64,000 nucleotides of DNA from an uncultured Anaerolineales bacterium (GCA_964481465.1 CAYZTL010000016.1:13553-77552); one strand, 5' to 3'; shown: positions 1 to 64,000, numbered from the stretch's first letter. Numbers and translations: made by a program. Notes: generated by a model from the letters alone, not told the origin.

Positions 1-226
1 TGGGTGATGAGGAGAGGGGGTGACAGGGGTGTGGGTGAGATAAGAGGGAGATCGCTTCCCTCCGATACGACTTTCTGCCTGCTCAGGGTAAACGAACTAC
101 GGACTACGTCCTCCTCGCGATGACGGTGATTTCTATGTTCGCTTGATTTCGATACGTTTTCTCACCACATTCGAAAACACTCAATCAGCCCGATTCCCCG
201 CTGACAGCGAGAAGAAAAACGCCGAC

Positions 227-352
227 GGGGACGTCGGCTTGATCAACATTATCCCTGATCTCTGCAGCAGGGATGTCAGCTTGATCCATATTAACTCTGA
301 TCCCTGCAACGGGGACACCGGCTTGGTCACCAAAACACGATCCCTTCGATGT
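227..352. repeat. Three degenerate tandem copies of a ~42-bp unit (227-269, 270-310, 311-352)
   Basis: Read directly: GGGGACGTCGGCTTGATCAACATTATCCCTGATCTCTGCAGCA / GGGATGTCAGCTTGATCCATATTAACTCTGATCCCTGCAAC / GGGGACACCGGCTTGGTCACCAAAACACGATCCCTTCGATGT. Unit junctions form short CCCTG..CAGGG-type hairpins. Lies downstream of gene 417..1340. Confidence 0.6.
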
Positions 353-367
353 CCTCGTCGCAGGGAA

Positions 368-411
368 GAAAATAAACAGACCTTGGAGACTTTCCCTCTT
401 CTCCGCGGTCT
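368..411 (-). terminator. Putative intrinsic terminator of the lipoprotein gene
   Basis: On the minus strand, AGACC-gc-GGAGA-loop-TCTCC-aa-GGTCT (5+5 bp interrupted stem) is followed by GTTTATTTTC. It lies directly after the stop at 417. Confidence 0.5.
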
Positions 412-416
412 AATCT

Positions 417-1340
417 TTACGGATTACCACCCATTCCACAATTGGGTGCGATATGCAGGGTCGCCACAAGGGCATCCAGCTCGAGCAGGGAGGGCACGAA
501 ACTCTCTGGCAGCTGCCCGTCCAGCTGAGCTGCTGTATTGTCGATGTATGTCTCCCAATTATCGTAAAAGGCCTGATCCAGGGTGACAGTACTTGTATCC
601 GGTAAAGAAGGGTGGGAAACGGGCATGATCACGCTTATATAGTAAGCATTATCATCCGTCAAACCCTGGAAGGTGTAGAACATCTCCGGATATCCAATGG
701 GCACCGCTGCCTGCCCATACTGAGAGATATACCGCACCCCGCTCCCGTTTTGGAAATCAAGGTACGCCTCCTGGGCGGCAAAATACTGCATGGCGTTAAA
801 GAAATGGGATACATAAACCTCTGGATCCGCCGGCTGGTTGTCGATGGTGGTCCGGAGATTATCTAACCGCGTCGCCACGTTATCATTCACGTTACGGAAG
901 TCTTGAACGGAAAAGACGCGAATCTGGGGCTCATGGAATGTATTGGAGAGCGGGTAATCGCCGAAAAGGAAGCGAATGTGGTCCGGCGACTGCCAGGGCG
1001 ATTGGGGGTCCATCATCCCAGCAACCTGTTCTATACTGACGGAGCCGATCCAGGACTCATCAAAGGAAAAGCAGATATTTTGATAGACAATGTCCGGCGG
1101 TATTGGAGTTTCCGTAGGTTCCGAGGTGAAGGTGGGAGATGGCTGAGGGGTCTCCGCAGGTTCCGTTGGCTCTTCTTCAACCGCTTGAGCGGTGAGGGTT
1201 TGGGCAACTTTGGTCTGAACAGCACCCTCCGTATCCCCTCCATCATCGTCTTCCTGGGGCATCGAGCAGGCCAGTGAGACAGCAAATAAGACTAAGATAA
1301 CCAAGAGCAAGCGTTGGGTTGATTGGTGTTTTGATTTCAA
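417..1340 (-). CDS. Hypothetical lipoprotein (unknown function)
   Basis: 307-aa ORF with a TTG start preceded by GGGAGG. N-terminus MKSKHQSTQRLLLVILVLFAVSLAC has a lipobox-like SLAC, followed by an acidic Pro/Thr/Glu linker. I recognise no family motif. Confidence 0.7.
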   Translation of the reverse strand: MKSKHQSTQRLLLVILVLFAVSLACSMPQEDDDGGDTEGAVQTKVAQTLTAQAVEEEPTEPAETPQPSPTFTSEPTETPIPPDIVYQNICFSFDESWIGSVSIEQVAGMMDPQSPWQSPDHIRFLFGDYPLSNTFHEPQIRVFSVQDFRNVNDNVATRLDNLRTTIDNQPADPEVYVSHFFNAMQYFAAQEAYLDFQNGSGVRYISQYGQAAVPIGYPEMFYTFQGLTDDNAYYISVIMPVSHPSLPDTSTVTLDQAFYDNWETYIDNTAAQLDGQLPESFVPSLLELDALVATLHIAPNCGMGGNP

Positions 1341-1391
1341 GGTTCCTCCCGTTAGATTTAAGTGTATTATATATCGATTTGGAAGTTTTTT

Positions 1392-1423
1392 AGGGAAGTT
1401 TATACGTTAGAACGTTGAAACGT
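1392..1423 (-). repeat. Array of 8-bp-periodic ACGTT units (read on the minus strand: ACGTTTCA ACGTTCTA ACGTATAA ACTTCCCT)
   Basis: Read directly. Sits 52-83 nt upstream of the lipoprotein start. 25/32 positions match the central part of the array at 5793-5824 by hand alignment. Confidence 0.5.
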
Positions 1424-1485
1424 ATTGGAGGAGTGGGATTGGATGGATCTGTATTGATGTATCCGCATCCAGATGAAGCCGCAGC

Positions 1486-1896
1486 TTAGACATGTTCTGC
1501 TTCTAATTCTTCTTCGCGCTCAATGGCTTCATCTATTTCCACTTGATGGGCCTTATAGAAAGCTAAGGCCTCAGAAACCTGGTTCCTGTGTAGAGCATAT
1601 TCTTCAGCAATCGTCTCCTGGGATTGATTCCAATGGCGATTGGCAACAACAACTGTTTGCACTCGGACTCCGGTTCCCCGGATCACCGGCGTAGGTACGC
1701 CCGAAGCGCCCCTCCGATAGGTAATATGCGGGTAATCGGGATCATCTAAGTTCTGCCTCAGCTCCCCGACTTTTTCCGCAACTGACCACATGATAAATTG
1801 GTTCAAAGAGACCTTTTGCTTTGCAGCCCATTCCTCGGCCTCTTTTTTCAGCTGTTTAGGTAAATTTAGTGGGTAACGCGCCATGCTTCCCTCCAA
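1486..1896 (-). CDS. Antitoxin-like fusion: N-terminal HicB/Arc-type ribbon-helix-helix plus C-terminal DUF433
   Basis: N-terminus YPLNLPKQLKKEAEEWAAKQKVSLNQFIMWSVAEKV is typical of RHH antitoxins. C-terminus GVPTPVIRGTGVRVQTVVVA...SQETIAEEYALHRNQVSEALAFYKAHQVEIDEAI matches the DUF433 pattern (G.P.I.GT..RV...V......eeIaeeY.L...qV.eAL.FY). Confidence 0.7.
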   Translation of the reverse strand: MEGSMARYPLNLPKQLKKEAEEWAAKQKVSLNQFIMWSVAEKVGELRQNLDDPDYPHITYRRGASGVPTPVIRGTGVRVQTVVVANRHWNQSQETIAEEYALHRNQVSEALAFYKAHQVEIDEAIEREEELEAEHV

Positions 1897-1964
1897 AAAT
1901 TAACATCACATATAACATCATATATGATGTATGTATGTTTCTCAAGTTTAGTAATTTATTTGCC

Positions 1965-1990
1965 GGCGGTCCCCACCGCCATGATTTTTT
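1965..1990 (+). terminator. Orphan terminator-like hairpin on the plus strand
   Basis: GGCGGT-cccc-ACCGCC followed by ATGATTTTTTG. No plus-strand gene lies upstream, so its function is unknown. Confidence 0.3.
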
Positions 1991-2115
1991 GTTTATCTCG
2001 TAGATGGCAATAAGGGTTGCACCATTAACTCTTAACTTGATCAATGGCTGGCTATGTTTGCTTGGAGAAATTTAGGTAAAAAATCCCCTCTTCTGACCCC
2101 CTATTCCATAAAATT

Positions 2116-2229
2116 TTACTTATTCTTGCGTTCTTCTTTCCGGTGTTTAAGATAACGCGAAATCCGCATTCCGACAAATGCACCAACAGATCCTGCGATT
2201 ACTAAAATGAGGAAAAGAGACCAATCCAT
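2116..2229 (-). CDS. 37-aa single-TM peptide (MDWSLFLILVIAGSVGAFVGMRISRYLKHRKEERKNK)
   Basis: Hand-translated; too short for the ORF track. Its ATG abuts the TAG stop of ORF 2230..2853 (TAGATG). Hydrophobic helix followed by a basic tail. The only evidence is the ORF and this coupling geometry. Confidence 0.4.
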   Translation of the reverse strand: MDWSLFLILVIAGSVGAFVGMRISRYLKHRKEERKNK

Positions 2230-2853
2230 CTATGTTGATCCTTTGGTTTCTGTTCTTGACCCGGCCCAAGGACGATCAGGCCAGAGCTGATAAGCAAATG
2301 CAAATGCAAACCCAATGGATAATATTATAAACAATGGACCGACTACTAAATATAATCCATTTAATCCTTGAAAACGAGAAGTAAACATCCCTAAATTGGC
2401 ACCTAATGCCCCAGCCACTGGGGCTAAGCTGATGGACAAACCAAGGAGGATCTTTCCCAAGCGGGTTTCCGGCGCTGTCTGTTCCCTCCAAAGCACTTTT
2501 GAAATTTCAGGATATAAAGCCGGCAAGGTCCACGCAAAAAGGTATCCCCCTATCATAGGATAAAGCCAAATGGTTGGTAAGGCATATACCCACGCACGGA
2601 TTCCAATGCTTAATGTTTGCATAGACCATAACGTGCTAACGGTAAATTTTGAAGCCCAATTATAAACCTTCCAATTCCATATTCCAACTAAAATTCCTAC
2701 TAATCCGGTAACAGAACCAAATATGATAGACATTAGATTTTGAGGTGGCAATATAATAATAATCAGCCCAAATCCCCCGAAGCCTAATAACCCAGCTCCG
2801 AGAATCTTCCAAAATGGCCAATCTGCGTGGGGGTGCTTTTGACTCTTATACAT
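2230..2853 (-). CDS. Polytopic membrane protein (~6 TM), unknown family
   Basis: 207-aa ORF with successive hydrophobic segments (LGAGLLGFGGFGLIIIIL, IIFGSVTGLVGILVGIW, etc.). AT-rich like the 3' end of the upstream gene. Confidence 0.7.
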   Translation of the reverse strand: MYKSQKHPHADWPFWKILGAGLLGFGGFGLIIIILPPQNLMSIIFGSVTGLVGILVGIWNWKVYNWASKFTVSTLWSMQTLSIGIRAWVYALPTIWLYPMIGGYLFAWTLPALYPEISKVLWREQTAPETRLGKILLGLSISLAPVAGALGANLGMFTSRFQGLNGLYLVVGPLFIILSIGFAFAFAYQLWPDRPWAGSRTETKGST

Positions 2854-2931
2854 TAGTTATCAACCGAATAGAGTTTTTCTTAAAAAACAGAAAATAAATT
2901 TATCCATATATCGTAATTAGAAAAAACCTGT

Positions 2932-5598
2932 TTATCCACCTCCAAACAAACTACTTACAAAGCTACCAACTGTTTCAGTTGTATTCTTGATTTTCTGGTT
3001 AACAATATTATTCACTTTTTCGATCGATTCATTTGTATTTTTATTAAACGATTTTGCCATTTCTTTCACTTTATCTTTAGCTCTTTGGCTGAGAACATTT
3101 CCAATAACTTTGGCATTGTCTGCTATACCCTTCCAAGCTTTTGCTCCATTCACAACCTTCCTAGACAGTTTTTGAACTCCAACCTCAGCGGCATCAACCG
3201 CTTTGTTCACCTTCTTTTTCAGATAATCTCCAGCTCCCATGAAATCCAGAGCACCTCCGATAAATGTTCCTGCGCCAGCCGTGAATCCAATTGCTCCCCA
3301 CACGGGTAATGTTAGACCAAAAAATGCTGTTAACCCTGCAATAAAAGCCGCCGCAACCAAACCAGTGCCAACAGCCATCACCGTATCTACAGCAGAAGAT
3401 ACTGCAAATTCTTGACTGGCAATTCCCTTGTCTTTGTTCTTACCAAATCCATAATCGATCACATTTCCCGCTAGTGAGGTTACACCTGCTGTGATCCATG
3501 AACCTTTCGACATGGCCCCTGATACTAAATGTCGACCTGTAATTCCTGTAATTGTGGAAGAATTATATCTCGTCCCTTTAAAACCATATTTTTGGAGAAA
3601 ACCACGCCTTGTTCCTATCGGTAAAGAGGGTGCACTGACTGAAACATGACCGGATTTCAGCGTATTAAAGGCCACAGCACGGGCTGTAAGAGCGTTTTTT
3701 ATAGTTTTTACCCAACGTAGTCCTCGCGACACCCATTTACCTTCCAATTCAGGAGTATCTTTGTTCGTGGTTCCAAAGCTCTCCGGATACGGTGTCGCGT
3801 AAGGTTTAGGCATCGGTACCGGCATTGGCCCCGGGGTGGGCGTGGGTGTTGAGGGGGGCGGAGGCGTTTCCTTCCAGCCGGTCTGGACCTTGACGAACTC
3901 GTAGTTGGGCACATTCTCGATCACGATCTCCGTGCCCACCTGGACGCGCTCCTCCTCATATACAGGCACACTCTCGTGGACCGTCTTCCACCCTTCCTGA
4001 AAAGTCCGGAAATCATACACCGGCACGATCTCGTTGACCGTGCGGTAGCCGTCCTGGACCCGCCTTGTCTCAAAGACGGGCACCTTCTTCGTCCTCGTCT
4101 CCACCGCCGTGTAGGGCACAACTCTCGTCCGCTTGACCCGCTTCATCTCCGTCTTCGTCTTCCATCCTACACACACTTTGCGCTTGCCGTACACGGGGAC
4201 ACGCTTCCAGCGGTAGGTCGGCTGCAGGGTCAACCGCCCGTATTTGCGGACCAGCTTCCAGTCCTTGACCCGCTTGTGCTTGTAGTATTTGACGTACTTC
4301 CGCGTGCGGTAGACAGGCACCCTCCTGGTCTCCTTCTTCCACTCATAATAAGGCTCTGTGCGGTAGCGGGTGACCTTGACCTTCTCCGTCACCTTCTTCG
4401 TCCCCACCCGCACCCGCTTCTCCACATACCGCGGCACCCGCCTGGTGACCCTCTTCATCCCCACCTGGATCTTCCTGGTGACGTAGTTGGGCACCCGCCT
4501 GGTGACGACCTTGTACCCCGTCTTGACCTGCTTCGTCTCATAGACAGGGACTTCCTTCTCCACCGTCTTATACCCCCGCTGGACCGCTTTGTACCCATAG
4601 ACCGGCTCGCGGCAAGTGCCCCCTGCCGGGGATCCAGCGCCCAGCCTGCCCCCCAGACCCATCCGACGGGGATCGGACAGCGTCTTGCGTAAGGCGTAAT
4701 AGGTCTCTTTGAGATCCTCCCGGGCCGATTCCCGCCCCACCAGCACGGCCATCATCGACAGGGCCCCGAACAAGCCCATCCAGGGCAGCATGGGGTCCGC
4801 CGCCGCAGGGAGAGGAGATTCCCGGACTACCAACCCTGAATTTCCCTGCAAGCCCCACTGTCTGAGGAATTCAGAAGTGGGCACCGTCCGCGCCCCAAAA
4901 GTGGGGTCGTTGTAGCTCACCCACCCCCCGTCCTCCGAGATCCCGGTCACGGTCACGAAGTGGCCGGGCTTCCCCTGGCCGTTGGCGCCCAGGGCGACCA
5001 CCACAGGGCGACCCTGCTCCAGCTGCTCCCGCAGCTGCGCCAGGGTCCAGCCATGGAACGCCGATGTCCCCCGGTACCCGTGCTCCCGGGCGACGTAGGC
5101 CAGCTCCTCCACACCGGTGCCAACCTCATAGAGCAGACCCGCTTTTCGCAGATCCGCAACCAGGGCAGCGGTCGAAGGAGCTGACCCGCCTTCTCCCCCT
5201 AACTCCGCGTACTCCAGCGCCATCCCCAGGGCCGCCGCCCCGCAGGTCACCTCCCCCGCCTCCTGGTAGCGCTGGGGTACAGCCAGGCTGGGATCAAGGA
5301 GCGTTTTCCTTTCCACCTTCTGGGGAACTACTTCGACGTAATGAGGTGGTTCTGCCAAGAATGGTATGTCGATATCCAAACCTGTGAGCATGCCGGAGGG
5401 GTCGATCTCCCCCTTATCCCCCTCCGACAGCGTCACACGTGTATTTATCCCCACGATCGGCGGCGGCTTCACCGGTTCCGGATCCGACGGCACCTCCCCT
5501 TCTGCATGCACCCGCAGCGGGAAGGCTGCGATCACCAGCAGCAGGGCCAGCACTGCGAGCGCGGCCAGGGCTCGGTACATATTCGCTTGCCTGTTCAT
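2932..5598 (-). CDS. Mosaic membrane/secreted protein: signal peptide, C39-like (papain-fold) peptidase domain, TM, basic ~19-aa repeats, Pro/Thr linker, Gly-rich hydrophobic C-terminal module
   Basis: 888-aa ORF. Signal ...LRVHA/EGE. Peptidase motifs VTCGAAALGMALEY, GHFVTVTG, YNDP. TM LPWMGLFGALSMMAVLVG. See the repeat feature. C-terminal hairpin AVGTGLVAAAFIAGLTAFFGLTLPVWGAIGFTAGAGTFIGG. Confidence 0.8.
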   Translation of the reverse strand: MNRQANMYRALAALAVLALLLVIAAFPLRVHAEGEVPSDPEPVKPPPIVGINTRVTLSEGDKGEIDPSGMLTGLDIDIPFLAEPPHYVEVVPQKVERKTLLDPSLAVPQRYQEAGEVTCGAAALGMALEYAELGGEGGSAPSTAALVADLRKAGLLYEVGTGVEELAYVAREHGYRGTSAFHGWTLAQLREQLEQGRPVVVALGANGQGKPGHFVTVTGISEDGGWVSYNDPTFGARTVPTSEFLRQWGLQGNSGLVVRESPLPAAADPMLPWMGLFGALSMMAVLVGRESAREDLKETYYALRKTLSDPRRMGLGGRLGAGSPAGGTCREPVYGYKAVQRGYKTVEKEVPVYETKQVKTGYKVVTRRVPNYVTRKIQVGMKRVTRRVPRYVEKRVRVGTKKVTEKVKVTRYRTEPYYEWKKETRRVPVYRTRKYVKYYKHKRVKDWKLVRKYGRLTLQPTYRWKRVPVYGKRKVCVGWKTKTEMKRVKRTRVVPYTAVETRTKKVPVFETRRVQDGYRTVNEIVPVYDFRTFQEGWKTVHESVPVYEEERVQVGTEIVIENVPNYEFVKVQTGWKETPPPPSTPTPTPGPMPVPMPKPYATPYPESFGTTNKDTPELEGKWVSRGLRWVKTIKNALTARAVAFNTLKSGHVSVSAPSLPIGTRRGFLQKYGFKGTRYNSSTITGITGRHLVSGAMSKGSWITAGVTSLAGNVIDYGFGKNKDKGIASQEFAVSSAVDTVMAVGTGLVAAAFIAGLTAFFGLTLPVWGAIGFTAGAGTFIGGALDFMGAGDYLKKKVNKAVDAAEVGVQKLSRKVVNGAKAWKGIADNAKVIGNVLSQRAKDKVKEMAKSFNKNTNESIEKVNNIVNQKIKNTTETVGSFVSSLFGGG
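3868..4608 (-). repeat. About 12 in-frame copies of a 19-21-aa V-P-x-Y ... G-(Y/W)-K repeat inside ORF 2932..5598
   Basis: Examples: VPVYETKQVKTGYKVVTRR / VPNYVTRKIQVGMKRVTRR / VPRYVEKRVRVGTKKVTEK ... VPVYDFRTFQEGWKTVHES / VPVYEEERVQVGTEIVIEN / VPNYEFVKVQTGWKE. Confidence 0.75.
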
Positions 5599-5768
5599 GG
5601 GTACTCCTCATCAAAAAGGTGCGACGGAGCCTTGATGAGGACCGGGTTCCGGGTCGTCCTTCGTTGTCCTTTGTCCCCCAGTGTGATGCCACTTCCGCCA
5701 TTCTCTGGGTATGATTCCAGTGTACACAACCCCCTACCCCTTGTCAAGACCCTTTCAAGAGTGTTGCA

Positions 5769-5832
5769 ATGTTTTAATGTTTAAAGGTCCGAACGTTTCA
5801 GCGTTCCAACGTTCAAACATTCCAACATAAAG
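5769..5832 (+). repeat. Eight tandem degenerate 8-bp units (ATGTTTTA ATGTTTAA AGGTCCGA ACGTTTCA GCGTTCCA ACGTTCAA ACATTCCA ACATAAAG)
   Basis: Read directly, in the divergent intergenic region between the 888-aa gene and the oxidoreductase alpha gene, 86-149 nt upstream of the 5918 start. Confidence 0.55.
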
Positions 5833-5917
5833 ATCAGATGACATTTTTCACTACGCCCACCTGCTTTAGTGAGTACAATGAATTTGAGAATCCTCACGAA
5901 ACAGGAGGGATGACTTT

Positions 5918-7039
5918 ATGCCCCACTTTTTGGACGGAAATCAAGCCATCGCTTTGGGGGCGATCGATGCCGGGTGCGATTTCTTCGCCGGATACCCGAT
6001 CACCCCCGCGACGGGCATCCTCCTCCATGTGGCGGAGCATCTGCCCCAGGTGGGCGGATTGGTGCTCCAGGGGGAGGATGAGATCGCGTCGATGGGTTTT
6101 TGCATCGGCGCCGCGATGAGCGGCCGGCGGGTGATGACCGCTACCAGCGGCCCGGGGATCAGCCTCTACAGCGAGAACATCGGGCTGGCGATCATGGGCG
6201 AGGTTCCCATGGTGATCGTGGATGTGCAGCGCATGGGACCGGCCACCGGCGCGGCCACCACCGGGGCACAGGGGGACATCCAATTTCTGCGCTGGGGGAC
6301 CAGCGGGGGATATCCGGTGATCGTCCTCGCGCCCACCACCGTGGAGGAATGCTACACCCTGACCATCAAAGCCTTCGACCTGGCTGAGCGCTTCCGCGTG
6401 CCGGTCTTCCTGGCCACCGACAAAGAGACCGCTTTAACAAAGACCACCGTGACCATCGACCGGGAAAACCGCCCTCCAGTCCGATCCCGGAAAACGGCGG
6501 ATCCTGAGATCGAATTCACACCCCTGGGGATCGAAGCGCTTGATGAGGTCCCCGCCATGTCCCCCTTTGGCGGACCCCACAAGCTGCGCTTCACCACCTC
6601 CTCCCACGACGAACGAGGCTACCTGACCAAGGACCCGAAAGCGTTGGACCGGCTCAACCGCCATCTGGCCGCGAAAATCGAAGCCCACGTGGAGGAGATC
6701 GCCATGGTGGACGCGGATTTGGAAGAGGGTGCAGACACCGCGGTGCTCAGTTACGGGATCAGCGCCCGCTCAGCGAAGGCCGCTGTAAATGAAACTCGCC
6801 AGCAGGGAAAAAAGGTCTCCCTGATCACCGTCTATTCGCTGTGGCCAGTCCCTGAGAAAGCCATCCAGGAATCGCTAAAGGGGATTAAGCGAATCATCGT
6901 CCCCGAACTCAACCTGGGACAGTACCGGCGGGAGGTCGAACGGCTGGCCAGGGATGATCAAGAAGTGATCGGCGTCCACCGCGTGGACGGCAAGCTGATC
7001 TCCCCACAGGAAATTTTGAACCAAGGGGGGCTGCTATGA
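5918..7039 (+). CDS. 2-oxoacid:ferredoxin oxidoreductase, alpha subunit (substrate not assignable)
   Basis: MPHFLDGNQAIALGAIDAGCDFFAGYPITPATGIL... is the typical OFOR alpha N-terminus. GGAGGG RBS. ATGA overlap with the next gene. Confidence 0.85.
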   Translation: MPHFLDGNQAIALGAIDAGCDFFAGYPITPATGILLHVAEHLPQVGGLVLQGEDEIASMGFCIGAAMSGRRVMTATSGPGISLYSENIGLAIMGEVPMVIVDVQRMGPATGAATTGAQGDIQFLRWGTSGGYPVIVLAPTTVEECYTLTIKAFDLAERFRVPVFLATDKETALTKTTVTIDRENRPPVRSRKTADPEIEFTPLGIEALDEVPAMSPFGGPHKLRFTTSSHDERGYLTKDPKALDRLNRHLAAKIEAHVEEIAMVDADLEEGADTAVLSYGISARSAKAAVNETRQQGKKVSLITVYSLWPVPEKAIQESLKGIKRIIVPELNLGQYRREVERLARDDQEVIGVHRVDGKLISPQEILNQGGLL

Positions 7040-8373
7040 GCACACAAAGAGAGACCTACCTCAACCAGACCACCCTCCCGCTCCCCTTCTGCCCCGGATG
7101 CGGGCACCACACGATCATCCACAGCCTGGACCAGGCGCTGGTCCAGCTAAATTTGGATCCCAAGGAAGTGGTCGTTGTCTCCGATATCGGCTGCGCGGGA
7201 TTGAGCGATAAGTTTTTTGACACCCACGCTTTCCACGGCTTGCACGGCCGGAGCGTGACCTACGCCACCGGGATCAAGATGGCGCGGCCAGAGCTGACGG
7301 TGATCGCCCTCATCGGGGACGGGGGATTTGGGATCGGTGGGCACCACATGCTCAACGCGGCCCGGCGGAATATCGGGGTCAATGTCTTCGTGTTCAACAA
7401 CCTCAACTACGGGATGACCGGCGGGGAACATTCGGTCACCACGCCCCTGGATGCCCGGACCTCCACCACACCTTATGGGCACCTGGAGCAGCCCCTAGAC
7501 ATCCCTGGCAGCATAGGGATCAACGGCGCCAACTTCGCCGCCCGGACGACCACGTTTGATAATGACCTTCCCGACTTGATGGCCCAAGCCATCCAGCATG
7601 AGGGGTTTTCACTGGTCGATATCTGGGAATTATGCACGGCGTACTTCGTGCCTAACAATCAATTCAGTAAAAACAAGTTGGAAGAGACCCTGGAACGCCT
7701 GGAATTTAAGACCGGGATTCTGTACCAAAATCAGCGCCCTGAATTTGGCGCACGTTACCGGGAAAGGGCTCTCGGTGACCGTCAACGGGAAGAGGTACTG
7801 GGCTTGACAGCCATCCAGCCTTCTTTCAGCAGCGAGCTTAAGGAGCAGAAAAGCGTGGTCATCGCCGGGGCTGCGGGGGCAAAGATCAGCACCGCCGGGA
7901 CGCTGTTCAGCCAGGGCGCGGTATTTTCTGGTTTACAGACCACCCAGCGGAACGATTACCCGGTGACTGTCAAGACGGGGCATTCCATCGCCGAGGTCGT
8001 CCTCAGCCCGGAAGAGATCTATTTCACGGGAGTGGATAGGCCTGATGCACTTTTAGCCCTCTTCCCGGAAGGGTTTAGAAAGGTACAGGAAAGCATAGAA
8101 GCGCTCACGGAAAAGGACATCCTCATCCTCAGCGAGGAGTTGCCGGCTGTGGAAACAGCAGCGCAGACGTGGAGATTGGATTTCCGGTCCGCGAAGCGGT
8201 GGGGGCGAAGGCAGGAGTACCGGGCGATCATGGCTGTAGGCGTTCTCCTGCGGGAAACGGGGTGGTACCCCATAGAGGCGTTTAAAGAGGCGATTAAACT
8301 TCACCCCCGCTTTGCGGAGGACAACCTGGCGGCGCTGGAGGCGAGTGAATATGTGGGAGTAAAAAGTGAGTGA
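7036..8373 (+). CDS. 2-oxoacid:ferredoxin oxidoreductase, beta (TPP-binding) subunit fused to a gamma-type domain
   Basis: CPGCGHHTI and GDGGFGIGGHHMLNAARRNIGVNVFVFNNLNYGMTGG mark the TPP/beta part. The C-terminal KSVVIAGAAGAKISTAGTLFSQGAV...YPVTVKTGHSIAEVVLS resembles the gamma subunit. Confidence 0.8.
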   Translation: MSTQRETYLNQTTLPLPFCPGCGHHTIIHSLDQALVQLNLDPKEVVVVSDIGCAGLSDKFFDTHAFHGLHGRSVTYATGIKMARPELTVIALIGDGGFGIGGHHMLNAARRNIGVNVFVFNNLNYGMTGGEHSVTTPLDARTSTTPYGHLEQPLDIPGSIGINGANFAARTTTFDNDLPDLMAQAIQHEGFSLVDIWELCTAYFVPNNQFSKNKLEETLERLEFKTGILYQNQRPEFGARYRERALGDRQREEVLGLTAIQPSFSSELKEQKSVVIAGAAGAKISTAGTLFSQGAVFSGLQTTQRNDYPVTVKTGHSIAEVVLSPEEIYFTGVDRPDALLALFPEGFRKVQESIEALTEKDILILSEELPAVETAAQTWRLDFRSAKRWGRRQEYRAIMAVGVLLRETGWYPIEAFKEAIKLHPRFAEDNLAALEASEYVGVKSE

Positions 8374-8431
8374 GGGGGAGATGGAGTGATTGGGGGAAAG
8401 GGTGCAAGGGAGAAGCAGCCTTTTTTCACGC

Positions 8432-8460
8432 TTGACATCGAACTAATGTTCGTGTATAAT
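8432..8460 (+). promoter_or_regulatory. lexA promoter: TTGACA, 17-nt spacer, TATAAT
   Basis: TTGACA at 8432-8437, a 17-nt spacer, TATAAT at 8455-8460, about 57 nt upstream of the lexA ATG. Confidence 0.7.
8439..8452. promoter_or_regulatory. LexA operator (Cheo-type SOS box CGAACTAATGTTCG)
   Basis: Perfect palindrome CGAAC-N4-GTTCG lying entirely within the spacer of the lexA promoter. Matches the Gram-positive GAAC-N4-GTTC consensus. Confidence 0.7.
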
Positions 8461-8516
8461 CCGAAGTAGCACAAATATTCTACTTTTTTAACCACTATTC
8501 CCCACGGAGGACCGTC

Positions 8517-9224
8517 ATGGCTCCGAAAACAGGTCAGAAATTAAAGGACCGCCACAAGCAAATCCTGGAAGTGATCGAAAACTACCGGGCTGAGCACGGC
8601 TATGCCCCATCCTACCGGGAGATCTGCGCTCAAACCGACATCACCTCCACGTCCATGGTCAACTACTACCTGGAACAGCTGGAAGAAATGGGCTACATCG
8701 AACGCAAAGAGAACATCTCCCGCAGCTTGAAGATCAGGAAAGCAGCCCGGGAGAAGGTGGAACGGGCGATTGGCAAAGTCAAAGTTATGGCGGATTCCAT
8801 CCAGGAGACCTTGAACATCCCCATCCTAGGACGAATCGTAGCCAGCGAACCGGTCCCCATCCCGGAATCGGACTTCAGCCTCTTCGACGCGGAATCCGTG
8901 GTGGATGTGGCGGTCAGCCTCATCCCCCGCAATGTCGAAAACGAAACCCTTTTCGCGCTGGAAGTGGAGGGGGATTCCATGGTCGACGCCATGGTCAATG
9001 ACGGGGATATCATCATCATGAAACCGGCCCAAGAAGCCCGCAATGGGGAAATGGTCGCTGTCCGCCTTAAAGAACAAAACGAAACCACCTTAAAACGCTA
9101 TTATTTCGAAGGCGATCGGGTCCGCCTGCAGCCGGCCAACCCGACCATGGATCCCATTTACGTCGATCCCTCCACGGATCTGGAAATCCAGGGGAAAGTG
9201 GTCCTGATCATCCGCCAGGTTTAA
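8517..9224 (+). CDS. lexA: LexA repressor (S24 peptidase)
   Basis: Winged-HTH N-terminus. C-terminus GDSMVDAMVNDGDIIIM ... ETTLKRYYFEGDRVRLQPANPTMDPIY carries the Ser/Lys dyad context. GGAGG RBS. Confidence 0.9.
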   Translation: MAPKTGQKLKDRHKQILEVIENYRAEHGYAPSYREICAQTDITSTSMVNYYLEQLEEMGYIERKENISRSLKIRKAAREKVERAIGKVKVMADSIQETLNIPILGRIVASEPVPIPESDFSLFDAESVVDVAVSLIPRNVENETLFALEVEGDSMVDAMVNDGDIIIMKPAQEARNGEMVAVRLKEQNETTLKRYYFEGDRVRLQPANPTMDPIYVDPSTDLEIQGKVVLIIRQV

Positions 9225-9253
9225 CCGAAATATTCCATACCCATCTCCGCACT

Positions 9254-9289
9254 GGAAAGAACCGTCTACTCCTCGAGACGGTTCTTTCC
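9254..9289. terminator. Perfect 14-bp hairpin between convergent lexA and the nuclease gene
   Basis: GGAAAGAACCGTCT-actcctcg-AGACGGTTCTTTCC. There is no clean U-tract on either side, so terminator function is inferred from position. Confidence 0.5.
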
Positions 9290-9356
9290 GCTTAATCAAC
9301 CAGACCTGGGAGGTTTTATAGGGGCTGCGTCCCCAACCTCAGAGGTCTAATAACCA

Positions 9357-12300
9357 TCAAGGACAGCTGCCGAACGGTGTGCCGTTCACCTTCACACCGG
9401 GCGAGAAGAGCACGCCCTCGATGACTTCCCCGTGCCTTAGGAAGGATCCGAAGAGGTCCGGGTACCTGGTCAGGGATTGGTCGTGATCCGCTTCAGAACC
9501 ATAGGCATAATAAGCGCGCACCCTCCCCTCGTCATCAAAAAGGATAACGGTGTCGCCCCTGTTGTTCAAACCCAGGGAGCCCGCGGTTTGGACCAAGCTC
9601 CCGCCAAAGGCTCCACTCGGCGATCCACCCCCAAAGACGACCACAGCGCAGCCGTCGGAAAGGTGCGTCCCGGGGGAGAAGGTGTGCCTTCTCCTTGTCT
9701 CATCATGGACCGTCCACCCGCTGATGTCGAGCACACCCCCGCTGATATTGACAAATTCCAAGAATTCATCATCGTCGCTGTGTCTCGTCCCATCCCCATT
9801 GGCATCCCCGTCTTCCGGGTGGGGGTCCGCATGGATTTCATTAAGGAGGATGACCACCGGCAGCGGCGTAGGGGTCGGGGTAAAACCCGGACTTGGGGTT
9901 GCGGTCACCGTCGTCGTGGAAGATGACGTCGCGCTGGGGGTCACGGATGGGACCGGGACCAATGTAGGCGACGGTGTCGTCGTGGGAGCCGACGTCGCGC
10001 TGGGGGTCACGGATGGGACCGGGACCAATGTAGGAGACGGTGTCGGGGTAAAGGTCGGTGTAGAGGTCGGCGTGGGGGTGGATGGCGGCGATGGCGTCGG
10101 GGTGAATGTGGATGTCAGCGAGGGTGTCGGAGTCCTCGTATTCGTAGGCGTCGGTGAGCATGTCGGGGTACGGGCAGGGGTTGGCGTGCTCCACACCAAT
10201 TGGCCCGGGGACGGGTGATCCTGCTCCCGCCAATCCTCCGCGCTGTCATGATCCGCCTGGGGAGGAAAGCGCTCCAGGGAATGCCCCTCCCCTGGCTTCT
10301 TGACCGGGGGTTGAAACGCCCCGTAGTCTGAATCCCCATAGGCTACAGCATCCACCACCCGGTCTCCCCCATCCAGGAGCAGGACCTCATCCCCCCGATT
10401 TCGCAGCTCAACGCTCCATGTGGACCAAGCTGCATACTTCTCCAAATCGGGCACATTCGCCATGGTGTCTTTGATCTCAAAATCAGGCAACCGCCCATAC
10501 TGGGAAGCAAAGGAGCTGCCCTGGTTGGCAACCACGATCACCTCTCCGGAGTGGATCACCGCGGTTGAGGGGAAGAGGACCATCCCTTCCCGGTCTCCCG
10601 GGACAGATGCATCCCCCACCTTCACTCCCCTCAAGGAAATCGAGTAAGCCTGAGGGTTGTAAATTTCGATCCATTCCCCGGCTGGTTCCGGCGCATCCGG
10701 ATTGGGGAGCACCTCGCTGATCAAGAGCCGGACCGGAGCTGGCGTCGGCGTGTGGGTGGGGGTCCAGGTTGAGGTTGGGGTAGCGGTCGGCGTCGGGGTT
10801 CGCGTGGGCTGGGGCGTGGGGGTGGGATGGTCCAAGCGCCCCGGGGAGGGGTTCTCACTCACCCGCCAATCGGACGCACTTCCCGTATCCCTGCCCGGAG
10901 GATAGCGCTGGAGGGATTTCCCCTCCCCCGCTTTCTTGGCGGGAGGTTGAAAGGCACTGTAGCCCGAATCCCCATAGGCCAGATCGTCCACCACCCGATC
11001 CCCAGGACCCAGAATCAGGACTTCGTCGCCCCCGTTCCGCAAACGCAGGCTGCCTGCCGCCCAGGTCCCATACTTGATGAGATCCGGCACGCCAGCATGG
11101 GTTGATTGACATTCATAATCAGGCAAAGAACCGTAAGCGCTCTGAAAAGCGGAAGCCCGGTTGGCAACCACGATCACCTCTCCCGGCCCAAGGCTGGCTC
11201 CCGGCGGGAAGGCCATCATCCCTTCCGGATCCCCCCTACCCGATGCGTCCCCGATTTTGACCTGACCTAGGGGGACGGGATGGGCGTTGGGATTGAACAC
11301 TTCCACCCATTCCCCATCCGGCTCCGGTCCCAAAGGATCAGCCAAGACTTCACTGATCAGCAAATGGATCGGGGCTGGCGTCGACGTCGGCCCGGGGGGT
11401 GAGGGGGAAGGGGTAAGGGTTGGCGTCGGCGTCAGCGTGGGCGTTGGGGTGGGTGTGGATGTGCTGAGATCTAATCGGCCCGGAGAGGGATTCCCCTTCT
11501 CCCGCCAATCCCTGGCTCGATTTTTATCGCGGTGGGGAGGGTACCGTTCCAGAGAATGACCCTGAGAGGGCGCGGGCACGGGCGGTTGGAAGGGTTCCCA
11601 ATCCGAATTTCCATAAGAAACGCTGTCCACCACCCGGTCTTCCCAATCCAAAAGCAGGATTTCATCCCCCCGGTTGCTCAAGCTCACTTGAGAACTCCCC
11701 CAGCGGAGATAGGGCCACATATCCTGGACCCGGGGAAGGCTGTTTTGGATTTCAAAATCCGGGTAGAAGCCGTAGGTACGATAAAAGGTATCCCCATGGT
11801 TGGCAATGACCAGCACCTCTCCCCGTTCTATGTAATATCCGGGCGGAAAAAGGAGCATCCCCTCACGATCATTGGGGCTCTCCGCATCTCCCAATTTGTA
11901 ATGGGTCAGCAGGCGATCATATTTCTCCGGGTTGTATATTTCGATCCATTCCCCTTCCGGCTCTTCCCCTGCTGGATTGGACATGAACTCCGAAATCAGC
12001 AGGACCGCGGGGTACGGTGTCGGCGACGGGGAGGGGGTGAGCGTCGCAGTGGGGCTGGGCGTATGGGTAGGCGACCCCTCTGGAGGGAAAACTGTCGAGG
12101 GGAGCAGGGGATTGGGGCGCGGGTCCGGATGCTGAGGATCCCAAACCTGACCACTCCAGCGGGTGTAGACCAGTAGGGGGTCATGGTCCGATGTACGGTA
12201 CAGAATGGTGTGGTCAGAACCATAGGAATGGGGGTAGTCCGCATTGATATGCAGGGGCAGGGTTTGGAACTCGTCTGCAAGGGCATCGTTTACCCATACA

Positions 12301-13859
12301 TAATCCCTGATACCGGGTACGCCGTAATCCAGGTAGGTATAGCGATCCTCTAGGGCTACCTCTTCCAGGAGGTTGTGCAAACCCCGATCAAGCAGCGTTT
12401 TCACCGCGGGGGAATCTGGACCAGTATTGAGAGACCCGATGATGATCAACCCTGCCCGATCCGCCTTCCCCGCCAAATCCGCCACAAACTGAGTCTGGGC
12501 CAGGCGGCGGGTCCGGGTACCCTCGTCGGCGTCCGAGCCCTCCAGACAGCGGATGATGATCAACAGATAAGGATCCTTATCCTCGCCGTATTCCAGCTCC
12601 ACCCACAAAGGTGGTTGAGAAAACAAACGGTTCCCATCCGGTTTTCCGTCCCCATTTCGATCACAGGTAACTTCGTTCTCAGGAAGATCCCTCGACCCGT
12701 TTCCATCCGGACCCAAGCCATCCTGCAAAGATGTACATCCCTGGAGGAGCCGGGCTTCGCGGATCCGCACCCACTCCATATCATACAGGAGGGCAGCGTT
12801 CAACCCTCCGGGATGCGAACCTTCCACGAGCAAATAATCATACTCGGTTTGGATCTCAGGCCTGGAGGCCAATTCGTTTAAGAAAGATTCCCTGGTCACC
12901 CCCTGAAGAGCGACAAGGTCCGTTTCCCCCAAGCCGTTGCGGATGACCCGGACCATCTTTTCCAGCGTTTGGTTCCCTAGCTCCTCTCGAAGCGATATGT
13001 GCTCAGGATGTACAGGACCAGAAACGGCAGATGGCTGGCGTGGCAGGCGCACATGCGCCAAAGAAAACCCTCTCAGCTGAGGAGAAAGAGGGACACGATC
13101 GATTGCCCTTTCCACGTCCACCTTATCCGTGACCCGCAAGCAAAATCCCCTCTGAGTCTCTTCTAAAACCGCGATGATAAAGTTCAACTGGTCCCCGACC
13201 TTGAGAGAGCCTTCCGGGAACATTTCTCTTTCCCCGATCACACATAAAGGGGGCCAGTCCCGGGTCGCGACCCCGTGGATTCTCTCCCCTTCCTCAAGCG
13301 CCCCGGGCAGAAGCCAGGAGACGCCTTTTGCGTCTGTCGGCCCAGCGATGACCCCCCGCGGCAACCGGACCAGCATCCCTTCCCAGTTTTCAAGGCGAGG
13401 GTAAAGGTTCCCGCGGACGAATTGTTCAAGCAGATTGACAGGCTCCGGAAGCATATGCCCCACCGAAAGGATTTCCAATTCACCCTCCAAGGCTTCCAGG
13501 ACGGTCTGTCCATCCACTTCCCCTACCGCCCCTTTGACCCGGATTTCATCCCCCACTGAAAGGTTATCCGGGAGGTTATCCAGAGTGACGAAGAGCCCAT
13601 CCGAGGTCAGCAGGTGCGGATCGCAGCTTTCTTTTTCCAGGAAGAAACCGGTAGGCGCTGGATCTTCTTTCAGCGCATAGACCACCCCTTCCGTGACCAC
13701 CACCTCACCCTCGTAAGGGGAAGCAAACCCCCGGCCTTGGATCTCACAAATCGGGAGGACCGGTTCCGGAGCGGAACACCCCAGCACGGCACCTATCAAC
13801 CCTAAAAGGCATAGGACCCATACATCTTTCCCATACCCCCTCAAAGCGGCGGCGCGCAC
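9357..13859 (-). CDS. Lipoprotein-anchored extracellular nuclease (ExeM/NucH-like N-terminus plus endonuclease/exonuclease/phosphatase domain) with four lamin-tail domains
   Basis: GTG start with a GAGGTGGG RBS. Lipobox AVLGC. CEIQGRGFASPYEGEVVVTEGVV is the ExeM/NucH-type N-terminus. The EEP domain ends ...YRTSDHDPLLV. Four LTD units (LLISEFMSNPAGEEPEGEWIEIYNP..., LLISEVLADPLGPEPDGEWVEVFNP..., LLISEVLPNPDAPEPAGEWIEIYNP..., LLNEIHADPHP...EFLEFVN) are separated by Pro/Thr linkers. Confidence 0.85.
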   Translation of the reverse strand: MRAAALRGYGKDVWVLCLLGLIGAVLGCSAPEPVLPICEIQGRGFASPYEGEVVVTEGVVYALKEDPAPTGFFLEKESCDPHLLTSDGLFVTLDNLPDNLSVGDEIRVKGAVGEVDGQTVLEALEGELEILSVGHMLPEPVNLLEQFVRGNLYPRLENWEGMLVRLPRGVIAGPTDAKGVSWLLPGALEEGERIHGVATRDWPPLCVIGEREMFPEGSLKVGDQLNFIIAVLEETQRGFCLRVTDKVDVERAIDRVPLSPQLRGFSLAHVRLPRQPSAVSGPVHPEHISLREELGNQTLEKMVRVIRNGLGETDLVALQGVTRESFLNELASRPEIQTEYDYLLVEGSHPGGLNAALLYDMEWVRIREARLLQGCTSLQDGLGPDGNGSRDLPENEVTCDRNGDGKPDGNRLFSQPPLWVELEYGEDKDPYLLIIIRCLEGSDADEGTRTRRLAQTQFVADLAGKADRAGLIIIGSLNTGPDSPAVKTLLDRGLHNLLEEVALEDRYTYLDYGVPGIRDYVWVNDALADEFQTLPLHINADYPHSYGSDHTILYRTSDHDPLLVYTRWSGQVWDPQHPDPRPNPLLPSTVFPPEGSPTHTPSPTATLTPSPSPTPYPAVLLISEFMSNPAGEEPEGEWIEIYNPEKYDRLLTHYKLGDAESPNDREGMLLFPPGYYIERGEVLVIANHGDTFYRTYGFYPDFEIQNSLPRVQDMWPYLRWGSSQVSLSNRGDEILLLDWEDRVVDSVSYGNSDWEPFQPPVPAPSQGHSLERYPPHRDKNRARDWREKGNPSPGRLDLSTSTPTPTPTLTPTPTLTPSPSPPGPTSTPAPIHLLISEVLADPLGPEPDGEWVEVFNPNAHPVPLGQVKIGDASGRGDPEGMMAFPPGASLGPGEVIVVANRASAFQSAYGSLPDYECQSTHAGVPDLIKYGTWAAGSLRLRNGGDEVLILGPGDRVVDDLAYGDSGYSAFQPPAKKAGEGKSLQRYPPGRDTGSASDWRVSENPSPGRLDHPTPTPQPTRTPTPTATPTSTWTPTHTPTPAPVRLLISEVLPNPDAPEPAGEWIEIYNPQAYSISLRGVKVGDASVPGDREGMVLFPSTAVIHSGEVIVVANQGSSFASQYGRLPDFEIKDTMANVPDLEKYAAWSTWSVELRNRGDEVLLLDGGDRVVDAVAYGDSDYGAFQPPVKKPGEGHSLERFPPQADHDSAEDWREQDHPSPGQLVWSTPTPARTPTCSPTPTNTRTPTPSLTSTFTPTPSPPSTPTPTSTPTFTPTPSPTLVPVPSVTPSATSAPTTTPSPTLVPVPSVTPSATSSSTTTVTATPSPGFTPTPTPLPVVILLNEIHADPHPEDGDANGDGTRHSDDDEFLEFVNISGGVLDISGWTVHDETRRRHTFSPGTHLSDGCAVVVFGGGSPSGAFGGSLVQTAGSLGLNNRGDTVILFDDEGRVRAYYAYGSEADHDQSLTRYPDLFGSFLRHGEVIEGVLFSPGVKVNGTPFGSCP
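9925..10046. repeat. Tandem duplication, 66-bp period (22 aa SPTLVPVPSVTPSATS...), in the last Pro/Thr linker of the nuclease
   Basis: GACGTCGCGCTGGGGGTCACGGATGGGACCGGGACCAATGTAGG occurs at 9925 and again at 9991, followed by (C/A)GACGGTGTCG. Confidence 0.8.
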
Positions 13860-14020
13860 GATTTCCCACCTCGGGCTGACTCTCCCCCGTTCACAAGATG
13901 TGGATCAGCCACCCGTTATGTTATGCTTCGGCCACCTTGGATCATCGGTGATAATTCCACTGTACAACAATTACGGCTAAATTTCAAGTCTATACGCTGT
14001 TTGTTACTCATTAAGCAAGG

Positions 14021-14053
14021 AAAAAGCACCAACCTGAACTTTCAGGCTGATGC
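14021..14053 (-). terminator. Intrinsic terminator after the DUF4013 gene
   Basis: Minus strand: GCATCAGCCTGAA-ag-TTCAGGTTGGTGC (11 of 13 positions paired) followed by TTTTT. Confidence 0.6.
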
Positions 14054-14087
14054 TCTGTAGAAAGGATATATATCAAATTTGAATGCT

Positions 14088-14837
14088 TTATGCAGCCGCA
14101 GCCGCCACTTCCTCCCGGCCGACCCGATAAGCCTGGGCGAAAAGGGCGCTGCCGACGATCAAGAAGTAGACGCTCAAGGCGCCCATCACAAAAGGGTAAA
14201 GACAGCACAGAACTACTGTGAAGATCAGGAATTGGGACGCGTAGTAGGCGACCATGCCCCCACCGAAGAGGAGCAAGAAGGAAATCAGAAACCCATCCCA
14301 ATTGGCGCGGAAGATGGACCACCATTCTTTGAAGCGGAACCCAGCCCCAAAATCCCGCTCCACCACAGCGTGACAACCCGCCACAGGGAGGAAGACGCTG
14401 GTAATAAAGGCCAACAGAACCCCTAACCCGATCAGCCCAAAGCCGACCAGATAACTGACCAGGATGGAGGCCACACTTGCCCCTTCCGAAATCAGGCTGG
14501 ATTCCAAGGTCAGAACGGAGAGGATCATGACCCCATAACCCAAGACCATCAAGAGCAGAAAGGGAAGGGAATACACAAATCCCACGCCAAAAAGGCGAAA
14601 ACCGTGGTTGAAGATCCGGGTGAGGTCATCCCAGGCGGGAAGGGACGGTTCACCCTCCTCCACGACCTTGAGGATGATCAAAGCCCCATATCCCAAGAGG
14701 AGCACGTATGGGAGAACGGGGATGAAGCCTAAAAAGACCCACAGGCAGGCAACGAGCAGTTTACTTACCCAACGCTCATCTTGAAAGGGAAAGCTGAGGA
14801 TGGTTTTCAAATGATCTGTGGTCACACGCCCTTCCAT
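14088..14837 (-). CDS. DUF4013-family membrane protein
   Basis: N-terminus ...ILSFPFQDERWVSKLLVACLWVFLGFIPVLPYVLLLGYGALIILKVVEEGEPSLPAWDD matches my recollection of the DUF4013 pattern. Multi-TM. AGGAGG RBS. Confidence 0.75.
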   Translation of the reverse strand: MEGRVTTDHLKTILSFPFQDERWVSKLLVACLWVFLGFIPVLPYVLLLGYGALIILKVVEEGEPSLPAWDDLTRIFNHGFRLFGVGFVYSLPFLLLMVLGYGVMILSVLTLESSLISEGASVASILVSYLVGFGLIGLGVLLAFITSVFLPVAGCHAVVERDFGAGFRFKEWWSIFRANWDGFLISFLLLFGGGMVAYYASQFLIFTVVLCCLYPFVMGALSVYFLIVGSALFAQAYRVGREEVAAAAA

Positions 14838-15082
14838 GATTTCCTCCTATAATTAAGCCCAACAACTTGTTCCATTATACCCAATTCTCCTCCCTCTCCG
14901 TGAAAACTGGACCTTTGAGAGAGGGATGGGAACCGCTCCAGGTCTTTAATGAGCTCAATCATGTCCTACGGTAAAACTGGGGGCCTGAAAAGGGGCAAAA
15001 AAGGGCCATTTCCCCCCTTAATGCGCTTTTAAGGGAGCATTTTGGGACCCCGAAAGCCCCTTTTTCGATCCCGTATATCATC

Positions 15083-15111
15083 CTAACAGTGGGCGATAAA
15101 ACTGGTATAAT
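15083..15111 (+). promoter_or_regulatory. Putative mreB promoter (CTAACA, 17-nt spacer, extended -10 TGgTATAAT)
   Basis: TATAAT at 15106-15111 preceded by TGG. Weak -35. AAGGAG RBS lies downstream before the GTG start. Confidence 0.45.
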
Positions 15112-15140
15112 CTACCTGGTATTAAAAAAGGAGCGAAATC

Positions 15141-16208
15141 GTGGCATTTTCTCCCTTCGACTGGCTGTTGGGACGCTTTTCACTGGACATCGGCATCGAT
15201 CTCGGCACCGCAAACACGTTAATCAACGTCCGCGGGAAGGGGATCGTCATCAATGAACCCTCCTGGGTAGCGATCAACAAGCGGACGAATGAGCCCATCG
15301 CCATTGGAGCTGCTGCGAAAGAGATGGTCGGCCGGACGCCGGCCGACGTCATTGCCATTCGCCCCCTCCGGGACGGGGTGATCTCCGAATTTGAGATCAC
15401 GGAGGCGATGCTGGAATACTACATCGCCAAAGCCCACCAGCAGAGCATCGTGCCCGTACCCCGCCCCCGGGTGGTGATCGGCATCCCCGCTGGCGTCACC
15501 GCGGTGGAGAAACGGGCCGTGTACGACGCCTCCATGGCAGCGGGCGCCAGGCAAACCTTCCTCATCCCAGAACCGGTCGCTGCCGCCCTAGGTGCAGGGT
15601 TGCCCATTGATGAAGTGAGGGGCAGCATGGTCGTGGACATCGGCGGCGGGACTTCCGAGGTGGCCATCATGTCCATGGGGGGCGTGGTCGCCTCGCGCTC
15701 CTTGCGGGTCGCCGGAGATGAGCTGGATGAGGATATCATTCAATACGTGCGCAATAAGTACAACATCCTCATCGGCCAGGGGATGGCGGAAGAGGCGAAA
15801 ATCGCCGTCGGTTCCGCTTACCCATTGAAAGAGGAAAAGACGACCACGGTCCGGGGGCGCAACCTGATCACCGGCCTGCCGGATTCCGTGGAGATCTCCT
15901 CCATCGAACTCCGGGAGGGGATCGCGGATTCCGTCCAGACCATCATCAACGTCATCAAGGACTCCCTGGATGAAACCCCGCCGGAAATCATGGCGGATTT
16001 AATGGATACCGGGATTTGCCTCGCAGGCGGCGGAAGCCAACTGCAGGGATTGGATCAACAGCTGACCGATGAATTATCCTTCCGGGCCTGGTTAGCGGAA
16101 GACCCCATCAGCTGTGTGGCCCGGGGCGCAGGCATCGCTTTAGAAGAATTTGAGAAGTGGAAGGGCCTTTTCGTGGGCCTGGAACGCCAGCCGACCAAGC
16201 AGGAATGA
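15141..16208 (+). CDS. mreB: Rod-shape protein MreB
   Basis: DIGIDLGTANTLINVRGKGIVINEPS... and VVDIGGGTSEVAIMS are actin-fold motifs. Followed by mreC and mreD. Confidence 0.95.
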   Translation: MAFSPFDWLLGRFSLDIGIDLGTANTLINVRGKGIVINEPSWVAINKRTNEPIAIGAAAKEMVGRTPADVIAIRPLRDGVISEFEITEAMLEYYIAKAHQQSIVPVPRPRVVIGIPAGVTAVEKRAVYDASMAAGARQTFLIPEPVAAALGAGLPIDEVRGSMVVDIGGGTSEVAIMSMGGVVASRSLRVAGDELDEDIIQYVRNKYNILIGQGMAEEAKIAVGSAYPLKEEKTTTVRGRNLITGLPDSVEISSIELREGIADSVQTIINVIKDSLDETPPEIMADLMDTGICLAGGGSQLQGLDQQLTDELSFRAWLAEDPISCVARGAGIALEEFEKWKGLFVGLERQPTKQE

Positions 16209-16330
16209 GCGATCAGACCTTATTTTTCTCTTATGGCATAACCCACCCCTTGACGACGATCTGAACAGAACCTCAGGGAAAAGGTGGCCGGCAGCGCACC
16301 CGCTCCCTTGATGATCACACACCCTGATTT

Positions 16331-17179
16331 ATGAACGACCAGTTTCCAAATTCCATCCGCATATTCGTGTTCAGTTTACTGGCTTTGGGGGTCTTCCTGC
16401 TCGCCTTAGGGGGTTACATCCCCCCTTTAACTCGGGCTGTACTCACCCCTCTGACATCCACCCAAACCTGGTTTTCCCGCCAATTCAAAGGACTGGAGGA
16501 TTTCTTCTCCGCGCCCCGGGATGTGGCCCTCATCCGCCAGGAAAGCGAGAAACTGGAAGCGGAGAACGCGCGCCTGGAAGCCCAAATCGTCGAGCTCCAG
16601 CAGCAGCTTTTGGAGTATGAGATCCTGTCCGCGCTGCTTGACTTCGCCCGCGCGCAGCCGGAGCATAAATACTTGGGCGCCACGGTGATCGGCAGGGACC
16701 CCAGCCCATTCCTGAACTACATCATCATCAACCGGGGTTCCGATGACGGGCTGCAGCGGGGAATGCCGGTCGTTTCCCAGAACGGTCTGGTAGGGCGGGT
16801 GGCGCAGGTGACCGCCAAAGGCGCCCGGGTGCAGCTGATCACCGACCCGCGGGTGAAAATCAATGTCCGCGTCCAACCCTCGCGCAGCGAAGCGGTCCTG
16901 ACCGGGACGATCACGGGTGACATCCGCCTGGAGCAAATCCCCCAAGACGCTGCTGTATCCCCGGGGAACCTGATCCTCACCTCCGGGTTGGGCGGAAATT
17001 ACCCTGCAAACATCATCGTCGGCCAGGTGACCAGCGTCAGGAGCCCGGAATACGCGCTCTTCCAAAGCGCCTCTGTGCAGCCGGTGACAGATTTCACGGA
17101 CCTGGACATCGTCATGGTGATTACCAACTTCAATCCCGTAGACGTCAGCCCCCTGATTCCCACCCCGGAATCCCCCTGA
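16331..17179 (+). CDS. mreC: Rod-shape protein MreC
   Basis: N-terminal TM, coiled coil (ESEKLEAENARLEAQIVELQQQL), then GMPVVSQNGLVGRV. Position after mreB. Confidence 0.9.
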   Translation: MNDQFPNSIRIFVFSLLALGVFLLALGGYIPPLTRAVLTPLTSTQTWFSRQFKGLEDFFSAPRDVALIRQESEKLEAENARLEAQIVELQQQLLEYEILSALLDFARAQPEHKYLGATVIGRDPSPFLNYIIINRGSDDGLQRGMPVVSQNGLVGRVAQVTAKGARVQLITDPRVKINVRVQPSRSEAVLTGTITGDIRLEQIPQDAAVSPGNLILTSGLGGNYPANIIVGQVTSVRSPEYALFQSASVQPVTDFTDLDIVMVITNFNPVDVSPLIPTPESP

Positions 17180-17209
17180 GCTCCCACTACTAAGATACAC
17201 GTTAATGAA

Positions 17210-17713
17210 ATGATATCCATTCTGCTCAGCATTCCATTCTTAAGCCTGATCGCCATCATCCAAACTTCGATCGTCAGCCGGATGCCTTTGCTTCAGGGGA
17301 CGGCAGACCTGGTGATGGTGGTCATCATCGCCTGGGCCCTCCAGGAACGGGTGAAACATCCCTGGCAGTGGGCGATCACAGGAGGGATCATCACCGATTT
17401 TTTCTCCGGCCTTCCTTTTGGGATTTACACCCTCAGCTATCTGACCCTGGTCCTATTCGCCCGGCTGTTGGGCCGCCGGTTATGGCAATTCTCATTTTTG
17501 ATTCAGCTATTTCTGACTCTGCTTGGTACAATGTTCATACACTTGATGACCACCCTGGTGATCTTCCTCCAGGGGACAAGGTTGGAGGTCATCCCTGTGC
17601 TGCAGTCAATCACGCTTCCCAGTTTGCTGTTGAATTTGATGCTCACGATCCCTGTATATATCATCATAGGAGATTTAGCCAGTCAAATTTATCCGCAAGA
17701 AATTAAATTATGA
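17210..17713 (+). CDS. mreD: Rod-shape protein MreD
   Basis: 167-aa polytopic ORF between mreC and mrdA. Assignment rests mainly on position and topology. Confidence 0.8.
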   Translation: MISILLSIPFLSLIAIIQTSIVSRMPLLQGTADLVMVVIIAWALQERVKHPWQWAITGGIITDFFSGLPFGIYTLSYLTLVLFARLLGRRLWQFSFLIQLFLTLLGTMFIHLMTTLVIFLQGTRLEVIPVLQSITLPSLLLNLMLTIPVYIIIGDLASQIYPQEIKL

Positions 17714-19815
17714 AGAACACGTCCACAATCAGAAACAAAATCGAAGATAACCGTTTCCTCTCCTTCGCCATCCTGGTGGGGAGTATATTTTTGATCTTCA
17801 TTTTCCGTTTATTCACAATCCAGATCCTCAACGTGGAGACCTGGAAAGCCCAGGCGGAAGAGAACCGTCTGCGGGAGATCAACCTCGCCCCAGCCCGGGG
17901 GGTGATCTTCGACCGCAACGGTATCGTCCTGGCCCGGAATGTGGCCTCCTACAATGTGGTGGTCATCGCGGCGGAGCTGCCGGATGACGAAGGGGCGGTG
18001 CAGGACATCGTCCGCTCCCTGGCGAAATACATCGATGTGCCTATCAACCAGGGTGAAATCACCCTGGAAAACCCGTTCGTCCCTTGCTTATCCAACCACG
18101 GCATCTCCCAAATCATCCGCTACGGGGAGCAGAGTGCCCCTTACCGGGAAGTGAAAATCGCCTGCGACATCGACGAAACGGCAGCCAAACTCATCCAGGA
18201 AAACGCCCTCGATTGGCCCGGGATCTCTGTGGAAATTGAACCCGTGCGCGAGTACCCAACCGGGGATCTGACCGCGAATTTCGTCGGCTTTCTGGGGCCC
18301 ATTCCCAGCGCGGAAGAGGAGTATTATACGGAACGGGGCTTCGTCGCCGCCCGCGATAAAGTCGGCTATGCGGGACTGGAACTGTCCTACCAATCCATCC
18401 TCTCCGGGAAGCCGGGTAAGCGCCTGGTCGAGGTGGACGTAGCGGGAAAGATCATCCGCGACGTGCAGCCTGTCATCCCTTCCATTCCCGGACAAAATAT
18501 TTACACTACCATCGATACCCGCCTGCAGCAGGCGGCGGAATCCATCCTACTCAAAGAGATCAACGACTGGAACCAGTACCTCAGAGAAATTCAGATGACC
18601 AGCGGCGTGGTGGTGGCCATGAACCCCCAAACGGGCGAAGTGCTGGCTATGGTCTCCTACCCCACCTATGAAAACAACCGCATGGCCCGCTTCATCCCCG
18701 CCTATTACCTGGAACAGCTCAACGCGGACGTCAGAGATCCCCTCATCAACCAGGCGGTGGCCGCGGAAATCCCCGTGGGCTCCGTGTTCAAAATCGCCAC
18801 CGCGGTCGGCGCGCTCAACGAAGGGGTGGTCGACCCTGAGCAGGTGATCACCACACCTCCGGAGATCAAACTGGTCAACAAATACACGCCCAATGACCCC
18901 AGCCGGAGCCGGACCTACGTGGACTGGAAGGATGAGGGCTTTGGAGAGTTAGATTTCCTGGGAGGGATCGCCAACTCCAGCAACGTCTACTTCTACCAGC
19001 TCAGCGGCGGGGACGCGGAGGAGACGGGAAGCGGCGTCCCCGGCGAGGTGCCGGAGGGCCTGGGCATCTGCCGGATCGGGACCTACGCCCGGGCCTTGGG
19101 TTACGGCGAGAATCCGGGCATTGAACTCCCCTACCAAGAAAACGGGATCATCCCCTCGCCGAAGTGGAAGCGCATCGCCCACGGGGAGAACTGGTCCACG
19201 GGCGACACCTACATCACTGGCGTAGGCCAGGGATTTGTGACCGCCACCCCCCTGCAGGTCTTGATGTCCGGGGCGACCATCGCCAACGACGGGGTGGTGG
19301 TGAAACCGACCATCATCCGGGAGATCACGGACGAAAGAGGGGAGGCCATCGTCCCCTTCCAGGTGGAGGAAAAATGGGACATCACGAAGGACCCGGTCAT
19401 CGACGTTTTCATCAACCCCACCAGCGCAGGGGGATGCGAGGCGAAGTTAACCGGCGAGAAAACCACCGTCCAACCCTGGGTGGTGGAGAAAGTCCAGGAG
19501 GGGATGCGCATGGCAGTCACGGATGGCACCTTGGAAGATCCCTTCGAGAATATAGGCATCCCGGCTGCCGGGAAGACAGGCACGGCAGAATACTGCGACA
19601 CCTTCGCCAACGAGAAGGGGCTCTGTGTTTACGGTCGCTGGCCCTCCCATGCCTGGACGGTAGCTTATGCCCCCTACGAGAACCCGGAGATCGCGGTGGT
19701 AGCCTTTGTGTACAACGGCAAAGAAGGCGCCAGTGTGGCCGCTCCCATCGTCCGGCGGGTTATAGAGGCCTATTTCGAGCTGAAAACCATCGACACCAGA
19801 GCAGGAAATCCCTGA
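17710..19815 (+). CDS. mrdA: Penicillin-binding protein 2 (elongasome transpeptidase)
   Basis: Intact motifs GSVFK (SxxK), SSN, KTGTAE. ATGA overlap with mreD. Confidence 0.9.
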   Translation: MKNTSTIRNKIEDNRFLSFAILVGSIFLIFIFRLFTIQILNVETWKAQAEENRLREINLAPARGVIFDRNGIVLARNVASYNVVVIAAELPDDEGAVQDIVRSLAKYIDVPINQGEITLENPFVPCLSNHGISQIIRYGEQSAPYREVKIACDIDETAAKLIQENALDWPGISVEIEPVREYPTGDLTANFVGFLGPIPSAEEEYYTERGFVAARDKVGYAGLELSYQSILSGKPGKRLVEVDVAGKIIRDVQPVIPSIPGQNIYTTIDTRLQQAAESILLKEINDWNQYLREIQMTSGVVVAMNPQTGEVLAMVSYPTYENNRMARFIPAYYLEQLNADVRDPLINQAVAAEIPVGSVFKIATAVGALNEGVVDPEQVITTPPEIKLVNKYTPNDPSRSRTYVDWKDEGFGELDFLGGIANSSNVYFYQLSGGDAEETGSGVPGEVPEGLGICRIGTYARALGYGENPGIELPYQENGIIPSPKWKRIAHGENWSTGDTYITGVGQGFVTATPLQVLMSGATIANDGVVVKPTIIREITDERGEAIVPFQVEEKWDITKDPVIDVFINPTSAGGCEAKLTGEKTTVQPWVVEKVQEGMRMAVTDGTLEDPFENIGIPAAGKTGTAEYCDTFANEKGLCVYGRWPSHAWTVAYAPYENPEIAVVAFVYNGKEGASVAAPIVRRVIEAYFELKTIDTRAGNP

Positions 19816-19897
19816 CAGTTCGTGCTATAATCTGAAAATAAGAACATGTATTCTACAAAACAAGCCTGTTTTCACGATTCAGGCTGGAGATTGGGGA

Positions 19898-20578
19898 ATG
19901 CAGACAAAAGACATCGAAATTAAAGGGATCAGGGACGGCATTCTGGTGGAAATCGGCCCCGGAAACTGGCATAAACGAGAAAAAGCCCTCCTGGAACACA
20001 TCAGAAACAACAAAGAGTTCTTCGAGGGGGGTCGTTTAGCCCTGGACGTCGGGAACCACAAGTTGAAAGCGGATCACCTGGTCTCCTTGCGGAATGCCCT
20101 CTCCGACCAAAATGTGACCTTATGGGCTGTGAAAAGCACATCCCTGGTCACGGAGCGGACGGCCCAAAATCTGGGCTTGTCGATCCGCATCCGCCAATCC
20201 ATTTCGGATAAGGATAAGGAGATCACATCCTCGACTATCGAGGGAGAGGAGGCGGTATTCGTGCACCGCACCCTGCGTTCGGGGCACAAGGTCAAGCACC
20301 CTGGTCACGTGGTCGTTTTAGGGGATGTCAATCCCGGCGCGGAGGTTATCGCCGGGGGCAACATCATCGTTTGGGGGCGCTTGCGCGGCACCGTGCACGC
20401 GGGCGCCCGGGGGGATCAGGACGCGGTGGTCTGCGCCCTGGAGCTGTCCCCCACCCAACTGCGGATCGCGGATAAAATCAGCATCTCCCCCGCAGAGGAA
20501 AAGCGGTTAGAACCCGAGATCGCCCAACTCAAAGAGGGCCAGGTGATCGCCAGTACCTGGGACGCCAAAGCGAGATAA
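19898..20578 (+). CDS. minC: Septum site-determining protein MinC
   Basis: C-terminal beta-helix region HRTLRSGHKVKHPGHVVVLGDVNPGAEVIAGGNIIVWGRLRGTVHAG. Followed by minD and minE. Confidence 0.9.
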   Translation: MQTKDIEIKGIRDGILVEIGPGNWHKREKALLEHIRNNKEFFEGGRLALDVGNHKLKADHLVSLRNALSDQNVTLWAVKSTSLVTERTAQNLGLSIRIRQSISDKDKEITSSTIEGEEAVFVHRTLRSGHKVKHPGHVVVLGDVNPGAEVIAGGNIIVWGRLRGTVHAGARGDQDAVVCALELSPTQLRIADKISISPAEEKRLEPEIAQLKEGQVIASTWDAKAR

Positions 20579-20602
20579 CGGCAGGCTAGAGAGGAATTGT
20601 GT

Positions 20603-21406
20603 ATGGCAGCTAAAATCATCACCATCACATCTGGGAAGGGTGGGGTTGGGAAAACAACCGCCACCGCGAATATCAGCGCAGCCCTCGCCAAGGACGGGCA
20701 TCAAGTGGCCTGCATTGACGCGGATATCGGGCTGCGCAATTTGGATGTGGTCATGGGGCTCGAAAACCGGATCGTGTACGATCTGGTGGACGCCGTTGAA
20801 GGTCGCTGCCGGCTGCAGCAAGCCATGATCAAGGATAAACACATCCCCGGGTTGTTCTTAATCCCCTCTGCCCAAACCCGGGACAAAACCGCGGTCTCCC
20901 CCACCGATATGGTCCGTCTGTGCGACGAACTGCGGTCCAAGGTGGATTACATCCTCATCGATTCCCCGGCAGGCATTGAGCGCGGATTTCGAAACGCGCT
21001 CGCTCCAGCGGACGAGGTGATCGTGGTCACCAACCCTGAAGTCTCCGCCGTAAGGGATGCAGACCGCATCATCGGGATCATCGAAGCGGAAGAGAAGGGC
21101 CCGGGGATGTTATTGATCAACCGCTTGAACCCTGAAATGGTGCGCCAAAAAACTATGATCTCCGCGGACGATGTGGTTGATTTACTGGCCATCCAGCTCA
21201 TCGGCATCATCCCGGAAGACAAGAACGTGATCATCAGCACCAACACCGGGGTCCCCGTAGCCCTGGATGGGAAGAGCGTGGCTGGTGAAGCGTACCGCAA
21301 CGTCAGCCGCCGGCTCCAGGGGGAATCCGTCCCATTCCTAGACCTGAACAAACAAAGCGGGCTCTTCGGTTTGATCTCCAACGTATTCGGAACAGGAGAA
21401 AAATAG
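20603..21406 (+). CDS. minD: Septum site-determining ATPase MinD
   Basis: MAAKIITITSGKGGVGKTT is the deviant Walker A. I prefer the ATG at 20603 (GAGAGG RBS) over the track's TTG at 20597. Confidence 0.95.
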   Translation: MAAKIITITSGKGGVGKTTATANISAALAKDGHQVACIDADIGLRNLDVVMGLENRIVYDLVDAVEGRCRLQQAMIKDKHIPGLFLIPSAQTRDKTAVSPTDMVRLCDELRSKVDYILIDSPAGIERGFRNALAPADEVIVVTNPEVSAVRDADRIIGIIEAEEKGPGMLLINRLNPEMVRQKTMISADDVVDLLAIQLIGIIPEDKNVIISTNTGVPVALDGKSVAGEAYRNVSRRLQGESVPFLDLNKQSGLFGLISNVFGTGEK

Positions 21407-21407
21407 C

Positions 21408-21674
21408 ATGGCTAACTTTCTCACCCGTTTGTTCTCTAAAGAACCCAGCAGCGCAAAACAGGCCAAAGAGCGATTACAGTTGGTACTCATCAATGACCGG
21501 ACCAATCTCACACCAAAGACGATGGATTCTTTAAAGGATGACCTCCTGGATGTGATCTCCCGGTACATCAAAATTGACCCGCAAGCTGTGAAAATAGACA
21601 TCGCCCAGGAGGGGCGACAGCAGCGTTTAATCGCTGACATCCCCATTGTCGGTGGAGAACAGCGCAGATATTAG
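21408..21674 (+). CDS. minE: Topological specificity factor MinE
   Basis: 88 aa, ...AKERLQLVLINDR.... Directly follows minD. Confidence 0.9.
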   Translation: MANFLTRLFSKEPSSAKQAKERLQLVLINDRTNLTPKTMDSLKDDLLDVISRYIKIDPQAVKIDIAQEGRQQRLIADIPIVGGEQRRY

Positions 21675-21677
21675 CCT

Positions 21678-22820
21678 ATGCGAAACATCTCCTGGCGTCA
21701 TTTCGATTTCTGGCTTTTAGGAGCGGTGGCCTTCCTGACCATCTTCGGCGTGGCCATGATCCGCTCCGCCATCGCTGGCAATCCCACCCTCGTGGAAGCC
21801 AATACGACCGCCAAGCAAATGATCTTTGCCGCGGTCGGTTTTGCGGTGATGATCCTCACCGCGATCATCGACTACCGCTACTGGAGCGCGGTAAGCAACT
21901 TCCTCTACCTGTTCACCGCCGGCATCCTGGCTGTCCTCTATCTCTTCGGGGCCGCCCTCTTCGGATCCCGGCGCTGGTTTACAGTAGGACCCATCCTGAT
22001 CCAGCCTTCGGAGATCGCAAAAATCATCATCATCCTCATCCTGGCGGATTTCTTCTCCAAAAACATGGAAAAGATCAACCGGCCCCTGACCATTTTGCGC
22101 AGTTTGCTGGTCACCGCGGGGATCATGATCTGGGTCCTGATCCAGCCCGACCTGAGCACTTCGATCGTCATCCTCGTCCTCTGGTTCGCGCTGCTGTGGG
22201 CCAGCGGGTTGAAAGTCAAACAACTGCTCATCGCCAGCGGGGCGGGGATCATGGCTTTGGTGATGGGCTTCCCCCTCATGCTCCTCAGCTACAACCCCGA
22301 GCAAACCGGGGGTTTGATCAAGCCCTACCAAATCCGACGGATCATCAACTTCCTTTTTCCCGACCCAGACGCCAGCTATGGGGCGATTTACAACGTCCAA
22401 CAAGCCCTGATCAGCATTGGCTCCGGAGGATTGTTGGGCAGGGGGTACGGTAGCGGCTCGCAAGTACAGCTCCGCTTTCTGAAAGTACGCCATTCCGACT
22501 TCATTTTCTCCGCCCTTGCTGAGGAGTTCGGTTTCGCCGGGGCGATGGTCGTCCTCCTCCTGCTGGCCTTCATCATCTACCGCTGCCTGCGCGCTGCCCG
22601 ACTGGCGGGTGATACCTACGGCGCGTTGACCGCTTACGGCGTCTCCGCCTTGATCACCTTCCAGACCATCGTCAACATCAGCGTGAACCTCAAACTCCTC
22701 CCGGTGACCGGCCTGACCCTGCCTTTCGTGAGTTACGGCGGGAGCTCTTTGATTACCCTGTTCATCGGCATCGGTCTGGTGGAAAGCATCATCCTCCGCC
22801 ATAAAGAATTGGAATTCTAG
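21678..22820 (+). CDS. rodA: SEDS-family peptidoglycan polymerase RodA
   Basis: FtsW/RodA/SpoVE-type polytopic protein (...IQPSEIAKI..., ...HSDFIFSALAEEFGF...). Called RodA from its position in the mre/mrdA/min cluster. Confidence 0.85.
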   Translation: MRNISWRHFDFWLLGAVAFLTIFGVAMIRSAIAGNPTLVEANTTAKQMIFAAVGFAVMILTAIIDYRYWSAVSNFLYLFTAGILAVLYLFGAALFGSRRWFTVGPILIQPSEIAKIIIILILADFFSKNMEKINRPLTILRSLLVTAGIMIWVLIQPDLSTSIVILVLWFALLWASGLKVKQLLIASGAGIMALVMGFPLMLLSYNPEQTGGLIKPYQIRRIINFLFPDPDASYGAIYNVQQALISIGSGGLLGRGYGSGSQVQLRFLKVRHSDFIFSALAEEFGFAGAMVVLLLLAFIIYRCLRAARLAGDTYGALTAYGVSALITFQTIVNISVNLKLLPVTGLTLPFVSYGGSSLITLFIGIGLVESIILRHKELEF

Positions 22821-22891
22821 CTGTCATCCCTTCTCAGGAAGCTCGCACAGCTTGGGAATAACGCCCTTTTAAACCTTGAATGGGAGCTTTT

Positions 22892-24394
22892 ATGACCAGA
22901 TCACCAAAACCAGCCCGGGTTCGCTTCGCCCCCTCCCCCACTGGATATCTGCACATCGGGGGAGCGCGCACCGCATTATATGACTACCTGCTTGCCAAAC
23001 AAACCGGGGGATCTTTCATCATGCGTATTGAAGATACCGACCAGAAGCGCTATGTGGAGGATTCGGAGAAAGACCTCATGCACTCCCTGCGCTGGCTGGG
23101 CTTGGAATGGGACGAGGGTCCAGACAAAGGCGGCCCGCACACCCCGTACCGGCAGTCAAAGCGCAAATCCATCTACCAGGACCACGCCGTAAAATTGGTT
23201 GAAAAAGGCCAGGCCTATTACTGCTTTTGCTCGCCTGAGCGGCTGGACCGCATCCGGGAAGAACAAATCGCCCGGGGCGAAAACCCCAGATACGACCAAA
23301 AATGCAGGCATATCGATCCCCAAGATTCAGCCCAACGGGTCGAAAACGGTGAACCCCATGTGATCCGCTTCAAAGCCCCCAATCAGGGGACGACCACTGC
23401 CCACGACCTGCTGCGCGGGGAGATCACGGTCGAGAATAAAACCCTGGACGACATCATCCTCATCAAGTCAGACGGGTTGGCCGTCTACCACCTGGCCGCC
23501 ATGGTGGATGACCACTTGATGGACATCACCCATGTCATCCGCGGCGCGGAATGGCTGCCCACCTTCCCGGTTCACAAGCTGATTTATGATGCCTTTGGAT
23601 GGGAGGAGCCCGTTTGGGTTCACCTCTCCCTGCTCCTCAAACCGGACGGGAAAGGGAAATTGAGCAAACGGGATATGGAAGAGGCCCGCCAAAAAGGGCA
23701 GCCGATTTTCGTCAAGGACATGGAGGAGTTTGGGTATTTACCGGAAACAGTCAACAACTGGCTGGCACTCATGGGCTGGAGCTATGACGACCGGACGGAG
23801 TTCTTTCCGATGGAGGATTTGATCGATAAATTCAGCCTGGAGAAACTGAATCCCTCCCCGGCGGCGATCAATTTCAGCAAATTGGACCATTTCAACGGTT
23901 TGCACATCCGGAATCTGAATGTGGAAGAGTTTGCGCAGCGCATCAAGCCTTACTTCGCACGGGAAGGGTATGAAGTGGATGAGGAGATTCTGCCCGATGT
24001 GGCCGCAGCTATTCAGACCCGGACGGGGAAATTAACCGAGGTCACCGATATGGCTGGGTTCTTCTTCGAGGAGGATGTGGACCTGGTTCCAGAGCGGATC
24101 ATCAGCGAGAAGATGAGCGCCTCCCAGGCAGCGTACGCAGCCCAGCGGTTGAGCCATCTTTTTCAAGAAGTCCCGGTCATCACCCGGGACACAGCCGAGA
24201 AACCGCTCCGGGAGCTGGCCGATGAGCTGGATCTGAAGGCAGGCCAGCTGTTCAGCTTGCTTCGTGAAGCCCTCACCGGTCAAAAAGTCAGCCCTCCGCT
24301 TTTCGACATCATCTCCATCCTCGGCAAGGAAACCGTCATCGAACGCCTGGATGGGGCTGCGATGACTCTCAGAGATTTGGCGGAGGGAGATTGA
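22892..24394 (+). CDS. gltX: Glutamyl-tRNA synthetase
   Basis: RFAPSPTGYLHIGGART (HIGH motif) and GKLSKR (KMSKS motif). I prefer the ATG at 22892 (GGGAG RBS) over the one at 22880. Confidence 0.95.
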   Translation: MTRSPKPARVRFAPSPTGYLHIGGARTALYDYLLAKQTGGSFIMRIEDTDQKRYVEDSEKDLMHSLRWLGLEWDEGPDKGGPHTPYRQSKRKSIYQDHAVKLVEKGQAYYCFCSPERLDRIREEQIARGENPRYDQKCRHIDPQDSAQRVENGEPHVIRFKAPNQGTTTAHDLLRGEITVENKTLDDIILIKSDGLAVYHLAAMVDDHLMDITHVIRGAEWLPTFPVHKLIYDAFGWEEPVWVHLSLLLKPDGKGKLSKRDMEEARQKGQPIFVKDMEEFGYLPETVNNWLALMGWSYDDRTEFFPMEDLIDKFSLEKLNPSPAAINFSKLDHFNGLHIRNLNVEEFAQRIKPYFAREGYEVDEEILPDVAAAIQTRTGKLTEVTDMAGFFFEEDVDLVPERIISEKMSASQAAYAAQRLSHLFQEVPVITRDTAEKPLRELADELDLKAGQLFSLLREALTGQKVSPPLFDIISILGKETVIERLDGAAMTLRDLAEGD

Positions 24395-24436
24395 AGGGCC
24401 CCTAAATATTTCCTCCTACCAATCATATCTAAACAA

Positions 24437-24460
24437 AAAACGCCCCCTGCGGGGCGTTTT
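24437..24460. terminator. Bidirectional intrinsic terminator between convergent gltX and glnS
   Basis: Perfect AAAACGCCCC-ctgc-GGGGCGTTTT. It provides a U-tract on both strands. Confidence 0.85.
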
Positions 24461-24478
24461 CACTTTCCAGCGCTTCAT

Positions 24479-26191
24479 TTACGACTTTTTTCTTTTCCGC
24501 TCTTGTTCCTGCCTTTTCTCGATTTTCGCCCAGGTGTCATAAAGAGCGATGGTCTGGTTGAAGACCAGCTTCTTTTCTGTAGAATCCGGGTCGACGCAGA
24601 AATAACCTTCTCGCTCAAATTGGTAGCGGTCCCTAGGCTGGGCCCCTTCCACGCTGGGTTCAACCTTGACATGGGGCAATACCTGCAGGGAGTCGGGGTT
24701 GATGCTGTCCGTGAAATGGCCCCCTTCCTCAACCTCCAGTGGGAAGGGATCAGAGAACAGGCGGTCGTAAACCCTGACCTCCACATCCAGCGCATGAGGG
24801 ATCGAGACCCAGTGCAGCGTCCCCTTCACCTTCCGCCCGTCCGGCGCCGCCCCTCCCCGGGTTTCGGGGTCGATGGTGCAGCGTAGCTCCACCACCTCCC
24901 CTTCTTCATTTTTGGTCACCTCCTGGCAGGTCATGAAGTACGCATAGCGCAGCCGGACCTCTTTCCCCGGAGAAAGGCGCCAGAACCCCTTGGGGGGATC
25001 CTCGCGGAAGTCATCCCGGTCGATGTAAATTTCCCTCGAGAAGGGGACCTCCCTCGTCCCGAAACTCTCGTCTCCCGGATGGTTGGGGAACTCCATCATC
25101 TCCACCTTGTCCTCCGGGTAGTTGGTGATGACGACTTTGAGGGGATGCAAGACGCCGTTCACCCTCGGCGTCCGGGCGTTGAGGTCATCGCGGATAAAAT
25201 GGTCAAATTTGGACTGCTGAATGGTGCTTTCCGTCTTGGCCACTCCGACATGCTCAATGAAATTGCGGATCGCCTCCGGGGTGATGCCCCGTCTGCGCAT
25301 CCCGGAGAGGGTGGGCATGCGGGGATCGTCCCAGCCATCCACATACCCTTCTTCCACCAGCTGAATCAACCTGCGCTTACTCATCACGGTATAAGTGATG
25401 TTCAGAGGTGCAAATTCAATTTGCCTGGGATGGTAGATATCCAAAGCGTCCAGAAACCAATTGTAGAGGGGGCGATTGTTCTTGAATTCCAGGGTGCACA
25501 AGGAGTGGGTGATGCGCTCAATGGAGTCCGATTGGCCGTGGGCCCAGTCATAGGTAGGATAGATGCACCACTCATCCCCCGTACGGTGGTGCGTTTCATG
25601 GAGGATGCGGTACATCACCGGATCGCGGAGGTTGATGTTTGGGGAGGACATATCGATCTTGGCCCGCAGCACCCTTGCAGCTTCTTCAAACTCTCCCACC
25701 CGCATGCGTTGGAAGAGATCCAGGTTTTCCTCCACCGACCGATCCCGGTAGGGGCTTTCCTGCCCTGGCTCGGTGAGCGTGCCCCGGTATTCACGAATTT
25801 CCTCGGGAGATAAATCGTCCACATAGGCTTTGCCGTCTTTGATGAGCTGGACGGCCCATTTGTAAAGTTGTTCGTAATAATCCGAGGCGTAAAACAAGCG
25901 GTCTTCCCAATCGTACCCCAACCAGCGGATGTCTTCGATCATGGCCTCGACGAATTCCTCCTCCTCTTTGGTCGGATTGGTGTCGTCAAAGCGCAGATTG
26001 CATTTGCCGTCATACTGTTCGGCGATCCCAAAATTCAAGACGATGGATTTGGCATGACCGATGTGTAGATATCCGTTAGGCTCGGGAGGAAAACGGGTGT
26101 GCACCCGCCCGTCATATGTCCCTTCCTCGAGGTCTTTTTCTATGATGTCGCGAATGAAATCGGACAACTCGTTCTCGTTATTCGTCATCAT
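24479..26191 (-). CDS. glnS: Glutaminyl-tRNA synthetase
   Basis: [17 protein letters not shown] (HIGH), VMSKRRL (KMSKS), and a GlnRS-type C-terminal anticodon-binding region. I prefer the ATG at 26191 (AAGGAG then 5 nt) over the GTG at 26197. Confidence 0.93.
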
Positions 26192-26385
26192 GCTCACTCC
26201 TTGACATACCTGGGGAATCTTTCATCCCTGATGTGGATCACGGCCTTCACCAAATTTTAGCACACTCTTTACGATCCGATAACAAGAACCGGAATGGTAA
26301 GTGAACCCAGCTTACGGATCGATCTATCCTGAAGGGACAGCGCCGGACCCAACGCACTCTCCCACTCCGGAAAGGGAGTCGTAGT

Positions 26386-26414
26386 TTGACGAACCCGATG
26401 GGAAGTGATAAAAT
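26386..26414 (+). promoter_or_regulatory. tRNA-Gln promoter: TTGACG, 17-nt spacer, TAAAAT
   Basis: Hexamers at 26386-26391 and 26409-26414. The mature tRNA 5' end lies 13 nt after the -10 element. Confidence 0.65.
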
Positions 26415-26426
26415 ACCCATCGTTGA

Positions 26427-26497
26427 TGGGGGCTCGTCTAATGGCAAGACAGCGGTCTCTGGAACCGTAAATCGGGGTTCGAATCCCTGGCCCCCAG
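26427..26497 (+). tRNA. tRNA-Gln (anticodon CUG)
   Basis: Hand-folded cloverleaf. Acceptor TGGGGGC/GCCCCCA with U1:A72 and discriminator G73. D stem GTCT/AGAC. Anticodon stem GCGGT/ACCGT with loop CTCTGGA. T arm CGGGG-TTCGAAT-CCCTG. No encoded CCA. Confidence 0.9.
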
Positions 26498-26507
26498 CTG
26501 ATAACCT

Positions 26508-26535
26508 CGATGTTCCCCCATCGGGGTGTTTTTTT
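26508..26535 (+). terminator. Putative terminator after tRNA-Gln
   Basis: CGATG-ttcccc-CATCG (alternatively CCCC-atc-GGGG), followed by GGGTG and TTTTTTT. Confidence 0.5.
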
Positions 26536-26603
26536 CGCAACCCCCTTGATATATAGTACAATCCAGAAAGCAAATCCAATTTTTCGTTCACAGGAGTAAT
26601 GAT

Positions 26604-27368
26604 ATGGCGGATGTGATTGATTACACGATTCACGGCGACGATCTCCAGATGGTGGAAATTGAGCTTGATCCCCAAGAAGGCGTACGCGGCGAGGTGGGGA
26701 CCATGCTCTATATGGACAAGGGCGTCAAGATGCAAACCGGCACGGGTGGCGGCCTCTTCAAAGGTGTGAAGCGGGTCTTCGCCGGAGAGAGCTTCTTCAT
26801 CACCACCTTCCTGAACGAGGGAACGGAGAAAAAAAGCGTCGCCTTTGCAGCTCCCTTCCCCGGAAAAGTAATCCCCCTGGACTTGGAGAATCTGGGCGGT
26901 TCCTTCATCTGCCAGCGGGATTCTTTCTTATGCGCAGCCAGGGGAACGGAAATCGAAGTCACCTTCAGCAAAAAACTGGGGGCGGGATTATTTGGCGGCG
27001 AAGGCTTCATCCTCCAAAAGCTGGTTGGGGACGGGCTGACCTTCGTCCACGCCGGAGGCACGGTGATCGAAAAAACCCTCCAGGCGGGGCAAACCCTCAA
27101 AGTGGATACGGGCTGCCTGGTCGCTTTTGCCCCCAGCGTAGACTATGACATCGAATTCGTGGGCGGGTTCACCAATGCCCTTTTCGGCGGTGAAGGGATC
27201 TTCCTCGCCAAACTTACCGGACCCGGCAAAGTTTATCTGCAAAGCTTGCCCCTATCCCGCTTAGCGGACCGCATCGCGGTCGCCGCTCGTTCCGGCAACC
27301 AGGGAGAGAGAAAAGGCGCATCCGGTTTGGGAGGGGAGATTTTTGGGGATATCATCAGCGGCTTGTAA
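26604..27368 (+). CDS. AIM24 / TIGR00266 (DUF124) family protein
   Basis: MADVIDYTIHGDDLQMVEIELDPQEGVRGEVGTMLYMD... and GGEGFILQKLVGDGLTFVHAGG are typical of the family. AGGAG RBS. Confidence 0.8.
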   Translation: MADVIDYTIHGDDLQMVEIELDPQEGVRGEVGTMLYMDKGVKMQTGTGGGLFKGVKRVFAGESFFITTFLNEGTEKKSVAFAAPFPGKVIPLDLENLGGSFICQRDSFLCAARGTEIEVTFSKKLGAGLFGGEGFILQKLVGDGLTFVHAGGTVIEKTLQAGQTLKVDTGCLVAFAPSVDYDIEFVGGFTNALFGGEGIFLAKLTGPGKVYLQSLPLSRLADRIAVAARSGNQGERKGASGLGGEIFGDIISGL

Positions 27369-27410
27369 ACTGCTTGATATTGAAAAGGATCCTTACTTAA
27401 GGAAGGCACC

Positions 27411-27791
27411 ATGGGAACGCCAGATAAGCGACCCATCCCTGAACTGAAATGGATCGGGTTGATTTTGGGTACACTAGCGAGTTTGTTTTGGTTCTTGATA
27501 TTGGTCCTTCGTGCGGTTGAGGACATCGCCAAGAGTACCCCCCCTCCCCCAATGGAAGGGGTTCTGCTTTCCCTCTTCATCCTCCTCGCCTGTGCCAGTG
27601 TGGGTATCAGTTGGAAATATATCCAAATAGGCGGCATATTGACGGCGATCAGCGGCATTGCCTTAGCCATCTTCGCGGTGTTCACCGCAGGCCACAATCG
27701 TCTCATCGCCGCCTTGATCAGTGGATTCCCCTTCCTGCTGGCGGGGCTCTTTATCAACCTTTCTATTTGGTTAAAAAAAGGTCAGGGGTAA
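27411..27791 (+). CDS. Small membrane protein (~4 TM), unknown function
   Basis: 126-aa ORF with four hydrophobic segments. No motif recognised. Confidence 0.6.
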   Translation: MGTPDKRPIPELKWIGLILGTLASLFWFLILVLRAVEDIAKSTPPPPMEGVLLSLFILLACASVGISWKYIQIGGILTAISGIALAIFAVFTAGHNRLIAALISGFPFLLAGLFINLSIWLKKGQG

Positions 27792-27797
27792 GGAGGG

Positions 27798-29273
27798 TTA
27801 CTCTTGCCCTTTGGCTGATTCCCAGAGGTCATCCAGCTCCCGCAGGGTCAATTCCGATAATTCCCGCCCTTGGTCCTGAACGACTTTTTCCAGATAAGAA
27901 AATCGCTGTTTGAAACGCTGGTTCGCCTCCCGGAGGGCGCTTTCCGCATCCACTTCATGCCATCTGCAGAGATTCACGACAGCAAACAACAGGTCCCCCA
28001 ATTCCGCCTGACAGGATTGGGGGTCTTTCACCTGGCGAAGCTCCTCCAATTCTTCCCGGATTTTCGCCAACACCCCACTCAAATCAGGCCAATCAAAGCC
28101 CACCCGTGCGGCCCGCTTTTGGAATATTTGCGCTTTGGAGAGGGAGGGCAGGGCGGGGGCGACGCCGTCCAGCAGCCCCTCCTCCACATTCCCTTCACTA
28201 CGGCGCTCTTGCGCTTTTAGGCGTTCCCAATTTTGAAGTACCTCCCCCGTCTCTTCCAAATCCAGATCTTCAAAGACATGGGGGTGGCGGTTGACGATCT
28301 TGGTGTGGATCCCTTTCAACACGGTGGCCATGCTGAATTCGCCGTATTCGCTGGCTACTTGGGCGTGGAGAACAATCTGCAGCAGCAAATCGCCCAGCTC
28401 CTCTTCCATGGCTTCGGGGTTGCCTTCATCGATGGCGGTGAGGGTTTCGTAGGCTTCCTCCAACAAATGCGGACGCAGGGATTGGTGATCCTGTTCTTTG
28501 TCCCAGGGACATCCATCAGGAGCCCGGAGATGGGCGACGATCTCCTGAAAACCTTCAAATGATGTCCCTTTACCCAGGGCAGGGACATACAAAGAGGTCA
28601 TCAACCCGACATGCTCACTGCGATCCACCTGGTAAAGGGGGAGATACTCCACTTTCTCCGAACTTGTCCCAGCCCCATGCACCAGGTGCACCGGATGTTC
28701 ATCCGGATACACTGCCATCAAGGTCAATTTGACATTGGAGGCTGCCAGAGAAGAATGCACCTGAGCGATTAAGGCCGGGGCATCTGGGGGAAAGGGAGGG
28801 TGATGCATGCGGGCCAGCTCCAGGGCGTCCACAAGGGCCGTGTGGGGCAAAGGATCCACACCCAAGGCTGAAAAAGTAGGTTCGATGTAGCTTATACCCG
28901 GCACCACCCGATAGGGGATGCCCCGAGATTCGGCTTCTTTTATGATGGCAGGCGTGGTCGCCTCAGCGACGAACGGATCACCCGGCATACCGTAAATCAC
29001 CCCTTCCGGACGTTCGCTCAACGCCAGAACCCGTTCCACAATCCTCTCATACACGTCCGCAAAGGACTCCCCATCCTCATAAAACCTGTCAAAGGAATGG
29101 ACTTGAAGGGAAGGAGGAAACCCTGCAACCGTGGGATGCTTCCGCGTGCGGAGATAAATTTCGGAAGCGTTTGAAAGAACCTCCCACGCTTCCCGGGTCA
29201 ATAATTGAGCCTTCCCGGGACCGAGCCCGAGAAGGATGATCTTCTCTTTGGAATCTGCCTTCGTATTCATCAT
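27798..29273 (-). CDS. mazG: MazG nucleoside-triphosphate pyrophosphohydrolase fused to an N-terminal tetrapyrrole-methylase-like domain (YabN type)
   Basis: KIILLGLGPG... is the methylase-like fold. Tandem MazG EExxE/ELGDLL motifs (LLEEAYETLTAI...ELGDLLLQIV and EELEELRQ...ELGDLLFAVVNL). The start at MMNTK (29273) is preferred over the track start at 29327. Confidence 0.85.
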   Translation of the reverse strand: MMNTKADSKEKIILLGLGPGKAQLLTREAWEVLSNASEIYLRTRKHPTVAGFPPSLQVHSFDRFYEDGESFADVYERIVERVLALSERPEGVIYGMPGDPFVAEATTPAIIKEAESRGIPYRVVPGISYIEPTFSALGVDPLPHTALVDALELARMHHPPFPPDAPALIAQVHSSLAASNVKLTLMAVYPDEHPVHLVHGAGTSSEKVEYLPLYQVDRSEHVGLMTSLYVPALGKGTSFEGFQEIVAHLRAPDGCPWDKEQDHQSLRPHLLEEAYETLTAIDEGNPEAMEEELGDLLLQIVLHAQVASEYGEFSMATVLKGIHTKIVNRHPHVFEDLDLEETGEVLQNWERLKAQERRSEGNVEEGLLDGVAPALPSLSKAQIFQKRAARVGFDWPDLSGVLAKIREELEELRQVKDPQSCQAELGDLLFAVVNLCRWHEVDAESALREANQRFKQRFSYLEKVVQDQGRELSELTLRELDDLWESAKGQE

Positions 29274-29381
29274 CTGGAAAACAAAAGCGCGAAGAACACA
29301 TGAAAGCCAGAGGTGTCTTCGCGCCAACAGGTACGATGTAACGTCGAATTCCCTGGAAAGTGAGCCAGGGTTTCGATGAAA

Positions 29382-29774
29382 TTACCGTTTGGTATAAGTT
29401 GGTGCCTTGCGTGCGCCTTTGAGCCCCGGTTTCTTGCGCTCCTTGACGCGTGCATCTCGAGTCAGGTGACCTCCCTGGCTGAGCGTGGTGCGCAAATCAG
29501 GATCCATCTCCAGCAAAGCGCGCGCTAATCCCAAACTCACAGAATCCCGCTGCCCGGTAGTGCCGCCGCCTTCTACATACACGCTGATATCAAAATCAGC
29601 ACGGTTGTAAGGAACGGCATCCAGGGGATCCATGATCGCATCGAGATCACCAATCCGAGTGAAGTATTCATTTACATCTCGATCATTGACCAGGAACTCC
29701 CCAGAACCGGTCTGAATTCGAACCCGCGCTGTGGCTTCCTTTCGGCGGCCAATGCCTTCAAAATATTCTGCCAT
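29382..29774 (-). CDS. rpsI: Ribosomal protein S9
   Basis: MAEYFEGIGRRKEATARVRI...; ends ...KKPGLKGARKAPTYTKR. The ATG at 29774 has a GGAAGGAG RBS. Confidence 0.95.
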   Translation of the reverse strand: MAEYFEGIGRRKEATARVRIQTGSGEFLVNDRDVNEYFTRIGDLDAIMDPLDAVPYNRADFDISVYVEGGGTTGQRDSVSLGLARALLEMDPDLRTTLSQGGHLTRDARVKERKKPGLKGARKAPTYTKR

Positions 29775-29847
29775 ACGTTCTCCTTCCTGCACTTCAAACT
29801 TGAGATCGCTCTCAGTGTCGATCTCACGAAATCATTCTGCTCAACCT

Positions 29848-30297
29848 TTATGAGGGGAGGACCTCATCCATAGGTTTTGGCTGCTGCGCCTGATGGGGAT
29901 GATCAGGCCCAGCATACACCTTTAACTTCTTCCTCAGTTTCTTTCCAAAGCGGTTATGCGGCAGCATGCCATACACCGCATGTTCAATGACGCGTTCCGG
30001 GTTCTTTTTCAACTGATCCCGGAGCGTGATTTGCTTTAACCCGCTCTGATAACCGGATTCCCGATAATACATCTTCTCGTCCAGTTTTTTCCCCGTGACC
30101 TCTACACCTTCGGCATTGACGACGACCACATAATCGCCGACATCGACGCCGGGCGTGAACTGGGGTTTATGCTTGCCAAGGATGAGGGTGGCGATTTGCG
30201 TCGCCAATCGGCCCAGGTTTTCACCGTCTGCATCGACCAAAACCCAATCCCTGGAAACGTCCTCCGCATTCGGATAATATGTTTTCCTCACAATCAT
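29848..30297 (-). CDS. rplM: Ribosomal protein L13
   Basis: ...[48 protein letters not shown].... Start taken at MIVRKTYY. Confidence 0.95.
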
Positions 30298-30361
30298 CTG
30301 CTCCCAATATTCGTAATCAACACTTTCCAAACTTCAACCCAGCACCACAGTATGGATATAT

Positions 30362-31108
30362 TCATTGACCACCATAGGCGACTTCTACTAATGTCAACCC
30401 CCGGGCAGGGGCCAGCCCTTTGGCAGGAGGCCCACCCGGGTGATCCAGATAGTGACCCACCTGCTTGACTGGCTTTCGGCCCTGGCCGATCTCCACCAGC
30501 AAGATCACGATGTGGCGGACCATGTGGTACAGAAACGCGTTACCCACAATTTGGAAGATATACCGATCATTCTCCTTCCGCCACGCGGCTTCTCGAATTT
30601 CCCGGACCGTGCTCCCATCCTCCTGGTGAGGGCTTCCCAAGGCGGCAAAATCATGCACGCCAACCAGGGGAGAGGAAGCTTTTTGCAAGCGGCCTAAATC
30701 CACTTCCGGCCACACCTGCCATATATATCGATCTTGTAAAGGATCCCGGACCGGATCACAGCGGATCCAGTACCTGTATCGGCGGTAAAGGGCGTCGTAA
30801 CGGGGACGGAAATCCGCGCTTACCCTTTGTACCTTCCGCGCCGAAATATCTCTGGGAAGGCTGGCGTTCAACGCCCGCTGCAAATCACCCGTCGAGTGGG
30901 CCCAGTCCATGTCAAAGGCAATCACCTGTCCTGCCGCATGCACTCCGGCATCCGTCCGACCTGCAAAGAAGACCGCGTCACCCTGCCAATCGATCTCCCG
31001 GAGCGCCCCTTCCACCTCGCCTTGAACCGTCCGTAAATCGGGCTGGCGCTGTGAGCCGTGGAAGTTTGTCCCATCGTAAGCTAAGGTGATTTTGAAGCGA
31101 TCACTCAT
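30362..31108 (-). CDS. truA: tRNA pseudouridine(38-40) synthase TruA
   Basis: MSDRFKITLAYDGTNFHGSQRQ... and FFAGRTDAGVHA, which carries the catalytic Asp motif. Confidence 0.93.
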   Translation of the reverse strand: MSDRFKITLAYDGTNFHGSQRQPDLRTVQGEVEGALREIDWQGDAVFFAGRTDAGVHAAGQVIAFDMDWAHSTGDLQRALNASLPRDISARKVQRVSADFRPRYDALYRRYRYWIRCDPVRDPLQDRYIWQVWPEVDLGRLQKASSPLVGVHDFAALGSPHQEDGSTVREIREAAWRKENDRYIFQIVGNAFLYHMVRHIVILLVEIGQGRKPVKQVGHYLDHPGGPPAKGLAPARGLTLVEVAYGGQ

Positions 31109-31129
31109 CCACGCCTGCCAGAAACTGAG

Positions 31130-31510
31130 CTATTCTTCCACCAGCTCCAAGATGACCATCTCCGCAGCGTCACTCGTCCTGGGCGGCAGCTTGAACATGC
31201 GCGTATAACCGCCAGGGCGTTCCATATAACGCGGGGCGATATCATCGAACAACTTCTTGACGATCTCCTTGTTATTCCCCAAACGCGAGCTGGCGATCCG
31301 CCGGGCGTGCACCATTTGATCTTCGTCGGCGCCCTGAGCCCGTTTCGCCAAGGTGATCAATTTCTCAGCTGGACGGCGGATGAACTCCGCTTTCGCCCGT
31401 GTGGTGCGGATCCGCTCGTTTTCAAACAGCTGGGTGATCATCGTTCGCCGCAAAGCGCCGCGCTGGGCTGAGGTTCGATTTAATTTCTTTCCCGATACTC
31501 GATGTCGCAT
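31130..31510 (-). CDS. rplQ: Ribosomal protein L17
   Basis: MRHRVSGKKLNRTSAQRGALRR.... Follows rpoA. Confidence 0.95.
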   Translation of the reverse strand: MRHRVSGKKLNRTSAQRGALRRTMITQLFENERIRTTRAKAEFIRRPAEKLITLAKRAQGADEDQMVHARRIASSRLGNNKEIVKKLFDDIAPRYMERPGGYTRMFKLPPRTSDAAEMVILELVEE

Positions 31511-31515
31511 AATCT

Positions 31516-32481
31516 CTACTCCGACTCGTCTTCTTCTGATTCAATAAAGCCGTGGTCAGCCAACTTCTCTTTCAGTTCAGCCAAGCTCTTCACGCCGAAG
31601 TTGCGAATGGACAGCAGGGCATCGTCTCCCTTCTCATGGAGTTCTAAGACCTCTCCCACCGTGGTGATCCCGGTCCGTTTCAGGGAATTGAAGACCCGGA
31701 CGGAAAGGTCCAATTCTTCAATGGGCACTTCCACGACCTCATCTTCCGGTTCTTCCGGCTCTTCTTCCTCGACCATGGCCGCCAGGGATTCCGCGGTCAC
31801 GCCGGACAGGTGCTGCAAATGCCCCATCAGGATCTTGGCGCTGTTGCTCAGCGCCTCTTCCGGTTCGATGGTCCCATCCGTCCAGACCTCCATGGTCAAT
31901 TTGTCATAATCCGTGCTCTGCCCCACCCGCGCTGAACTGACTTCAAAATTGACCCTGCGGACGGGGTTGTAGATGGCATCCACCGGCAATTCCCCAATGG
32001 GCAAGCGGTCTTTGCGCTCTTCAGCGGGAATATATCCTCTCCCTCGACCCACGGTCATCTCAATGGTGAGGGGCGTATCCCGACCGTCCACCGTGAGGAG
32101 ATATAAGTCCGGATTGACAATTTCCACCTCCGAAGGGGCGATGATATCCGCCGCCGTGACCACACCTTCCCCCTCCACCTCCAAATGCATGCTGGCCATA
32201 TCGCCCTCATGCAGCTTCAAACGCAGCTGCTTCACGTTTAACATCAGGCGCAGGACGTCTTCCTGCACGCCCGGTATGGTGTCAAACTCATGATCAACCT
32301 CGGCAATGCGCAAGGACGTGACAGCTGCACCTTCTATGGATGACAACATCGTCCGTCGAAGCGCATTCCCCAGGGTGATCCCATACCCGCGTTCCAGAGG
32401 GTCTATTTCATATTTCCCATAAGCGCGAGCTTCTGCCACACGCTCGATCTTTGGGGTTACCATATTATTCATTCCTAACAC
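31516..32481 (-). CDS. rpoA: RNA polymerase alpha subunit
   Basis: ...PLERGYGITLGNALRRTMLSSIEGAAVT...; C-terminal domain ...LDLSVRVFNSLKRTGITTVGEV. The exact start among the GTG and ATG codons at 32463-32481 is uncertain. Confidence 0.93.
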   Translation of the reverse strand: MLGMNNMVTPKIERVAEARAYGKYEIDPLERGYGITLGNALRRTMLSSIEGAAVTSLRIAEVDHEFDTIPGVQEDVLRLMLNVKQLRLKLHEGDMASMHLEVEGEGVVTAADIIAPSEVEIVNPDLYLLTVDGRDTPLTIEMTVGRGRGYIPAEERKDRLPIGELPVDAIYNPVRRVNFEVSSARVGQSTDYDKLTMEVWTDGTIEPEEALSNSAKILMGHLQHLSGVTAESLAAMVEEEEPEEPEDEVVEVPIEELDLSVRVFNSLKRTGITTVGEVLELHEKGDDALLSIRNFGVKSLAELKEKLADHGFIESEEDESE

Positions 32482-32526
32482 GGATCACCTCACCCTATGT
32501 GTTAATCTTGACTACGCCGAAAATCG

Positions 32527-33165
32527 CTACCGGGAATAGTACTCCACGATCAACTGTTCGTTGAGATTGCCATCAATCTCCGAGCGTTCTGGCAAACGAA
32601 TCACCTTGCCTGACAGCCTGTCGAGATTCCGGTCAACCCACTCCACCGGCGTTCGGTTTTCAGCCTCCTCTTTCAAGTTTTTGAAAAAGGTCCTCTTTTT
32701 CGAACCCTCTCTCACCGCAATTTCATCCCCTGGTGACAAGATCACGGAGGGGACATTTGTCCGGCGCCCATTGACATTAAAATGCCCATGGGTCACCAAC
32801 ATGCGCGCTTGGGGGCGGCTTGCAGCGTATCCCAGACGATAAACGGCGTTATCCAGGCGGGATTCGATGATTTGCAGCAAGTTCATGCCCGTCAACCCGC
32901 GGCGTTGCTGCGCGGTTTCGTAATAACGTCTAAACTGACGCTCAGAAATGTCATACACCCTGCGCGCTTTCTGCTTTGCTCGCAGCTGACGCGAGAAATC
33001 TGATTCTCGGCTGCGACGGTATTGGGCGCTCCTGCCGTGCTGACCGGGGGGATAGCTGCGACGCTCAAAGGCACACTTCGGTGAATAGCACCGTTCTCCT
33101 TTCAAGAACAGTTTCTCTCCCTCCCGCCGGCACACTTTGCATTTCGGCCCACGATATCTAGCCAT
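32527..33165 (-). CDS. rpsD: Ribosomal protein S4
   Basis: [26 protein letters not shown].... Confidence 0.95.
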
Positions 33166-33242
33166 AAAAATTCCTCTTCCTCATTACACCTACTTGATTA
33201 TCTCTTCGTTTCACACTTCAAACCTACCCGATCCATTGCGAG

Positions 33243-33644
33243 CTATACCCTGCGCTTTTTCGGGGGGCGGCACCCATTGTGGGGCACAGATGTGACATCG
33301 GTGATCGATTTTAACTTCAACCCCATGGATTCAATGGCCCGCAAGGACGCCTCGCGGCCAGGCCCGGGACCGCGAATGAAAGCATCCGCTTCCCGTAACC
33401 CCATCCCCATGGCTTTCTTCACCGCATCTTCGGTTGCCAGCCGCGCTGCAAACGAGGTGCTGCGCCGGGATCCTTTTAACCCTACCGAACCGGGGCTGCT
33501 CCAGCAAACTGTGTTGCCCTGGTCATCGGTCACCGTGACAATCGTGTTATTAAAGGTCGCCCGGACGTGAATTTGCCCGGATGACAGGGTAATTTTCTTC
33601 CTTCCGCCACCTTTTCGGCCTGATCCTTTTGATTTTTGTGCCAT
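33243..33644 (-). CDS. rpsK: Ribosomal protein S11
   Basis: ...GQIHVRATFNNTIVTVTDDQGNTVCWSS...; ends ...HNGCRPPKKRRV. Confidence 0.95.
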   Translation of the reverse strand: MAQKSKGSGRKGGGRKKITLSSGQIHVRATFNNTIVTVTDDQGNTVCWSSPGSVGLKGSRRSTSFAARLATEDAVKKAMGMGLREADAFIRGPGPGREASLRAIESMGLKLKSITDVTSVPHNGCRPPKKRRV

Positions 33645-33713
33645 AGTACCTCTTCTACTCTGCTTATTTTCTTTTCCTCACCAACCACCGGGGGCCCGGG
33701 TCTTCTTCAGCCG

Positions 33714-33744
33714 CCGGGAGGAAAGGCTCCCTTTCCAGCCCCGG
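33714..33744 (-). other. Strong hairpin inside the 206-nt rpsM-rpsK spacer
   Basis: CCGGG-a-GGAAAGG-ctc-CCTTTCC-ag(c)-CCCGG, giving 12 bp in two stacked helices. No U-tract, so it is not an obvious terminator. Confidence 0.5.
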
Positions 33745-33850
33745 TACCCAGCCAGGCAATAGAGGATCCCATCCCCGATTCCGGGCCGGGATATGGCTTT
33801 TGACGACCAGGAAACGACCCGACCTGCAGGGTTGGGAATACTTCCCGTGA

Positions 33851-34240
33851 TTAAGTCTTCTGCATGCCGCGGCGTCGACCTCGTCCCGCAACCGTCTTCC
33901 GCGGTCCCTTCCGAGTCCGGGCATTCGTCCGCGTCCGCTGTCCTCGGACTGGCAAGCCTTTCTTGTGCCGGATGCCTCGATAGCATCCGATCTCCACCAG
34001 CCGTTTGATGTTCATTTGCACTTCACGCCGCAGGTCACCCTCCACCTTGTAATTCTGATTGATGAATTCTCGAAGGCTGGTGATATCCTTATCCGTCAGT
34101 TCATGCACCCGGGTGTCAGGATCCACACCGGTCTCCTCCAAGATATCTTGCGAACGTGACAGCCCAATGCCGTAGATATAGGTCAGCGCGACCTCAATCC
34201 GTTTATCGCGGGGTAAGTCAACACCTTGTATACGAGCCAT
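33851..34240 (-). CDS. rpsM: Ribosomal protein S13
   Basis: [26 protein letters not shown].... Confidence 0.95.
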
Positions 34241-34242
34241 AA

Positions 34243-34356
34243 TTATCCTTGTCTCTGCTTATGCTTCGGGTTTTCGCAAATGACATACACTCTGCCTTTG
34301 CGCCTGACAATTTTGCACTTATCACAACGTTTCTTAACCGATGATGATACTTTCAT
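34243..34356 (-). CDS. rpmJ: Ribosomal protein L36
   Basis: Hand-translated as [37 protein letters not shown]; too short for the ORF track. Zn-binding C-x2-C...C...H form. Confidence 0.92.
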
Positions 34357-34482
34357 AATGCCACTTCCCTCTGTAAATCACTGACCTTTACTCTAAAAAT
34401 CAAGCCCTAAGCCAAAAATATAATTATAGATTAATATCGATCCATAGTCTAGGGAAATGACCTTCTATTTCCCCAGACCCCT

Positions 34483-35253
34483 TTACAGCCTCGTCAAAAT
34501 CAGCGGATCACCCTCAGTGACGGCGACCGTGTGTTCATAATGCGCTGTTAAGGACCGGTCTTCTGAAATTACCGTCCATTTATCGGAAAGCACCTTCGTT
34601 TTGTTCGTTCCCACCAGCACCATGGGTTCAAGGGCAATGGTCATCCCCTTTTTCAATTCCAATCCTTTGCCCGGGACACCAAAATTGGGCACCTGGGGGG
34701 GTTCATGCATCTTCCGGCCCACGCCATGTCCCGTGTATTTCCGGGGGACGTGAAACCCATTCCCCTCCACATATTCCTGAATGGCCGCGGAAACGTCACC
34801 GACATGGTTCCCAGGTCTCATCTGTTCGATACCTTTATACAACGCCTCTTCGGTCACCTCGAGCAAACGCTCGGCTTCTGAGGAGATCTCTCCGACCCCT
34901 GCAGAAAATGCGGAATCCCCGATAAATCCTTTATACGTCGTGCCGCAATCCACGGAGACGATGTCCCCTTCTTTCAAAGTCCTTCCGCTCGGAATGCCGT
35001 GCACCATCTCCTCATTCAAACTCACCGTTAGCGTAGCAGGAAAGGGATACGGCCCGGGGTAACCTTTGAAAGTGGGGCTCGCGCCGTAGGAACGGATGAG
35101 TTCTTCTGCCGCTTCATCCAACGCCCTGGTGGTGATGCCCGGCTTGATCAAAGCTCTCACCTTTTCCAACACTTCAGCGTTGATCCTTCCGGCTTCACGC
35201 ATAATCGCGATTTCACGGTCGTTTTTAATGATGCCGTTTTGCACTACTACCAT
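34483..35253 (-). CDS. map: Methionine aminopeptidase, type I
   Basis: ...GDIVSVDCGTTYKGFIGDSA..., ...HGVGRKMHEPP..., ...LEPMV..., ...AHYEHTVAVT... carry the metal-ligand motifs. Confidence 0.93.
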   Translation of the reverse strand: MVVVQNGIIKNDREIAIMREAGRINAEVLEKVRALIKPGITTRALDEAAEELIRSYGASPTFKGYPGPYPFPATLTVSLNEEMVHGIPSGRTLKEGDIVSVDCGTTYKGFIGDSAFSAGVGEISSEAERLLEVTEEALYKGIEQMRPGNHVGDVSAAIQEYVEGNGFHVPRKYTGHGVGRKMHEPPQVPNFGVPGKGLELKKGMTIALEPMVLVGTNKTKVLSDKWTVISEDRSLTAHYEHTVAVTEGDPLILTRL

Positions 35254-35915
35254 TGCTGCCCGTCCAATTTCCTTTCTATTTCCGCCGCGACCTCTTCCAC
35301 GCTCTGCCCGGCATCCACTTCAAGAAGGATTCCCCGATCTCGATAATATGTTATTAAGGGTTTCGTCTTGGCAATGTAAACATCAACCCTGTTTTTTACC
35401 GTCTCCAGCTGATCATCCTTACGCTGGTAAAGTTCCGACCCGTCATAATCGCAGATGCCTTCCTCTTCCGGAGGATCATACTTTTTATGGAAAACATGGC
35501 CGTGGGCCCGGCAGGTCAACCTTCCCGTCAGGCGCTCAATCAACTCCGAGTAGGAGACGTGAAGGTAAAAGACCATTTCCCTCACCTCAGGGTCATAGTC
35601 CGCCAGGATCTCAGGCAAAGCCTTCGCCTGGCCCAAAGTCCGAGGAAACCCGTCTAAAATGAAGTCCGTGCCAGGATCGATCTCCTGGATCCGGTTCTCC
35701 ACCATGCCAATGGTGATCTCATCCGGGACCAGTTCTCCGGCATCGATGTATTGGGCTGCTTTTTTCCCAAGCTTTGTCTCGTTTTCCAAATTTCTACGAA
35801 ACAATTCGCCTGATGAAATGTGAAGGTACCCTTTCTCCTCAACGAGAATCTCGGCTTGAGTTCCCTTTCCCGCTCCCGGTGGGCCCAGCAGGATCAGGCA
35901 GGTCTGCATTGACAT
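35247..35915 (-). CDS. adk: Adenylate kinase
   Basis: ILLGPPGAGKGTQ P-loop. The lid reads C-R-A-H-G...C-D-Y-D-G. Confidence 0.93.
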   Translation of the reverse strand: MSMQTCLILLGPPGAGKGTQAEILVEEKGYLHISSGELFRRNLENETKLGKKAAQYIDAGELVPDEITIGMVENRIQEIDPGTDFILDGFPRTLGQAKALPEILADYDPEVREMVFYLHVSYSELIERLTGRLTCRAHGHVFHKKYDPPEEEGICDYDGSELYQRKDDQLETVKNRVDVYIAKTKPLITYYRDRGILLEVDAGQSVEEVAAEIERKLDGQQW

Positions 35916-35939
35916 GGCTTCACCTTATGGATCATGCGT

Positions 35940-37286
35940 TTACCGAACAAGCAGGGTTTCATCATACCCGTGCAGCTTGAGCTCGGCATCGATATTCTGG
36001 AATGTATCACGGACCACACCCACCACAATCAGCAAACCGGATGAGGTGATGAGCATCGTCCCCGAACCGGAGGCACCCATTCCAGGCATGACCAAACTGA
36101 CCAGGAAAGGTAAAACTGCCACGAATCCCAAAAAAAACGCGCCAGGGAACGTGATCCTGCGCAACACTTTCGTCAAGTAACGCTGGGTGGGGGCGCCCCG
36201 ACTCACACCCGGAATTTGCGCCCCAGATCGCTTCAGGTTACGCCCGTAATCTTGCTGGGCGAAAAGGACATCCGTATAGAAGAAGGTAAACCCAACCACC
36301 ATCAAGAAATATAACGCCCAATACCAGGGACTGCCGCCGCCAAACAGGTTTTGGACGTTGACGGATAAATTCGCCAGCCATTGAATGTCCGAATTGCTGA
36401 AGAAACTGGCTAAAATGGCCGGGAAGGTCAATAATGACTGGCCGAAAATGAGGGGGATCATGCCTGCCATGTTGACCTTCAAAGGCAGGGATCCTTTGAC
36501 GGGCATGGAGCGCCGGTTACCCACGCGCCGACCGGGATACATGACGGGGATATTCCGCTGGCCCTGCTGCACGAAAATGATGGCAAAGATGATCAGCACG
36601 GTCAGGACCAACATGAAAGCCAAAACCAGCCATTGGTTTTCAGAATTCCCCATCAACCTCACGAAATTCTGAGGGATCCTGGATACGATGCCGGCGAAGA
36701 TCAACAGGGACAACCCTTGGTTGCGGATGCCGTATTCAGAAATCAATTCTCCCAGCCAAATGGCGAACATCGTCCCTGCGGTCATGCTGGTGATAATCGC
36801 CAGGGAAGGAACCAGTGAACTTCCGGTGAAACCAAAGTTATCGATGATCGAGACTCCGCCTCCCAAACTGGAGAAGATCCGGATCTGCCCCACCGCTTGT
36901 AAAGCGGCCATGGGTACAGCCAAGATATAGGTCCATTTTTCCATCCATTTCCGACCCTCCTGCGGATCTTCCTCCATCTTCTGCTGCAGGGAGGGGATGA
37001 CGGGGACCAGCAGCTGCAGGATAATTTGGGCGGTAATATAGGGGTAAACGCCCATAGCCAGGACCGAGAAGTTCGATACTGTTCCTCCGGAGAGCATATC
37101 CAAAATCCCCAGGAAAGTGCTCCCTGCCCCGCCGCCGGCCATAATCGAGGCGATCACGTCCCGGTTCGCTCCCGGTACAGGGACATGGGCAGCAAGACGA
37201 TAGATAACCAGAATGATCAAGGTGATCAACAGTTTGCGCCGGATATCTTCAGCTTTCCATAGGTAACGCCAAGCAGATCTCTTCAT
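35940..37286 (-). CDS. secY: Preprotein translocase SecY
   Basis: 448-aa polytopic protein in the canonical position after rplO, with typical SecY segments (...GGTVSNFSVLAMGVYPYITAQII...). Confidence 0.95.
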   Translation of the reverse strand: MKRSAWRYLWKAEDIRRKLLITLIILVIYRLAAHVPVPGANRDVIASIMAGGGAGSTFLGILDMLSGGTVSNFSVLAMGVYPYITAQIILQLLVPVIPSLQQKMEEDPQEGRKWMEKWTYILAVPMAALQAVGQIRIFSSLGGGVSIIDNFGFTGSSLVPSLAIITSMTAGTMFAIWLGELISEYGIRNQGLSLLIFAGIVSRIPQNFVRLMGNSENQWLVLAFMLVLTVLIIFAIIFVQQGQRNIPVMYPGRRVGNRRSMPVKGSLPLKVNMAGMIPLIFGQSLLTFPAILASFFSNSDIQWLANLSVNVQNLFGGGSPWYWALYFLMVVGFTFFYTDVLFAQQDYGRNLKRSGAQIPGVSRGAPTQRYLTKVLRRITFPGAFFLGFVAVLPFLVSLVMPGMGASGSGTMLITSSGLLIVVGVVRDTFQNIDAELKLHGYDETLLVR

Positions 37287-37354
37287 AATCAGGAACTCCT
37301 ACTCATGACCGGTCAGGCAGAAATGTCTCCCCAAACCGTCAAGATCGAGTACGC

Positions 37355-37810
37355 TTACGATTCTATAACCTCCACGTTGCCTCCAGCTTTCTCAATCTTC
37401 TCCCGGGCTTTCTTGGAAAACCGGTGGGCTTTTACCTTTAAGGGAACCTCCAATTCACCTCGACCGAGGATGACCACAGGTTTCTCCGGGTCATGGATCA
37501 ACCTCACTTTTGCCAACACTTCGGGTGTGACCTCCGCCTCCTCCGGGAAATGGGCCAGATATTCCACGTTCACCTCTTGGAATTCAACGCGGAAGGGAGG
37601 GTTAAACCCCGGCTTTTTGGGCAGGCGGCGGAAAAACGGTGTATCTCCGCCCTGGTGCCACAAAGGGACACCCCCGCCGCTGCGGGCATTTTGACCTTTC
37701 GTTCCCCTGCCGGCTGTTTTCCCGTACCCCGAGCCATACCCCCTGCCCACTCGCTTTCTTTTTTGTTTTGCACCTTCGTTTCGTTTCAAATCATGTAGTT
37801 TCATAATCAT
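37355..37810 (-). CDS. rplO: Ribosomal protein L15
   Basis: ...KRKRVGRGYGSGYGKTAGRGTKGQNARSG.... Confidence 0.95.
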   Translation of the reverse strand: MIMKLHDLKRNEGAKQKRKRVGRGYGSGYGKTAGRGTKGQNARSGGGVPLWHQGGDTPFFRRLPKKPGFNPPFRVEFQEVNVEYLAHFPEEAEVTPEVLAKVRLIHDPEKPVVILGRGELEVPLKVKAHRFSKKAREKIEKAGGNVEVIES

Positions 37811-37819
37811 TCACCTTCA

Positions 37820-38023
37820 TCAACCCACTTCTTCCACCTGAACAATGTGTTCAATGCAGGCAATCATCCCTCGCGTGCTTTTATTGTCAGGGACTTCAAC
37901 GGCCTGGTTGATCTTCCGCAAGCCCAGGGCTTCCGCCGTCTTCCGCTGCCTGGGTGTGCGGCTGCTAGCGCTTTTGACCAGTTTCACGCGCAACCGGGGT
38001 GACTTTTTCTTCTTTTTCGCCAT
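37820..38023 (-). CDS. rpmD: Ribosomal protein L30
   Basis: ...LRVKLVKSASSRTPRQRKTAEALGLRKINQAVEV.... Confidence 0.93.
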   Translation of the reverse strand: MAKKKKKSPRLRVKLVKSASSRTPRQRKTAEALGLRKINQAVEVPDNKSTRGMIACIEHIVQVEEVG

Positions 38024-38030
38024 AAGCTAT

Positions 38031-38549
38031 TTACCTATCCCAGAAAGGGATGACCTTTTTAATATCCACCCCGCGGATGGCGGCTTCCTCGTGGGGGTCT
38101 TTTAATTTCTCAAGCCCGTTGATGGTGGCAGCAGCGATATTCATGGCGTTGTCACTGCCCAGAGATTTGGTGAGGATGTTCTTGATGCCGGTGACTTCGA
38201 CCACAGCGCGAACGCTCCCCGCTGCGATCACTCCCGTACCTTCCGAGGCCGGTTTGAGCATCACCTCCGCTCCACTCACTTTTCCCACCACCTTGTGGGG
38301 GATGGTGGTGTTATACACCGCCACCGGGTGCATATCCGCTTTGGCCTGGTCCGATGCTTTGCGGATGGCGTCAGGGACGGAATTCGCCTTCCCCATCCCC
38401 ATGCCCACTTTCCCTTTTTGGTCACCGGCTACCATCGTGACACGGAAGGAGAAGCGGCGTCCGCCTTTGACGACCGTCGCCACTCGCTCGATATTGATGA
38501 TCCGCTCGTCAATCTCTTGTTCTGCCCTATCTTGATAACCATTCGACAT
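38031..38549 (-). CDS. rpsE: Ribosomal protein S5
   Basis: ...IINIERVATVVKGGRRFSFRVTMVAGDQKGKVGMGMGKA.... Confidence 0.95.
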   Translation of the reverse strand: MSNGYQDRAEQEIDERIINIERVATVVKGGRRFSFRVTMVAGDQKGKVGMGMGKANSVPDAIRKASDQAKADMHPVAVYNTTIPHKVVGKVSGAEVMLKPASEGTGVIAAGSVRAVVEVTGIKNILTKSLGSDNAMNIAAATINGLEKLKDPHEEAAIRGVDIKKVIPFWDR

Positions 38550-38570
38550 ACGATACTCCTGCGCGCGTAC

Positions 38571-38939
38571 CTAAAATTTCAACCCGTGTTCACGAGCAGC
38601 TTCAGCTAACGCTTTGACTCTGCCTATATATTTGTATCCACCACGGTCGAAAACCACCTCTTCGATGCCCTCTTCCTGGGCACGCTCGGCAACGGCTTTT
38701 CCGACCAGGGCGGCCTGTTCCGTCTTTGTCAAACCGTCCATTTCATCCCCCAATTCAGAATCGATGGTTGACGCCGCAACTAACGTGTGTCCTTGAAAAT
38801 CATCGATGATCTGGACATAGATTTCGTTGAGACTTTTAAATACGTTCAACCGCGGTTTCTTCGGGGTGCCGTATATATTGCGGCGAACCCGTTGATGTCT
38901 TCGTCTTCGCGCTTCGGAACGAGATTTTTGTTTCGCCAT
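38571..38939 (-). CDS. rplR: Ribosomal protein L18
   Basis: [36 protein letters not shown].... The ATG at 38939 lies just after the rplF stop. The track ORF extends spuriously to 38990. Confidence 0.93.
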
Positions 38940-38940
38940 A

Positions 38941-39489
38941 TTACGCCACCACCTTGCCTGCCTTTCCTGCTTTGCGGCGGATGTATTCACCTTTGTACCG
39001 GATCCCTTTTCCCTTATACGGTTCCGGTGGCCTGACTTTGCGGATGTCAGCTGCTACCTGACCTACTTTTTGCTTATCATATCCCCTGACCACGATCTCC
39101 CTCGATTTTTCCCCTACCTCGAATTCAATCCCATCCGGAGGGTCAATCTCCACCGGGTGAGAAAAACCGACATTGATGACCAGGGACTTGCCTTGCATGT
39201 TCGCCCGGTAGCCAACACCCACCAATTCCAGCTCTTTGGAGTAACCATCCGTGACACCAATGACCATGTTATTGATAATCGCTCGCGTCGTCCCATGCAA
39301 TGACCGCAAAAATCGGTTATCCGAGGGACGGGTGACGAGGATTTCTCCATCCTCAAACTTAATGTCTAAATCTGAAGAAAACGTGTTCTCGAGTTCTCCC
39401 TTCGGCCCCTTGATGCGCACGTGGGAGCCATCTATTTTTACTTCAACGTTCGATGGGACTTCCACCGGTAGTCGACCTATTCGTGACAC
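38941..39489 (-). CDS. rplF: Ribosomal protein L6
   Basis: (GTG)[32 protein letters not shown].... Confidence 0.95.
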
Positions 39490-39550
39490 AGTTCCTTCTC
39501 CTTGCTCCTATCCGAACACACCCGTACACTGCGTTCGTCAGTATAAGCCA

Positions 39551-39964
39551 TTACCAAACCTTACAAAGAATCTCACCGCCAACACCATCACTGCGTGCTT
39601 GGCGTCCGGTCATCACACCCCGGGAAGTCGTCAGGATGCAAATCCCCATGCCCGAAAGCACGTAAGGGATTTCATCCTTGCCAGCGTAAATACGTTGACC
39701 GGGAACGCTGACTCGCTCCAATTCCGTGATCACAGATTTGCGAGTTCGGCGCTTCCCCACATACTTCAGATATACTTTCAGGGTCTTGAAGCCCGAGTTC
39801 TCATCTTCCACAACTTCGTACCGATCAATAAAGCCTTCATCTTCCAATATCTTCGCAATGGCTGCTTTCAATTTCGAACTGGGCATGGCCACATGGGGAT
39901 GTTCAGCTCGGACAGCATTCCGAATTCTTGTCAGCATATCAGCAATAGGATCACTTACACTCAT
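39551..39964 (-). CDS. rpsH: Ribosomal protein S8
   Basis: MSVSDPIADMLTRIRNA.... Confidence 0.95.
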   Translation of the reverse strand: MSVSDPIADMLTRIRNAVRAEHPHVAMPSSKLKAAIAKILEDEGFIDRYEVVEDENSGFKTLKVYLKYVGKRRTRKSVITELERVSVPGQRIYAGKDEIPYVLSGMGICILTTSRGVMTGRQARSDGVGGEILCKVW

Positions 39965-39983
39965 TCTTTATCCTCCGCCCAAC

Positions 39984-40166
39984 TTACCAAGAAGACTTGA
40001 CAACGCCGGGGATTTTCCCTTCTAATGCCAATTCTCGAAAACAAATACGGCACAATCCAAATCGCCGCATATAACCTCGTGGTCGACCGCATTTCTTGCA
40101 GCGATTCACTTCACGGACTTCATATTTGCGGTCTTTTTCTCGCGCAATCATGCTTTTCTTAGCCAT
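39984..40166 (-). CDS. rpsN: Ribosomal protein S14, short Zn-binding (type Z) form
   Basis: 60 aa, with [20 protein letters not shown] carrying the four Cys. Confidence 0.95.
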
Positions 40167-40169
40167 AGG

Positions 40170-40715
40170 TTAACCTTCCTTCTTAAATGGCATACCAAGC
40201 TTCCGTAATAACTCACGCCCTGATTCGTCATCCTGCGTGGAAGTCACAATGCTGACTTCCAAGCCCTGGACGTGATCCACTTCATCGTAATCGATCTCCG
40301 GAAACACCAATTGTTCATCCAAACCCAAGGTATAATTCCCTCTCCCGTCAAAGGCGTGGGGGGAGACGCCGCGAAAGTCGCGAACCCGCGGTAAAGCAAC
40401 ATTCATCAAACGGTCCAAAAAGGACCACATCCGGTAGCCCCGCAGGGTCACTTTCGTGCCAATGGGCACACCAGCCCGGAGTTTGAAATTAGCCACGTTC
40501 TTTTTAGATTTCGTGACCACGGGCTGCTGGCCGGTGATTTTGGCCAAGTCCCTTACCGCATCGTCCAACACTTTCCCGTTATCCAAGGCATCGCCCACCC
40601 CCATATTGAGGACGATCTTCTCAATCCGCGGGACCTGCATGACGTTGTCCAGATTGAGCTCTCCCTTCAATTCCGGGACGATTTCCTGTTTATAGCGTTC
40701 TTTCAATCTATTCAT
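40170..40715 (-). CDS. rplE: Ribosomal protein L5
   Basis: [41 protein letters not shown].... Confidence 0.95.
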
Positions 40716-40732
40716 GATCCATCTCCAACCGG

Positions 40733-41071
40733 TTAATCGATCACCGCGCTGCAGCGTTTACAGACCCGTTTCGGCTTGCCGTCTTCCCGGGTCACGCCCA
40801 CTCGAGTAGGTTCGCCGCAGGCAGAGCAAACCAGCATGACGTTTGAAATGTGAATCGGCCCTTCAAATTCGATAATGCCGGGCGTCATCGTCCGCCCCTG
40901 GGTCTGGATTTGACCCTGATGCTTTTTCCGAATATTCACACCCTGGACAGCCACCCGATCCTTATCGCGGTAGACTTTAATGACCTCACCACGCTTTCCC
41001 TTGTCTTCGGAACGCCCGCTGATGACTTCTACTTGATCACCTTTCTTGATTTTATATTTCACGACCATCAC
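40733..41071 (-). CDS. rplX: Ribosomal protein L24, with a Cys4 C-terminal segment
   Basis: [27 protein letters not shown] is the KOW motif. The C-terminus reads [26 protein letters not shown]. Confidence 0.93.
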
Positions 41072-41086
41072 TCCTGCTTCACTTGC

Positions 41087-41458
41087 TTAGACCGTCTCTG
41101 GCGCCAGGGAAACGATTTTCATATACCCTTTATCTCGGAGTTCCCGAGCGACGGGCCCAAAAATTCTCGTCCCTCTGGGATTGGTACCATCCGCGTCCAG
41201 GATGACCACCGCGTTATCGTCAAATTTAATGGTGGAACCATCATTCCGGCGCCACTCCTTTGCCGTGCGGACCACGACCGCCCTGACCACTTCATGAGCC
41301 TTGACGGATCCCCCCGAGGAGGCCCCTTTAATGGAGCCGACGACGACGTCACCAATCCGGGCATACCTGCGGGTCGACCCCCCGAGCACGCGAATGACCT
41401 GCAACTCGCGAGCCCCGGAGTTATCTGCAACCTTTACTTTCGATTCTTGCTGTATCAT
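41087..41458 (-). CDS. rplN: Ribosomal protein L14
   Basis: [27 protein letters not shown].... Confidence 0.95.
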
Positions 41459-41470
41459 CGCTAACTCCGC

Positions 41471-41731
41471 TTAGGCTTCCGTTACCGGGCGAGTGCGGCG
41501 GGTGATCTCTTCCACCACCCAGCGCTTGGTTTTGGAAAGGGGGCGCGACTCGACGATCGTCACTTCATCTCCGATTTCACAGCCCAATTCATCATGAGCC
41601 ATCACCGCCTTGTGGCGATCGATGACCTTTTTATACAAGGGATGTCGAAAGCGACGGGTGAGTTCAACCTTCACCGTCTTGTCCATCTTATTGCTGGTAA
41701 CTACACCTTTTAACCGCCGGCGATCACTCAT
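41471..41731 (-). CDS. rpsQ: Ribosomal protein S17
   Basis: ...[30 protein letters not shown].... Confidence 0.95.
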
Positions 41732-41940
41732 GCTTCACCTTCCATTTCCGCTTCCCGCTCACGTTCATTGAGTATCGTTAAAAATCTAGCGATATTCCGC
41801 CGCGTTTGTGGAAGCCGTGTCGTATCGATTAGCTCTCCCGTAGATTGTTGAAACCGGAGATTCATCATTTCCTCCCGGGCTTCATCCAGACGAGCTTTGA
41901 TTTCTTCCGTTGATAATTCACGGATCTCATCAGGTTTCAT
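41728..41940 (-). CDS. rpmC: Ribosomal protein L29
   Basis: [31 protein letters not shown].... Confidence 0.93.
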
Positions 41941-41942
41941 GC

Positions 41943-42368
41943 CTATTCTCCTACTTCGTCTTCTCTGGTGACGATCTTGGTCTTGATGGGGAGTTTATAG
42001 GATGCCCTTCTCAACGCTTCCCGCGCTGCACTGTCAGCGACGTCTCCACCAATTTCAAACATCATCCGGCCCGGTTTGACAACCGCAGCCCAATATTCCA
42101 CTTCCCCTTTTCCCTTTCCCATCCGGGTTTCCGCTGCCCGCTTCGTGATCGGTTTATCCGGGAAAATCCGGATCCAAATTTTTCCACGCCGGCGCATGGC
42201 TCGCACCATGGCCCGCCGGGCAGCCTCAATCTGCCGGGACGTAATCCACGAGGGTTGGAGGGCCTGCAAACCGTAGTCTCCAAAGTGGAGTTCATTCCCT
42301 CGCCGGGCTTTGCCCTTCATCCGTCCCCGCATCTGCTTTCTATATTTAACACGCTTTGGCATCAACAT
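41943..42368 (-). CDS. rplP: Ribosomal protein L16
   Basis: [19 protein letters not shown].... Confidence 0.95.
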
Positions 42369-42415
42369 GTTTGTAATCCTTTATCATTCCGACCGACGCA
42401 TGGTCGGCAGGCTTC

Positions 42416-43099
42416 CTACTTACTGACGTACACCCCGCCGTGCTCTTCCGCCTCTTCTTCTTCCTCGAGGGTGGGCAAGACTTCGCCGCGATAAATCCAA
42501 ACTTTCACACCGATATTCCCGTACATGGTCGCCGCTTCCACCAGCGCGTAATCAATATCCGCTCGTAAGGTCTGGCGCGGTACCCGGCCTTCGCGCATAT
42601 GCACGGTCCGGGACATTTCCGCCCCGCCCAACCGGCCCGAAACTTCCACGCGAATCCCTTCCGCCCCTTCACGCATCGTGCGTTGGATGGCCCTGTTCAT
42701 CGCCCGTGAGAAGCTGATCCGGCTCTCGATTTGGCGAGCTACGTTTTCGGCGACAAGATGAGCATCCAGATCCGGGTTCTCAATCTCCTGGATGTCCACA
42801 TCGATATTCTTGCCTACCAGTTCCTCCAAAAGGCTCCGCGTTCGCTTGACGTTGACACCTTTTCGACCGATCAACACACCGGGCTTGGAGGTGTGAACGA
42901 TGATCCGGACTTTGCCAGGAAAGCGTTCAATCTCAATCCGGGAAACACCGGCGCGAGGGTTCTCCTCCTGAATCAATTTCCGGATCTCAAGATCTTCCTG
43001 GAGATGCTCTACATATTCGTCACCTTCCGCGTACCAACGTGCATCCCACGTCCGGATGACCTTTAAACGGAACCCAATCGGGTGTACTTTTCGACCCAT
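42416..43099 (-). CDS. rpsC: Ribosomal protein S3
   Basis: [24 protein letters not shown].... Has an acidic C-terminal extension. Confidence 0.95.
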
Positions 43100-43165
43100 A
43101 ATTTCTCCTACACGTTCATAATTCTGTTAACAAATTCCCAATCCAATGAGTGCATGTCATCCATC

Positions 43166-43513
43166 TTAGGCCTCTTCCCGCTCCCGAAGGACCACGGAAA
43201 TATGGGATGATCGACGGAGTCTGGGTTTGACCCGACCACGGGCGCCAAAGCGACGCCACTTCCGCATCGGGCCCTCGTCCGCGACGATGTGATGAATGTA
43301 TAAATCGTAGCGGTTGAGGCCAAAGTTGTTTTCCGCATTGGCGATGGCGGAGTTCAACACCTTGGTCACTGATCGCGCCGCTTTCTTGGGCGTGAATTTC
43401 AGGATATCCAAAGCCTCCATGACGTCCTTTCCCCGCACCATATCGACCACCAAACGCGCTTTCTGGGGGGATATGGGGACATGACGTGCTTTCGCTTCTA
43501 CATCTCGCGGCAT
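43166..43513 (-). CDS. rplV: Ribosomal protein L22
   Basis: ...AKARHVPISPQKARLVVDMVRGKDVMEALDILKF.... Confidence 0.95.
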   Translation of the reverse strand: MPRDVEAKARHVPISPQKARLVVDMVRGKDVMEALDILKFTPKKAARSVTKVLNSAIANAENNFGLNRYDLYIHHIVADEGPMRKWRRFGARGRVKPRLRRSSHISVVLREREEA

Positions 43514-43515
43514 GG

Positions 43516-43833
43516 TTAGATCTCCTTCACATTCTCAGCAGCCGCCATGGCAGCTTCTTTCTTCCGCATCTTCCTAGCTGCGACATGTCCCCGGAACGTG
43601 CGCGTGGGAGCGAACTCGCCAAGGCGATGTCCAACCATGTTTTCCGTGATGTAAATGGGCACGTGACGCCGCCCATCGTGAACGGCGATGGTATGTCCTA
43701 CCAATTGGGGGAAGATCTGGCTCTCCCGACTCCACGTGCGGATGACCTTTTTTTCACCGCGCTCGTTCATCTTCTCCACTTTCTTCAATAATTTAGGGTG
43801 AATATATGGTCCCTTTTTCAACGATCGTGACAT
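43516..43833 (-). CDS. rpsS: Ribosomal protein S19
   Basis: [20 protein letters not shown]...[28 protein letters not shown]. Confidence 0.95.
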
Positions 43834-43881
43834 ACGATTTTCTCCTCACATATCGTGACCTGCAACATGGCCTACTTCAGG

Positions 43882-44730
43882 TTACTTTTTACGCTTCTTT
43901 TTCCCTTCCCGGCGGTCGCGGACGATATACTTGTTCGTGCGCTTCGTCTTCCGGGTTTTCTTGCCCAACGTCTTTTTGCCCCAGGGGCTTTTCGGGCTGG
44001 GCATACCAATGGGCGCTTTCCCCTCCCCGCCGCCATGAGGGTGGTCGCGAGGGGACATGGCCGAACCGCGAACGGTGGGGCGGAACCCTTTGTGGCGCTT
44101 GGATCCCGCTTTACCCAGTTTGGTACTCCCATGGTCCACGTTGCCAACTTGGCCGATGGTCGCGTAACAATTCTGGAGAATCAGCCGGATCTCCCCGGAG
44201 GGCAACCGCACCTGAGCATAGCGACCTTCTTTGGCCACCAGCCGGGCGGCTGTCCCCGCTGAGCGGACCAATTGTCCTCCCCGCCCCTCTTTGAGTTCGA
44301 TGTTGTGAATCCGGGTTCCGGGCGGGATATTGCTCAACGGCATACTGTTCCCAGGATCGATCTCCGCGGTAGGACCGGAAACCACCGTCTGACCCACCCG
44401 CAGACCGACGGGAGCGATGATGTACCGCTTTTCCCCGTCCGCGTAATGGAGCAACGCCAGCCGTGCGGTCCGGTTGGGATCGTATTCAATGGCCGCCACC
44501 TTGGCGGGGATCCCATGTTTCTCACGCCGGAAATCCACCATCCGGTATTTCCGCTTATGCCCTCCCCCTCGATGGCGGACGGTGATTTTCCCTCGCATGT
44601 TCCGCCCTGCCTTTTTATGGAGGGACTTCAGGAGCGACCGTTCGGGCTCCTCTTTGGTAATTTCCTCAAACGAATGTCCGGTCTTTCCCCTCAAACTGGG
44701 GGTCACCGGTTTATATTTCTTGACAGCCAT
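43882..44730 (-). CDS. rplB: Ribosomal protein L2
   Basis: [15 protein letters not shown]...; ...[17 protein letters not shown].... Confidence 0.95.
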
Positions 44731-45032
44731 TAGCGCACTCCTTCAAAGGCTGGGATGGAATCACCAGGGGCCAGGGTGACGATGGCTTTCTTATACATAC
44801 TCCGGCGCAGTATCACCCGCCGATTTTGAGCGTTAAGGCTCCGCTTGGCAGGCATGATCATGGTATTGACCTTCTCAACTTGGACATCAAATAAGGTTTC
44901 CACGGCTTCCTTGATCATGCTTTTCGAAGCCTTGAGATCCACCTCAAAAACGTACTGGTTCAATTTCGTATACTGGTGACTCGATTTTTCCGTTAATATC
45001 GGTCGGTGCAAAATATCATATATCGAGGTCAT
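44730..45032 (-). CDS. rplW: Ribosomal protein L23
   Basis: [17 protein letters not shown].... The ATG at 45032 has a GGAG RBS and overlaps the rplD 3' end by 17 nt. TAATG overlap with rplB. Confidence 0.92.
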
Positions 45033-45672
45033 CGTTCTTCTCCACTTGCAAATTGACGAGGATATTATCAATCGCAGGTTGCACGATGATCACCCTCTCG
45101 TAGCCGAGTAAATCACGGATATTCAAATAATCTGCCAACAACAGCTTTGCATCCTGCAAATTGCGGATGGACCGCATCAGCAACTGATAATTCTCATCTT
45201 TCTCAGGATAGACAACCAATGCGCTGTGCTCTCCAACCAAATCATCCAAGGCTTGGGCCATGAGCCGGGTCTTGGGTTTTTCCAGCGTCAGCTCATCGAG
45301 AAAGATCAATTCCTCACTGGACAATTTTACGGACAACGCGGAACGCAAGGCTGCCCGCCGCATCTTTTGGGGCATTTTCTTCCGATAGGAGCGGGGTTTT
45401 GGGGTAAATACCTTTCCTCCCCCCACCCAAATGGGTGAGCGGATGGACCCATGCCGGGCCCTGCCCGTGCCTTTCTGACGCCAGGGCTTCCTGCCTCCGC
45501 CGGAGACTTCGCCACGATTCTTCGTGCTGTGGGCCCCTGTCCGCCGGTTTGACAATTGGCGCATGAAGGCCTGGTGCATCAAATCGACTTTTATGGGGGC
45601 ATCGAAGATCTCCACCGGGAGGTCCACGGTGTCAACTTTCTTGCCCTTCATGTTGATCACATTTACTTCCAT
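45016..45672 (-). CDS. rplD: Ribosomal protein L4
   Basis: ...GAHSTKNRGEVSGGGRKPWRQKGTGRARHGSIRSPIWVGGG.... Confidence 0.95.
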   Translation of the reverse strand: MEVNVINMKGKKVDTVDLPVEIFDAPIKVDLMHQAFMRQLSNRRTGAHSTKNRGEVSGGGRKPWRQKGTGRARHGSIRSPIWVGGGKVFTPKPRSYRKKMPQKMRRAALRSALSVKLSSEELIFLDELTLEKPKTRLMAQALDDLVGEHSALVVYPEKDENYQLLMRSIRNLQDAKLLLADYLNIRDLLGYERVIIVQPAIDNILVNLQVEKNDDLDI

Positions 45673-45692
45673 GTTAATCTCACTCCAACCAA

Positions 45693-46316
45693 CTATTGTT
45701 TCCGTGCCTCTTTGATTACCACCACGGACCCTTTGGGACCGGGAACAGAACCACGGACAGCAATCAAATTTCGTTCAGGGTCCACCCGGGAAACCAACAA
45801 GTTCTGGGAGGTCACGTAATGATTACCCATTCGACCCGCCATGCGCTTGCCTTTGAAGACCCGGCCCGGCGTCGTCGTCGACCCGATCGACCCGGGTGCG
45901 CGCCAACGGTCGGACTGGCCGTGAGTCTTCGGCCCGCCCGCAAAACCGTGCCGCTTGACCACCCCGGTAAACCCGCGTCCTTTGGGTTTCCCCACGACAT
46001 CCACACGCTCCCCCTCCACAAAGACCTCTACGGTGAGTTCCTCCCCTTCTTCCAGTTCCTCATCCGTGCGGAACTCTCGAAGGTATTTCAAGGGAGGCAG
46101 ATCGTGCTTCTTTAAATGTCCCAACTCCCCACCGGTCAGCTTATGGGGTTTCGCCTCCGCATACCCTAACTGGACAGCGGAATACCCGTCGGGATTTACT
46201 CTGCGTATCTGTGTAACATAGCAAGGCCCAGCTTCAATGACGGTCACGGGAACAGCATTTCCATCATCATCGAAAATCTGGGTCATACCGATCTTCTTAC
46301 CAATGAGCCCTTTCAT
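45693..46316 (-). CDS. rplC: Ribosomal protein L3
   Basis: [32 protein letters not shown].... Start at 46316. The track ORF extends spuriously to 46358. Confidence 0.95.
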
Positions 46317-46584
46317 TTCACTTTTTCTCCTACTCATCCAATATATTGGGACTGTCAACTAGGGCTTAGCTGCATCATCCCAGACAACGCAGTTAGCGGT
46401 TCTTACGAGAACAACTGTAATTTTGTGCTCACGAGCCGAACAGCTCTTACGTTATCCTACACCTCTTTGCGTGACCATGATACCATGGCCTGCTCATTAT
46501 GTTTACCCCTTCTATCGCACGATCTCTCGCCCTCCACGATGAAGGGATCCTGTCAAACTCAACCTACGAAATCACACCTTGACG

Positions 46585-46893
46585 TTATATCTTAATTTCA
46601 ATATCTACACCTGCCGGCAAATTCAAGCGCATGAGCAAATCGATGGTTTGGGAATCAGGCTCCAGGACGTCAATCAAGCGTTTGTGGGTCCTGATCTCAA
46701 AGTGCTCATGAGAATCTTTATGCACAAACGTTGAACGCCGCACTGTAAACCGTTCGATTTCCGTGGGCAAAGGTACAGGGCCCGCCACGCGGGCGCCCGT
46801 CCTCTCCGCGGTTTCCACAATCCGCTTCGCAGATTGGTCTAACACGCGATGGTCATATGCCTTCAGCCGAATGCGAATTTTCTGTTTTGCCAT
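46585..46893 (-). CDS. rpsJ: Ribosomal protein S10
   Basis: [27 protein letters not shown].... Confidence 0.95.
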
Positions 46894-46898
46894 AGTTA

Positions 46899-48101
46899 TT
46901 ACTCGATGATCTCAGTGACCACGCCCGCGCCAACGGTGAGACCACCTTCTCGAATAGCGAACTTACCGCCTTCTTCCAGCGCCACCGGCACGATCAGTTT
47001 CACTTCCATGTTCACGTCGTCTCCAGGCATGACCATCTCCACCCCTTCCGGCAGCTGGATATCGCCCGTGACGTCGATCGTCTTGATGTAGAACTGCGGC
47101 CGGTACCCCGAGAAGAACGGCTTGTGCCGACCCCCCTCCTCCTGCCTCAGCACGTATACCTGCGCTTTGAAGTGCGTGTGCGGCGTGATGCTCCCCGGCT
47201 TGGCCACCGCCATCCCCCGCTCCACTTCGTCCCGGTCCATCCCCCGCAGCAGCAGGCCCACGTTGTCCCCTGCCTGCCCTTCGTCCAGAATCTTGTGGAA
47301 CATCTCCACGCCCGTCACCACCGTGTCCATGATCTCGTCCTGCAGGCCCACGATCTCCACCGGGTCGTTGGTGTGAATCACGCCGCGCTCGATCCGCCCC
47401 GTGACCACCGTCCCCCGCCCTTTGATCGTGAACACGTCCTCGATGGGCATCATGAACGGCCTGTCCATCTCCCGCTCCGGCTCCGGGATGTACTCGTCCA
47501 TCACCCGCAACAGCTCGCGGATGTGCTCGTACACGGGATCGTTCGGGTCCTCGCTCTCGCTCTCCAGCGCTTCCAACGCGCTCCCCTTCACGATCGGCGT
47601 CTCGTCGCCCGGGAACCCGTACTCGTTCAACAGCTCCCGCAGCTCCAGCTCCACCAGCTCCAACAGCTCCGGATCCCCCATCTGGTCGATCTTGTTCAGG
47701 TACACCACCACGCTGGGCACCTCCACCTGCCGCGCCAGCAGCAGGTGCTCCCGCGTCTGCGGCATCGGCCCATCCGAGGCCGCCACCACCAGCACCGCCC
47801 CGTCGATCTGCGCCGCCCCCGTGATCATGTTCTTGATGTAGTCACGGTGCCCCGGCATGTCCACGTGGGCGTAGTGACGATTCTCCGTCTCGTACTCCAC
47901 ATGCGAGATGCTGATCGTGATCCCCCGCTCCTGCTCCTCCGGCGCCTTGTCGATGTCCTCGAAGGCCATGAAGTCGCCGTACCCCAACATGCTCGACACT
48001 TTGGTGATCGCTGCCGTCAGGGTCGTCTTCCCGTGATCGATGTGCCCGATCGTCCCCACGTTCAAGTGCGGCTTCGTTCGTTCAAATTTTTCCTTGGCCA
48101 T
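46899..48101 (-). CDS. tuf: Elongation factor Tu
   Basis: [32 protein letters not shown].... Confidence 0.97.
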
Positions 48102-48181
48102 AAATGCTCTCCTGATTCAAACCCTTGTTCTTATTCGCTCCAATGATAATCGATGATATCACACTTAGCCCATATATTGTA

Positions 48182-50257
48182 TCAAACACCAGCAACGATT
48201 TTCTCGGACAGTTCCTCTGAGACCTTCTCGTAGTGGTCGAATTCCATCGTGAAAGCACCTCTTCCCTGGGTTGCGGATCGTAGTTCCGTCGCGTAGCCAA
48301 ACATTTCCGCCAAAGGCACCATGGCTCGCACCGCCTGCGTCCCCCCGGGTCGTACATCCATGCCCAGGATATTGCCACGCCGCGCGTTCATTTGGTTGAT
48401 GATCTCTCCCAAGAATTGTTCCGGGATGACCACTTCCACGAACATCACCGGCTCCTGCAACACGGGCCGGCCTCGTTGAATCCCTTTCCGGAAGGCCATT
48501 GAACCCGCTAATTTGAAGGCCAGATCGCTGGAATCGACCTCGTGATGAGAGCCATCATACAGCCTCACTTTCACATCCGTCACCGGGTAACCCGCCAGCA
48601 CTCCGGACTCCGCAGCGCTCCGAACACCTTTTTCCACTGAGGGAATGAACTCCTGCGGAATCGCACCCCCGTAGATATCATCTTCAAAGACGATCCCGCT
48701 GCCATCTTCACCGGGTTCCAGCTCGAGGACGACATGGGCGTATTGCCCGTGACCTCCCGACTGTTTGACATGGCGGTACTCCACCTCAGGCACCGGCTGC
48801 GTGATCGATTCTTTATAAGCAACGCGCGGTTTTCCAACCCGAGCCTTGACTTTGAACTCGCGCAGCATGCGGTCGATCAACACTTCTAGATGAAGCTCGC
48901 CCATACCCGAAATCAAGGTTTGTCCGGTATCAGGATCGGTCCGTACCTTGAAAGTGGGGTCCTCTTCGGATAATTTCTGGAGGGCTCCCGCCAGCTTATC
49001 CTGGTCGGCAGCGGTCTTAGGCTCGATGGCCACGGAGATCACTGGATCGGGGAAGGTGATATTCTCCAGGAGAATGGGCGCTTGCTCATCGCATAACGTG
49101 TCTCCCGTGAAAGAATTTTTCAACCCCAATACCGCGGCGATGTCCCCAGCATGAGCTTCTTCAATATCCTCCCGGCGGTCCGAGAACATGCGGATCAAGC
49201 GACCCACCCGCTCCTTTTCATCCTTACCGGGGTTATATACCCCCGACCGCTGGGTGATGTTTCCCGAATAAATCCGTATGTATGCCAACCGACCCACATA
49301 GGGATCGGTGACGATTTTAAAGACCAAAGCGCTTAAGGGTTCATCGTCCGACGCTTCCCGGGTAATTTCCTCTTCCGTCTCCGGATGTACCCCTTTTACC
49401 GGGGGGATATCCAAAGGGGAGGGTAAATATTCCACGACGGCATCTAACAGCGGCTGGATGCCCATGCTCTGCAAGGCGCTGCCGCAGTACACGGGTGTCA
49501 AAACGTTGTTAATGACCGCTTGGCGGAGGGCGCTTTTTAATTCCTCTTCGGAAGTATCCTTCTCTTCAACGAATTTCAGCATCAGCGCATCATCTGTCTC
49601 AGCGATTTTCTCGACCAATGTATTGCGCTTCTCCTGGAACTCGTCCTGAAGATGGTCGGGAATATCTATCTCAACCGCTGCGCTGCCCTCTTCATCCTCC
49701 CAAATAAACGCTTTGCCCGAGATCAAATCCACCACCCCGGTGAATTCTTCCTCTTTGCCAATCGGGATCTGGACGGGGACCGGATTGGCACCCAATCGCT
49801 CCTCGATCATTTCCACGGAGCGCTCGTAGGAAGCACCCACACGATCCATCTTATTAATGAAGCAGATCCGGGGTACATGATAAAGATCCGCTTGCCGCCA
49901 GACCGTCTCACTTTGAGGTTCCACACCCTGCACAGCGTCAAAAACGACCACGCCCCCATCCAAGACCCGCAGGGACCGCTGCACCTCGGCTGTAAAATCT
50001 ATATGACCTGGTGTGTCAATGATGTTCACCAGATGGTTTTGCCATACTGCAGAAACGGCAGCGGAGACGATCGTGATCCCCCGCTCCCTTTCCTGTTCCA
50101 TCCAATCGGTCACGGTCGTGCCCTCATCGACAGACCCCAATCTGTGCGTCTTTCCCGTGTAGTACAGGATACGCTCAGTGGTTGTGGTCTTACCCGCATC
50201 AATGTGGGCAATGATCCCAATATTTCGGTATCGCTCTAAAGGATATTCCCGTGCCAT
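48182..50257 (-). CDS. fusA: Elongation factor G
   Basis: ...[26 protein letters not shown].... 691 aa. Confidence 0.97.
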
Positions 50258-50289
50258 TCCACACCTAAGGTCAAACTATGACGTAAACA

Positions 50290-50757
50290 CTAAAATCGAA
50301 AATGCGAGAAAGCCCGATTTGCTTTCGCCATGCGGTGGGATTCCTCTTTCTTCCGCACCGCGCTCCCTTCATTATTAGAAGCGCTCAACAGCTCTGAAGC
50401 CAAGCGTTCCGGAAATTGCTCTCCGGTCCGGGAGCGAACGGAATCCAATATCCACCGCGTGGCCAATGTAAATTGGCGGTGGGAAGGGACTTCCATCGGA
50501 ATCTGGTACGTCGCTCCACCGATCCGGCGAGGGCGAACTTCCATCCGGGGAGAAGAATTCTCTATGGCTTTTTCGAAAACCTCCAGCGGATCCTGGCCGG
50601 TTTTCTCTTCAATCAGGTCAAACGAATCGTAAACTAATTTTGTGGCGAGATTTTTCTTGCCCCGTTTGAGGACATGGTTGATGAACGTTTGTACCTTAAC
50701 GCTGTTATAGCGCGTATCCGGGGGGATTTCACGCCTATCTGCTCTTCTTCTTCGCAT
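50290..50757 (-). CDS. rpsG: Ribosomal protein S7
   Basis: MRRRRADRREIPPDTRYNSVKVQTFINHVLKRGKK.... Confidence 0.95.
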   Translation of the reverse strand: MRRRRADRREIPPDTRYNSVKVQTFINHVLKRGKKNLATKLVYDSFDLIEEKTGQDPLEVFEKAIENSSPRMEVRPRRIGGATYQIPMEVPSHRQFTLATRWILDSVRSRTGEQFPERLASELLSASNNEGSAVRKKEESHRMAKANRAFSHFRF

Positions 50758-50821
50758 CCGATTTCTCCATCCAAACCTTACTCAAAACAACAATTCTGTC
50801 CTGCATCCCCTAAGCGGGGGA

Positions 50822-51235
50822 TTAGGGCTGCTTCGTGCCGTATTTAGACCGGCCCTGTTTGCGGTCTTCCACCCCGCTGGAGTCCAACTTCCCACGCACA
50901 ATGTGATATCGCACGCCGGGGAGGTCCTTCACACGCCCGCCGCGGACCAAAACCACCGAGTGCTCCTGCAGCCCATGCCCTTCTCCCGGGATATAGGCGG
51001 TGACCTCAATTCCGTTAGTCAAACGGACACGAGCAATTTTCCTCAAAGCAGAATTCGGCTTCTTGGGGGTCATGGTTCGGACCACGGTGCACACCCCGCG
51101 TTTTTGGGGAGCACCCCTGTCCTGCTTGATCCGCTTCTGCTTCATGGAGTTGAACGTATACCGCAGTGCAGGCGCTTTGCTCTTCGATTTCTTTTCCTCT
51201 CGACCTTTCCTAACCAGCTGATTTATTGTGGGCAC
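50822..51235 (-). CDS. rpsL: Ribosomal protein S12, with a ~15-aa internal insertion
   Basis: GTG start at 51235 (GGGAGG RBS) gives [11 protein letters not shown]...[22 protein letters not shown].... The track ORF extends spuriously to 51271. Confidence 0.93.
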
Positions 51236-51275
51236 ATCTTCCTCCCAATCGTCCTCTAACCAACTTCTCAATATA

Positions 51276-51304
51276 CAAGGCCATCGTTCCTAATGATGGC
51301 CTTG
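51276..51304 (-). other. Perfect 10-bp hairpin in the rpsL 5' leader
   Basis: CAAGGCCATC-9 nt-GATGGCCTTG, about 40 nt upstream of the rpsL GTG and downstream of the predicted promoter. Confidence 0.55.
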
Positions 51305-51371
51305 ATTTGCTATCCTCATATAAACAGCGTATCTAATCCATGCCCAAATCATTTTGGGCGGACGATTTAGA

Positions 51372-51400
51372 ATTTTATCATGTGAGGATATGATAGTCAA
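51372..51400 (-). promoter_or_regulatory. rpsL-operon promoter: TTGACT, 17-nt spacer, TAAAAT (minus strand)
   Basis: The reverse complement of 51372-51400 reads TTGACTatcatatcctcacatgaTAAAAT. Confidence 0.6.
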
Positions 51401-51406
51401 GCCAAA

Positions 51407-51437
51407 TGAGACGCGATCCAAGCATATTTTCGTCTCA
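51407..51437 (-). terminator. Possible weak terminator after rpoB
   Basis: TGAGACG-17 nt-CGTCTCA followed by TTTGG on the minus strand. The long loop and short U-tract keep confidence low. Confidence 0.3.
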
Positions 51438-51450
51438 CACCTCCCTCTTT

Positions 51451-54400
51451 TTATCGCCTTCCCAGGCCCAACAAACCCGTACTCATGCGCGGGATTTGCG
51501 CCCGACTGTCCTCTTTCCCAAAGGTGATCACTTCGCCGTCATCCGTAATGGCCTCGATCGCCAGTCCTAAGCTTTGCATTTCTTTGACAAGCACCCGGAA
51601 GGAGGCCGGGATACCGACATCTTCAATGGGCTCTCCTTTGACGATCGCCTCATAGGCTTGGACTCTGCCAACCACGTCATCGGATTTCACCGTCAACATC
51701 TCTTGTAAAGTATACGCGGCGCCGTAGGCCTCCAGCGCCCAGACCTCCATTTCGCCGAAACGCTGGCCGCCGAACTGGGCTTTTCCGCCCAAAGGCTGTT
51801 GGGAAACCAAACTGTAGGGACCGGTAGAACGGGCGTGAACCTTATCCTCCACCAGGTGGTGAAGTTTGAGCACGTTCATGACACCCACTGTAACCGGATG
51901 ATCATAAGGTTCGCCAGTCTGTCCATCTCGCAAGATCTGTTTCCCAAAAATCGGCATCGGCCTGCCAGTTTCATCGACCACCTGATTTGCCAACTCCCGG
52001 AGTTCTTCAAAGTCTAATTTCTCCAGATCGGCGTCCACGTCTTCTTTGACCTTCTCAATCCACATCCGCAAGCAGGCAGCGATAGCCCGTTGATCTTGGG
52101 CTTCCCGCTCGGAAACAGGGATCTCCTGGTCCTCAAAGAAGAGGACCTCATCCGGCTCGTAACCCCTTTCCCGGAGCCATTCCCGCAATACTGAGCGCCT
52201 GGCGTAGGTCCGATCAGTAACGATGCGGTAAACATCATAATCCAATTCGCCCAGCCAGTGCTCCAGAAACAAACGCCGGGCCTCGTCGTCATCGTGGATA
52301 TCCGCAGGCTCATAATCAAAACCGCTCAACCAATCCCAGGCCCGTTCTCCCGCTTCCTCCCAGGCCTCGTCGATCATCCAGGCCCGGGCCAGCTCTGCCT
52401 CAATTTCACTTTCCTCCGCCCCATCAAAGACCGGGGTAATGGCCCGGAAGCCGAGTTGTTCCGCAGCCCATCCAAGATGGGCTTCCAAAACCTGGCCGAT
52501 ATTCATTCGGCCAGGAACGCCCGTGGGGCTGAGCAGCATATCCACCGGCGTGCCATCCTCCAAGAATGGCATGTCCTCTTCAGGGACAACGGTGGAAATC
52601 ACACCCTTATTGCCGTGGCGCCCTGCGACCTTGTCACCAGCCGTCATGCGCCGCTTTTGGGCCACGAAAACGCGAACCATCTTTTCCACCCCTGCAGCTA
52701 AGTCCGTATGGTCCTCTCGGGTAAAGATCTTGACATCGATGACTTTCCCCCGTTCCCCATGGGGCATGCGCAGTGAAGTGTCTTTCACATCCCGAGATTT
52801 CTCGCCAAATATGGCTCTCAACAAGCGCTCCTCGGGGGAGAGTTCCTTTTCCCCCTTGGGGGAAATCTTGCCGACCAGGATGTCATTTGGACCCACTTCA
52901 GCTCCAATGCGGATCACACCCGTCTCGTCCAAATCCTTCAACGCATCTTCCCCGACATTGGGGATGTCCCGGGTGATCTCTTCTGGACCCAAACGCGTGT
53001 CCCTGGATTCCACCTCATGTTCTTCGATGTGGATCGAACTGTAGCGGTCATCTTTCGTGAGGTGATCGGAAATGACCACAGAGTCCTCAAAGTTCGCTCC
53101 CTCCCAAGAGAGGAAAGCCACCGTCACATTCTGGCCTAAGGCCAGGTTTCCATTCACCGTGGAGGAAGAATCGGCAATCACATCCCCTTTCTTGACCACC
53201 TGTCCCTTATTGACGATGGGGCGTTGATCAATGCAGGTGCTTTGATTGGAGCGTTCATACTTCCACAATTTGTATTCGTGAATTTCATTATCCTTGCTGC
53301 GGATGACGATCTTGTCTCCCAATACCTGCTCAACCTCCCCATCCTCTTCCGCCAACAAGACCTGACCGGAGTCCAATGCGGCGGGTTTCTCGATCCCCGT
53401 TGAAACGCGCGGGATGTCGGGCTTCAAGAGGGGAACCCCTTGGGCCTGCATGTTGGAGCCCATCAAAGCCCGGTTCGCGTCGTCATGGGACAAGAAGGGG
53501 ATCAGCGCGGCGCTGATGCCCACGATCTGGTTGGGCGCCACATCGATATAACTGACCTGATGAGGATCGACAAAGAGGAAATCCGAGTGGTGGCGGGCTG
53601 AAATCGTGTCCCGGACAAACTCATAATGCTCATTGATGGGTGAATTTGCCTGGGCGATGTAGTAGCGGTCTTCTGCATCCGCTGCCAGGTATTCCACTTC
53701 CTCGGAAACGAAGGGTTCCACGAGGACTTCTTCGACCTTGGCCTTCTTGAAGGCTTTGACCATCTCCTCCGTGATCCGCTCCCCTTTCTCCGCAATGGTC
53801 TTCTCTTTTTCAGGGTGGACGACATCCTCCCGCAGCATGGCCTCGATGATCTCCGGATCCTCAGGTGAGACGTTCTTTTTGACTTTGCGATAGGGCGTCT
53901 CGATGAACCCATAGTCATTGACCCGGGCGTAGGAAGCGAAGCGTCCAATCAAGCCAATATTGGGACCCTCCGGCGTCTCGATGGGGCAAATGCGCCCATA
54001 GTGAGACTGGTGGACATCCCGGACGTCAAACCCCGCCCGCTGCCGGTGCAATCCTCCCGGCCCCAAGGCGGACAGCGTCCGCTTATGGCGCAGTTCGGAA
54101 AGCGGATTGGTCTGGTCCATGAACTGCGATAATTGGCTGGATCCAAAGAATTCACGCAAGGAAGCGACCACAGGACGGATATTGACCAGAGACACCGGTG
54201 ACATCTTCTTCTTACCGCGGATGGACATCCGCTCCCGGATGACCCGTTCCATTCTCCGCAAGCCAACCCGGAGTTTGTTCTGGATGAGCTCATCCACCGT
54301 TTTTATCCTCCGGTTGCCTAGGTGGTCGATATCATCCGGATCCTCCATGCGGTTGTTGATCTGGATCATGCGGCGCACCAGGTGATAGATGTCCCATTTG

Positions 54401-55368
54401 GTGATCGTTTGATGGCTCATGGGGACTTTTTCGTCCAGATCATACTTTTGGTTCAACTTATAGCGCCCTACACGCTCCAGGTTATAGCGCCGATCATTGA
54501 AGAGCTGGTCTTCCAGGAATTCGCGAGCGTTTTCAACCGTGGCTGGGTCCCCTGGGCGCATGCGCTTGAAGAAATCGATCAACGCCACTTCCGCGATGGT
54601 CATCCCTTCCGGAATCTCCCAATCTGGTTCCTGCCCAAAACAGGCGGGGATGAACATGCGGTCGGGGTTCGTATCCACATCTTCAAATAAGGACATCAAC
54701 TCTTCGTCGGTGCCCTCTTTGATGGGTGAGTCCTCGATGCCATCGTCGACCGCCGCCAAGGCGCGCAGGAAGATGGTCACGGGGATGGTCCGCTGGCGGT
54801 TGAATCGGATGGTAAGATAACCCGTTTTCCGGGTTTCAAACTCCATCCAAGCGCCGCGATCAGGGATCAGCTTGGCGGTCGCCAAGCGGCGGCCCGTGGA
54901 GCGATCCACCTCCGCTTCAAAGTAAACGCCCGGAGAGCGGATCAACTGGGAAACGATCACCCGCTCCGTACCATTAATAATGAAGGTGCCTTTGGGTGTC
55001 ATCTCCGGGAATTCGCCCATGAAAATTTCCTGCTTGATGGGTTCAGGCACCTTGGCGCCGGCCAGCAGGACGGACACATATAAAGGGGAAGAATAGGTAA
55101 GGTCCCGTTCCACACACACCTGGACCGAATGTTCCGGCTCTTCGAAGCGATACTCCAACCCCCACTGTTCCGCTTCTGGCGTATGGCTCGGAAAATACAG
55201 TTTCATTTTCCCGTTGTAAGATTCAATGGGAGAGATCTCATGGAGAAGATCCGCCACTCCCTGCGTCTTCAGGCGTTTGAAGGAGTCTAACTGGACCTGA
55301 ATCAACGGGGGTAAGGGATATCGATAATGGATGCGCGCGTAATTCTTGGCTTGATCAACCTGAGCCAT
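51451..55368 (-). CDS. rpoB: RNA polymerase beta subunit
   Basis: 1305 aa. Conserved rpoB blocks are present (...LSQFMDQTNPLSELRHKRTLSALGPGGL..., ...GRHGNKGVIS..., ...LHHLVEDKVHARSTGPYSLVSQQPLGGKAQFGGQRFGEMEVWALEAYGAAY...). Confidence 0.97.
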   Translation of the reverse strand: MAQVDQAKNYARIHYRYPLPPLIQVQLDSFKRLKTQGVADLLHEISPIESYNGKMKLYFPSHTPEAEQWGLEYRFEEPEHSVQVCVERDLTYSSPLYVSVLLAGAKVPEPIKQEIFMGEFPEMTPKGTFIINGTERVIVSQLIRSPGVYFEAEVDRSTGRRLATAKLIPDRGAWMEFETRKTGYLTIRFNRQRTIPVTIFLRALAAVDDGIEDSPIKEGTDEELMSLFEDVDTNPDRMFIPACFGQEPDWEIPEGMTIAEVALIDFFKRMRPGDPATVENAREFLEDQLFNDRRYNLERVGRYKLNQKYDLDEKVPMSHQTITKWDIYHLVRRMIQINNRMEDPDDIDHLGNRRIKTVDELIQNKLRVGLRRMERVIRERMSIRGKKKMSPVSLVNIRPVVASLREFFGSSQLSQFMDQTNPLSELRHKRTLSALGPGGLHRQRAGFDVRDVHQSHYGRICPIETPEGPNIGLIGRFASYARVNDYGFIETPYRKVKKNVSPEDPEIIEAMLREDVVHPEKEKTIAEKGERITEEMVKAFKKAKVEEVLVEPFVSEEVEYLAADAEDRYYIAQANSPINEHYEFVRDTISARHHSDFLFVDPHQVSYIDVAPNQIVGISAALIPFLSHDDANRALMGSNMQAQGVPLLKPDIPRVSTGIEKPAALDSGQVLLAEEDGEVEQVLGDKIVIRSKDNEIHEYKLWKYERSNQSTCIDQRPIVNKGQVVKKGDVIADSSSTVNGNLALGQNVTVAFLSWEGANFEDSVVISDHLTKDDRYSSIHIEEHEVESRDTRLGPEEITRDIPNVGEDALKDLDETGVIRIGAEVGPNDILVGKISPKGEKELSPEERLLRAIFGEKSRDVKDTSLRMPHGERGKVIDVKIFTREDHTDLAAGVEKMVRVFVAQKRRMTAGDKVAGRHGNKGVISTVVPEEDMPFLEDGTPVDMLLSPTGVPGRMNIGQVLEAHLGWAAEQLGFRAITPVFDGAEESEIEAELARAWMIDEAWEEAGERAWDWLSGFDYEPADIHDDDEARRLFLEHWLGELDYDVYRIVTDRTYARRSVLREWLRERGYEPDEVLFFEDQEIPVSEREAQDQRAIAACLRMWIEKVKEDVDADLEKLDFEELRELANQVVDETGRPMPIFGKQILRDGQTGEPYDHPVTVGVMNVLKLHHLVEDKVHARSTGPYSLVSQQPLGGKAQFGGQRFGEMEVWALEAYGAAYTLQEMLTVKSDDVVGRVQAYEAIVKGEPIEDVGIPASFRVLVKEMQSLGLAIEAITDDGEVITFGKEDSRAQIPRMSTGLLGLGRR

Positions 55369-55542
55369 ATAAAGTTCTCCTAAACCGTTCTAAAAGCGAA
55401 TTTGCCTCTCAATTTCCTCTTAGTCTAGGCATGGCAAATTTCCAGCTTCACTCGTCGGCAGCTGCCCACCTGCAGAACAAAGAATAAGGGTTTTACAAAC
55501 ACTTTAAAACCATGAATTTAAATACCTAGACCCAGACAAGAA

Positions 55543-55571
55543 ATTATAATAATTTCCTTGCATTTGGTCAA
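55543..55571 (-). promoter_or_regulatory. rpoB promoter: TTGACC, 17-nt spacer, TATAAT (minus strand)
   Basis: The reverse complement of 55543-55571 reads TTGACCaaatgcaaggaaattatTATAAT. This implies a ~170-nt leader. Confidence 0.6.
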
Positions 55572-55697
55572 GATACATCGCTGGGGCCTAATTCCCCCCC
55601 GTTCACCCCAGTTTCAGGGTATTTTTACCATCTTGAATGTCCATATAAAGTATACTACATATGTACGGAAAAAGCTCATCACCGGGAAAAATCAACC

Positions 55698-56597
55698 ATG
55701 GAAAACTACAGATCCGGTTTCGTGGCCGTCATGGGGCGTCCAAACGTAGGCAAATCGACGCTCATGAACGCGCTCCTCCATCAAAAGATCGCCGCGGTCT
55801 CTCCCAAACCGCAAACCACCCGTTTTCAGCAATTTGGGATCCTCACCCTTGAGAAAGCCCAGTTGATCTTCGTGGACACCCCGGGCCTGCACTACCCTCA
55901 CCACAAGCTGGGAGAGTATATGAATGAGGGTGCCCAAAGAGCCCTCAACGACGCTGACATGGGGCTGCTGATCGTCGACGGTAGCACGATCCCTCCCCAT
56001 GAAGAGGACCGCTTGATTCTAGATGTACTCGTTGAGATCGACCCCACCCCACCCATGGTGATGGCCATGAACAAGATCGATAAATTGAGCGGAGAGGAAA
56101 TCCATGAGCACGCCAAAGCGTACCATGATTTGCTTCCGAATGCCGAATTGATCCCCATTTCAGCGACCCGGAGAGATAACTTGGACCAACTCATTGACAC
56201 CCTAAAGGGTTATCTGCCGGAAGGACCTCCCCTTTTCCCCGAGGATCAAATCACGGACTTATTCGAACGGGATATCGCGGCGGATATGATCCGGGCAGCC
56301 GCCATGATCCACCTCCGGGACGAGGTCCCCCATGCCATTGCCGTCCGGATTGACGAATACAAAGAACGGAATGAGCAGGGTGCGTATATAGCGGCTACGC
56401 TCTTCGTGGAACGCGAATCCCAAAAGGCCATTGTCATCGGAAGAGAAGGAACGATGATCAAGCAGATTGGGATCACAGCCAGAAAGGAAATCGAAGAGAT
56501 GAGCGGAAGGAAGGTATACCTGAAACTGCGGGTGAAAGTCAGGAAAAATTGGCGAAATGACGAACAAACCCTGAGCCTTTTCGGTTTCAAGAGATGA
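55698..56597 (+). CDS. era: GTPase Era
   Basis: GFVAVMGRPNVGKSTLMNAL (G1), DTPG (G3), NKID (G4), and a KH domain at the C-terminus. Confidence 0.95.
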   Translation: MENYRSGFVAVMGRPNVGKSTLMNALLHQKIAAVSPKPQTTRFQQFGILTLEKAQLIFVDTPGLHYPHHKLGEYMNEGAQRALNDADMGLLIVDGSTIPPHEEDRLILDVLVEIDPTPPMVMAMNKIDKLSGEEIHEHAKAYHDLLPNAELIPISATRRDNLDQLIDTLKGYLPEGPPLFPEDQITDLFERDIAADMIRAAAMIHLRDEVPHAIAVRIDEYKERNEQGAYIAATLFVERESQKAIVIGREGTMIKQIGITARKEIEEMSGRKVYLKLRVKVRKNWRNDEQTLSLFGFKR

Positions 56598-57265
56598 AGG
56601 CTTATTTCCTTCTCGCGCTGTCTGGATTAATCGCCATTGCCAATTGGTTCATCGTCGCCCGCCAGCGCAGCTTGTGGGACTGGATCACAAAACCCGGCGT
56701 GATTCTGACCCTGATCACCAGCCTCCTTCTTCTACCCTCCCGTGATCACCTGGCAATCTGGATAGTGCTGGCGCTCTTACTTTCGATGGCTGGCGACATC
56801 TTTTTACTTTTCCCCCAACGATTTTTCCTCCACGGCTTGGGTGCCTTCCTCGGCGCTCATATCGCTTACATCATAGCCTTCAACAGGGCTCCACCTCCCC
56901 TCAACACAGGGATCATCCTCTTCATGATCGCTATCATCGCAGTCACAAGCCTGTTTTATGTACGCTTATATCAAGCCCTGAAGAAAGGGGGACAAAATAA
57001 GTACCTCCTCCCCACCCTGCTTTACGCCATCGGCATCGCTGGCATGCTCTTCTCCTCCCTTTCTACGTCCTTTCGACCCAACTGGACATATCAAAGCAGC
57101 CTTCTCGCTTCCTGCGGGGGATTGTCCTTCTTCCTGTCGGATGCCATCCTCGCCTGGCATCGATTCATCGCGCCCATAAGACATAGAAATTTGAAAGTGC
57201 GCCTGACCTACCACCTGGGCCAAATATGCCTGGTTTGGGGAGTGATCCTCCAATCCCAACTGTAA
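56594..57265 (+). CDS. YhhN-family (lysoplasmalogenase-like) membrane protein
   Basis: Polytopic, with ...MAGDIFLLFP..., ...LGAFLGAHIAYIIAF..., ...FFLSDAILAW.... ATGA overlap with era. Confidence 0.8.
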   Translation: MKAYFLLALSGLIAIANWFIVARQRSLWDWITKPGVILTLITSLLLLPSRDHLAIWIVLALLLSMAGDIFLLFPQRFFLHGLGAFLGAHIAYIIAFNRAPPPLNTGIILFMIAIIAVTSLFYVRLYQALKKGGQNKYLLPTLLYAIGIAGMLFSSLSTSFRPNWTYQSSLLASCGGLSFFLSDAILAWHRFIAPIRHRNLKVRLTYHLGQICLVWGVILQSQL

Positions 57266-57357
57266 CTTTTCCATCCCCCAGCAGACGAGTGGTGACTGAG
57301 AATCTTTTTTCCCCCTGAACCGACCATTTTTATTGATAAGTGGAAAATAAGCAGGGA

Positions 57358-60258
57358 TCAGCGGATGACTTCGAAGGTCACTGTTTGCTGATCGATATTC
57401 CCGGCCTTATCTACGGCTCTTACTTTCAAGGTAAATGTCCCCACTTCCATCTCCCAGGGATAGACAAAGGGAGGCCGGTCACGGGACGCGATCAGGCGGT
57501 AATTTAGATAGAATTTGACTTCGTCTACACTTGCGTTATCCGCTGCCTGGGCACGGAAGAGGATTTCCCCCCCGGGTTGATAGCCAAACTGACGCCCATC
57601 GATCTCTTCCGCGATACTTACCGTAGGTGGTGTATTATCCACGGAAACGATGGTGGAGGCTTTTTCCACTCGCTGCCCCTCTCTTACCACGACCAGCTGT
57701 ACGGCGTACAATCCGTCTTCCACTCCTGTAGTATCCCATGCGACCAGGATTTTCCCCCCTTTGGGATCATCGCTTTCCTCATGAATTTGCTGCCAAGTTT
57801 TAGGATTCAACCCCTTTCCAAATTGAATCCGGTAAGAAAGGATGTCCTCCTCTGGGACCTCTCCGCTCACCTCCACCTCTTCCCGCACAAAGCTGAAGTT
57901 TTCAGGATAGGCAATTCGCACATCCGGAGACCGGGAGCCTTGACCGCTCAGATCATACTGCTGCGGCGGTGAGGAAATCCCCCGTTCTTGGGCCCATTCT
58001 TTCGCTTCAGGGGGGATATTCAAGAATGTCCGTTCTTCAATGAGCTCAGGCGGTGTGAACACAGTGGCTAACTGATTGGTCTCACGGTTGATTTCCAAGG
58101 CCTGGTACAAGTTATCCTCTTGGGTCGGTTCATTCCCCTGGATGAAGATCTCTCGGACAACCTCCGGGCATTGATCCGTTGGTAACAGGCCTGATGGGGA
58201 GCAAACATCCAGCGTCGTCATCTCATCCGGTAGTTCCCAGTCCAGAAGGGGCTGCCCCTTCAATGCGTATTGAGTCAGGGCCCGCCAATAGCCGGAAGCT
58301 ACCTTTGACAGGGCGTTATGAATCCCTTCCGTTCCTTCACTCTCCATCCAGACTGCGGTCACCATTTGAGGCGTATAACCTACTGTCCAGATCTGTCCCT
58401 TCTGGGAGGTGTTTCCCAGTTTGACAGCAGCCGGTCTACCGATGTCAAACACATTCTGCCTGCCCAAGCTCGGACTGCGAGCATTACTATCGCTTAGCAC
58501 ATGGGTGACCATATACGCCAGCTGTTTGCTGATCACCGCTCGACTGATTAGCCGGGGATTCTCACGCCAGATTCTCCCCGAGAGATCCTCCACTTGGATA
58601 ACGATGACTGGATCCAGCCTGCCACCGTCCTCCGAAGAGGGCCATCCTCGCAATACTCCCCCATTGCTGAAGACGCCGAAACTCTGGGCAACATCAAGGA
58701 TGGTGACAGCATGACTCCCGGGAAACAACTGGCATGAAAAGCAGGGTGTATTGGGGATTTCCACCCCCATTTGAGAAAGGGTATTCTCGATATTCCCCGG
58801 CCTCAAGTTCTCCCAGAACCTTAATGCCGGAACCAAATAATCATTGACCATCGCCAACCGGATGCTCACAGGGCCTTGGAATTCACAATCCTCCTCACAA
58901 GCAGGATGGAGATCCTCCACGGTTATTTCGCTATTTTCGGGGGGGATATCCCAAACCAGCGCAGCCGGCTCATACCCCTGTGTGAAGGATGTCAAATATA
59001 TGAACGGGGTAAGGAGGGAGCCAGGGGGATGAGCGGTAAAGAAATTGGAAAGCCCGCTTGGGTGGTTACCAACCATGGCCAGGATGTATCCATTTCTGGG
59101 ATCCATTTGAACGACATCTATATCCAACTGCCCGGCACTGTGGAGGATCTGCCCTGAGTAATTGGGCAGCAATCGGGCCGCTTCACACCCCTCCCCCCCA
59201 GAAGGTTCCTCGCCGCGGTATCTGGCCAAGCCCACTTGGATAGCGCATTCCATTTGAGATTGCAGCGTCTTGTCAAGCGTAGTGGTGATTTTAAACCCGC
59301 CCTTTGTAAGTCGATCCCTGGGAATCTCCTCATCTATCTGACCGAGCACATAATTCACAAAACTGGGGCGAGGAAGGGTGGTTTTTCCCTCTTGATTAAA
59401 CGTCAACTTGTATTCCCGCGCTTGATCTCCCTCCTCCTCGGTAATCAAATCCTCTTTGATCATTTTCTCTAAAAGCTCACGCTGCCTTTCCCTGGCAGCC
59501 TGCGGGGCATCAAAAGGATTCAGGGCGGGCGCTTCGGAAACTGCTGCTAACATCGCTGATTCCGCCAGATTAAGTTGGTAGACGGGCTTCCCAAAGTAAA
59601 CTTTCGCTGCGGAAGCCACACCGTATATTTGGCGCCCATAAAAAGCGCTGTTTAAATACCACTCTAAGACTTTTTCCCTCCCATATTGGGCCGTGATCTG
59701 GCTGGCCAAGATCCCTTCCCGGATCTCCCGCCACCCAGTGGATGGTTCTTGCCAGAGGAGGAGGTCAGAGACAAGACGGCGTGGGATCGTCTTTTCATCT
59801 CGCTGCCAATCCAGGATACTGAGATTTGATCTCGAGAAATACGTGGGGTCGGAAGCAGCAATGGTTGCTTTGACCATCTCGGGAGGGATGTCCGATCTCA
59901 AGGCTTTTTCACTGAGATCTAATATTGCATACTCCCGCTTGTCAATCAGGGGATGCTCAAACGCCCACAAGACATCTTCACCACCCTGGGCATAGATCCG
60001 CGTGGGCTGCATGAGCATTCCCCCATCAGGGTTCAACAAAATGGAAAGCTGGTTCACAGACGGCAAATCTTGGCTGATTCGAACGTAAAAGGATACCAAA
60101 GCAATGGTGAGGGCAACCAACAACAAACTGAACAGGAGGGCAAAACCAAATGCCGTTTTGCCCAAAAGGGTATGGCTTTTCTTATTTCTCCGTTTCACCC
60201 GGGAATGGATGAGATGAGGGATTCTAGTCATGGCAACAGCGTTCTGGCAAGTAATCAA
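57358..60258 (-). CDS. Class-A penicillin-binding-protein homologue (GT51 plus transpeptidase fold plus C-terminal Ig-like domain) with substituted catalytic motifs
   Basis: TM anchor. GT51-like ...REKVLEWYLNSAFYGRQIYGVASAAKVYFGKPVYQLNLAESAMLAAVSEAP.... TPase-like ...MDPRNGYILAMVGN...PGSLLTPFIY.... C-terminal DNTPPTVSI...VDEVKFYLN...VRAVDKAGN. The start may be the ATG at 60231 rather than the TTG at 60258. Confidence 0.8.
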   Translation of the reverse strand: MITCQNAVAMTRIPHLIHSRVKRRNKKSHTLLGKTAFGFALLFSLLLVALTIALVSFYVRISQDLPSVNQLSILLNPDGGMLMQPTRIYAQGGEDVLWAFEHPLIDKREYAILDLSEKALRSDIPPEMVKATIAASDPTYFSRSNLSILDWQRDEKTIPRRLVSDLLLWQEPSTGWREIREGILASQITAQYGREKVLEWYLNSAFYGRQIYGVASAAKVYFGKPVYQLNLAESAMLAAVSEAPALNPFDAPQAARERQRELLEKMIKEDLITEEEGDQAREYKLTFNQEGKTTLPRPSFVNYVLGQIDEEIPRDRLTKGGFKITTTLDKTLQSQMECAIQVGLARYRGEEPSGGEGCEAARLLPNYSGQILHSAGQLDIDVVQMDPRNGYILAMVGNHPSGLSNFFTAHPPGSLLTPFIYLTSFTQGYEPAALVWDIPPENSEITVEDLHPACEEDCEFQGPVSIRLAMVNDYLVPALRFWENLRPGNIENTLSQMGVEIPNTPCFSCQLFPGSHAVTILDVAQSFGVFSNGGVLRGWPSSEDGGRLDPVIVIQVEDLSGRIWRENPRLISRAVISKQLAYMVTHVLSDSNARSPSLGRQNVFDIGRPAAVKLGNTSQKGQIWTVGYTPQMVTAVWMESEGTEGIHNALSKVASGYWRALTQYALKGQPLLDWELPDEMTTLDVCSPSGLLPTDQCPEVVREIFIQGNEPTQEDNLYQALEINRETNQLATVFTPPELIEERTFLNIPPEAKEWAQERGISSPPQQYDLSGQGSRSPDVRIAYPENFSFVREEVEVSGEVPEEDILSYRIQFGKGLNPKTWQQIHEESDDPKGGKILVAWDTTGVEDGLYAVQLVVVREGQRVEKASTIVSVDNTPPTVSIAEEIDGRQFGYQPGGEILFRAQAADNASVDEVKFYLNYRLIASRDRPPFVYPWEMEVGTFTLKVRAVDKAGNIDQQTVTFEVIR

Positions 60259-60321
60259 AGAAGAGGGCAGAAAAAACCGGGAAAGGCTATTTTAAGAATA
60301 AACATATGCTTCGGGTTGGAT

Positions 60322-62076
60322 TCATGCCGGAGGATGGCCAGCAGACTCCATACCTTCAACCTTTTGATTGACGGTTAGCAGGAGCTCCCTTGCTGATTGA
60401 AGGGTGTGATCGCTGACACCGCCCAGCATTTGAGCTAACTCTCGCATCCGCTCTTCTCCTTTCAACTCATACACATTAATAAGCGTCCGTTGATCCACTA
60501 CTGTTTTTGAGACCTGGTAATGTTGCTGTCCAAAGCTGGCCAATTGAGGTAAATGGGTGATACAAATCACCTGATGACCTTCCGTCAAGCGGCGGAGCTT
60601 CTCTCCTACCACCGCCCCCACCCTCCCACCAATCCCTTGATCGATTTCATCAAAGACCAGGGTAGAAATATGGTCGGCTTTGGCGAGGACATGTTTGATC
60701 GCCAACATCAATCGCGCCGTTTCTCCTCCGGAGGCAATCTTGGCCAACGGTTTAAACCCTTCCCCCGGGTTGGTTTCGATCAGGAATTCCACTTCTTCCA
60801 AGCCATCTTTGGTGAATTTCACCCGCTGGTTTGGTGCAATCAGGACTCCATGGGGGTCAGGGGTTTGTTGAAAGTCAACCCGAAAGCGCGATTCAGCCAT
60901 GCGGAGATCATCCAGCTCACTTTCCAGTTCCCCTTCCAATCTTTCTGCTGCCGTTCTCCTGCTTTCAGACAATTGCTTTCCACGGTGGGCCAATTCCTCC
61001 AGCAGCGCTTCCTCTTCTCTTTCTAATTCCTCGATTCTTGCGCTTCGATCCGTGATCGTCTTTAACTCTTCCCGCGCTTGAGATGCATGATCGATGACAT
61101 CTGGAATGGTCTCCCCGTATTTGCGTTTTAAGTCCCGGATCAACGCCAGACGTTCCTCGACCCGCTCCAGTTCCTGGGGTTCAAACTCCAACTTTTCTAA
61201 ATATGACCGCAAGGCAAGGTTTATCTCCTCCACCCCCCCAGAAACCTCCTGCGTTTTCTCTTCCAGGTCTGCCAATGACGGATCTGTTTTCACCATGGCG
61301 GTGACGGCATCCACAAATTGGCCGAATAAATCCGTGATCGTCGGTTGGGAAGGAGGCGCATCCTCCAGGAGCATAAGGGCTTCCTGGCACCTCTCAGCGA
61401 GTTTTTCCGCGTTCGCCAGCCTTTTCATTCTTTCAGATAATTCCTCATCTTCCCCCTCAACCAAATTTGCAGCCTGGATCTCGTTCACCTGAAATTCAAG
61501 TAATTCCAGGCGTCTTTCAGCCTTGCGATCCAGCTCCTTCAGATGTTTGATCTCCGAACGGATGTGTCGTAATTGATGATACGCGCTTTGATAGGATGCC
61601 AATTCTTCTTCATTCCCCGCGTAACGGTCCAATAAGCCTAAATGCTGATTCACCCTCAACAAGGAGAGATGATCGGACTGCCCGTGAATGTCCACTAAAT
61701 ACTCCCCTAGTTGAACCAGCAGTCCCACATTCGCGCGGTGACCGTTAACCCGGGCGACATTCCGGCGATCTCGACGAAGCTCCCGGCTGAGCGTTACGTA
61801 TTCACGGTCATCCAACATGTCCTCTCGCTCAAGAAGAGAGTAAATGGGTTCTTTGACTGCCTCGGGGATCCGGAAAACCGCCTCCACGGTAGCCCGTTCG
61901 CTCCCGCTACGCAGGTTCGTCATGTCCACCCGCTGGCCGAGTAACATATCTAATGCACCCATGATGATGGATTTTCCTGCCCCAGTTTCCCCGGTTAATA
62001 CGATCAAACCAGGTTTAAAGAGCAGATCCAATTCATGAATAATCGCGAAGTTCTCTATATGTAATTCACGTAACAT
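60322..62076 (-). CDS. recN: DNA repair protein RecN
   Basis: MLRELHIENFAIIHELDLLFKPGLIVLTGETGAGKSII..., long coiled coil, C-terminal ...ASGGETARLMLAIK...VFDEIDQGIGG.... Confidence 0.95.
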   Translation of the reverse strand: MLRELHIENFAIIHELDLLFKPGLIVLTGETGAGKSIIMGALDMLLGQRVDMTNLRSGSERATVEAVFRIPEAVKEPIYSLLEREDMLDDREYVTLSRELRRDRRNVARVNGHRANVGLLVQLGEYLVDIHGQSDHLSLLRVNQHLGLLDRYAGNEEELASYQSAYHQLRHIRSEIKHLKELDRKAERRLELLEFQVNEIQAANLVEGEDEELSERMKRLANAEKLAERCQEALMLLEDAPPSQPTITDLFGQFVDAVTAMVKTDPSLADLEEKTQEVSGGVEEINLALRSYLEKLEFEPQELERVEERLALIRDLKRKYGETIPDVIDHASQAREELKTITDRSARIEELEREEEALLEELAHRGKQLSESRRTAAERLEGELESELDDLRMAESRFRVDFQQTPDPHGVLIAPNQRVKFTKDGLEEVEFLIETNPGEGFKPLAKIASGGETARLMLAIKHVLAKADHISTLVFDEIDQGIGGRVGAVVGEKLRRLTEGHQVICITHLPQLASFGQQHYQVSKTVVDQRTLINVYELKGEERMRELAQMLGGVSDHTLQSARELLLTVNQKVEGMESAGHPPA

Positions 62077-62077
62077 T

Positions 62078-62608
62078 TCAGTTAGTAAATCGGTAATAAA
62101 CCGTCGAAGTGATCGTCACCGCGTAAACGACGACCCAAATAAAGGGATATAAGCCGCCCACAGCCAGCCATCCAAAATTGAAGAGGGCGGAAAAACTATT
62201 TAATCCCTGGATGATGATCATTGGCAAGCAGGCGATAAACGCGGTCGCTCCTACCACTTTATACAACAGCGGCGAGCGGCGGTTGGAGATGCTCTTGCGC
62301 ACCGCGATCTCCACCCCCATCCCCGCTATGGGCGCGAGAAGGATGGTGAAGAACCCCAAGCGGACAGCAAGCAAACTCCCCAGGAAAGACAATATTCCCG
62401 TGACCAACACAGCGAGGAGGTAATCGTGCCACTTAACGGTGACAAAGACCTTTTGCTGGTTCCGCACACATTCCGGACAGCGATACCCGGTGGGAGTTTG
62501 AATCGCGCATTGCACACAAATCGGTCGATTGCAGCGGTTACACCTTAATTTGGTTTCCCTTTTGGGATGAAAGGCACAGGTCAGCGTCGATTCGTTATCA
62601 GGCATCAT
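62078..62608 (-). CDS. Membrane protein with an N-terminal Cys/His-rich (B-box-like) zinc finger
   Basis: MMPDNESTLTCAFHPKRETKLRCNRCNRPICVQCAIQTPTGYRCPECV followed by ~4-5 TM segments. The ATGATG start overlaps the nadK stop. The stop lies 1 nt before the recN ATG. The track ORF extends spuriously to 62731. Confidence 0.7.
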   Translation of the reverse strand: MMPDNESTLTCAFHPKRETKLRCNRCNRPICVQCAIQTPTGYRCPECVRNQQKVFVTVKWHDYLLAVLVTGILSFLGSLLAVRLGFFTILLAPIAGMGVEIAVRKSISNRRSPLLYKVVGATAFIACLPMIIIQGLNSFSALFNFGWLAVGGLYPFIWVVVYAVTITSTVYYRFTN

Positions 62609-63473
62609 GATCCTTAACGGAGGGATTCCGGTCCATGTAGGGGATGAGATTACGATAAAAATACCCCGGATCTTGGAAACGGATGAACTGCACGGTGTGG
62701 TCGCTGACGCGGGCTTCAACCTTATCTTCATCCCTTATGGAAATGGGGTTTTGACCATCAATGGTCAACAGCGCTTTGTGTTCCGTGCGCGTGGTAATCG
62801 AAACCGTGGAGCTTTCATCCAGCACCAAGGATTGCTCAATGGATAGATGGGGGGCCACCGGTACCAAAACGATATTCCGCAATTCCGGCGCCAGTATCGG
62901 TCCCCCTGCAGCCATGGCGTATGCTGTCGAACCTGTCGGGGTGGCGGCGATGATGCCATCGGCAACGTAAGTGCTCAGATGCCGATCATTGATATGGATT
63001 TCCAGTTGAATAGGACGGATAATGTCCCCGCGGCTGATAACGGCTTCGTTAAGGGCATTCCATTCCCCCCTTACCTCGTCCCCACGCCAATGAACAACGC
63101 CGAGCATCATGCGGTGTTCTATCCAATACTCCCTTGTGAATAAACGGTCGAGCGCTTCTTGCCACTCATCCTGATTGATCTCTGTCAAAAATCCAAAGCG
63201 GCCTAAATTGATTCCCAGGATGGGGAGTTTTTGCGGGCCGCTGATATGACCCGCTCGAAGCATGGTCCCATCCCCTCCTAACGCGACCAATACATCAGGG
63301 TTTTGCTGCTGCATATCGCGATGGAAATCACCTTCATCAAAACGCCCAAGGATGACGTCTTTGCCTTCCTCAGCCAAATATTCCGCCACATTTTCAGCAA
63401 CATCAAGGGCTGCGTGATTTTTTGGATGTACAGCGATGGCAAATTTGGCTAATTTCATCGATTTCTCATTCAT
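62598..63473 (-). CDS. nadK: NAD kinase
   Basis: ...LVALGGDGTMLRA..., ...GINLGRFGFLTE..., ...ADGIIAATPTGSTAYAMAAGGPI.... Confidence 0.95.
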   Translation of the reverse strand: MNEKSMKLAKFAIAVHPKNHAALDVAENVAEYLAEEGKDVILGRFDEGDFHRDMQQQNPDVLVALGGDGTMLRAGHISGPQKLPILGINLGRFGFLTEINQDEWQEALDRLFTREYWIEHRMMLGVVHWRGDEVRGEWNALNEAVISRGDIIRPIQLEIHINDRHLSTYVADGIIAATPTGSTAYAMAAGGPILAPELRNIVLVPVAPHLSIEQSLVLDESSTVSITTRTEHKALLTIDGQNPISIRDEDKVEARVSDHTVQFIRFQDPGYFYRNLIPYMDRNPSVKDHDA

Positions 63474-63481
63474 CAGAACGT

Positions 63482-63509
63482 ATTATATCCACTCAGCAAA
63501 GGATGGCAA
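63482..63509 (-). promoter_or_regulatory. nadK promoter: TTGCCA, 16-nt spacer, TATAAT, only 8 nt upstream of the ATG
   Basis: The reverse complement of 63482-63509 reads TTGCCAtcctttgctgagtggaTATAAT, followed by acgttctg and then ATG. Confidence 0.5.
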
Positions 63510-63781
63510 GCGTTCCTATGGAGAGATATTTCGCCCTCCACCCCACCTTAATCCGGTGGAAGTATGCCCGATTTACCTGCTTCCAGCCACAGGACTAAAG
63601 AAACCCATGCACCGGCAGCTCAGCAGGCATGCAGCCACTTGAACGCTGGTACGTACCGGTGCTGCAGCATTCACACATCCCGCATTGGTGCGGAGTGAAT
63701 TCGTGCCCACCTGCAAACTTTCAGGGGCAGCCCGCTTCTGGTCAAACGGAGACCATCCCTGGAATACGGGGATGAAGACAT

Positions 63782-64000
63782 TCAGAACGGAATATCGTCC
63801 TCATCCACCCCTTGCCCCCCACTTTCAGGTTCGCCGGGTTGGTAAGCCTGGTCTTCCGCTCGGGTTGACAGGAAGACAACCCGTCGGGCGGTGACCTCAA
63901 ACGATGCTCCGGGCGTTCCATCACTGCGGGTCCAGATACGCGGCCCTCCCGTTTCAGGATCGGGTCTCAAGCGCCCATCCACCAAAACCCGGCTTCCTTG
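63782..64000 (-). CDS. ssb: Single-stranded DNA-binding protein (3' part; the N-terminus lies beyond the window)
   Basis: The reading frame is open to the window edge. OB-fold tail ...RIWTRSDGTPGASFEVTARRVVFL..., Gly/Pro/Glu-rich linker, and the hallmark C-terminal DEDDIPF. Confidence 0.85.
   Translation of the reverse strand, partial: QGSRVLVDGRLRPDPETGGPRIWTRSDGTPGASFEVTARRVVFLSTRAEDQAYQPGEPESGGQGVDEDDIPF

Follow-up and report, generated by a model that had tools for sequence, protein, structure and literature searches.

The 3' end of the gene for an 888-aa peptidase/repeat protein in an uncultured Anaerolineales bacterium lies in an AT-rich block together with two small membrane-protein genes, which raises the question of whether these three parts were acquired as a single toxin-immunity cassette. 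The original prediction had read them in this way, with a resident polytopic membrane protein as its competing view. From the analysis below, the region from ~3834 to 2116 of the window (the whole 64-kb stretch of DNA analyzed) is probably a polymorphic toxin-immunity cassette with three parts, a membrane-active effector and two membrane partners, that was recombined onto a scaffold protein at its linker. The features of the locus are as follows.

2932..5598, minus strand: 888-aa ORF (ORF call).
5503..5598, minus strand: Sec-type signal peptide or signal anchor, aa 1-32 (...LRVHA/EGE; Kyte-Doolittle).
4855..5283, minus strand: papain-like C39_2/C70-type cysteine peptidase domain, aa ~106-248 (Pfam).
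4735..4791, minus strand: predicted stop-transfer TM segment, aa 270-288, MLPWMGLFGALSMMAVLVG (Kyte-Doolittle 1.74).
4648..4659, minus strand: nearly invariant G-[ILV]-G-G motif, aa 314-317 (family alignment).
3868..4608, minus strand: basic repeat region, aa 331-577 (19-aa units VPxYExxxVxxGxKxVxxx).
3742..3867, minus strand: Pro/Thr linker, aa 578-619, with the recombination junction (end of homology and GC3 change-point).
2935..3741, minus strand: candidate C-terminal effector module, aa 620-887 (new domain family and AlphaFold2 model).
2230..2853, minus strand: 207-aa ORF (ORF call).
2116..2229, minus strand: 37-aa ORF (ORF call).

ORF calls, Pfam and Kyte-Doolittle analysis bore out the predicted ORFs and the domain order of the 888-aa protein, with the signal peptide, the one TM segment and the hairpin seen as Kyte-Doolittle peaks and the basic repeats as 19-aa units. 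The DNA also reads as described at the boundary of the small genes, where the TAG stop of the 207-aa ORF directly abuts the ATG start of the 37-aa ORF. The strongest hydrophobic peak of the 888-aa protein (Kyte-Doolittle 2.81) lies at aa 10-28, and the signal peptide, with a basic N-flank followed by an AXA-like site, is predicted to be cleaved. We found the proposed papain-like domain above the Pfam cut-offs both as Peptidase_C39_2 (PF13529; aa 106-232, 41.7 bits versus a cut-off of 24) and as Peptidase_C70 (PF12385; 40.2 bits versus 19), while PF03412 scored just below its cut-off (21.8 versus 22 bits). Cys119, His213 and Asp231 are invariant wherever a family member has the column; the domain had no significant sequence match in the PDB. 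The TM segment has an acidic N-flank and a C-flank net charge of +4, and its P272 and W273 are kept in 110-111 of 120 members. Conservation of the G-[ILV]-G-G motif (G314 in 119, G316 in 116 and G317 in 113 of 120 members) equals that of the catalytic triad, and the motif is a candidate double-glycine processing site. In the repeat region, which matched no Pfam family, the VPxY spacings are 19, 19, 39, 40, 39, 19, 19 and 19, and the net charge across aa 331-600 is +41.

The composition step that had been proposed near the linker does exist and does not stem from amino-acid usage. It was confirmed by a computed GC profile and by a GC3 change-point at codon 596 (nt ~3810), with a GC3 of 0.80 before and 0.32 after this codon (log-likelihood ratio, 100), and the four hand counts behind the proposal (40, 39, 28 and 20 G+C per 60 nt) were all exact. 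The AT-rich tract extends to ~1900 as claimed, with a GC content of 0.409 over 1900-3810 versus 0.631 over 3811-5598, and is the lowest-GC 1.9-kb block of the 64-kb window (median, 0.545). At 0.38, the GC3 of the 207-aa ORF is the lowest among the 39 ORFs that reach 200 aa (mean, 0.66; sd, 0.09); the values for the 37-aa ORF and the C-terminal module are 0.37 and 0.31, respectively. Low C-terminal GC3 was seen again in other loci, with differing C-terminal types.

The homologues of the 888-aa protein are not colinear with it. Its family of 119 is small and patchy in distribution, with the C39 domain matched in 118 members, the repeats in 98 and the C-terminus in 17; judged by record titles, the hosts are uncultured Chloroflexota, mainly Anaerolineales, and the related sequences come mostly from short metagenomic contigs. 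One relative, P0002 (97% identity), shows no difference from it over aa 1-448 and has 20 mismatches in aa 449-562, and its similarity is gone past aa ~588 (..PPPPSTPTPT; nt ~3832), within the Pro/Thr linker and 8 codons from the GC3 change-point. A contig from an independent assembly (L058), 100% identical to the window, stops exactly at nt 3865, also in the linker. In a second, independent swap, contigs L060 and L012 share 94.6% DNA identity across the 390 nt that lead to ..PPPPTATP, beyond which they are unrelated. Past the linker, L060 carries a module of the window type and a gene of the 207-aa family, and L012 carries a distant module variant (hhalign, 96% probability) and an unrelated polytopic gene, so that this swap exchanges the C-terminus along with the downstream gene. 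Both swaps thus join near-identical bodies to different ends, with the junction in the Pro/Thr linker, and the 888-aa protein is a mosaic.

The module, the 207-aa protein and the 37-aa peptide are inherited together, occurring jointly in ~40 loci on two unrelated N-terminal bodies. The triad is kept in L004, L005, L007, L008, L010 and L014, and in the last of these it sits on an Ig-repeat scaffold without a C39 domain. When genomes were scanned with the 207-aa profile, at least part of the module lay upstream in 5 of 5 loci (fragments only in 2) and a 37-aa homologue lay downstream in 4 of 5; in metagenomes, 26 loci had enough sequence upstream of the 207-aa gene to hold the module, and 22 of them carried it there. 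The module also diverges in step with the 207-aa protein (r = 0.89 for identity across 21 pairs), uncoupled from the identity of the body. Elsewhere in the family the C-terminus is of another type, for example a calpain-like protease, SH3_3 or PG_binding_1, and the gene downstream differs with it; the products of such genes include a TPR protein, a PD40 lipoprotein, an anchored protein of 152 aa and a polytopic protein of another kind. No C-terminus in the family matched any of the catalogued toxin families, for example the nucleases, deaminases or ADP-ribosyltransferases.

The window itself holds one cassette and no orphan modules. Orphan C-termini or immunity-like arrays were found in related loci (L021, L024, L029, L033, L038, L052 and L003). 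In L021 there are three 207/37 pairs that differ from one another, together with a chimeric peptide and an orphan C-terminus that has an internal deletion. Duplicated, non-identical 207/37 pairs occur in L029, L033 and L052, and an orphan C-terminal tail in L024. In L003, a displaced fragment of a C-terminus lies behind an IS256-like transposase, with its PD40 lipoprotein partner. No relatives were found on viral contigs.

The C-terminal module comprises an N-terminal alpha/beta part, a GNxxDYGxG...EFxVSTxVD core, a hydrophobic helical hairpin and a Lys-rich amphipathic tail, and its family has 226 representative clusters (50% identity) at an E value of ≤1e-3. The Gly/Ala-rich hairpin, at nt ~3241-3414 with a Kyte-Doolittle peak at aa 731-770, shows GxxxG and GxxxA motifs but not an extended (G/A/S)xxxGxxxG run; among its conserved small residues, G124, G126, A130, G161 and G168 never vary and G157 hardly does. 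AlphaFold2 modeled the module as a helical domain containing this hairpin (pLDDT, 73.9 overall and 80 to 97 for residues 10-190). No relative, and with it no housekeeping family, was matched by the module in Pfam, NCBIfam, PADLOC, PDB or BFVD: Pfam had nothing on it or on 56 relatives, a profile search against the PDB gave no match, the sole PADLOC match was to ZorA at chance level (E = 0.008), and Foldseek searches of PDB and BFVD with the model found no match at an E value of ≤0.001, nor any colicin-like or other pore-forming fold. The 207-aa protein, which also has no relative in Pfam or PDB, has four strong and two moderate hydrophobic segments by Kyte-Doolittle analysis, making the ~6 TM segments claimed for it plausible. 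Its gene lies directly downstream of the module in every readable locus, and it is a candidate immunity protein. The 37-aa peptide, with a single TM segment and a basic tail, is a candidate second immunity subunit; a homologue directly adjoins the 207-aa gene in L004, L005, L007, L010 and L014 and in 24 of the 31 metagenomic loci long enough to contain one, and in arrays its gene always accompanies the 207-aa gene.

Swaps, co-variation, arrays and orphans are hallmarks of polymorphic toxin-immunity systems, and the two swaps, the co-inheritance and co-divergence of the parts and the orphan and immunity-like arrays support the cassette proposed in the original prediction. The scaffold would be a type-I-like membrane protein, with a signal peptide, a predicted active extracellular C39-like peptidase, a TM segment, the GG motif, at which the peptidase, with a possible role in release of the toxin, may cut, and the repeats. 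The Gly/Ala-rich hairpin of the helical effector would insert into the membrane and most likely dissipate the membrane potential, so that the module would be toxic by depolarization. The 207-aa protein and the 37-aa peptide would act jointly in the bilayer to neutralize the hairpin, and protection by these partners may need both of them.

Could the same parts serve recognition of kin or self in place of killing? The hairpin module and the polytopic partner would then bind in the membrane as identity determinants, in the manner of IdsD and IdsE of Proteus, which bind each other, and filamentous Chloroflexota would tell kin from non-kin without lethality. This is consistent with the co-divergence of a variable membrane-hairpin module with its cognate polytopic partner, with C-termini that match no known toxin family and with hosts that are uncultured Chloroflexota, mostly Anaerolineales, which are filamentous. 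However, the extra divergent 207/37 pairs that have no matching module better fit a stockpile of protection against the toxins of others, and other C-termini in the family look enzymatic, as does the calpain-like protease; we consider a recognition role unlikely.

It is rather improbable that the effector is directed at its own producer as a suicide or defense device, in which the ectodomain (peptidase or Ig repeats) would sense an attack on the envelope, for example by phage, the cytoplasmic hairpin module would depolarize the producer's membrane and the 207/37 pair would be an in-membrane antitoxin or regulator. The predicted cytoplasmic position of the module in both scaffold types, the TM hairpin in the effector and the foreign composition of a swappable module would all suit such a device. 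Against it stand the PADLOC result, which does not exceed chance level, the absence of relatives from viral contigs, the orphan immunity arrays and displaced C-terminus/partner modules, which are typical of toxins acting between cells, and the SH3_3 and PG_binding_1 C-termini or exported lipoprotein partner, which point outside the cytoplasm. A resident complex with no conflict role, its three parts being subunits of an ordinary envelope machine and its low GC a product of local mutation bias or expression level, agrees with three membrane proteins in conserved gene order without toxin homology but is very unlikely given the unrelated C-termini on near-identical bodies, the presence of the module in only 17 of 119 family members, the tandem divergent copies and truncated remnants, the coincidence of the GC3 step with the homology breakpoint and the small, patchy family.

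A polymorphic toxin-immunity cassette can be compared with several known systems. The polymorphic toxin systems that Zhang, Aravind and colleagues defined (PMC3482391), for example CdiA-CT/CdiI and Rhs, share with this locus a conserved body, a sharp junction, swappable C-termini and a cognate downstream gene, as well as orphan C-terminus/immunity modules, immunity arrays and deviant cassette composition. Unlike those systems, the locus has a new scaffold (signal peptide, C39-like peptidase, TM segment and basic 19-aa repeats), no T5SS, T6SS, T7SS, Rhs, PrsW or MuF element, and a junction in a low-complexity Pro/Thr linker rather than at a VENN or PxxxxDPxGL motif. In the account of those systems, a C39-like domain is listed solely in the C-terminal toxin position (Tox-PLC39) and not in the N-terminal body (PMC3482391).

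In Staphylococcus aureus, EsxX is countered by two membrane protection proteins, ExiC and ExiD, that must be co-made (PMC12744356). This system and TspA/TsaI (PMC7456083, PMC9484751) resemble the cassette in having a Gly-rich C-terminus, membrane-protein partners, action at the membrane (predicted here) and immunity genes that occur as orphans or non-identical arrays. In contrast to them, the locus lacks both an LXG domain and a T7SS, similarity to them was detected neither in sequence nor in fold, the partners are a 37-aa peptide and a protein with ~6 TM segments, and the hairpin has GxxxG and GxxxA motifs in place of a demonstrated glycine zipper. Glycine-zipper membrane-depolarizing toxins (TelE, EsxX) have an N-terminal LXG domain and T7SSb export, whereas Pfam found no LXG or WXG domain here.

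The ionophore toxins of CDI systems are polymorphic, with polymorphic cognate immunity proteins (PMC11630599). Like these and the pore-forming colicins, the C-terminal region here pairs an N-terminal subdomain with a helical, here putative, membrane-inserting part, and the putative toxin is polymorphic and varies along with its cognate partner, family members sharing ~30-60% identity. Unlike them, the cassette is found in Chloroflexota and not Proteobacteria, has no recognizable receptor or translocation domains and has a module without a Pfam colicin match or a PDB structure in Foldseek at an E value of ≤0.001. We regard the colicin analogy as functional only, because nothing resembling a colicin pore domain was detected. 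The scaffold peptidase resembles C39/C39_2/C70 peptidases (AvrRpt2 and the double-glycine peptidases that process bacteriocins) in its above-threshold Pfam matches, its invariant Cys-His-Asp and the Gly-Gly motif in the same chain, but it lacks the ABC transporter fusion of PCAT-type bacteriocin-processing C39 peptidases, and it follows a Sec signal and is predicted to be extracytoplasmic, with the GG motif predicted to be cytoplasmic.

By the positive-inside rule, the repeats (+41) and the module would lie in the producer's cytoplasm, and the second scaffold is laid out alike, with a stop-transfer TM segment followed by a charged RRRKEEE stretch. One half of the competing view in the original prediction, the predicted cytoplasmic placement of repeats and C-terminus, is thus reinforced by the second body, whereas the swaps, the arrays and the 17 of 119 argue against the other half, a resident protein. 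Both scaffold types would therefore hold the module on the side of the membrane opposite to that needed for export. Pfam and NCBIfam recognized only the Sec-type signal and the C39_2/C70 domain, and no trafficking or secretion domain (T5SS, T6SS, T7SS, TcdB/TcaC, PVC, PrsW or MuF). We tentatively raise the possibility, doubtful as it is, of a new class of polymorphic effectors in which a cytoplasmic swappable effector passes between adjacent Chloroflexota cells in a manner unlike known secretion systems. Type-I membrane proteins would display a peptidase or Ig-repeat ectodomain while keeping the effector cytoplasmic, and a charged spacer (the basic 19-aa repeats or a K/R/E-rich helix) would hold the effector off the membrane. 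Transfer might involve cleavage at the invariant GG motif, passage via septa or vesicles, or help from the neighboring Tad-type pilus machinery.

Chloroflexota are abundant in sediments, sludge and mats, and to our knowledge almost nothing is known of how they compete. The locus bears all the genomic hallmarks of toxin-immunity warfare and defines undescribed families: a C39-like/TM/19-aa-repeat scaffold, a putative membrane-active effector domain and a two-protein membrane partner. The Pro/Thr linker, as a recombination junction, offers a simple rule for mining more cassettes. If the toxin reading is true, then either there is a new delivery route or the topology rules fail here.

The 888-amino-acid (aa) protein of the original prediction, with its N-terminal body and C-terminal module, and the two smaller open reading frames (ORFs) are all present on the minus strand, and the stop codon of the 207-aa ORF directly joins the start codon of the 37-aa ORF (TAG-ATG), as described. 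The following features were located, with nucleotide positions counted in the window.

2932..5598, minus strand: 888-aa ORF
aa 10-28 of the 888-aa protein: hydropathy peak, signal peptide
aa 106-232: papain-like peptidase (Pfam Peptidase_C39_2, 41.7 bits, cut-off 24; Peptidase_C70, 40.2, cut-off 19)
aa 270-288: hydropathy peak, hydrophobic segment/TM
3868-4608: basic repeat region of 19-aa units (VPxYExxxVxxGxKxVxxx), net charge +41
aa 731-770: hydropathy peak, at the predicted hydrophobic hairpin
2230..2853, minus strand: 207-aa ORF
2116..2229, minus strand: 37-aa ORF

The C39_2-type peptidase, the signal peptide, the TM segment, the hairpin, and the basic repeats had each been predicted correctly. 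The 19-aa repeat, which may act as a spacer or bind nucleic acid or the cell surface, matched no Pfam family, and the C39 domain had no significant sequence relatives in the PDB. Across the family, Cys119, His213, and Asp231 of the body are invariant, and a G-[ILV]-G-G motif right behind the TM segment is conserved to the same degree. Because C39-type enzymes cleave after Gly-Gly, this motif is a candidate processing site.

A step in base composition had been proposed near the Pro/Thr linker that joins body and module, and the four hand counts of GC content given for it were all exact on recount. In the computed profile of third-position GC (GC3) for the 888-aa ORF, a maximum-likelihood change-point falls at codon 596 (nucleotide [nt] ~3810), with a GC3 of 0.80 before and 0.32 after it (log-likelihood ratio, 100). 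The block from 1900 to 3810 has a GC content of 0.409, lower than any other 1.9-kb segment of the window (window median, 0.545), and the 207-aa ORF has the minimum GC3 (0.38) of the 39 long ORFs in the window (mean, 0.66; standard deviation [SD], 0.09). Since the step is seen in third-position GC, it is not an effect of amino acid composition, which rules out a merely Lys/Asn/Ile-rich protein as the source of the AT-richness. Low C-terminal GC3 is shared by the window and the related loci L005, L006, L012, and L013, regardless of C-terminal type.

Just beyond the cassette, a 136-aa ORF (1486-1896, minus strand) that contains a DUF433 domain (E 2.7e-8) and whose N terminus is weakly HicB-like has a GC3 of 0.48, about two SD under the window mean, and a 1,500-aa ORF (9357-13859, minus strand) has ordinary composition (GC3 0.66). 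The DUF433 gene and a 307-aa gene (417..1340) were rejected as cassette members, both being absent from loci L001 to L020. There was no convincing terminator on the minus strand after the 37-aa ORF; a perfect GC-rich hairpin, GGCGGTCCCCACCGCC, lies at 1965-1980 in the AT-rich spacer below this ORF, with a T-run after it in the plus-strand direction but no plus-strand gene upstream to terminate.

Database searches found relatives of the 888-aa protein in Chloroflexota, mostly Anaerolineales, at lengths of 600 to 1,000 aa. The 888 aa are not conserved colinearly among them: in segment-wise BLAST, 118 of 119 family members matched the C39 domain, 98 matched the repeats, and just 17 matched the C terminus (aa 633 to 888). 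P0002, the closest relative, with 97% identity, is the same as the 888-aa protein over aa 1 to 448 and has 20 mismatches over aa 449 to 562, and its similarity is gone after aa 588, with nothing related beyond ...KETPPPPSTPTPT; this end of homology lies 8 codons from the GC3 change-point. Contig L058, from an independent assembly, matches the window at 100% identity up to its end, which falls precisely where the linker starts (nt 3865), as would be expected of an assembly-graph branch if alternative C termini coexist in the sample. At the DNA level, a second swap, independent of the first, was found between L060 (P0121) and L012 (P0005), in which 94.6% identity over 390 nt runs to ...PPPPTATP and no relationship is seen beyond it. 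After the linker, L060 has a window-type module and a 207-family gene, and L012 has a different C terminus and a different polytopic gene; P0124 carries a third C terminus on the same body. Assembly breaks inside the family gene were common, with L059 ending ~80 codons further into the module than L058 does at the linker and L001, L003, and L004 breaking within the conserved body. These breaks fit coexisting variants or paralogs confusing the assembler, and one genome (CAZRUS...) has two paralogs with different C termini.

In loci with the same module, a 207-aa homolog lies directly downstream, and a 37-aa homolog is present in most. Identity to the 207-aa protein of the window is 57% in L005, 43% in L007, 40% in L014, 34% in L004 and L008, and 32% in L010; in the locus table, the 37-aa homolog was scored as abutting in L004, L005, L007, and L010 and as an overlapping ORF in L014. 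A scan of species-representative genomes with a 207-aa profile found 5 loci, in every one of which the module, or at least a part of it, lies upstream; the corresponding scan with the module alignment returned no loci, its search patterns being too specific. Loci L016 and L018, from Chloroflexia, contain module fragments only and appear frameshifted, which sequencing errors in these MAG assemblies could cause, so they were not counted as pseudogenes; no 37-aa homolog was seen in L018. The metagenome scan found 37 loci, with the module upstream in 22 of the 26 that have >400 nt of upstream sequence and the 37-aa peptide downstream in 24 of the 31 with room for it. The C terminus and downstream ORFs had been expected to vary together, and they do: over 21 locus pairs, module identity is correlated with 207-aa identity (r = 0.89), and body identity does not follow either. 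The 207-aa proteins form a small, unannotated family whose profile had no significant sequence relatives in the PDB.

Displaced C-terminus and partner modules, together with stockpiled partner genes, are the defining features of toxin loci of the CDI, Rhs, and T7SS kinds (PMC3482391, PMC9484751). In L021, a full module is followed by three nonidentical 207/37 pairs (31 to 59% identical among themselves), and this locus also has an internally deleted orphan C-terminal remnant and one chimeric peptide whose C-terminal half matches the tail of the P0005-type C terminus. A second, divergent 207-aa copy is found downstream in L029, L033, and L052, in L029 with its own 37-aa peptide, and L024 has an orphan module tail. 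In L003, an IS256-like transposase gene (388 aa; L003:1476-2642, minus strand) lies after the family gene and separates it from a displaced L001-type C-terminal fragment and a homolog of the PD40 beta-propeller lipoprotein encoded downstream in L001. The window has one cassette and no orphan modules. Genes for Rce1-like (CPBP/Abi) intramembrane proteases, a family often tied to bacteriocin self-immunity, recur near family loci (L005:7840-8643; L013:1-1156 and 3308-4060; L019:7158-7979).

Among the other C termini of the family are a calpain-like protease, SH3_3 domains, and PG_binding_1, with a different gene downstream of each; a guess that P0115 ends in a 3D domain was dropped, as Pfam did not confirm it. 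The triad of module, 207-aa protein, and 37-aa peptide is also found on a second, unrelated scaffold, which consists, in order, of a signal peptide, a Cys-rich domain ('ADYLGPDRT'), Ig-like repeats, a TM segment, a K/R/E-rich segment, and a Pro/Thr linker (L014:231-3230; P0141, P0145, P0151, P0158, P0161, P0185, P0189, P0200, and P0224).

The module constitutes a new domain family of 226 representative clusters at E <= 1e-3, with a conserved core, GNxxDYGxG...EFxVSTxVD, followed by the Gly/Ala-rich hairpin. The overall pLDDT of the AlphaFold2 model was 41 from 11 sequences and 73.9 from 56. In the 56-sequence model, pLDDT is 80 to 97 over residues 10 to 190, and the predicted order is a helix, a small beta element, and a helical domain, with H109-140 and H146-166 making up the hydrophobic hairpin and a long low-confidence tail at the end. 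The original prediction had left this region unassigned, and we found no relative of it, housekeeping or other, in Pfam (including searches with 56 members), NCBIfam, PADLOC, BFVD, or the PDB (sequence profile and Foldseek), with matches in NCBIfam and PADLOC at chance level only. No relatives of the module or the 207-aa protein were found on viral contigs, which makes a cassette for phage lysis or superinfection exclusion unlikely. A colicin-like reading of the module was dropped when fold and profile searches gave no match, as was an apolipoprotein-like one, for which weak Apolipoprotein matches occur in just 4 of 56 members, all in the tail. The P0005-type C terminus is distantly related to the module (hhalign probability, 96%; E 1e-9), and the polytopic protein downstream of it has no detectable relation to the 207-aa family. 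In some relatives (P0129, P0143, P0159, and P0170), the tail is lengthened by extended runs of tandemly repeated peptides, for example, LPKVSLPKVT... or QKVLNKVTTTIQQKVIQPA..., so its length is highly variable.

Taking together the signal peptide, an ectodomain that is acidic, a hydrophobic segment flanked by basic residues on its C-terminal side, and the +41 repeats, we predict that the peptidase is extracellular and that everything past aa 290 is intracellular; the same logic applies to the second scaffold. This topology agrees with a caveat raised earlier, that the positive-inside rule places the repeats in the cytoplasm, as in a resident polytopic protein. We take the SH3_3 and PG_binding_1 domains of other C termini to be cell wall binding, and these C termini, as well as others that are followed by an exported lipoprotein partner, point to action outside the cytoplasm. 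Either the hydrophobic segment fails to stop transfer or the effector uses a so-far-unrecognized route to its target, and Pfam identified no known secretion domain in the 888-aa protein. Tad/Flp-type pilus genes (SAF/CpaB, a ParA-like protein, T2SSE, two T2SSF genes, and TadE) adjoin the C39-family gene in three loci, arranged differently in each (L008/L009:1-4600; L010:9404-10708; L019:1-3765), which could mean that synteny is conserved or that these genes are functionally linked to delivery; none of the Tad pilus genes that flank relatives occurs in the window. It is conceivable, but rather improbable, that a new mode of delivery lies behind this unusual topology.

Three of the four genomic features that we listed for polymorphic toxin systems were found, the fourth being a recognized trafficking domain, which was not, and the proposed toxin/immunity-type cassette is retained as a reading with putative toxicity. 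The evidence is genetic; toxicity, mode of action, and two-subunit immunity are inferred. The scaffold, effector domain, and partner families are all unannotated, and we found no description of them in the literature searched; in the catalog of Zhang et al., C39-like domains appear solely as toxin domains at the C terminus (PMC3482391). [quoted passage not shown] CDI ionophores provide a second parallel, as polymorphic toxin and immunity pairs (PMC11630599). In the mechanism that we propose, the scaffold would present or process a swappable effector, the hydrophobic hairpin of this effector would enter a membrane, probably dissipating the membrane potential, and the 207-aa protein and 37-aa peptide would together neutralize it within the bilayer.
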